NCBI GenBank assembly: GCA_019309945.1
Contig: JAFDFH010000004.1
Span: 1-32,930, forward strand
Reading direction: 5' to 3'
Length of the DNA stretch: 32,930 nucleotides
From: Deltaproteobacteria bacterium
GTDB taxonomy: Bacteria > Desulfobacterota > Desulfobacteria > Desulfobacterales > JAFDFH01
Of the stretch, positions 1-32,930 are shown piece by piece. The notes under the pieces are model-generated. The model did not search any database and was not told the origin of the DNA. It was given only the letters and a program-made list of their open reading frames with translations. The position numbers and the translations under genes were made by a program. Position 1 is the first letter of the stretch; every line of letters begins with the position of its first letter.

Positions 1-83
1 AAAACTACTACAGAGATTTAAAAAGCTATTTTTAGTGCCCGAACGAAAAATAGATCGTTTTTCCAAGTTCAAGGAAGGCAAAG

Positions 84-353
84 ATAACTTCTCAATATGT
101 TCTGGTAGGCCCGCTGCGCCATCCGATAATTTTTTTCAATATGGCCAAAACTTGCCGTTAAGGGCACTTAACAGTGACCCGCGCACGGGATCTAAAATGA
201 GTGTGTCGCTTAGCACAAACAGACTACAATTAACAATTTATCCTGTTCGGGTCTATGTAAGCCGCTCTAAATGGCTTCAAACAGTTGCCCGCTTTGAAAA
301 AAATCACCGGATGATTCCGCTGGTATGTTAAACATAAGTTTTTTAGAAGTTAC
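84..353 (+). mobile_element. MITE family A, copy 1 (270 bp, decayed)
   Basis: Colinear with 32452..32721, about 27 mismatches in 270 by manual count. Ends ATAACTTCTCAA / TTTAGAAGTTAC are imperfect inverted repeats. No flanking target duplication is visible. Confidence 0.85.
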
Positions 354-448
354 GATGATTTCAGCCGATTCAACGCATGCACGGATGTTTCGAACAGACA
401 CTTAGCAACTGCGTGTGTCTATAGCAAATAATAACCGGGAGTATCAAA

Positions 449-691
449 ATGACTGAAACGGAGAAGGCGCCCAAAGCCAATCAAAGGTATTTGATCCCGC
501 GGGGGGATAAAATCGGGATGGCCGTTTTAAACCAGGAGCAGTTTGACCGCTACTTGAAAGAAGGAACGGTCAAGTGCGGTGACGAGATCATTGCTGCCAG
601 AGATGGGGATGAAGTCATTCGGGTTCAATTCATGGAAAAATACGAGATCAAAAAAGAGGGTGAAACCTGCACGCTATCCTGTAAGGAATGA
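449..691 (+). CDS. Small hypothetical protein (80 aa)
   Basis: ATG preceded by a GGGAG SD-like motif; protein-like composition; fills the gap and converges on the RACo gene; no family recognised. Confidence 0.55.
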   Translation: MTETEKAPKANQRYLIPRGDKIGMAVLNQEQFDRYLKEGTVKCGDEIIAARDGDEVIRVQFMEKYEIKKEGETCTLSCKE

Positions 692-737
692 TAACCGGCA
701 CCCTCGGAGACGGATTGATCCTAACGGCGGTTGCGGT

Positions 738-2639
738 TCAGACCGTCGATTCGAGTATGATACCGCGGGCTCCGGCCACGGTTGGAAAAGCGGAAAGATT
801 GGTGTGGGGCAAGAAAAGACCTGCGATGTATTCGTCCATAAAGTGTCCGGAAACCGAAAGTTCGATGACAGTCAACTTGTCGGCAATATCTTCAGCCTGC
901 TTGCGTAAATTTTCCGAAAGGAGGCATAAATAGGCGCCGGTCACGGACGTGTTGCCAAGATATTTGAACTTCTCCCTGGGTTGATCCGGAAACATGCCTA
1001 TGGTAATCGCCTTTTCAATGTTCAAATACCTGCCAAAGCCCCCGGCGATATAAAAGGTGGAAATATCGTCAAAGGTCAGGCCGACTTCCTTTAGCAGAAT
1101 CATAAAACCGGCATAAATGGCGGCTTTGGCCCTTAAGATATTATCAATATCGGATTCGGTAATGGAAATCGTGTCGTCCCCGGTCTGATAAAGAATAAAT
1201 TCCGGCCCTGCGTCCGTCAAATGAATATGGTTTAAGCCAAGATCGGTACTGAATTTTCCTTTCGGTGAAATGATACCCTTTAAAAACATCTCCGAGATTG
1301 TGTCGATGATGCCGGAACCACAGATTCCTGACGGAACACCTTCCCCGATAACCGTGATTTCGGGTTCAAGGGTAGCTGGATTAATCTTCACGCTGTCAAT
1401 GGCGCCTTCGGTGGCCCGCATGCCATTTTTAAGACCTCCGCCCTCGAAGCAGGGACCCGCCGAGCAGGCTGCCGCCACCATCCACTCGGCATTTCCAATG
1501 ACAAGCTCTCCGTTCGTGCCTACATCAATAAAAGCGCATAGTTCTTGTTTTTCATGGATCTTGGTGGCAAGCACCCCTGAAACGATATCGCCGCCTACAT
1601 AACCGGCTACGCAGGGAAGCGTATAAACAGGAACATCAGGCATGACTTTTATGCCGATACGACCCGCACCTGCAATGGGAAAGCGATTGGTTGTGGTAAC
1701 GTATGGTTCTTTGCGAATCGAGGCTGGGTCAAAACCCAGAAAGAGCTGCATCATGGTTGTATTTCCCGCAATAACAATGCTTTCGATGGCCCTGTCTGAA
1801 AGACGGTATTTTTCTTTTAACGACTCAATCAGGCTGTTGATGTCATCGACTACGGCTTCTTTCAGGTCTCTCAGGCCGCCCTGTTCGGTGGCATATACAA
1901 TCCTGGAGATAACATCTTCGCCATAGATGATCTGATGGTTGTAGGTGGAGGCGATATCCACCAGTCGGCCCGTTGCGAGGTAAATCAGATAGACAATGAC
2001 CGTGGTGGTCCCAATATCGACGGCAAGCCCATAATCGTCCATTATTTTGTCCGCTTTCCCGGGTGATATTCTGATCACTTCCTTGCCGTATTCCGTATCC
2101 ATCAGGGTAACGGTTACGTGCCAGTCTTCCTGTCTCAGATTTCGGGCAAGCTCCCTTATAAGTCTGAAAGAGAAATTCGGGTTGCGAAACCCCATTTCGG
2201 CAAGCCCTCTTTTCAAGCGCTCCATGTCGCTGATATTGTCAGTAAGTGTGGGTACGGGCAGCTCCAAATATGCTTTGGTTGTCAATGGAGAAATACGAAC
2301 GTCTAATGAATTGAAAATATTTTCGAGATCCTCTGCTCTTCCTGTGGCGATTACCCCATCAACATTAAGAAGTGATGAGGCGGGGATTTCTATTTTTAAA
2401 TCGCTTTCAGGATAGGTATGGCAGGCGGTCGTATAGCCCTCCAGAATCTCTTTTTCCGAAAGAATTTCTTTTAATCGTGTCCTGTACTTACCCTCCTTTA
2501 CAATGACCCTGCACCGGCCGCATACCCCATCACCCCCACAGGGTGCGATGATGTTGACCCCACCGTTTTTAAGATTCTCCAGCAAAGTCAGTCGAGGATC
2601 AGCGTTGATCGTTTTCCCTGAGGGTAAGATTATTTGCAT
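738..2639 (-). CDS. ASKHA-domain ATP-dependent reductive activator of corrinoid proteins (RACo / DUF4445) with N-terminal 2Fe-2S domain
   Basis: N-terminal CGGDGVCGRC...C ferredoxin motif; DIGTTT, GEDVISRI, DVGTNGE, CSAGPCFEGG, GICGSG, AGGFG and GNTS motifs. Confidence 0.92.
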   Translation of the reverse strand: MQIILPSGKTINADPRLTLLENLKNGGVNIIAPCGGDGVCGRCRVIVKEGKYRTRLKEILSEKEILEGYTTACHTYPESDLKIEIPASSLLNVDGVIATGRAEDLENIFNSLDVRISPLTTKAYLELPVPTLTDNISDMERLKRGLAEMGFRNPNFSFRLIRELARNLRQEDWHVTVTLMDTEYGKEVIRISPGKADKIMDDYGLAVDIGTTTVIVYLIYLATGRLVDIASTYNHQIIYGEDVISRIVYATEQGGLRDLKEAVVDDINSLIESLKEKYRLSDRAIESIVIAGNTTMMQLFLGFDPASIRKEPYVTTTNRFPIAGAGRIGIKVMPDVPVYTLPCVAGYVGGDIVSGVLATKIHEKQELCAFIDVGTNGELVIGNAEWMVAAACSAGPCFEGGGLKNGMRATEGAIDSVKINPATLEPEITVIGEGVPSGICGSGIIDTISEMFLKGIISPKGKFSTDLGLNHIHLTDAGPEFILYQTGDDTISITESDIDNILRAKAAIYAGFMILLKEVGLTFDDISTFYIAGGFGRYLNIEKAITIGMFPDQPREKFKYLGNTSVTGAYLCLLSENLRKQAEDIADKLTVIELSVSGHFMDEYIAGLFLPHTNLSAFPTVAGARGIILESTV

Positions 2640-3101
2640 TTAAAAAGATTCTTCGAGTCTTAAATATTTTACGTTCATTTGTCTGAGATTTTTGCCGGCA
2701 ATCAAAGCAAGTCGTTTGAGTAATCGACAGCAGAGGAGTAAGTCGCCCGAATGTTGACACGATAACATATCGAATCTTAGCAAAAAGGTTTCTATCTCTG
2801 TCAGGGCTGTCGCAGTGGCGCCGTGTCTTCTTTTTTCAAGGGTGGAGATATCCCCGAAATAGTTGCCGTCTTTGAAAATAACCAGCGTCCGCTGATTCCC
2901 TCCCTGACCCTGCAGCGTTGTAGATATCCTGACACGTCCCTTTTTTATTAAAAAGATACCCTCAGGCGAATCCCCCTCCCTAAAAAGAACGGCCTCTTTT
3001 TCATAGTGCCGGTATTCGAGTTTGGCGGTCAGCCTCTGGTACTCTTCTTCCATTAGTCCCTGGAGCAATATTTGCTTTTTTAAGTCCTCAATTTCAATCA
3101 T
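2640..3101 (-). CDS. Cyclic nucleotide-binding (Crp/Fnr effector) domain protein without HTH
   Basis: LFREGD..GIFLIKKGRVRI...GNYFGDIS...RRHGATATA cNMP-fold signature; only 153 aa. Confidence 0.85.
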   Translation of the reverse strand: MIEIEDLKKQILLQGLMEEEYQRLTAKLEYRHYEKEAVLFREGDSPEGIFLIKKGRVRISTTLQGQGGNQRTLVIFKDGNYFGDISTLEKRRHGATATALTEIETFLLRFDMLSCQHSGDLLLCCRLLKRLALIAGKNLRQMNVKYLRLEESF

Positions 3102-3242
3102 AATGATTCCATTCTTCCGGTATTCCTATTTTAATGCCATGATCTATTTTTTCCTTCTTCAGCGCCTGCTCAATGTAAAAACAGCAGGTAAAACAATGAT
3201 GGAAGCGATGGATGAATAGATGCAACGGGAATACCCTTTATT

Positions 3243-4631
3243 TCAGCCCGTTTTATGATTATAATATTTCTCCCATAAACGGTCTGCAACAACCCCGTAT
3301 TTTAGAGCATATTGATCAATTTCATCCGCCAGATTTTCATAGACAATCTCTGCACCTTCATGGGTAAAATAGACCCCCTGTTCAGAAATTGCTTTCCGGC
3401 CGATTTCCGGTCTATCAATAATGATGCAGGGGCGGAGTAAATTTTCGGATGTGGCCAGTTGGCACCGGATTGACTGGAAAAGCGGTGAGCAAATGGCATC
3501 CTGCAGGGTACTGCTCCGGATGTTATGGGTTGCATAATGGCAAAAAACACAGGGTTCCAGATCGCCATTGGCGTTGAGGTGAAAATACTTCCTTCCGCCC
3601 GAAATACAACCGCCCACCAGGGGGCCATCGTTCCAAAAGTCGGCTAATAAAATGGGTTTGTTGGCTCGAAGATAGGCCAGGCGTTCAATCTGGTAACCCC
3701 TTTGTTCAGGGGTGGGCATTAATTCAAGGTCTGGTTCCCGACCGATCGGAACGTACATAAAGTACCACCCAATAAGACAGCCTTTTTCGATCATAAAGTC
3801 AATAAAGCGATCACTGCTCAGAAGTTCCCCGTTTTGTCGCGTTAAAGTTGCTGAAAACCCAAATAAAATTTTATGGGTCTTTAACAGGTCCATCGCTTTC
3901 ATGACCCGGTCAAAATGTCCGATCCCCCGGCGTGCATCGGTCTCTGTTTGGAACCCTTCAAGGCTGATCGCCGGAATCACGTTGCCCGCCTGGGCCAATC
4001 GTTGGCAAACCGATTCGTCGATCAGACCCCCATGGGTATAAATATGAAAAACGACATCATTATGCTTTTCAACCATATCAAAAATTCTCGGATAAAATAA
4101 CGGCTCACCCCCTGAAACCACACAAAAATAAATTCCCATTGCTTTGGCCTGATTAAGCGTACGGTCGATTTCTTTAAAAGAAAGTTCAGCGTTTTTTTGA
4201 TAATACCCTGCGTAGCAGCCATAGCAGTTTAGATTGCATTTCATGCTTGGGCTCATAACAAAAAATCCAGGTGGATAAAGGCCGTTATGTCTTTCGCAGA
4301 ATTCCTTACGTTTGTTCGTTCCAATGAGTAACTGGTTGATGACCGCGGTCTTTATGATTGTCCTGCGATGGTGAGGATTCGTGTTTTTTAATATCTTTTT
4401 TGCAACGATCAAACTAGGATGGTTGTTGTCAAATAATTCCTTAATCCATTTAATTCTTTCCACGTAATAATCTTTTTTGACCAGCTTTTCCGACAGCAAA
4501 GCCAACCCTGTATATGACCATCGAAAAAGTTTTTCATTCCTTATCCACGCAAGCAGTGCAAAAAGAAAATTAATGGTAAGAATTAATAATTTCTGTTTTA
4601 TTTTAGCGATCATCTTTGGTTCCTCATTCAA
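3243..4631 (-). CDS. Radical SAM protein with C-terminal SPASM/twitch-like domain, function unknown (start codon uncertain)
   Basis: CNLNCYGC (CxxxCxxC), SGGEP, GCISGGRKYFHLNANGDLEPC and RPC motifs. Confidence 0.9.
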   Translation of the reverse strand: MNEEPKMIAKIKQKLLILTINFLFALLAWIRNEKLFRWSYTGLALLSEKLVKKDYYVERIKWIKELFDNNHPSLIVAKKILKNTNPHHRRTIIKTAVINQLLIGTNKRKEFCERHNGLYPPGFFVMSPSMKCNLNCYGCYAGYYQKNAELSFKEIDRTLNQAKAMGIYFCVVSGGEPLFYPRIFDMVEKHNDVVFHIYTHGGLIDESVCQRLAQAGNVIPAISLEGFQTETDARRGIGHFDRVMKAMDLLKTHKILFGFSATLTRQNGELLSSDRFIDFMIEKGCLIGWYFMYVPIGREPDLELMPTPEQRGYQIERLAYLRANKPILLADFWNDGPLVGGCISGGRKYFHLNANGDLEPCVFCHYATHNIRSSTLQDAICSPLFQSIRCQLATSENLLRPCIIIDRPEIGRKAISEQGVYFTHEGAEIVYENLADEIDQYALKYGVVADRLWEKYYNHKTG

Positions 4632-4646
4632 ATCATCATAGCGTGG

Positions 4647-5141
4647 TCACAATGCCTCCATGAATTTTAAAATGGCTTCGCCCACACCCAGAATTAAAAG
4701 GCATCCCAGCACACTCCCGGTGATTAAAAGGGGATAACTCATAACTTTCCGCAATTTTAAAATTTTTGACAAAAAAACGCCGCTCCACATTCCGCACCCC
4801 TTGAGCGGGAGCATGGTGATCGTTATCACACCCGGAGCTCCCAACAGAGATAGCCATAGAAATAACCTTGACTTGCGAATGCGCATCTCTTTTTTTGCCG
4901 CTTTTTCATGTATTTTTTTTATAAATCGGACGTTTGATATCGTATCGAATACATAATAAAAAAGAGGAATCTGGAGAGTATCCAGCATGACCACAACGGG
5001 CAGTAAAAAAAAAGCCTTAAAACCCAGCATCTGCCCGCTCAGAATGGCAACCGGTCTTCCTCCCAGAATATATAGTGGTAGGAAATACACTGCAAAATTA
5101 TCGGAGAGGTTGTTTTTTAAGAATAAAACTGCATCGCCCAT
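4647..5141 (-). CDS. Small membrane protein, putative small multidrug export family
   Basis: Several hydrophobic segments, GGRPVAI and LPLKGCGMWSG motifs typical of Sm_multidrug_ex-like proteins. Confidence 0.7.
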   Translation of the reverse strand: MGDAVLFLKNNLSDNFAVYFLPLYILGGRPVAILSGQMLGFKAFFLLPVVVMLDTLQIPLFYYVFDTISNVRFIKKIHEKAAKKEMRIRKSRLFLWLSLLGAPGVITITMLPLKGCGMWSGVFLSKILKLRKVMSYPLLITGSVLGCLLILGVGEAILKFMEAL

Positions 5142-5156
5142 TATAAACTAAAATTA

Positions 5157-6017
5157 CTAACTCTCCAGTTCGACAATTGCAATATTTTTTTGATTTTTAA
5201 ACATAAAATCCGCTATGGATATGAAACTAAAGTCTTTCAGTAAGCGGTTCAGCCTTTTTCCCGTCCGCTCAAGCCGTGCATTTAGAACAAACTGTTTGAC
5301 CAACGGTAGCCTGATGCGTGGATTATTTTCATCGAACTCCCGGGGGTGGAGAAAAATAAGCGCCGGCCAGCCTTTATCATTTCGCTTCCGGATAAAAAAT
5401 CGGATAAGGTTGTATGGAAACACACGCAATCCCCATCCTCCGCCCATGGGAAGATTCCCCAGTGCGGTGACGGCCACAAATGGTGGAAATTCCAATAGAA
5501 AACCCGTATTAAGTTTCAGCTTGCAGGGTATTTGGGAGTAACTCGAATGCCCTATTAGCGGCAGGGGGGCCATACTCGAATCGTATTCAAAGCCCTCTTG
5601 TTGCAGTATATCAAGAGCCCAAAGCGAATCATTACGGATGGACCACTCCGGCGCCCTGTATCCTTTTACCGGGCGGCCGGTGATTTGGAAAAGAATATCT
5701 ACAGCCTTTTTTACATCTTGCCGAAATTTTTCCGGCGTCATGGTATAAACCCGCTGGTGGGCATATCCATGGGTGGCAATTTCATGGCCGGCACGGCCAA
5801 TTTTTTTTATTAAATCCGGATGTTTCTCAGCGACAACGCCCAGGACAAAAAAAGTCGCCCGAACGCTGTTTGCACTTAAAATTTCAAGTATGTCCAGCGT
5901 GTTTTTATTCACTCGACTTCCCAGCCTGGGCCCGATAGACTTTGGGATTCGATCTTCTATGCCGCAGATGTGAAACCAGTCTTCGACATCCACGGAAAGG
6001 ATATTTGCAACGGTCAT
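5157..6017 (-). CDS. Polysaccharide deacetylase (CE4, DUF3473-type)
   Basis: SVDVEDWFH, ATFFVLG, HEIATHGYAH, GYRAPEWS, YDSS, GGGWGLR and LHPRE motifs. Confidence 0.92.
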   Translation of the reverse strand: MTVANILSVDVEDWFHICGIEDRIPKSIGPRLGSRVNKNTLDILEILSANSVRATFFVLGVVAEKHPDLIKKIGRAGHEIATHGYAHQRVYTMTPEKFRQDVKKAVDILFQITGRPVKGYRAPEWSIRNDSLWALDILQQEGFEYDSSMAPLPLIGHSSYSQIPCKLKLNTGFLLEFPPFVAVTALGNLPMGGGWGLRVFPYNLIRFFIRKRNDKGWPALIFLHPREFDENNPRIRLPLVKQFVLNARLERTGKRLNRLLKDFSFISIADFMFKNQKNIAIVELES

Positions 6018-8341
6018 TTTGATCCGTTAGATAACTCTTTTTCATCTAAAATGTTTCTAATTTTATCTGATAATTCTTTCATGTTGAATGGTTTTTGAAT
6101 AAAACCATTACAACCTCGCTTCATAATTTCACTCGCCCGCCCGTCTATACTGTAACCACTTGCAAGCAGAACCTTCACATTTGGATTCAAATCTTTAATT
6201 TTGTCATACGTTGCGCCACCCTCCATGTCCGGCATGATCATGTCCAGAACAAGCAGATCGATTGTGTCTTGGTTGCGACGATAAACATCTAACGCCTCTA
6301 TGCCACTGGTGGCGGTTAGGACCTTGTAACCCAATTGAGTTAGCATTTCCTTACCGACATCGATGATCATTTGTTCATCATCAATTAATAAAACCGTCTC
6401 TATACCGTCGAATAATTCATTGAAAACTGCTTTTTCTTGGGCGGGCTCTTTTTCAAAGGCTGGTAAAGAGACTTCAAAGGTGGTTCCCTGTCCCTTTTCT
6501 GAAAAAACGTCGATATATCCGCCATGGGCTTTAACAATCCCGTAAACAGAGGCCAGTCCAAGGCCTGTTCCTTTACTCAGTCCTTTGGTGGTAAAAAACG
6601 GCTCAAAGATTCGCTCCAGAGTTTTCTTTTCCATACCCGAACCTGTATCCCGAACCGTTAATAAAACATAGTTGCCCGGCGCCGCCTTATAGGGCTTATT
6701 TAGCATGTTTGCGTGAGTGATATTTATCGTTTTTAAAAACAAATTTCCACCTAAAGGCATTGCATCTGCTGCATTTACAAGCAAGTTAAACAGCACTTGT
6801 TCAATCTGCCCCTGGTCTGTCCTGACATTCAATAAATTCTCATCAAGTTCTTGATGAACGTGGATCTCCTTGCGGGTTAGGTTAAACGTATCAGCGGTCT
6901 CTTTCACCAACTGATTCAGGTTAGAGGATTGAACCTTGTATTTACCCTCCCTGGCATAACCGAGCAATTGGCTGGTTAGATTGGACCCGCTCTGAACGAG
7001 TTTCTCAATATTTTTCAACTTGTTCTTATTTGGATGGTTGGGATCAATTTCCATTAGAGCTAAAGAGGCATATCCCTGGATACCCATCAGCAGATTGTTA
7101 AAATTGTGAGCAATGCCTCCCGCTAATGTGCCGATGGCCTCCATCTTTTGGGCTTGTCGCAGCTGGGCTTCCAGTTCTTTCCGGTCCGTTATATCATGAA
7201 AGATTGTTAGGATATAAGTCGTACCTTCCATTTGAATCAGCTTGGCGAACATGAGTGTCTTGAATTTAGAGTCATCCCTGGCTTTAAATTCCATTTCCAG
7301 TCCATGGACTTCCCCTGATTCCTTCAAAACATTTAAGAAATGTTGCCGGCTTGCCTGAGAATAAAATCCTAATTCGACGGGGTTTAGTTCCAAGATTTCC
7401 TCTCTGGAAATTTTAAAAAGTTCGCAGAACTTTTGATTGACATCGACAATTTTGCCTGTCTCATAATGCGACCGGGAAATTGCTTGGGGAGACAATTCAA
7501 ATAAACTCCGGAATTTAAATTCACTATTCTGCAAAGCTTGCTGTACATTTTTTCGTTCCGTCACATCATTTATAATGACGATACACTTAAACCCTTCTCC
7601 CTTTTCTGTTTCGATCGGGAGTATATCTAAAGTCACTTGCCGGCTGTTCAAACAAACAGGTGAATGTTCGGTTATTTTTTTGAATTTCTCATCGGTTGTT
7701 TCCAGCAGTTGACAGATGCGCCGGCGGTCATTTTCAGAAAACAATTCATGAAAACCCATTCCCAATAACTTTTCCTCGGTCCTTTGGATAAGCGCAAGGG
7801 CGGTCGGATTGGCATAAACGATTCTTCTATCAGATGTAATTTCTACAATTCCGTCGGTCATCCGGTTTAAAAGGATTTCATGCTGTTTTTTGACAGACAG
7901 CAGTTCCTCGGTAATCCCCCTTTTCCAAATATTTTCGATTCCGATCACTTCTCCTTTTGAGCATTGTAAAGATGCAAGATCGGGTTGATCGATAGCGAAT
8001 AGAATATGTTGGGCCATTTCATTCCGTGGCCCTTTAGCGATAATGATATTTGCCTCCAGTTCAGAAATGTGGATCTCCTTTTCGGCTGAAATGGCGGAAA
8101 GAATAATCAGGTAAGCATTTTTTAGCCTCCCAATTCCTTTGATGATTTTACATAGTTTTTTTCCATCAATATTGGGCATGACCAAATCGATAAATATGAA
8201 ATCCGGCGTAAAGGTCTTCAAAATATCCAACGCTGAAAGTCCGCCTTGCGCAGTGATAACCTGATGTTTTTGTGTTGAAAGGGTGACTTTCATAAGCTTT
8301 AAAAAAAATGGATCGTTATCGACCACCAATATTTTTTTCAT
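6014..8341 (-). CDS. Hybrid sensor histidine kinase (REC-PAS-PAS-HisKA-HATPase-REC)
   Basis: N-terminal receiver (ILVVDND, DLVMP), two PAS domains, AHNFNNLL H-box, [27 protein letters not shown]-terminal receiver (DMIMP, KPF). Confidence 0.95.
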
Positions 8342-8686
8342 GGGATCATTTCCTTATCATAAAGTTATTGTGTGGACCCTAGAGCGCGATTCTTTCGATT
8401 CACTTTAGAAAAATATCCGTAGTTTTTGATCGATCTTATTTTAGTGTTTTTAAAAACCGCAATATTCACATGATTACTATACCAAAAATAGACCAGATTC
8501 AAGTATTCACCTCTTTTTAAGCATTAGTGGACGTATCATTTTATCTCTGGATCGCAAAACCCTCAAGGTCGTTTGTAAAAGTCTTTTTTATATCAAAACA
8601 AATAGGGGTCAGCAAGAAAAGGGTGAGTTAAGAAAAAAACACCAAACCGGATAAGTATAAAGCGTTAGGTGTTACCTAAAACATAA

Positions 8687-8834
8687 GTAACTTCTCAATA
8701 TGTTTCAGTAGGCCTGCTGCGCCATCCGGTAATTTTTTTCAATACGGCCAAAACTTGCCGTTAAGGGCGCCTAACAGTGCCCCGCGCATGGGATCTAAAA
8801 TGAGTGTGTCGCTTAGCACAAACAGGCTAGTTAC
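8687..8834 (+). mobile_element. MITE family A, copy 2 (148 bp, internally deleted)
   Basis: Matches the left ~143 bp of the other A copies, then ends in GTTAC. Flanked by the 8-bp direct repeat AAACATAA (8679-8686 and 8835-8842). Confidence 0.88.
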
Positions 8835-8869
8835 AAACATAATGCGTCTATTCATGGCTTGACGTACAA

Positions 8870-8899
8870 TTGAAAGTTTGCCATACGTTTGCCTATAAT
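8870..8899 (+). promoter_or_regulatory. Putative sigma70 promoter for the BrxC-like gene
   Basis: TTGAAA-18 bp-TATAAT about 90 bp upstream of the GTG at 8989. Confidence 0.45.
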
Positions 8900-8988
8900 T
8901 AACAAATTCTTATTCTTTAATATTTGGGAAATTTTCTCTCGGTTTGCAAGAATTCCACCCAATGAAAGTATCGGATTAAGGTTTACCC

Positions 8989-10095
8989 GTGAAACCAGAT
9001 CGGATAGATATTCTTCCCCTGCGACAGCTTAAGTTTGGCTTCGACCAGCAGGACAAACAGCACGCAGCAGAGGTGCTCGCCCGTATTGACGGGTACATCG
9101 CCAACGCGCAAAAGGTTGTCGTGTCTGATTTGATGGTTGATTTTGGTTGCGGATCGAAGAATTGGTCTAAAGAAAGGATAAGTATGCTACTATCCGAGTT
9201 AATCCATGACGATAAAATCGAGTTTGAGTTTGAAAATATTAAAATCGGAAAAAAAGAGGCCCTGCGGTTGCTCTTGAAACCCTCACAATGTGAAGCGGTC
9301 GGTATTGTCCATGCCCAGATTGTTGCGGATGAGGATCTTATAGCCGCCCGAAAACTGGTGAAATTACTTTTAGGGACCGAGGCTCCTCCAAAGCAGAATG
9401 AACTTTGCCGCATTCTGCGCAAGCACCTGAATGGCTGGAAAAACGATCTGGAGAAATTTAAACGATTGGCGGATACGGGTAAATTTCCGGGAAACAGCAC
9501 CATCGATGCTGTCCGGAAGCCCACAGAAAGGCTCTTAGCCCTCCACGAACCGTATCGGTTTATTGATGCGATAAACCGTGAGCGCCAGCAACTCCTGAAT
9601 GTTAGCAAAATCTTCATCGTGTTAAAAGAATTTTACACAGTCAGGATTCATGTCTGGTACGCGCTTGTTGAGGCTTTGGATGCTTTCAGATCCAATTTGT
9701 CAATACTGCAGAAAGACCCCCGGTCGGAAACAGCTCTGCAGGAACTTTGCAGGATCTTTCACGCCGATGAACCTTTTGGCCTTCTGGATAACGTCTTTGA
9801 GCTTATCGCCACGGTTAAAACAGTCAACGACGAGATTGTACTGGAGCAGACGACCGCTGCCAGGGATGCCGCCCATGAGAAAATTGAAAAAATGATCCAG
9901 TGCGTCAGGTGTGCCTTAGATAACACGAACGCCCAAAGAGAGCTGCGCAATCGAGCACTTTATCCTTTACAGGGAATAAAAAAGGGCCTGGGCAGGGCAA
10001 ACAGTTTGACATCGATTGAAGATCTTCTCAACCATGCCCAGGACAAGCTTGATTTATCCCTGGATCACATTGATGAGATCACTTCTGTTCGATAG
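8989..10095 (+). CDS. Hypothetical protein resembling the C-terminal (wHTH plus helical) region of BREX ATPase BrxC; no P-loop
   Basis: Segments recalled from type 1 BrxC C-termini: W..E.I..LL..L, LADTGKFPG..ID, LKEFY....W, AL..L..I.....PFGL, V..VN, LRNRALYPLQ..K. No Walker A motif in the ORF. Confidence 0.7.
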   Translation: MKPDRIDILPLRQLKFGFDQQDKQHAAEVLARIDGYIANAQKVVVSDLMVDFGCGSKNWSKERISMLLSELIHDDKIEFEFENIKIGKKEALRLLLKPSQCEAVGIVHAQIVADEDLIAARKLVKLLLGTEAPPKQNELCRILRKHLNGWKNDLEKFKRLADTGKFPGNSTIDAVRKPTERLLALHEPYRFIDAINRERQQLLNVSKIFIVLKEFYTVRIHVWYALVEALDAFRSNLSILQKDPRSETALQELCRIFHADEPFGLLDNVFELIATVKTVNDEIVLEQTTAARDAAHEKIEKMIQCVRCALDNTNAQRELRNRALYPLQGIKKGLGRANSLTSIEDLLNHAQDKLDLSLDHIDEITSVR

Positions 10096-10217
10096 GCAAA
10101 GGGCACGCGCACCCGGCGGCAGAGATTTCTCTTTGCTTGAAACTCCATGTAGGCGAGGGGGCTGGCAGGTGGCGGCGTAATACCTTTGGATGATGAGTAA
10201 ATATTGAGGATTGGACA

Positions 10218-10715
10218 ATGGGTGTATATGATATCAGATCACCGGAGGAATGGCAGAAAATTCTGGATGATGTCTGTCAAGCATCCGGGATGCCGGCGGC
10301 CCTTGTAGACGCCAAAAGTGTAGTACTGCAAAGCAGTGGAAAGAGATGTCCGCTTTGTGCAAAAATCCGGTCAATAAATGAATCGCTGTCATTTATATGC
10401 GCTCAGACGCAACAGTTCATGGTTGAAACGTCCAGGACTTCTCGGAGGCCGGTGATTGATGCTTGTGAGGCGGGCATGTTGAAATTCTTAATACCGCTGT
10501 TCTTAGATGGAGAGTTCACAGGATCAGTTACCGTCTGCGGTTGTTCTTTTCCGGGAGAAGAAATTGAAGTCTTTGGCATTTCACAGGTCACAAAGATGAA
10601 AGAAGACGAAATTATCAGTCTCGTAAAACAGGTGCCTGAAATCGAGCAGGCAAAGGTAGATGAGATCGTAGATCGGTTGTTTCAGAAACTCAAAAGCGAG
10701 GGACACGGTCAATAG
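10218..10715 (+). CDS. Stand-alone PocR ligand-binding domain protein
   Basis: WQKILD...GM...D..G, RCPLCAKIR, IC, CEAGM...IPL...G...G with the conserved PocR cysteines; GAGG SD. Confidence 0.85.
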   Translation: MGVYDIRSPEEWQKILDDVCQASGMPAALVDAKSVVLQSSGKRCPLCAKIRSINESLSFICAQTQQFMVETSRTSRRPVIDACEAGMLKFLIPLFLDGEFTGSVTVCGCSFPGEEIEVFGISQVTKMKEDEIISLVKQVPEIEQAKVDEIVDRLFQKLKSEGHGQ

Positions 10716-10776
10716 CATTCATTTAGCGTCTCGGAAATTCATCATCTGAACAGTTTGGTACGAATTCGGGGGGGGC

Positions 10777-11883
10777 ATGAAAAGTAGGGTCTATTTTATC
10801 GATCTAAGGGCGACCTTCAAAGAGAACTTTGTCGCCAAAATGGAAAGACTTTTAAAAACGGTGGGTCTTTGCGGTGCCGTTAAAGAAAGAGAACTTGTTG
10901 CTGTGAAGCTTCATTTCGGAGAATTAGGGAACACCGCCTTTATCCGTCCTGTTTTTTTGCAAAAGATTGTTAAATCCATTAGAGACGCCGGCGGGGTTCC
11001 CTTCCTGACCGATGCCAATACGCTTTACGCCGGAACCCGAAGCGATGCGCCCAGTCATCTTGCCACAGCGATTCAAAACGGTTTTGCGTATCCCGTAGTG
11101 AATGCACCCCTTATAATTGCAGATGGTTTGAGAGGGAAGAGTGAAATATCTGTAACTATAAATCAGAAGCGTTTCAAAAAGGTCTATATCGCTTCGGAGA
11201 TCATTCATGCGGATTCGTTGATATCGGTCGCTCATTTCAAAGGCCATGAACTCTCCGGGTTTGGCGGAACCATTAAAAATCTGGGCATGGGATGTGCCTC
11301 TCGAAAGGGAAAGATGGCACAGCATTCGAGCGTCTGTCCAAAAGTGAAAAAGAAGAAATGTGTTGGCTGCGGAGATTGTATTGATCATTGCTCGCGAAAA
11401 GCATTAAAGCTGGTAGAACAAAAAGCTGAAATTAATTCCAAGAAATGTATCGGTTGTGGGGAATGTATCCTCGTATGCCCCAATAATGCCATCCAAATTC
11501 AGTGGAACCGGTCTATTCCGGAATTCCTGGAAAATATGGTTGAATACACCAAGGGGGTGCTGCAGGGTAAAAAAGAGAAGGCATTATTTTTGAATTTTAT
11601 TACCGATGTCTCTCCGGCGTGTGATTGCCTGCCCCTTAACGATGCACCCATCGTAAGAGATATTGGGGTTGTTGCTTCCAAAGATCCTATTGCGATTGAT
11701 CAGGCGTCGGTCGATCTTGTGAATCAGGAACAGGCGCTTCCAGGTTCATGCCTTACAAAAAACACGCAGCCGGGGGAAGACAAGTTTGCGGGAATGTATC
11801 CAAAAGTGGACTGGACCATCCAGCTCGATTACGGGCAACGTCTAGGGCTTGGAAGTCGCAGTTATGAGCTTGTCAAAATATAA
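10777..11883 (+). CDS. DUF362 family Fe-S protein with 2x[4Fe-4S] ferredoxin domain
   Basis: AVKLHFGE, TDANTLY, HFKGH, GGTIKNLGMGC, two CxxCxxCxxxC motifs, CDC and DPIAID. Confidence 0.92.
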   Translation: MKSRVYFIDLRATFKENFVAKMERLLKTVGLCGAVKERELVAVKLHFGELGNTAFIRPVFLQKIVKSIRDAGGVPFLTDANTLYAGTRSDAPSHLATAIQNGFAYPVVNAPLIIADGLRGKSEISVTINQKRFKKVYIASEIIHADSLISVAHFKGHELSGFGGTIKNLGMGCASRKGKMAQHSSVCPKVKKKKCVGCGDCIDHCSRKALKLVEQKAEINSKKCIGCGECILVCPNNAIQIQWNRSIPEFLENMVEYTKGVLQGKKEKALFLNFITDVSPACDCLPLNDAPIVRDIGVVASKDPIAIDQASVDLVNQEQALPGSCLTKNTQPGEDKFAGMYPKVDWTIQLDYGQRLGLGSRSYELVKI

Positions 11884-11910
11884 TCACTCGAGTTTGGAAT
11901 AAGATAAAAA

Positions 11911-12762
11911 CTATCTGAGGTGAAAAATTTCCCCGCATTGATCCTGGGTCGCTACGTTTATCTTTGTTTTGTAGTGGGCTAATGCCTCTTGAACACGATT
12001 TAAGGCTTTGTGAGGGGTATTGTTCGTTTCGCTTAGGTGGGCTAAAATAACGTATAACAGCCGATCGTGTTTCAATTCATATAAAAGGTTTTTTGAATCC
12101 TCATTGGAAAGATGACCGGTTCGGCTCTTAATACGTTGTTTTAAAGGCCATGGATAAGGTCCTTCCATAAGCATGGTTACATCGTGATTTGCTTCCAGAA
12201 TTAATAAATCGCATGCTTTAAGATGCTCTTTAACAACGCTTGTTGCAACTCCAAGATCGGTTGCAATTCCAATCTTGGACCCGTTTTGCTTAACCGTAAA
12301 ACCGGCCGGATCTTTTGCATCATGGGAAATGGGAAAGGGATGCACGGTTAATGTATTGATCATGAAGGTTGCACCGCACTCGAAAGTTATTAGGTCGAGA
12401 ATATTTCCTAATTGGGCTTGGCCGGCCTTTTTTGTTTTGTGGCTAATATAAACCGGGAGATTATAACGACGGGATAGAACACCGACGCCCTGGATATGAT
12501 CCGTATGCTCATGGGATACAAGAATGGCATCAAGATTTTCAGGGCATAATCCTTTTGATTTTAACCGGCGTTCGATTTCGATTCCGGACAGCCCCGCGTC
12601 AACAAGTATGGAGGTACAGCCGTCGGAAATGAAAATTGTATTTCCCTTGCTGCCGCTTGCCAGTATGCAAACGGCAAGGTTATAGTCGGGTTTCGCATTA
12701 CAACCCCGTGTGACCGAATCCCCCGGTATTACGTTCTGTTTCATCAAGGTGTTCCACGACAT
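11911..12762 (-). CDS. MBL-fold metallo-hydrolase (YycJ/WalJ-like); start uncertain, overlaps the dut 3' end
   Basis: LASGSKGN, VDAG, SHEHTDH, SHDA, ATDLG, EANHD, GHLSN and AHLSETNN motifs. Confidence 0.9.
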   Translation of the reverse strand: MSWNTLMKQNVIPGDSVTRGCNAKPDYNLAVCILASGSKGNTIFISDGCTSILVDAGLSGIEIERRLKSKGLCPENLDAILVSHEHTDHIQGVGVLSRRYNLPVYISHKTKKAGQAQLGNILDLITFECGATFMINTLTVHPFPISHDAKDPAGFTVKQNGSKIGIATDLGVATSVVKEHLKACDLLILEANHDVTMLMEGPYPWPLKQRIKSRTGHLSNEDSKNLLYELKHDRLLYVILAHLSETNNTPHKALNRVQEALAHYKTKINVATQDQCGEIFHLR

Positions 12763-13159
12763 TTAATCTGGCCTGATAAACCCGTTGAATAATCATCTGG
12801 GCGATTCTATCACCACGGCGAATCGTATATCTGTTTTTACCCAGGTTGATGACCGCAATCATTATTTCACCACGATAGTCCGAATCAATCGTGCCCGGTG
12901 AATTGATAAGGCCAATACCATGCTTTATGGCCAAACCGCTTCTTGGACGAATTTGGGCTTCAAACCCCTCCGGAACAGCAATCGCAAAACCGCTGGGTAT
13001 CAGTGAAATTGCTCCGGGTTCAAGAATAGCCTCTTTTTCAACTGCAGCACATATGTCCATACCGGCAGACTGCGGTGTCATATAACGGGGCAACGGAATA
13101 TCCGCGTTTAAATCCGGTTTTAAGCGAAGAAATTGAATGGTAGGGGGTTGATCCTTCAT
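12698..13159 (-). CDS. dut: dUTP diphosphatase
   Basis: SAGMD, RPRSG, GTIDSDYRGE, DRIAQ and GGFGHTG motifs. Confidence 0.97.
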   Translation of the reverse strand: MKDQPPTIQFLRLKPDLNADIPLPRYMTPQSAGMDICAAVEKEAILEPGAISLIPSGFAIAVPEGFEAQIRPRSGLAIKHGIGLINSPGTIDSDYRGEIMIAVINLGKNRYTIRRGDRIAQMIIQRVYQARLNVVEHLDETERNTGGFGHTGL

Positions 13160-14418
13160 GCGATGATGTCTTCGAATGATTTTTTATCTGTAAGCGGCCC
13201 CAGCAGGGTAAGTGCAAGCCCATTTCTTTGAAAAAGATGTTCGGCCAGGTCGAGAATCTCTTCTTCTGTAACCGACTCGATTTTATCCACAATTTCATTC
13301 AAGGGTATGTTATAGCCAAGATGGATCTCATTTTGCGCAAGTCGAAACATCTGGTTGTCGACACTTTCTGATGCAAGTAGAAGGCCTCCCTTTGTAAATT
13401 CTTTGGCATGACGCAGCTCGTCTGGCTCAACTGGTTTTTTCTTTAGTTTGAGCATTTCCTTTAAAATCAAGTTGATGGCGTTTTGTGCACGTTTAGGATC
13501 GACGCCTACATAGGCCCCGAACATACCGGTGTCGACATAAGATGATATAAATGAATAGACCGCATAGGCAAGACCCCGTCGCTCCCGTATCTCCTGAAAG
13601 AGTCTTGAACTCATATTGCCCCCCAGGATTGTATTCAGGAGCGAAAAGGCATAGCGCCGGGGATCGGTTATGGACAGGCCTTTTGTTCCTAAACAAACAT
13701 GAACCTGTTCAAGTTCTCTGGTGTGCAGTTCAACCCCTGAGCACCCTGTGGGGGTTACCCGTTGAGGAAGTGCGTCACCGATCTGAATGGATTCAAAGGC
13801 CGGGCCAACCCGGTCAACAAAGCGATCATGGGTTAAATTCCCCGCAGCCGAAATGACAATACAATCCGGCTTATAATACTGGTGAAAAAAAGTCTTTAAT
13901 ACTTTAGCATCGAAACTGATAATGTTTTCACGGGTGCCGAGAATGGATTGTCCCAAACCGTTATCACCCCAATAGGCATTTCCTGAAAGTATGTGAACGT
14001 ATTCCTCAGGGCTGTCCTCGACCATTCCGATTTCCTGGAATATAACCGGCCGCTCTTTTTCGACCTCCTCGGCATCAAATACGGAGTTTAAAAATATGTC
14101 AGAGAGAATATCGACCATGGTTTCCAGATGAGCGTCCATTACCCTGGCATGGTAGCAGGTCGTTTCCATGGTCGTAAAGGCGTTTGTTTGGCCCCCGATC
14201 GCATCAAATTCTTTGGCAATTTGAAATGCTGTTCGTTTCCGGGTTCCTTTGAAAATCATGTGTTCAATAAAGTGGGAGAGCCCGCTTTCCGATACGGCTT
14301 CATCTCTGGCCCCCACATTTACCCATACTCCCATGGACACGCTGCGAACATGCGCCATCGCTTTGGTAAGAATTCTGACACCGTTTTTAAGGATGGTCTT
14401 ATTTACCATTGTTGTCAT
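13156..14418 (-). CDS. M16 family (pitrilysin-like) zinc peptidase
   Basis: HFIEH (HxxEH), NAFT, SSRLFQEIRERRGLAY; usual position between pnp and dut. Confidence 0.95.
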   Translation of the reverse strand: MTTMVNKTILKNGVRILTKAMAHVRSVSMGVWVNVGARDEAVSESGLSHFIEHMIFKGTRKRTAFQIAKEFDAIGGQTNAFTTMETTCYHARVMDAHLETMVDILSDIFLNSVFDAEEVEKERPVIFQEIGMVEDSPEEYVHILSGNAYWGDNGLGQSILGTRENIISFDAKVLKTFFHQYYKPDCIVISAAGNLTHDRFVDRVGPAFESIQIGDALPQRVTPTGCSGVELHTRELEQVHVCLGTKGLSITDPRRYAFSLLNTILGGNMSSRLFQEIRERRGLAYAVYSFISSYVDTGMFGAYVGVDPKRAQNAINLILKEMLKLKKKPVEPDELRHAKEFTKGGLLLASESVDNQMFRLAQNEIHLGYNIPLNEIVDKIESVTEEEILDLAEHLFQRNGLALTLLGPLTDKKSFEDIIA

Positions 14419-14426
14419 CTTCCGCT

Positions 14427-16514
14427 TTAGTTTTCTTCTTCGAGGGCGTCCTTGAGGCTCAGGCGAATTTTTCCATCCCTGGTTATTTCGAGAACTTTGA
14501 CTTTGATGATATCCCCCTCCTTTACAATATCGGTCACCTTCTTGACACGGTATGGAGCAAGTTGTGAGATATGCACAAGTCCGTCTGTTCCAGGGAGTAT
14601 TTTAACAAAGGCTCCGAAATCCATAATTTTTACGACGGTCCCTTCGTAAATACGGCCAACTTCCGGTTCCAATATAATTTCATTTATCATATTTGAGGCT
14701 GCTTCCCCTTCTTCCTGGGAAAAAGCTGCAATTTTGACCAGGCCTGAATCGTCTACTTCGACGCGTGTATTTGTTTCAGCCTGAATCGTTCTGATTATTT
14801 TCCCACCCGGTCCGATAATTTCACGGATTTTATCAGGCTTTATCTGGATGGTGATTATTTTAGGAGCATAAGGAGAGATTTCTTTACGGGGTTCCCTAAG
14901 GGCTTCCAGCATCTTGTCAAGAATGAAAAGTCGTCCGACCCGGGCTTGTTCAAGGGCTTTTTCCATAATATCTTTGGAAAGTTCATGGATCTTAATGTCC
15001 ATTTGTAGAGAGGTTATACCATCTTTTGTGCCTGCTACTTTGAAGTCCATATCGCCCGTATGATCTTCATCTCCAAGAATATCAGACAGGATCACCACCT
15101 GGTCCCCTTCTTTAACCAGTCCCATTGCGATTCCGGAAACCGGGGCTTTTATGGGAACACCTCCGTCCATAAGCGCAAGACTGGCTGAACATACAGTAGC
15201 CATGGATGAAGAGCCGTTGGACTCAAAGACTTCCGAAACAATGCGAATGGTATAGTCAAACACTTCCTTGGGAGGCAGAACCTTTTCGATGGCTCTGGTC
15301 GATAGACCACCGTGGCCGATATCCCTCCGACTGGGTCCGCCGAGGCGTTTTACTTCTCCGACCGAATAGGGTGGAAAATTATAGTGGAGCATAAAAGGCC
15401 TGAATTCTTCTCCGAGTAACGTTTCCACGCGCTGTTCATCCGGGCCCGAACCAAGGGTGAGGACACCCAGCACCTGGGTTTCTCCGCGGGTAAAGAGAGC
15501 ACTGCCGTGGGGTCGTGGAAGTATTCCGGTTTTACAGGTAATCGACCGTATTTCATCAAATTTTCTTCCATCAATACGGCGTCCTTCCTTCAGGACAAGT
15601 TCGCGCGCGATGCTTTTTTGTAAATCATGAAATATTTCTGATATTTCTTTCTCGCAATGGGCGTAATCATTTTTAAGCGTTTCAAATAGCTCTGATTGGA
15701 CCGCACCAATCGCTTGGTTACGTTGTATTTTCCCGGGGACGAGGATGGCTTCCCGCAGGGACGAAGCGGCTTTCGTGTCAATCTTGCGGACCAGTTCCTC
15801 GTCCTTTATAGGTGGCAAATAAAACCGTTTGGTTACCCCGGCAGACTCCTTGAGTTTTAGTTGGATATCAATAATCGGCTGCATTTCCTGATGACCGAAA
15901 AAAATGGCTTCAAGCATATCAGCTTCACTGACCATGTTGCCGCCACCTTCCACCATAACCACCCCGGTTTTTGAACCGGCGATAATGAGGTTGATATCGC
16001 TTTCTGCTAGTTCCGGGATCGCCGGATTTATTATAAATTGACCGTTTATACGTCCGACCCGAATACATGCAATGGGTCCTGCGAACGGAATGTTTGATAT
16101 TTCAAGTGCAGCAGACGCACCGATCATCGCAAGGATATCCGGTTCAGTTTCAGGGTCCATGGACAGAACCGTTGCAATCACCTGAGTTTCATAACGATAC
16201 CCTTTGGGAAAGAGCGGCCGAATGGGGCGGTCGATCAGACGGGCGGTTAATGTTTCCTTTTCACTGGGTCTTCCGATTTCACGCCTGAAATAGTTTCCCG
16301 GTATCCGTCCGGCGGCATAAATTTTTTCCTGATATTCAACTGTAAGCGGTAAAAAATCAATTTCAGCCCTTAACTCATTAGAAGACACAACCGCAACCAA
16401 TACGATTGTATCTCCATACTGGACCACTACTGAACCCGATGCTTGTTTGGCAATCGTCCCGGTCTGAATGCTCAGGATCTTACCACCGAGTTCTGTGTTA
16501 AATGAATTTTCCAT
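14427..16514 (-). CDS. pnp: Polyribonucleotide nucleotidyltransferase
   Basis: [36 protein letters not shown] and S1 domains. Confidence 0.99.
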
Positions 16515-16583
16515 TTTTATCTCCTAAACCGGACGAGCCGGAACCAAAAAAGTTTGGTTTTTTTAAATTTTTTCACAATTATT

Positions 16584-16661
16584 ATCACGAAAGCACAATA
16601 ATCAGAAAATACGAAAAATTCTTTTTACTTTTTTGCTTTAGCACTTGCGTGTTTTCGTGAT
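16584..16661. repeat. Imperfect inverted repeat in the rpsO-pnp intergenic region
   Basis: ATCACGAAAGCAC (16584-16596) pairs with GTGTTTTCGTGAT (16649-16661), with further A-rich/T-rich pairing inside. Confidence 0.55.
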
Positions 16662-16800
16662 TGATTTTTATTTTTACCACAAAAACCACAAATTCTATTT
16701 AAAAGGTACTAAAGCAAAATGAGGTCATGCCAACGTCACAATGCTCTGTGAAAATGTGTTGTCCCTTCCGCCAAGATGCGGTGGGAAGCACTTTCGAGGT

Positions 16801-17070
16801 CTATCTTCGCAACCCCAGGGTTCCAATGATGGTTCGGTATCTTTTTATGTCTTTGTTTTTTACGTAAGTTAGAAGTCGGCGTCGGCGACCGACCAATATC
16901 AACAAACCTCTTCTGGAGTGATGATCTTTTTTATGGACCTTCAGGTGTTCGGTAAGATAGGTAATCCGATGAGTCAGAAGCCCAATCTGAACCTCTGGAG
17001 AACCTGTATCCTTCTCATGGAGTTTAAATCGAGCAATGAGATTTTTTTTATCTTCTGCTGTCATAACCAC
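16801..17070 (-). CDS. rpsO: 30S ribosomal protein S15
   Basis: [21 protein letters not shown]; GTG start with AGGAGG SD. Confidence 0.99.
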
Positions 17071-17144
17071 TTTCTTTATACCTCCTATTAAAATGAAATT
17101 CGTTGTAATTCGTTTAATGAATTTCCGATGTTGAATGTATCGCC

Positions 17145-18059
17145 TTATTCGACAAAACTTACAATATATTTATATTTATGACTTTCTTTTAGCGACTGGA
17201 TTACGGCAATTAGATTTCTGTTCTTATCAACGATTTTAATATAGCGTTCAGCGTTATCTGTTTGGCGCGATCGGATGTCATTTTTAGTTATGGTATTGCC
17301 CTGCTTTATTTTTTCAGTTAACCCTTTATCGGCAAGGTGTTGAGGCAAGTCCGGTAAGGCGTTTGTCATACTTATCAATCGATCCGTCACTCTTCCGGTC
17401 AAGGACAGTTTTTCCAGTTCAGACAAGGTAAGGGCCTCCTTGAGGGTAAACCCACTGCTTGCAGTTCTTCTCAATTCTTTGAGGTGACCTCCACAACCCA
17501 GAGATTTTCCGATGTCTGCGCAAAGGGTCCGGATATATGTACCTGCTGAACAAAACGTTTCAAAACGTATGAACGGCAGACGGATTTCGAGTATTTTAAT
17601 ATATGAAATAAAAACAGGCCTGGCCGGTTTCTGCACAGGTTTGCCGCTTCGCGCCAGTTTGTAAAGGGCAACGCCTTTATGCTTTAATGCGGAATAAAGC
17701 GGTGGAAACTGTTCAATTGTTCCTTCAAACTGTTGAATTACGGATTGTATCTTTTTTTCAGAACAGTCAATCCGGTCGCTTGTAGAAATAATACTTCCGG
17801 TTGAATCTTGCGTGTCGGTTTCAATTCCCAAATGAAGAACAGCCGTATATTTTTTCCAGCCGTGAAGAAAAAACCTGGCAAGCTTCGTGGCTTTGTTAAT
17901 ACAGCAGATCAAGACACCGGTTGCAAATGGATCAAGCGTGCCGGTGTGTCCAACCTTTCTGGCACCCAGCAATTTTTTGATAACGGCCACCACCCTGGCC
18001 GATGTAATATCTGCAGGTTTATCAACAACAATAATTCCACTGGATTCATTTGCACCCAT
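17145..18059 (-). CDS. truB: tRNA pseudouridine(55) synthase
   Basis: [31 protein letters not shown] and LRR motifs. Confidence 0.98.
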
Positions 18060-18086
18060 AGGGATTCTTTCACCTACCAGCCAGGA

Positions 18087-19061
18087 TTAAAGTTTTTCGG
18101 ACAGGTCAAACATTTTTAATTTTAAATCAGACAGCGCTGATTCAATACTAAATCCCGCAGCATTTGGATGCCCCCCGCCACCAAAAGCGGAGGCGATTTC
18201 AGCGACATCAATTGTGCCGTCGGACCGGAGGCTGACGTGAAACAGGTTCGGATTTGCTGATTTTTCCGTGCCGTTCGGGTCCTGCTGTATAAGGACGGCC
18301 ACTTTAACATCTTCGATCCGTCTGGCATAATTGATCATTCCATCAACATCTTCAGCCTGGGTACCTGTTTTTTTAAACATTTTCCGGGTAAGCGTCATCA
18401 TGGAGAGTTTACTATTTTTTGAAATTTCGATTGAGTCTAAGGCCAGATTGAGAAGCTTTATTCGACCCAGAGAATAGGTTCCGTATACGTGTTTCGCAAT
18501 ATCGTAGGGATTAACTCCCAGCCTGATCATTTCTTCACAGATTGTAAAAGCAGCCTGGTTTGTATTTGAAAAACGAAAGGATCCCGTATCCGTTAAAATA
18601 CCGGTGTAAATTAATGTTGCGATATCCCGGTTAAGAGGGATAGCCATCTTCTTAATGAGACGATATAAGATTTCGGCGGTGGAACTTGCAGTTGTTTCTA
18701 TAAGTTGATAGTCTCCAAAAGAGGTATTTGTAATATGGTGGTCGATATTGATGATGGTCGGTATCTGGCGTACCCTCGAAACCGCTTGTCCAATCCTTTC
18801 CAATTCACTGCAGTCAAGAATGATGGCGGTGTCATAGCGATCTGCCGTTTGGACGCGTCCCACAACCCGATCAACCGATGGCAGAAAACGATACATCGCC
18901 GGCAAGGGGCTTTCATTGTATAGTGTAATTCGCTTGTTTAGTGCTTCAAGCGAAAGCCCCATGGCAATTAGAGATCCTATTGCATCGCCATCCGGATTGG
19001 TGTGGGTTGCAAGCAACAAATGATTGCTATTTTTCAAATGGCGTATGATTCGGTTCATCAT
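18087..19061 (-). CDS. nrnA: DHH/DHHA1 bifunctional oligoribonuclease / PAP phosphatase (NrnA-like)
   Basis: HTNPDGDAIGS, IDHH, DTGSF, SLRS and GGGGH motifs; typical position after rbfA. Confidence 0.9.
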   Translation of the reverse strand: MMNRIIRHLKNSNHLLLATHTNPDGDAIGSLIAMGLSLEALNKRITLYNESPLPAMYRFLPSVDRVVGRVQTADRYDTAIILDCSELERIGQAVSRVRQIPTIINIDHHITNTSFGDYQLIETTASSTAEILYRLIKKMAIPLNRDIATLIYTGILTDTGSFRFSNTNQAAFTICEEMIRLGVNPYDIAKHVYGTYSLGRIKLLNLALDSIEISKNSKLSMMTLTRKMFKKTGTQAEDVDGMINYARRIEDVKVAVLIQQDPNGTEKSANPNLFHVSLRSDGTIDVAEIASAFGGGGHPNAAGFSIESALSDLKLKMFDLSEKL

Positions 19062-19404
19062 TTGTTTTTACAGACTTCAGCATTTTATCCATGTGGGATC
19101 CGTAATCAAAAGATTCGTCATAAAAAAATCGGAGGTCGGGCATATATCGTAAACCGAGCCGACGGGCCAGGATGCGTTTAACATAGCCAAGGGCATGATT
19201 ATATCCTTCAATGGCCGCTTCTTTCCTTGCCTGGTCCCCAGAGGTTGTAAAGTATATCCGCGCCAGTTTTAAATCCGGTGACATCCTTACACCCGTGATC
19301 GTTGTTCCTTCAAGGCGAGGATCCTTTATCCTTCGATGCAGAATGTCGGACAGGGCTTTTTGTATGAGGCCCCCCACTCTATCAGCACGTGTAAAGGGCT
19401 TCAT
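19027..19404 (-). CDS. rbfA: Ribosome-binding factor A
   Basis: RADRV, IKDPRL, SPDLKLARIY, RYMPDLRFFYD. Confidence 0.97.
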   Translation of the reverse strand: MKPFTRADRVGGLIQKALSDILHRRIKDPRLEGTTITGVRMSPDLKLARIYFTTSGDQARKEAAIEGYNHALGYVKRILARRLGLRYMPDLRFFYDESFDYGSHMDKMLKSVKTNDEPNHTPFEK

Positions 19405-19688
19405 AAATTGAAGATCTCCATTTCAATATCGACAATCTCGGCTAAGCCGAGCTTTTCGGCCAAATTAAAAACCTTGTCCACCTTCGAGTTTATGACGGGC
19501 CGGTTGTTGCCCACCAATGCAAACCCTATCTCTGCCTTTTGATGCATGTCATTCGATCCAACCTCTGCCACGGAAGCATTGAAAGCATTGCGTATCTGGC
19601 TGATGATCGATTTGACAACTTTTCTTTTTCCCTTTAGGCTGTGACAGTCATGCAGTCTGAGTGTGATAATTCCGAGCCCGACAACCAT
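19401..19688 (-). CDS. DUF503 (YlxP-like) protein
   Basis: SLKGKRKVV, FNASVAEV motifs; conserved position between infB and rbfA. Confidence 0.92.
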   Translation of the reverse strand: MVVGLGIITLRLHDCHSLKGKRKVVKSIISQIRNAFNASVAEVGSNDMHQKAEIGFALVGNNRPVINSKVDKVFNLAEKLGLAEIVDIEMEIFNL

Positions 19689-19747
19689 AATCGCTCCGTG
19701 CAGGTCGTTTGTTCCGAGTCAAATAACGGACAACCAAAAACATATTA

Positions 19748-22381
19748 CTATTCCAGCTCGGGTTTGATCTCTTCGAGATAATAGCATTCAATGGTATCGC
19801 CGACTTTGATATCATTGTAATTTTCAATACCGATACCGCATTCATATCCGCTTTGAACTTCTTTGACATCATCTTTAAATCGCCGCAGGGAAGAAATCTT
19901 GCTGTTATGGCAGACGATTCCATCCCGAAGCAAGCGCGCATTTTGTCCTCGCTCCACCTTCCCGTCAGTCACATAACAGCCTGCAATGGTACCGATTTTG
20001 GGAACATGGAAGACTTCACGAACCTCGGCTCGGCCAAGAATCCGTTCTTCAAAAGTAGATGCCATCATTCCAACCATGGCATCCTTGATGTCTTTGATCG
20101 CATTGTAAATAACATCATAAAAACGCATATCCACGCCTTCTTCATTCGCATGGTCGTGAACTTTTGCGTTGGGCCGCACATTAAAGCCTAAAATGATCGC
20201 ATTGGATACAGCCGCCAGTGAGATATCTGATTCAGTTATTGTCCCGGTGGCCGAATGAACGACTTTTATTTTCACCTCATCGGTGGAAAGTTTTGTAAGA
20301 GAGTCTTTAAGCGCTTCAATTGAACCATGTACATCGGCCTTAATAATAAGGTTCAATTCTTTGACTTCTTCCTCCTGCATCTTTTCAAAAAGGCCTTCAA
20401 GGCTTAATCGACTTGATTTGGCCAGTTCCACTGTCCGCTGTTTTTTCATCCGGTGCAAGCTGATCTGTTTGGCGCTTTTATCGTCGATAATTACTACCAA
20501 TTCATCACCGGATTGAGGAACCCCGGATAGCCCAATCACTTCCACAGGAATTGAAGGGCCTGCTTTTTCAACCTGAATGCCACGGTCGTTCAACAGGGCA
20601 CGGACTTTCCCATAATGCATCCCGCACACCACTGATTCGCCGGCATGCAGGGTCCCTTCTTTAATGAGAACGGTCGCAACAGGGCCTCTGCCGGCATCCA
20701 GCTTGGCCTCAATCACGTGACCTCGGGCAAGCTTGTCGGCATTGGCCTTTAGCTCTAAAACTTCGGACTGGAGGAGTATCATTTCAAGGAGTTCGCCAAC
20801 CCCGAGATTCTGTTTGGCAGAAACATTGACAAAGATGGCGTCACCTCCCCATTCCTCGGGTACTAGCCCGTGTTCGGCAAGCTCCCTTTGAACACGTTCG
20901 ATATTCACATTGGGTTTATCGATTTTATTGATTGCAACAATAATCGGGACATTTGCGGCTCTGGAGTGGTTGATGGCCTCAATGGTTTGTGGCATAACGC
21001 CGTCGTCGGCGGCAACAACCAGAACGACCAGATCGGTAACGCCGGCGCCCCGGGCTCGCATTGCGGTGAAGGCCGCATGCCCCGGTGTATCCAAGAAGAC
21101 GATTTGCCCACTATCGGTTGACACATTGTAGGCCCCAATGTGCTGTGTGATTCCGCCCGCTTCCATTTCGGTTGTTTTTGTTTTGCGTATGACATCCAAA
21201 AGAGATGTTTTGCCGTGATCCACATGCCCCATAATGGTAACCACGGGAGATCTTTCAGTCAGTTTGTCAGGATCATCTTTTTCGATAGGTAAAACAGCTT
21301 CTTCTGCAAAAGAGGCTTTCTCCAGCTCGTAATTGAATTCAGATGCTACCAGAGCTGCGGTATCAAAGTCTATGGTTTGATTCAGCGTTGCCATAACACC
21401 CAGAGTCATCAATTGTTTGATCATTTCTCCGGCCTTAATTCCTATTCGTTTGGCAAGATCAGAAAGAGCAATGGTTTCATCGATTTTAATGCGCCGTTTG
21501 ATGGCTTTCGGAATGGTAATTTGAGGCTTTTCCCCCTTGAAGGCTTTGCTCTTCGCCATTTTACGAGTCTTTTTGCTTTTGATTTTTTCTCCGGCATAAA
21601 GGTCTTTGCCCTCAACAACCTCTTTACTACGGAAGGAAATTTTCTTTTTAAAAAACCGCTTGTCTTTTACAGGCTCTCCAAGTCGCTTTTTATCAAGCTT
21701 CTTTTTGCCTTTTTCAGGCACAGGGTCCGGTCGCATTTCATTTTCTTTGGGGGCTTGGTCTACAGCGGGTTTCTTTTCAACTTTTGCTTTTGATTTTTTC
21801 ACCGGAGCTTCGGTCTCTTCGGATATTATTTCTGGGGGCTTTACCGCTAATTTTATAATCTTTGCCGGTGTTTCTTTCTTTGCTTTTTTGGCCGGCTTTA
21901 ATTTTTTTACAGCAGAGGGTTTTGCGATTTTCGATGGGGCGGGTTCCTTCTGTGCCGGTTCATCTTTTTCCGGAACGATTCGAAGACGTTCTTCAACAGC
22001 TTCACCTTTAAGCGGCGCCTTTATCTTTTGGGGAAGGACCTCTTTTTTTGTTTCTTTTTCTTTGGGCGCTTTTTTAGCTGGTTTCTCGGCAACCGTAGCT
22101 TCTTCAGAAGGCGTCTGCGGTTCAGAAACAAGAGCTATTTTTACATCCTGTTTCTTCACAACTCTTTTTCTTTTTCGAATAATACCCGGTTTTACACGTG
22201 TGACTTCGACGCCTTCAGGTTTCAAATCGAGAAGTCTTTCCTTAATGGTGGAAACTGTTTCTTCATCCAGAGAGCTCATATGGCTCTTTACGGGAAAATC
22301 CATATCCTGTAACTTTCCAAGAATTACCTTGTTTGTCATGTTAAGATCCCTGGCAAGTTCATATACCCTGATCTTTGCCAT
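19748..22381 (-). CDS. infB: Translation initiation factor IF-2
   Basis: RVYELA N-terminus, [29 protein letters not shown]. Confidence 0.99.
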
Positions 22382-22529
22382 TTATCCCCCTTGGTTCCGA
22401 TGATCGCATCGACTTACGATTGTTTTATTCAGTTCGACGCCTTGCCGTTCTCCCATGATATCCCCCATTATAACGATAAGTGGTGGATGCCTGGTCAGAA
22501 GTCGTAATTCATGCGTCGTGTATTTAAAA

Positions 22530-24116
22530 TCAGCCAGAGTTTTCTTCAGAGCTTTTTTGAGTATCAGTTCCGCGAGCTCCATCATTTTTTATCGCTTCCG
22601 AATTTTCTGATGGCGCCAACGCCTCAGAGGCCTCGTTACGAGTGGTCGGGTCAGGTTTCGGCTGTTCTTCAATGATCTGGCCTTCTGAATCATCAATGTC
22701 GGTCGTATCGTTGATATCTGCTGGTGTTTTCTCTGATAAAGACTCTTCAGAGGTCTCGTTACGAGTGGTCATGTCAGGTTGCGGCTGTTCTTCAATGATC
22801 TGGTCTTCTGAATCATCAATGTCGGTCGTATCGTTGATATCTGCTGATGTTTCTTCTGATAAAGACTCTTCAACCTTTTCATCGGCCATTACTTCAATTG
22901 CGGATTCGATTATTTTCAGGGCTTTTTCTTCGGCAATACCCCTGATTTGAGTCAGATCCTGGACTGACGCAGTGCTGAGTTCTTCAGCAGAAAAAAACCC
23001 CTTTTCATACAGGGCATCCGCCAGACTGATTCCAATTCCAGGTAGTTTCACCAAGGAGTCGTAGCCGTCCTTCATGGCCTGGCTGTAACGGCTTTCACTT
23101 TTTACGTCAAGATACCACCCGGTCAGTTTTGATGCCAGCCGCACGTTCTGACCCCGTTTCCCAATCGCTACCGAAAGAAATTCGTCAGGAACAATGACCT
23201 CCATGGAACGATCCTCTTCATCAATGATAACTCTGGATATCTCTGCAGGTGCCAGCGCATTGCAAACAAATTTTGCTGTATCCGCATGCCAGGGGATAAT
23301 GTCTATTTTTTCACCTCTTAGTTCCTGAACAACATTCTGTACCCGGCTTCCCTTCATGCCGACACAGGCACCGACTGGATCGATATCAGAATCATTCGAG
23401 GAAACGGAAATTTTTGCCCGGCTTCCGGGTTCACGGGCCGCACCCATGATGTTTACGATACCCTCTGAGATTTCAGGCACCTCGGTTTTGAAAAGATTGA
23501 TGATAAAATTTGGATCTGTTCTTGAGAGAATGATCTGAGGCCCCCGGGTGTCATGAAGCACATCCAAAATATATGCCCGTATTCGATCTCCCCGACGATA
23601 TGTTTCTTTAGGCACCTGCTCCCGAGCCGGAAGAAGGCCTTCGGTATGCCCCAGATTGACAATAATGTTATTCCGTTCAATGCGCTGCACAATTCCGTTT
23701 ATAATCTCACCTTTTCGATCTATGAAACTAGAAAAAACCGCATCCCTTTCGGCATCCTTCATTTTCTGGATGATGACCTGTTTGGCCGATTGGGCCGCAA
23801 TCCTGCCGAAGGTGGTTGTGTCCATTTTTTCTCCAAGACTGTCCCCGACTTCGCAATCCGGGTCCAGCTTAGATCCATCCTCCAGAGTCATTTGAATCTC
23901 GGGTTCACTAATCTTTTCAACCACTTCTTTAAATTGAAAAACCTCAATCTCGCCGGTTTCCTCATTATATTGAACTTCAATGTCGACCTTGCTTCCAAAC
24001 TTTTTTCTAGCAGCAGACCTAAGCGCCTCTTCAAGTGCCTTAATCAGGACTTCACGGTCGATCCCCTTATCGCGACTAACCTGTTCAACGACACGCTTAA
24101 TATCTGTTATAAACAT
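22530..24116 (-). CDS. nusA: Transcription termination/antitermination factor NusA with long acidic C-terminal tail
   Basis: FGRIAAQSAKQ, DPVGACVG, AIGKRGQNVRLA, HhH repeats. Confidence 0.98.
   Translation of the reverse strand: MFITDIKRVVEQVSRDKGIDREVLIKALEEALRSAARKKFGSKVDIEVQYNEETGEIEVFQFKEVVEKISEPEIQMTLEDGSKLDPDCEVGDSLGEKMDTTTFGRIAAQSAKQVIIQKMKDAERDAVFSSFIDRKGEIINGIVQRIERNNIIVNLGHTEGLLPAREQVPKETYRRGDRIRAYILDVLHDTRGPQIILSRTDPNFIINLFKTEVPEISEGIVNIMGAAREPGSRAKISVSSNDSDIDPVGACVGMKGSRVQNVVQELRGEKIDIIPWHADTAKFVCNALAPAEISRVIIDEEDRSMEVIVPDEFLSVAIGKRGQNVRLASKLTGWYLDVKSESRYSQAMKDGYDSLVKLPGIGISLADALYEKGFFSAEELSTASVQDLTQIRGIAEEKALKIIESAIEVMADEKVEESLSEETSADINDTTDIDDSEDQIIEEQPQPDMTTRNETSEESLSEKTPADINDTTDIDDSEGQIIEEQPKPDPTTRNEASEALAPSENSEAIKNDGARGTDTQKSSEENSG
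22624..22872. repeat. 123-bp (41-codon) tandem duplication in the nusA 3' region
   Basis: TCAGAGG at 22624 and 22747, GACTCTTC at 22741 and 22864 (period 123); peptide EESLSE...TTRNE.S occurs twice. Confidence 0.95.
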
Positions 24117-24667
24117 CTGTTTTCTCCATAATAATTAACCAGTCGCGCTTTAGTAATTTCTTGAAAAGGAATCGCGACTGTTTTTTCGTTGACCAAGAGT
24201 TTTACAGTTCCTTCTGATATTCCCAAAAGGACGCCTTTAAAATTTTTTTGTCCATCAACGGGTTGATGGGTTTTAATCTTTGCTACATTTCCTTTGAATT
24301 TTTCAAAGTCAAGCGCATTACCCAAAGGGCGATCAGGTCCCGGAGATGATACCTCAAGACTGTAATATTCTTCAGTTTCTATTTTTGCATCCAAAAGGTC
24401 GCTGAACTGGCGGCTGATGCAGACACAGTCGTCCAGTGTAACTCCCCCGGGCTTATCGATATAAAGGCGTAATATCCGGTCCCCCGTCTCTCGTTGATAC
24501 TCGATATGCACCAACTCAACGCCTTCGGCTTCACACAAGGGGGCCGCTAATTTATTCGCCTGGACAATCATTTTTTCTCTGCTTTCCAGAGAAAATCGCA
24601 TTGTCCCAAACTCAGCTTTTTTTCTATTTCGATTGTTTCGCTGAGCTTTCATCGCTTTTTTGTTCAA
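24107..24667 (-). CDS. rimP: Ribosome maturation factor RimP (start may be a downstream ATG)
   Basis: LRLYIDKPGGVTLDDC, YSLEVSSPG.DRPL; directly upstream of nusA. Confidence 0.96.
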   Translation of the reverse strand: MNKKAMKAQRNNRNRKKAEFGTMRFSLESREKMIVQANKLAAPLCEAEGVELVHIEYQRETGDRILRLYIDKPGGVTLDDCVCISRQFSDLLDAKIETEEYYSLEVSSPGPDRPLGNALDFEKFKGNVAKIKTHQPVDGQKNFKGVLLGISEGTVKLLVNEKTVAIPFQEITKARLVNYYGENRCL

Positions 24668-24672
24668 TCACC

Positions 24673-24702
24673 AAAAAACAAAAAACGGGCGGTAGCCCGT
24701 TT
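24673..24702 (-). terminator. Intrinsic terminator-like hairpin directly upstream of rimP (rimP-leader position)
   Basis: Minus strand AAACGGGC-TACC-GCCCGTTT followed by TTTGTTTTTT. Confidence 0.75.
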
Positions 24703-24847
24703 CCGATATAATGGGTAGATCTTTGGTGGTGGATTTAAAAACTTTACCAGATCATGCGAATAACCTTTTGAAAAGAATTAACTCCAAACCGTTCGAACAT
24801 AGAAGCTCTACCCTTAAATCACTGTAAAAATGGAAAAGGCACACTCA

Positions 24848-24923
24848 TGGAGCGGGCAACGAGATTCGAACTCGCGACACCAAGCTTGGGAAGCTTGTAC
24901 TCTACCAACTGAGCTATGCCCGC
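24848..24923 (-). tRNA. tRNA-Gly (CCC)
   Basis: Reverse complement GCGGGCATAGCTCAGTTGGTAGAGTACAAGCTTCCCAAGCTTGGTGTCGCGAGTTCGAATCTCGTTGCCCGCTCCA: 76-nt cloverleaf, anticodon CCC, encoded CCA. Confidence 0.98.
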
Positions 24924-24935
24924 CGACTAAAAAAC

Positions 24936-24964
24936 AAAATATGACAAAAAATAATTATTGTCAA
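24936..24964 (-). promoter_or_regulatory. Putative sigma70 promoter of tRNA-Gly / rimP operon
   Basis: Minus strand TTGACA-17 bp-TATTTT, 12 bp upstream of the tRNA. Confidence 0.6.
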
Positions 24965-25014
24965 TATTTTTCAACAATTAATTTGGATGCTGGTTACTTG
25001 AGGGTTGATGTATC

Positions 25015-25156
25015 GAGACCTTTGCAAAACGCCCCTTTTTCCCCAATTTCTGTGTCAGGCTCAAATTTTAATCCTCAAAATACTAAATGTATTCCTGTGG
25101 TTAAAATTTTCGCCTTCCTTGAACTTGAACAAAAAGGAGCATTTTGCAAAGGTCTC
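25015..25156 (+). mobile_element. MITE family B, copy 1 (142 bp; TIR GAGACCTTTGCAAAA)
   Basis: Perfect 15-bp terminal inverted repeats; core shared with 30001..30142 and 32119..32270. Confidence 0.88.
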
Positions 25157-25224
25157 GTACTGTGAAGAAAAAGGGATACGCTCAAAAACTGTAAGGGGGA
25201 GCATTACCGATTTGTTAATAAGGG

Positions 25225-25575
25225 TTATTCAATCAGCATATCGCGAATGTTTTCAAGTTCTCTGCGGACCTCTTCAAGCGTGGCGGTCGAAGATTTTTTC
25301 TTTTTTTCGGTGGTCAGGGAAGCCAGATGTTGCTTTGCTCCCTGAATCGTATATTTTTTAGCATAAAGGAGGTGTTTGATTCTCAAAATTAACTCGACAT
25401 CACTTTTTCGATAAAGGCGCTGGCCGGAAGAGGTTCGTTTTGGTTTTATCTTTTTGAATTCAGTTTCCCAAAATCTTAAAACATAGGCTGGAACGCCCGA
25501 AATATCGCTGACTTCTCCGATTCTAAAATATAGCTTGTCGGGCAATTCTTTGTGGGAAGATGGATTATTTTGCAT
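25225..25575 (-). CDS. MerR family transcriptional regulator (pheT-linked type)
   Basis: LPDKLYFRIGEVS, VLRFWETEF, GQRLY, YTIQGAK; ATG at 25575 preferred over TTG at 25605. Confidence 0.93.
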   Translation of the reverse strand: MQNNPSSHKELPDKLYFRIGEVSDISGVPAYVLRFWETEFKKIKPKRTSSGQRLYRKSDVELILRIKHLLYAKKYTIQGAKQHLASLTTEKKKKSSTATLEEVRRELENIRDMLIE

Positions 25576-25628
25576 TTTAGAGGCGAAAGACGAAATCTTT
25601 AACAACGGGAACGCTTAACCGCATATCC

Positions 25629-28043
25629 TTACCGCGGTAACATTCCATCAAATGCGTCTATAAGTTTATCTGTAATATCCCTATGTAGTTGATTTACATT
25701 GTCATCTTCAAGTGTCTCTTTTGGCGATCGGTATATTATTCGAAGAGAGATACTTTTTTTACCGGGTGGAATCGGATCACCTTCGAACGTATTAAATAAA
25801 AGTACCCTTTCCACCAGGTCTTCGTCAATTGCGTTAATGCTTTCCATTATATTTCTGGATTCGATATCCTTATTTATAATAATGGTAATGTCTCGAGCGA
25901 CGGCGGGAAATTTGGGCAGTGGTTTTGAGTGCCGAATGTCGGGGATGTAAGGTATGAGGGTGTCCAGATTAAGTTCGAAAATAAAGGCGGCTTGCTTCAA
26001 ATCATAATTCCGAAGGACTTGAGGCGTTACTTCCCCAACAAGACCCAGGGTGTCATTGCAAGTGTTGATACATGCGGTATATCCGGGTTTTGTATATGTA
26101 CAAGAAATTCCGGGTATTTGGGTGAATATGATGTTGTCGACATTCAAACTGTACAACAGGCCTTCAATCACGCCTTTGATATCGTAAAAATCACAAACGG
26201 TTTCATCATGATGCCAAGAAGCATCAAACCTTGTCCCGGTCCAGATACCTGCCAGCATTTCTATTTCTTCCGGCAGGTTGTCCGGGCCTCTACTGATAAA
26301 GATTTTTCCCACTTCAAACAATTTAAGATTTCTGACTTGATGAGCAATGTTGCGGTGCACCGTTTCTAATAGGCCGGGAATCAATGAAGTTCTCATGACG
26401 GCCTGATCTTCTGTCAAGGGGTTCAAAACATCTACCATCTTCCTTCTTGAATCGTCCGATTGAAGGGCGAGATGATCCCCCGATTTTTTGCTGATAAAAC
26501 TGTAATTGATTGCTTCCGTAAAGCCAAATCCGGTCATCATTGCTTTTATCGTATTTCTGATATCCAATTGCTTGGAAGCTGGACGGGCTTCGGCAGGTAT
26601 CAGTGGAAACGTGGTCGGAATAGTATTATACCCCGAAAGACGGGCAACCTCTTCCATAAGATCGACAGGTCTTTCAATATCCACTCTGAAAGAGGGAGGA
26701 AACACAGTGAGTTTATCACCATTATTTTTTTTCACGTCGAATTCGATCGATTTCAACAGATCTTCCATGTTGTTTTGATCCAGGTGGGTTCCAAGGATAC
26801 GGTTTGTAGCCTTGACACTCAAAGCTATCGCTTGCTTTGATATCTTGCCGGGATGTTCATCAATAATTCCTTCGATTAACCGGCCCCCTGCGATTGTAGC
26901 CATTAGCTGAGCGGCTCTGTTTGCTGCTCTTAGCGTGCCTTCTGGATCGACGCCGCGTTCAAAACGGTGGGAAGCCTCCGTGCTTGAGCCTATCTTCTTT
27001 GAAGTTCTTCGAATACTTGTGGGGCTGAAATACGCACTTTCAATCAGAACACGTGTGCTGCCCGCTTCTATTTCCGAGTTAAGCCCCCCCATGACGCCTG
27101 CAATGGCTACAGGTCCACGCCCATCGCAGATCATCAGTATATCCCGGGAAAGTATTCGTTCTTTATGGTCAAGCGTGGTAAACGTTTCACCTTCATTTGC
27201 CAGTCGGACAACAATTCTATTTTCGACCAAACGGTCAAAATCAAATGCGTGTAGCGGTTGACCGGTTTCCAATAATACAAAGTTGGTGATGTCAACAATG
27301 TTGTTAATCGGCCTTAATCCAACCGACAGGAGACGGTCCTGAAGCCAAAAGGGAGAGGCTTCAACCGAAATGTCCACCAGAAGCCTTGCAACGTATCTCC
27401 GACAGTGGTCCGGCGCTTCGATGACGACAGAAGTGTGCGCAGCAATATTGTCGATTGTTTCGGGGAGCGTACATTCGGGATATTTTAACCTTGTTTTCTG
27501 GATCGCGGCGATTTCTCTACCGACACCGATGATACTTAGACAGTCTGGTCGGTTTGGAGTAAGATCGATTTCAAGCACTTTGTCTGAAAGCTCAAGTGCT
27601 TTTGCGAGCGGATTTCCCACAATTAAAGATGGATCGAGGATCATGATCCCGGAGCGGTCTGTGCCCAGTCCCAGTTCCTTCGCGCTGCACAGCATACCTT
27701 CCGAGGGCACGCCGCGTATGATTTCCTTTTCTAAAGTAGTTCCATCAGAAAGAAGAGTTCCGGGTAAAGCCACCGGTGCAAGTGAATTTTTGTTGATGTT
27801 TGGGGCTCCACATACAATAGAGATCATGCGGTTACCAACATCCACATTGCAAAGCTTTAGCTTGGCAATGTGGGGATGAGGGTTGATTTCATTGATGCGG
27901 CCAACGACGACACGGTTCAGGTATTCATATCGATCGGAAACGGATTCAACTTCAAGCCCGACCATGGTAAGTGCGTCGGCCAGATCATTGATCTCCATTT
28001 CGATTGGAACATATTTATTTAGCCAGCTCAAACTAGCTTTCAT
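25629..28043 (-). CDS. pheT: Phenylalanine--tRNA ligase beta subunit
   Basis: IVCGAPN, SEGMLCS, TPNRPD, GQPLHAFD, RFERGVD, DLMEEVAR, FDX-ACB C-terminus. Confidence 0.99.
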   Translation of the reverse strand: MKASLSWLNKYVPIEMEINDLADALTMVGLEVESVSDRYEYLNRVVVGRINEINPHPHIAKLKLCNVDVGNRMISIVCGAPNINKNSLAPVALPGTLLSDGTTLEKEIIRGVPSEGMLCSAKELGLGTDRSGIMILDPSLIVGNPLAKALELSDKVLEIDLTPNRPDCLSIIGVGREIAAIQKTRLKYPECTLPETIDNIAAHTSVVIEAPDHCRRYVARLLVDISVEASPFWLQDRLLSVGLRPINNIVDITNFVLLETGQPLHAFDFDRLVENRIVVRLANEGETFTTLDHKERILSRDILMICDGRGPVAIAGVMGGLNSEIEAGSTRVLIESAYFSPTSIRRTSKKIGSSTEASHRFERGVDPEGTLRAANRAAQLMATIAGGRLIEGIIDEHPGKISKQAIALSVKATNRILGTHLDQNNMEDLLKSIEFDVKKNNGDKLTVFPPSFRVDIERPVDLMEEVARLSGYNTIPTTFPLIPAEARPASKQLDIRNTIKAMMTGFGFTEAINYSFISKKSGDHLALQSDDSRRKMVDVLNPLTEDQAVMRTSLIPGLLETVHRNIAHQVRNLKLFEVGKIFISRGPDNLPEEIEMLAGIWTGTRFDASWHHDETVCDFYDIKGVIEGLLYSLNVDNIIFTQIPGISCTYTKPGYTACINTCNDTLGLVGEVTPQVLRNYDLKQAAFIFELNLDTLIPYIPDIRHSKPLPKFPAVARDITIIINKDIESRNIMESINAIDEDLVERVLLFNTFEGDPIPPGKKSISLRIIYRSPKETLEDDNVNQLHRDITDKLIDAFDGMLPR

Positions 28044-28064
28044 ATCGAAATGACCTATAACCCA

Positions 28065-29072
28065 TTAAAACTGCTTTAAGAATCTGAAATTGTTTTCAAA
28101 ATACTTTCGAATATCATCGATTCGGTATTTCAGCATGGCGATTCGCTCCACGCCCATGCCAAAAGCAAATCCGGTGTATCGGGTGGTGTCGTATCCTACG
28201 ATTTCAAAAACAGCAGGATGAACCATACCCGCGCCTAGCACCTCGAGCCATCCCGTGTGGGAACAAATTCTGCATCCTTTACCTCTGCATTGGACACATA
28301 GAATATCGATCTCTGCACTGGGTTCAGTAAACGGGAAGAAACTGGGACGGAATCTGAGGCTTGTCTGGTCATCAAACATTCGGTGAACAAATGTGGTTAG
28401 AATCCCTTTAAGATCGCCGAAGGAAACCTTTTTGTCGACCAATAGACCTTCCACCTGATGAAACATCGGTGTGTGGGTCAGATCGGAATCGCATCGGTAG
28501 ACTTTGCCCGGCGCAATTACTCTTAAAGGCGGTGAATGTTTCTCCATTACTCTCACCTGGATGGGAGATGTGTGTGTTCGCAGGACAATCGCATCGGAAA
28601 TATAGAACGTATCTTGCATGTCCCGTGCAGGGTGATTTTTTGGAATATTAAGCGCTTCAAAATTATAGTAATCTTTTTCTACCTCCGGTCCTTCAGCAAT
28701 ATCAAAGCCCAGTCTTGTAAAAATGTCACAAATCTGAAGGGTAATTTGTGTGATAGGATGCAGATAGCCCCGTTGAGCCGTTCTTCCAGGCAATGAAACG
28801 TCAATTCGGTCATCTGTTTCAGACGGCTCGGTTTCAAAACGTCGAATGGCTTCTCGGAACTGTGCATCCAGGAAATGCTTGATTTCATTGGCCTCTTTTC
28901 CGATGTCGGGACGTTTTTGCGGTGGGAGTTTGGAGATATTCCTTAGGAATTGAGTAACGATACCCTTTCGGCCCAGATAGCGGATGGAGAGGGCTTGGAT
29001 ACTTTCGAGATCCGGGGCTGATTGAAGTTTCTCCAGCGCCTCGGCCTTGATCTGTCCGATGGATTTTTTCAC
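28065..29072 (-). CDS. pheS: Phenylalanine--tRNA ligase alpha subunit
   Basis: HPARDMQDTF, LRTHTS, FHQVEG, FPFTEPS, GFAFGMGVER. Confidence 0.99.
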   Translation of the reverse strand: MKKSIGQIKAEALEKLQSAPDLESIQALSIRYLGRKGIVTQFLRNISKLPPQKRPDIGKEANEIKHFLDAQFREAIRRFETEPSETDDRIDVSLPGRTAQRGYLHPITQITLQICDIFTRLGFDIAEGPEVEKDYYNFEALNIPKNHPARDMQDTFYISDAIVLRTHTSPIQVRVMEKHSPPLRVIAPGKVYRCDSDLTHTPMFHQVEGLLVDKKVSFGDLKGILTTFVHRMFDDQTSLRFRPSFFPFTEPSAEIDILCVQCRGKGCRICSHTGWLEVLGAGMVHPAVFEIVGYDTTRYTGFAFGMGVERIAMLKYRIDDIRKYFENNFRFLKQF

Positions 29073-29234
29073 TTTTTAGGCACTATGTTGAGACTAAAAT
29101 TCCGGATTCCTGCGATTCATTATTCCAATTAGGTGCAAAGCAAACGCAGTTCCCTTGAACACAATCGGCTAATTTTTGCGGTCATTCAATGATGAAACGA
29201 CAAATGCTGTTTGTCCTGTATACCGAATCCCGAG

Positions 29235-29585
29235 TTAAATCTGTTCGGAGGCAAGATTGACGATCCGGGTAAATCCAGCCGGATCAGATATTGCCAATTC
29301 CGCAAGAACTTTTCTGTCAAGGGCAATATTGGCGCGTTTTAATCCATGAATAAATTTACCGTAGGTAAGATTATTCATACGCACAGCTGCATTGATCCTG
29401 ATGATCCAGAGTCTCCTGAAATCACGTTTACGCACCCGTCGATCTCGGTAAGCATACATGAGAGCCTTATCTACAGCGTCTGCTGCGGTGCGGAATAATT
29501 TACTGCGACCGCCGCGAAACCCTTTCGCCAGTTTCAACACTTTTTTTCGTCTTCTTCTTGCTTTATAACCTCTTTTAACACGCAT
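29235..29585 (-). CDS. rplT: 50S ribosomal protein L20
   Basis: MRVKRG..., [19 protein letters not shown]; ATG at 29585 with AGGAG SD. Confidence 0.99.
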
Positions 29586-29636
29586 TGTTATTCTCCTAAA
29601 GATTTCGAATTTCTTCAAAGCTCTGCGGCCGTCTTT

Positions 29637-29834
29637 CTATCCATTCGGAAGGAGTTGGCTTAAGACCTTTTTATTTGTCTTATCAACAAGATGGCTCTTT
29701 CTCAGGGATCTTTTACGTTTGGTGGTTTTTTTTGTTAAAATATGATTTGCATGGGATTTTGAATAAACCAGTTTACCCGTTCCGGTTTTTCTAAAACGTT
29801 TTGCTGCAGATCGGTTGGTTTTTATTTTTGGCAT
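29637..29834 (-). CDS. rpmI: 50S ribosomal protein L35
   Basis: [14 protein letters not shown]...HILTKK; AAGGAG SD. Confidence 0.99.
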
Positions 29835-29857
29835 TGTTTATCTTCTCCTTATTTCTC

Positions 29858-29903
29858 AAAAAAATAGATGGCGTGAGCAATCGGTAATTACAAGCTCACG
29901 CCA
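29858..29903 (-). terminator. Terminator/attenuator-like hairpin between infC and rpmI
   Basis: 10-bp perfect stem TGGCGTGAGC/GCTCACGCCA followed on the minus strand by TCTATTTTTTT. Confidence 0.65.
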
Positions 29904-30000
29904 CCATTGAAAAATTTCATCAAATCATTTAATGGGTCACACTTTTCAATAAACGGATATTTTTATCTGGTTCGGGAGGGTGTTTATCCTCAATTCATTT

Positions 30001-30142
30001 GAGCCAATTTCAAAACGTCCCATTTTGCCCAATCTCTGCGTCAGGCTCAAATTTTAATCCTCGAAATACTATATGTATTCCTGTGGTTAAAATTTCTGCC
30101 TTCCTTGACCTTGAACAAACTGAAACGTTTTGAAACTGGCTC
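30001..30142 (+). mobile_element. MITE family B, copy 2 (142 bp; TIR GAGCCARTTTCAAAACGT)
   Basis: 18-bp TIR with one mismatch; flanked by ATTT on both sides; 9 bp downstream of the infC stop. Confidence 0.88.
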
Positions 30143-30151
30143 ATTTGCAAA

Positions 30152-30673
30152 TTATTTTGGCGCCAGGACCATCATCATCATACGGCCCTCAAATTTGGGG
30201 AACTGCTCCACTATTGAGATGTCAGCAGTTTCTATCGAAATTTTTTCAAGTAAATCTTTCCCGCGCTGGGAAAACGCAATTTCACGCCCCCTGAAAATCA
30301 CAGAGACTTTGACCTTGTCTTTTTTTTCTAAAAATTTCTTGATATGACCGAGCTTGACCTGCAGATCGTGATCACTTGTTCTTGGGCGTATTTTTATCTC
30401 CTTAATCTGAAACGTGCTTTGCTTTTTTTTTGCTTCCTGTTGTTTTTTGGTCTGTTCATATTTGAACCGACCATAATCCATTATCTTGCAAACAGGGGGA
30501 TTTGCGCTGGGAGATATTTCAACCAGATCTAGACCAAAATCAGCAGCCGTTGCCAGTGCCTTATATGTTGGAATAATGCCAACCTGATTCCCGTCAGGAT
30601 CGATTACTCTCACCTCTTTTGCTCTTATATCCTTGTTAATATTTGTTCTGTTTACTTGTCTTGGTCTAGCTAT
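30152..30673 (-). CDS. infC: Translation initiation factor IF-3 (non-canonical ATA start)
   Basis: VRVIDPDG, LDLVEISP, PPVCKIMDYG, FRGRE. The frame is open 20 codons upstream of the GTG at 30613 to ATA at 30673, preceded by AGGAGGTGA. Confidence 0.96.
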   Translation of the reverse strand: MARPRQVNRTNINKDIRAKEVRVIDPDGNQVGIIPTYKALATAADFGLDLVEISPSANPPVCKIMDYGRFKYEQTKKQQEAKKKQSTFQIKEIKIRPRTSDHDLQVKLGHIKKFLEKKDKVKVSVIFRGREIAFSQRGKDLLEKISIETADISIVEQFPKFEGRMMMMVLAPK

Positions 30674-30891
30674 ACCTTCACCTCCTAAAATTCGAATTCG
30701 TTTTTTCTTTTTTAAGGATGCTGAATGGAATGAAATCGTGTAGATGAATATAGAATAACATTAGGAAATGCAAGAAAAAAATGCAAGAAAAAATGAAGGG
30801 CCAAGACCGGGAGAAATCGTTGCGTTTTTAAATGAAATAATTCTTCCAACCCTGTGATACGTTGACGTGATGGAAAACGGACAGGAAAAGT

Positions 30892-31392
30892 TTACTGGCC
30901 AAGTGTATGTTCGGCTAAAAGGCTTCCTTTACAGTAAGTATTTTTTGGATTTTGAAAATAGGCTTTTAAAAGTTCGAGACTCTCTTTACGCAATATGTTC
31001 GGTATGATGGATATTTTACGATTTTTGTACAAAGGGGTTAGTTTTGTCAAATCACAGCAGGTGCCCCCACCCATGACGTCTTCATAGGCGTATACGATTT
31101 TCCCAATACCGCTGAGTAAAATGGCGCCGAAACACATCAAACAGGGTTCTAAGGTACAAAACAGTGTGATTCCGCTTGGATCTATATCCTTGTTGAGATC
31201 TACAAATCGTCGTAAGGCCACCATTTCGGCATGGTCTATTTCATTCAGGGAATCTGCTGTAGTTCCTGTTCGGGATCCAGTAACAAGAACCTTGCCCTGA
31301 AATACCATGACACATCCAACAGGGAATTCCCCCACAGAAAAAGCGGATTTGGCCTGGTCCAAAGCTTTTTTCATAATTTTTTCGTAATTCAT
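30892..31392 (-). CDS. Nucleoside/tRNA adenosine deaminase family protein (TadA-like)
   Basis: GEFPVGC, HAE and TLEPCLMC zinc motifs. The upstream ORF extension lies in a MITE, so ATG 31392 (or 31404) is preferred. Confidence 0.88.
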   Translation of the reverse strand: MNYEKIMKKALDQAKSAFSVGEFPVGCVMVFQGKVLVTGSRTGTTADSLNEIDHAEMVALRRFVDLNKDIDPSGITLFCTLEPCLMCFGAILLSGIGKIVYAYEDVMGGGTCCDLTKLTPLYKNRKISIIPNILRKESLELLKAYFQNPKNTYCKGSLLAEHTLGQ

Positions 31393-31408
31393 ATTGTTTC
31401 CCATCCTA

Positions 31409-31549
31409 GTGTCCATCCATAAATTAGGATTTTTGTTCAAGATCAAGGCCTGCGAAAAAAATAACCACAGGCATATAGCTGATATTCCGAGGATTATTTT
31501 TTGAGCATAACGAAGAGGTTGGGCAAAAAGACCATTTATGGATGGGCCC
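31409..31549 (-). mobile_element. MITE family B, copy 4 (diverged, inverted; TIR GTGTCCATCCATAAAT)
   Basis: GTGTCCATCCATAAAT / ATTTATGGATGGGCCC ends flanked by TA on both sides. Interior TTTGTTCAAGATCAAGG...AACCACAGG...CGAGGATTA...TTGAGC...GTTGGGCAAAA is the reverse complement of the family B core. Confidence 0.82.
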
Positions 31550-31553
31550 TAAC

Positions 31554-32105
31554 CTACAACCTACAAATCGTGTCGTCACATGGACAACTTCCATCAACTT
31601 CATAGGCATAGACAATCCTGGATTCCATTTCCGCCCGGTTTGCCGAAATTGGCTTAAACCGAATATCCGCAACTCTTTGCACCAATGTCATTTTGGAAGG
31701 AATTGAATCCAGGCCGCTTTGGATCACCTTCCCGGTGGCACCATCTAAAATCTCGGCGTCTTCGCCATTTGTGACAACAACAATTGGAACCTGATAAGAC
31801 GCAACCAGTCTTGATGCCGCCAGTGCCGGGCGATGTCGGGTCACAATGGAGCCGGGCCCGTATTTTATTATCATACAAACCTTACCGGACAGGAAAATCT
31901 TAAAATCGACCTTGACAATTGCACTTTTATCCCCGGCTTTTACAAGAAGTTTACATCGTGGTTCAATTTCATTTTTGGCATACTTCTTTTTTTCTACCAA
32001 CAGACGCGCCAAGTTCTGCCGATACCGTTCATCATGGGTATCTTCTAAGGTTTCACCGGTGATAAAATCGATTAATTCGCCAAGTATAAGGTGATGCCCA
32101 GTCAT
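31554..32105 (-). CDS. Stand-alone type I restriction enzyme HsdR N-terminal-like (HSDR_N) domain protein
   Basis: DFITG...DERYRQ.LAR.L...K.Y, VDF.I, IVVVTNG pattern recalled for HSDR_N_2-like proteins. Confidence 0.7.
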   Translation of the reverse strand: MTGHHLILGELIDFITGETLEDTHDERYRQNLARLLVEKKKYAKNEIEPRCKLLVKAGDKSAIVKVDFKIFLSGKVCMIIKYGPGSIVTRHRPALAASRLVASYQVPIVVVTNGEDAEILDGATGKVIQSGLDSIPSKMTLVQRVADIRFKPISANRAEMESRIVYAYEVDGSCPCDDTICRL

Positions 32106-32118
32106 AATCGCTCAAGTT

Positions 32119-32270
32119 GAGCCAATTTCAAAACGTCCCATTTTGCCCAATCTCTGCGTCAGGCTCAAAGTTTAATCCTAGAAATACCCAATGTATTCCG
32201 GCGGTTAATCCGCCTCAGGCGGATCGCCTTCCTTGACCTTGAACAAACTGAAACGTTTTGAAACGGGCTC
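32119..32270 (+). mobile_element. MITE family B, copy 3 (152 bp, with nested palindrome)
   Basis: Same TIR type as copy 2; flanked by GTT on both sides; contains extra ATCCGCCTCAGGCGGAT. Confidence 0.88.
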
Positions 32271-32451
32271 GTTAATAAAAAATGTCCTTCACCCATCATC
32301 AGAATAACATGATAACATTCCAAGCCGATTATAGTGATGAGAATTTATGGAAGTCAAAGTAAATTTTTCGAATAAAATATCAGTCAGTGGAACAACGGAC
32401 ATCCATCTGCCATCTCGTATCTGTCGAAGGGTTTAGCGGGTAAAACGATTA

Positions 32452-32721
32452 GTAACTTCTCAATATATTCCGGTAGGCCTGCTACGCCATCCGGTCATTT
32501 TTTTCAATACAGCCAAAACTTGCCGTTAAGGGCGCCTAACAGTGACCCGCGCACGGGATCTAAAATGAGTGTGTCGCTTGGCACAAACAGGCTACAATCA
32601 ACAATTGATGCTGTTCGGGTCACTGTAAGCCGCCCTAAACGGCTTCAAACAGTTGCCCGCTTTGAAAAAAATGACCGGATGACTCCGCTGGTAGTTTAAC
32701 CATAAGTTTTTGAGAAGCTAC
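32452..32721 (+). mobile_element. MITE family A, copy 3 (270 bp, best preserved)
   Basis: TIR GTAACTTCTCAA / TTGAGAAGCTAC; 8-bp target duplication AACGATTA (32444-32451, 32722-32729). Confidence 0.92.
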
Positions 32722-32781
32722 AACGATTATTTGAAACCATTTGAAATTATATCAAATATCTTTTAATAGATGACTCACATC

Positions 32782-32811
32782 TTGACATCGGCACTTTTTT
32801 CCCCATATCAT
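32782..32811 (+). promoter_or_regulatory. Putative sigma70 promoter for a gene beyond the window
   Basis: TTGACA-18 bp-TATCAT. Confidence 0.4.
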
Positions 32812-32930
32812 TATAAGTAACCGTTCACGGAACGTTGAAATTAGAAAATAGAAATTGGGAATTTGGCCTTCATGCTTTTGTACTGTTGATGAACGCATTC
32901 AATTGGGGGCCCAGTTTTTCAACTATTGCT

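Follow-up and report, generated by a model that had tools for sequence, protein, structure and literature searches.

Miniature transposable elements that share one structured core and carry the ends of different insertion sequences in Desulfobacterota

The repeats analysed here are most probably (we put the probability at roughly 0.85) non-autonomous DDE MITEs of one superfamily, which share a core and whose tips were copied from different autonomous insertion sequences (IS). The superfamily is widespread in Desulfobacterales and in other Desulfobacterota. In the 3.6-Mb MAG (557 contigs) that contains the window (the whole 32,930-nt stretch of DNA that was analysed), 476 core matches were found, of which 376 are full length, and together they make up about 1.9% of the genome. 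The elements are small (141-152 bp in the window), present in many copies and without coding capacity.

Results

Four elements and a truncated fifth copy of the family lie in the window, which also includes a repeat of another kind and the genes that flank elements 1 and 2, as follows.

25015..25156, plus strand: element 1, 142 bp, end type A, tips GAGACCTTTGCAAAA
30001..30142, plus strand: element 2, 142 bp, end type B, tips GAGCCAATTTCAAAA
31409..31549, minus strand: element 3, 141 bp, end type C, tips GTGTCCATCC / GGGCCCATCC
32119..32270, plus strand: element 4, 152 bp, end type B
35..83, minus strand: truncated fifth copy, end type D, tip GTGCCCGAACGAAAA
84..355, minus strand: foldback repeat of about 270 bp, unrelated to the MITE family, ends TAACTTCTCAA...
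24851..24923, minus strand: tRNA gene, flanking element 1 (context)
29637..29834, minus strand: rpmI, flanking element 2
30152..30613, minus strand: infC, flanking element 2

For the four elements, the original prediction had given the coordinates, the lengths (142, 142, 141 and 152 nt) and the orientation correctly in every case, as well as the three end sequences that it quoted. The shared core that it described was recovered with the pattern CCTTGANCTTGAACAAA, for which four exact matches and one match with two mismatches were obtained, against 0.06 expected from shuffles. In the window, the folding of each element is far superior to that of its own shuffles (z of -3.1 to -12).

The flanking sequences differ from element to element. 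Element 1 lies between GTATC and GTACT, an imperfect 5-bp duplication, and element 2, which is located within the infC-rpmI-rplT gene row 9 nt downstream of infC, is bordered by an exact 4-bp duplication, ATTT (29997-30000 and 30143-30146). Element 3, the core of which is a more diverged variant, adjoins a tadA-like deaminase gene at its start, and no more than TA is left of the TANNTA duplication that would be expected. In element 4, one arm bears a 10-nt accessory G+C hairpin (CCGCCTCAGGCGG), a variant that occurs in 28 copies genome-wide, on A and B backgrounds alike. The truncated type D copy (35-83) is interrupted by a nested second repeat, the foldback repeat at 84..355 being an insertion in it, and its adjoining flank reads TAAAAA, not TANNTA.

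Genome-wide, the element plan is an imperfect palindrome of about 142 bp with a core of about 93 nt and inner arms (...AAAAC-NNNN-TTTTT...), and the type-specific part is limited to the terminal 11-20 bp. Four discrete end types were distinguished among the 364 copies with flanks: the left and right tips match as terminal inverted repeats (TIRs) of the same type in 302 copies (C/C, 136; A/A, 82; B/B, 53; D/D, 31), 11 copies are hybrids, and 51 have at least one unclassified end. Core identity is 0.92 between types A and D and 0.95 between A and B, the tip identity of A and D being 0.36; for C and D, identity is 0.64-0.91 in the tips and 0.72 in the core. The length of the target-site duplication follows the end type (5 bp for A, 4 bp for B and, with the form TANNTA, 6 bp for C and D). 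In the MAG, exact duplications were found for 49 of 82 type A, 24 of 53 type B, 76 of 136 type C and 18 of 31 type D copies, with a shifted control giving 0 in all types; TANNTA accounted for 66 of the 76 exact 6-bp duplications of type C and for all 18 of type D. The corresponding figures in other genomes were 18/41 (A), 3/8 (B), 9/13 (C) and 9/11 (D).

Autonomous IS with the same TIRs exist for all four end types in related Desulfobacterales genomes (L193, L242, L226, L211 and others). The type A tips are found on IS of 1.3-1.5 kb with an IS5-family transposase (NCBIfam NF033581, 167-259 bits; cutoff, 140); L193, for which the score is 258.7 bits, has GAGACCTTTGCAA at either end. The original prediction likened the first TIR to the ends of IS1106, an IS5-family element; the analysis covered the family membership of the type A partners, which is IS5. 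The type B tips are found, exactly, at either end of the 1424-bp IS L242, which belongs to a second DDE group. No clear flanking duplication was seen in three inspected copies of the type A IS, and none was evident in three of the type B IS. The type D tips (GTGCCTGAACGAAAA) are found on IS of 1.85-1.93 kb with an ISNCY transposase (NF033593, 501 bits; cutoff, 325), of a subgroup which we take to be the ISDol1 group of ISfinder, with a 6-7-bp duplication; an exact 6-bp TANNTA duplication flanks five of the eight D-tipped IS copies examined (L210, L211, L213, L215, L216, L219, L235 and L236). The type C tips are found on the 1835-bp IS L226 (duplication GAATTA; this is the single C-type IS), whose transposase shares 34-39% identity with those of the D group; the partners of C and D represent two ISNCY lineages. 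All the partner transposases bear DDE_Tnp_1/DUF772-type domains; those of A and B are about 22% identical, and those of A/B could not be aligned with those of C/D by blastp.

A tblastn search of the MAG contigs with 10 partner transposases (E <= 1e-3) found no assembled homologue, and current mobility in the MAG is therefore unproven, although the MAG is split into 557 contigs and IS elements are often missing from assemblies. Two kinds of candidate for autonomous partners in the MAG were rejected: tip pairs 0.4-6 kb apart enclose ordinary genes between chance matches, and three PF01609 matches (in G000, the MAG) are without matching tips. An origin of the core from the interior of the partner IS was also rejected, as an nhmmer search of 91 IS-bearing loci gave only one separate MITE copy.

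The mobility expected of a MITE is indicated by two observations. A 4032-nt contig from the DNA run X7 (98% identical) joins position 25009 of the window to position 25157, that is, it is precisely without element 1 plus 5 bp; and the gap between infC and rpmI has received independent insertions in 3 of 30 genomes, which differ in position and type and are non-orthologous. Between different families and orders, the cores are up to 96-98% identical. The type A tips are almost absent from the well-assembled relatives (G001, G040 and G041). In the metatranscriptome runs X18 and X20, only Logan contigs matching element-like sequence from other loci were found.

The core had been said to show compensatory changes, with one imperfectly paired segment kept constant, and both points hold in an alignment of 123 copies. 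The compensatory changes recur at pairs 54/100 and 58/96 (UA to AU and the reverse), at 72/83 (CG to UA, 11 copies) and at 46/108 (GC to UA, 8 copies). The conserved imperfect pairing, ATCCTC/CTGTGG, corresponds to two G.U pairs on the opposite strand (66/89 and 67/88), which are kept in 87-112 of the 123 copies and on one strand only; the RNA of minus orientation is the better fold in 300 of 302 copies. Covariation, the check proposed for a larger alignment, is present: paired cells amount to 86.8% (80.0% in shuffles), double-change cells to 355 (123.9 in shuffles) and the covariation score to 0.210 (0.112 when shuffled, with 0 of 500 shuffles reaching 0.210, and 0.047-0.113 with slid partners), the significance being overstated by these shuffle controls because the copies are related. 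The core helices are paired at 97-99%, double changes occur at 10 of the 28 core pairs, and the diverged C-type core (72-80% identical) retains the same fold. As to the possibility that the family was already catalogued, Rfam has no family match for the MITE, the tRNA being the sole match in the window and permissive scans giving only sub-threshold chance matches; neither the accessory inserts nor the second repeat family matched Rfam.

On the core tree the end types are clustered, with 9 changes against 59.6 in shuffles. The AU tests with the 93-column core tree do not demonstrate repeated end-swapping: they reject neither one origin per end type nor, in particular, a single origin of C, of D or of a C+D clade (p-AU, 0.47-0.80). 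Short palindromes that consist of the arms only look like internal deletions; insertion of the core into such pre-existing palindromes was rejected, as the arms-only copies have differing deletion junctions.

Discussion

The central claim of the original prediction, one conserved structured core that travels with several transposase specificities, is upheld by the discrete ends, by their own duplications and by the differing partner IS. The term "undescribed system" was too strong, because the elements are MITEs, a known kind. In the mechanism that we propose, each terminal type would reproduce the inverted repeats of its own autonomous IS, and the DDE transposase of that IS, acting in trans, would cut and paste the element and leave its own duplication length; we infer in this way that the partner transposases move the MITEs. 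The core may persist across end types through purifying selection, acting at the level of the element, on a single-stranded hairpin (RNA or ssDNA) that would be readable on one strand only. Such a hairpin might juxtapose both ends or might render insertions tolerable in transcripts, and recombination among copies would help to hold the cores alike. Selection on the hairpin, gene conversion between copies and horizontal spread are all possible causes of the core conservation. A bolder version, possible although rather doubtful, is that the core is a transposase-independent "chassis" that promotes mobilisation or survival and has captured the ends of unrelated IS more than once, in which case the hairpin may hold the two ends together or bind a host factor.

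The same observations can be read in other ways. Conversion or recombination, together with recent horizontal spread with the IS, might by concerted evolution keep the cores uniform around a functionless hairpin, the tips alone being selected through transposase recognition. This is unlikely as the explanation of the core, since it leaves unexplained the compensatory changes between lineages (double changes at 10 of 28 core pairs), the retention of G.U on one strand only and the fold shared by the diverged C-type core. It does account for several features: the type A cores are mosaic at five A/B diagnostic sites, where some pairs of sites show all four gametes; one and the same set of accessory insertions (the 103-, 106- and 126-nt variants) is found whether the background is pure A or pure B; and there are the 11 hybrid-ended copies. 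Given the mosaic A/B cores and identities of up to 96-98% across families and orders, much of the uniformity could have come from conversion and horizontal transfer, with no need of selection. A different reading, improbable in our judgement, makes the core a host-domesticated functional RNA (for instance a small RNA, a regulator or an element that acts in processing or stability) that the ends merely disperse. The strand-specific structure, the G.U pairs, the covariation and the copies in or adjoining housekeeping operons would fit such an RNA, and the analogous bcr1 of Bacillus is reported, in the passages of PMC3184786 on that repeat, to be transcribed and to show compensatory changes. However, the orientation of the elements relative to the flanking genes is without significant bias (91 vs 71), an observation that speaks against strong selection on a transcript at the level of the host, and convergent 3' ends are not a preferred location (36 convergent, 59 divergent). 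Moreover, the insertions in the infC-rpmI gap are non-orthologous among genomes, Rfam gives no match, and the scan for an internal promoter consensus was at chance (14 sites, 14.9 expected). A role as terminator or promoter was rejected on this same scan.

Two further readings concern the ends. That all the end types are drifted ends of one IS, moved by one transposase, is very improbable: their architecture is common to all (G-A/T-G..CC, 5-7 variable nt, RAAAC) and the partner transposases have the same type of domain, but the types are discrete with few hybrids, the duplications are of 4, 5 and 6 bp, and the transposases are either about 22% identical (A vs B) or unalignable (A/B vs C/D), with matches to different curated families (IS5 vs ISNCY). 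The ends thus do not form the mutational continuum of one IS end that had been named beforehand as the case against several specificities, since the types are discrete and both duplications and partner IS differ. It is hardly credible at all that the elements are REP/BIME-like palindromes moved by a RAYT (Y1, IS200/IS605-type) or targets of hairpin-seeking IS. It is true that the whole element forms one long hairpin and that there are short palindromes made of the arms only; against this, the duplications are of fixed length, identical TIRs are borne by DDE IS elements, and the deletion junctions vary among the arms-only versions, which do not represent one empty form.

On the preferred reading, non-autonomous MITEs with a shared core and the tips of different IS, the family has some general interest. 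The usual account of a MITE is that it arose by deletion from one IS, the ends being conserved and the interior dispensable. In the present family it is the interior that is conserved and structured, and at least two curated IS families (IS5 and ISNCY) are matched by the ends; a core carried between the ends of at least three transposon families is an unusual build for such parasites. The family offers a natural test of whether the body of a MITE can aid its own spread independently of the transposase, and if the core were a chassis in the above sense, the element would exploit several IS families simultaneously as a parasite, its body being under selection of its own and its spread phylum-wide. 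It is also an annotation problem, as it occupies about 2% of the MAG and breaks assemblies, and it lies within the housekeeping operons of numerous sulfate reducers from cold seeps and marine sediments. In the literature on MITEs in Desulfobacter* and sulfate-reducing bacteria, on ISDol1 and on elements with the same interior and different TIRs, no description of the family was found; PMC10907252, a paper on Thiohalocapsa, has no bearing on it.

Comparison with known systems

The bcr1 repeat of the Bacillus cereus group is described in PMC3184786 as a MITE-like element of about 155 bp with 5-bp direct repeats and a distribution that is non-conserved between strains, and compensatory base changes are said there to preserve its folded single-stranded structure. 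By that description, bcr1 and the present MITEs are alike in being small, non-coding and mobile and in showing compensatory changes; bcr1, however, appears in those passages (PMC3184786) as a single family whose duplication is of one kind, whereas the present core has at least four end types and duplications of 4, 5 and 6 bp, linked to different IS families. For the Correia elements (CREE/NEMIS), the same source mentions an IHF site and promoters, so that their interiors are functional (PMC3184786). The Correia elements of Neisseria and the present MITEs have in common that they are hairpin MITEs of 100-160 bp that occur between genes and within operons, reach a high copy number and fall into subtypes. 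The TIRs of the Correia elements belong to one family and their duplication is TA, and to our knowledge no autonomous partner is firmly known for them; the partners of the present MITEs, unlike theirs, are identifiable and multiple.

The ISNCY "ISDol1-like" and IS5-family IS supply the end sequences, whereas the elements in the present window encode nothing. Ordinary IS-derived MITEs (for example, those derived from IS5 or IS630) have the TIRs and the duplication of their parent and are mobilised in trans, and the correspondence in TIRs and duplication holds for types C and D with respect to ISNCY. The ordinary ones, however, are internal-deletion derivatives, whereas the present interior does not come from the partner IS and, unlike theirs, is common to the MITEs of different IS families.

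Elements in the window

Direct reading of the window bore out the four elements noted originally, with their lengths, the inversion of element 3 and the insertion in element 4:

25015..25156, plus strand: element 1, 142 nt, end type A
30001..30142, plus strand: element 2, 142 nt, end type B
31409..31549, minus strand: element 3, 141 nt, inverted, end type C
32119..32270, plus strand: element 4, 152 nt with a 10-nt insertion, end type B
35-83: truncated fifth copy, assigned from a core-word match with two mismatches

The core word CCTTGANCTTGAACAAA was found four times exactly and once with two mismatches (0.06 expected). In the four-element alignment (mean column identity, 78%), the conserved blocks were located in the interior and not at the ends, as originally noted, and folding gave one long hairpin per element (z-scores, -3.1 to -12). 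The target duplication was exact only at element 2 (ATTT) and imperfect at elements 1, 3, and 4. The neighboring genes, on the minus strand (nusA, rimP, a tRNA gene, a MerR-family gene, pheT, pheS, rplT, rpmI, infC, and the genes for a tadA-like deaminase and an HSDR_N protein), are housekeeping genes.

Several other features were observed. Element 3 stops 6 nt before the likely start codon (ATG) of the tadA-like gene (31397-31449). The longest ORF call for this gene (30892-31446) begins within the element; thus, automatic annotation may stretch the gene into the repeat. The type B tip carries an outward-facing TTGAAA hexamer, and in each of the window's two type B copies (30130-30158, plus strand; 32131-32104, minus strand) the flank supplies a -10-like partner hexamer; hybrid promoters are only hinted at, because the overall promoter count was at the chance level. 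Within the infC-rpmI gap (about 29845-29910), rpmI is preceded by a conserved G+C hairpin (GGCGTGAGC...GCTCACGCC), kept across families and also present in this gap of the relatives G004 and G011 (loci L265 and L259); it may be a ribosomal-protein leader and gave no Rfam call at the gathering score. A foldback repeat of about 270 bp with long inverted ends (TAACTTCTCAA...CATCCGGTAATTTTTTTCAA; 84-355, minus strand), unrelated to the MITE family and without an Rfam match, occurs on many other contigs of the source genome, often inside or abutting MITE copies at varying positions. At 738-2639 (minus strand), a RACo-type gene (activator of corrinoid iron-sulfur protein) adjoins genes for a cNMP-binding protein and a radical SAM/SPASM protein; this neighborhood is ordinary anaerobe metabolism, unconnected with the MITE family.

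Copy number and distribution

Searching the source genome (3.6 Mb, 557 contigs, 95% complete, 8.7% contaminated; the window is contig C30) with a 93-nt core profile gave 476 matches (376 full length), together about 67 kb (1.9% of the genome); 27 of the 376 overlapped ORFs by crude ORF calls. Of 40 other genomes from the order, each representing a different GTDB family, 22 had the core (85-98% identity), as did 35 of 300 other genomes drawn from the whole phylum, including other orders (up to 96% identity). When 185,579 species genomes were scanned for the exact pattern, at least 117 core loci were found; nearly all of those listed were in Desulfobacterales-type MAGs (groups listed: Desulfobacteraceae, Desulfococcus, Desulfonema, Desulfobacula, Desulfosudaceae, Desulfatiglandales, and Syntrophaceae), and a few were on short contigs assigned to other phyla. 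The listed copies had the same four end types and others, e.g., GG[GC]CACCTCTAAAAATTGCC. The public runs containing the window came from cold-seep and marine-sediment metagenomes.

End types and partner insertion sequences

Ends were classified for 364 copies having 45-nt flanks (see table). The target duplication is specific to each end type; a shifted control gave no exact duplications in any type.

End types, target duplications and partner ISs (type; tip; copies with both ends of the type; duplication; exact in this genome; exact in other genomes; target consensus; partner IS)
A; GAGACCTTTGCAAAACG; 82/364; 5 bp; 49/82; 18/41; none; L193 (1323 bp, GAGACCTTTGCAA at both ends), also L169 and L182, IS5-family transposase
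B; GAGCCAATTTCAAAACG; 53/364; 4 bp; 24/53; 3/8; none; L242 (1424 bp, GAGCCAATTTCAAAA exact at both ends), also L243
C; GTGCCCATCCAGAAACG; 136/364; 6 bp; 76/136; 9/13; TANNTA (66/76); L226 (1835 bp, GTGTCCGTCCGG / GTGCCCGTCCGA, duplication GAATTA)
D; GTGCCTGAACGAAAACT; 31/364; 6 bp; 18/31; 9/11; TANNTA (18/18); 1.85-1.93-kb IS with GTGCCTGAACGAAAA, ISNCY transposase
Hybrid ends; 11/364
At least one end unclassified; 51/364

No partner IS was found in the 557 contigs of the source assembly; full ISs bearing matching tips were found in related genomes for every end type, in agreement with the several transposase specificities originally proposed, and the core was not contained in them. The type A transposases matched NF033581 (167-259 bits; cutoff, 140), and the type D transposase matched NF033593 (501 bits; cutoff, 325). 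The type B transposase (DUF772 + DDE_Tnp_1) was under every NCBIfam cutoff; a further IS, L171, bears GAGCCTCTTGCAAAA, which is related to the type B tip. Exact 6-bp TANNTA duplications flanked five of eight D-tipped IS copies; no duplication was evident at the three IS copies inspected for each of types A and B.

A drift continuum of one IS end was considered as the origin of the end types. The transposases of types A and B are about 22% identical, that of L226 (type C) is 34-39% identical to the D-type transposases, and the A/B and C/D groups gave no real alignment by blastp; therefore, this explanation was ruled out. The ends of the MITEs are copies of those belonging to at least three transposase lineages, from two curated IS families.

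Core versus ends

Comparison of the type consensus sequences showed much greater similarity in the core than in the tips (core and tip identity: A-B, 0.95 and 0.64; A-D, 0.92 and 0.36; B-D, 0.91 and 0.18-0.45; C-D, 0.72 and 0.64-0.91). Type D therefore has ends and duplication in common with C and a core in common with A and B. End types were clustered on a 120-core tree (9 changes vs. 59.6 in shuffles). From the 93 columns, AU tests rejected neither a single origin of C (p = 0.47) or of D (p = 0.80) nor a clade uniting C with D (p = 0.62). Ends must have been replaced at least once, since both IS5-type and ISNCY-type ends are found around the same core. Mosaic patterns at five diagnostic sites of the A/B group cores, together with identical accessory insertions on both backgrounds, point to recombination between copies.

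Optional accessory mini-hairpins of 10-47 nt (e.g., TCCGCCTCAGGCGGA, GTGCCTGCCCCGTAGGTCCGGAAGATCGTACTGGGG) were observed on one core arm in the source genome (e.g., C39:5995, C356:4718, C377:4579, C62:3802, and C282:4086; loci L278-L283), the same insert being shared by elements of types A and B; similar ones are present in other genomes (L060, L088, L093, and L120).

Structure and orientation

An RNAalifold prediction from 123 distinct copies, representing about 80 genomes, gave 28 core pairs, 10 of which had compensatory double changes, and the core helices were 97-99% paired. The compensatory core changes noticed originally were recovered among these copies. In the 53-pair whole-hairpin structure, 86.8% of cells were paired (shuffles, 80.0%), 355 had double changes (shuffles, 123.9), and the covariation score was 0.210 (shuffles, 0.112, with 0/500 attaining 0.210; slid partners, 0.047-0.113). 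These controls overstate the significance because the copies are related.

The fold is specific to one strand. The minus-orientation RNA folded better in 300 of 302 copies (means, about -55 to -60 vs. -39 to -48 kcal/mol), and several G.U pairs were retained in 87-112 of the 123 copies. The tip asymmetry (C vs. T at tip position 4) is partly inherited from ISNCY left/right end differences, but this inheritance does not account for the conserved G.U pairs of the common core. Where the flanking genes run in the same direction, element orientation showed no significant bias (91 vs. 71); divergent gene pairs enclosed 59 copies and convergent pairs 36. Core conservation may stem from selection on a single-strand hairpin, from concerted evolution, or from horizontal spread.

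Mobility

An empty site was found in a 4032-nt contig of DNA run X7 (98% identical over 3.9 kb), in which window position 25009 is joined directly to 25157, without element 1 and 5 bp. When the infC-rpmI-rplT region was compared in 30 genomes, the source included, a copy was present in the infC-rpmI gap of three (type B in the source; type A in G011 and G004), differing in end type, position, and duplication, and in the rplT-rpmI gap of a fourth; these copies are independent insertions and were not inherited. Matching DDE transposases would move the MITE copies in trans, a mechanism well supported by the anatomy.

Relation to known systems

The elements constitute a real, very abundant MITE superfamily, with a structured core conserved across end types. 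Prior cataloguing in Rfam had been raised as a possibility; no Rfam family matched the elements or the core, and the full-text literature on Desulfobacter* and sulfate-reducer MITEs, ISDol1, and a common interior with different TIRs yielded no description. The closest analogues are bcr1 of Bacillus, with 5-bp repeats, transcription, and compensatory changes, and the Correia elements, with an IHF site and promoters, both as described in a review (PMC3184786).
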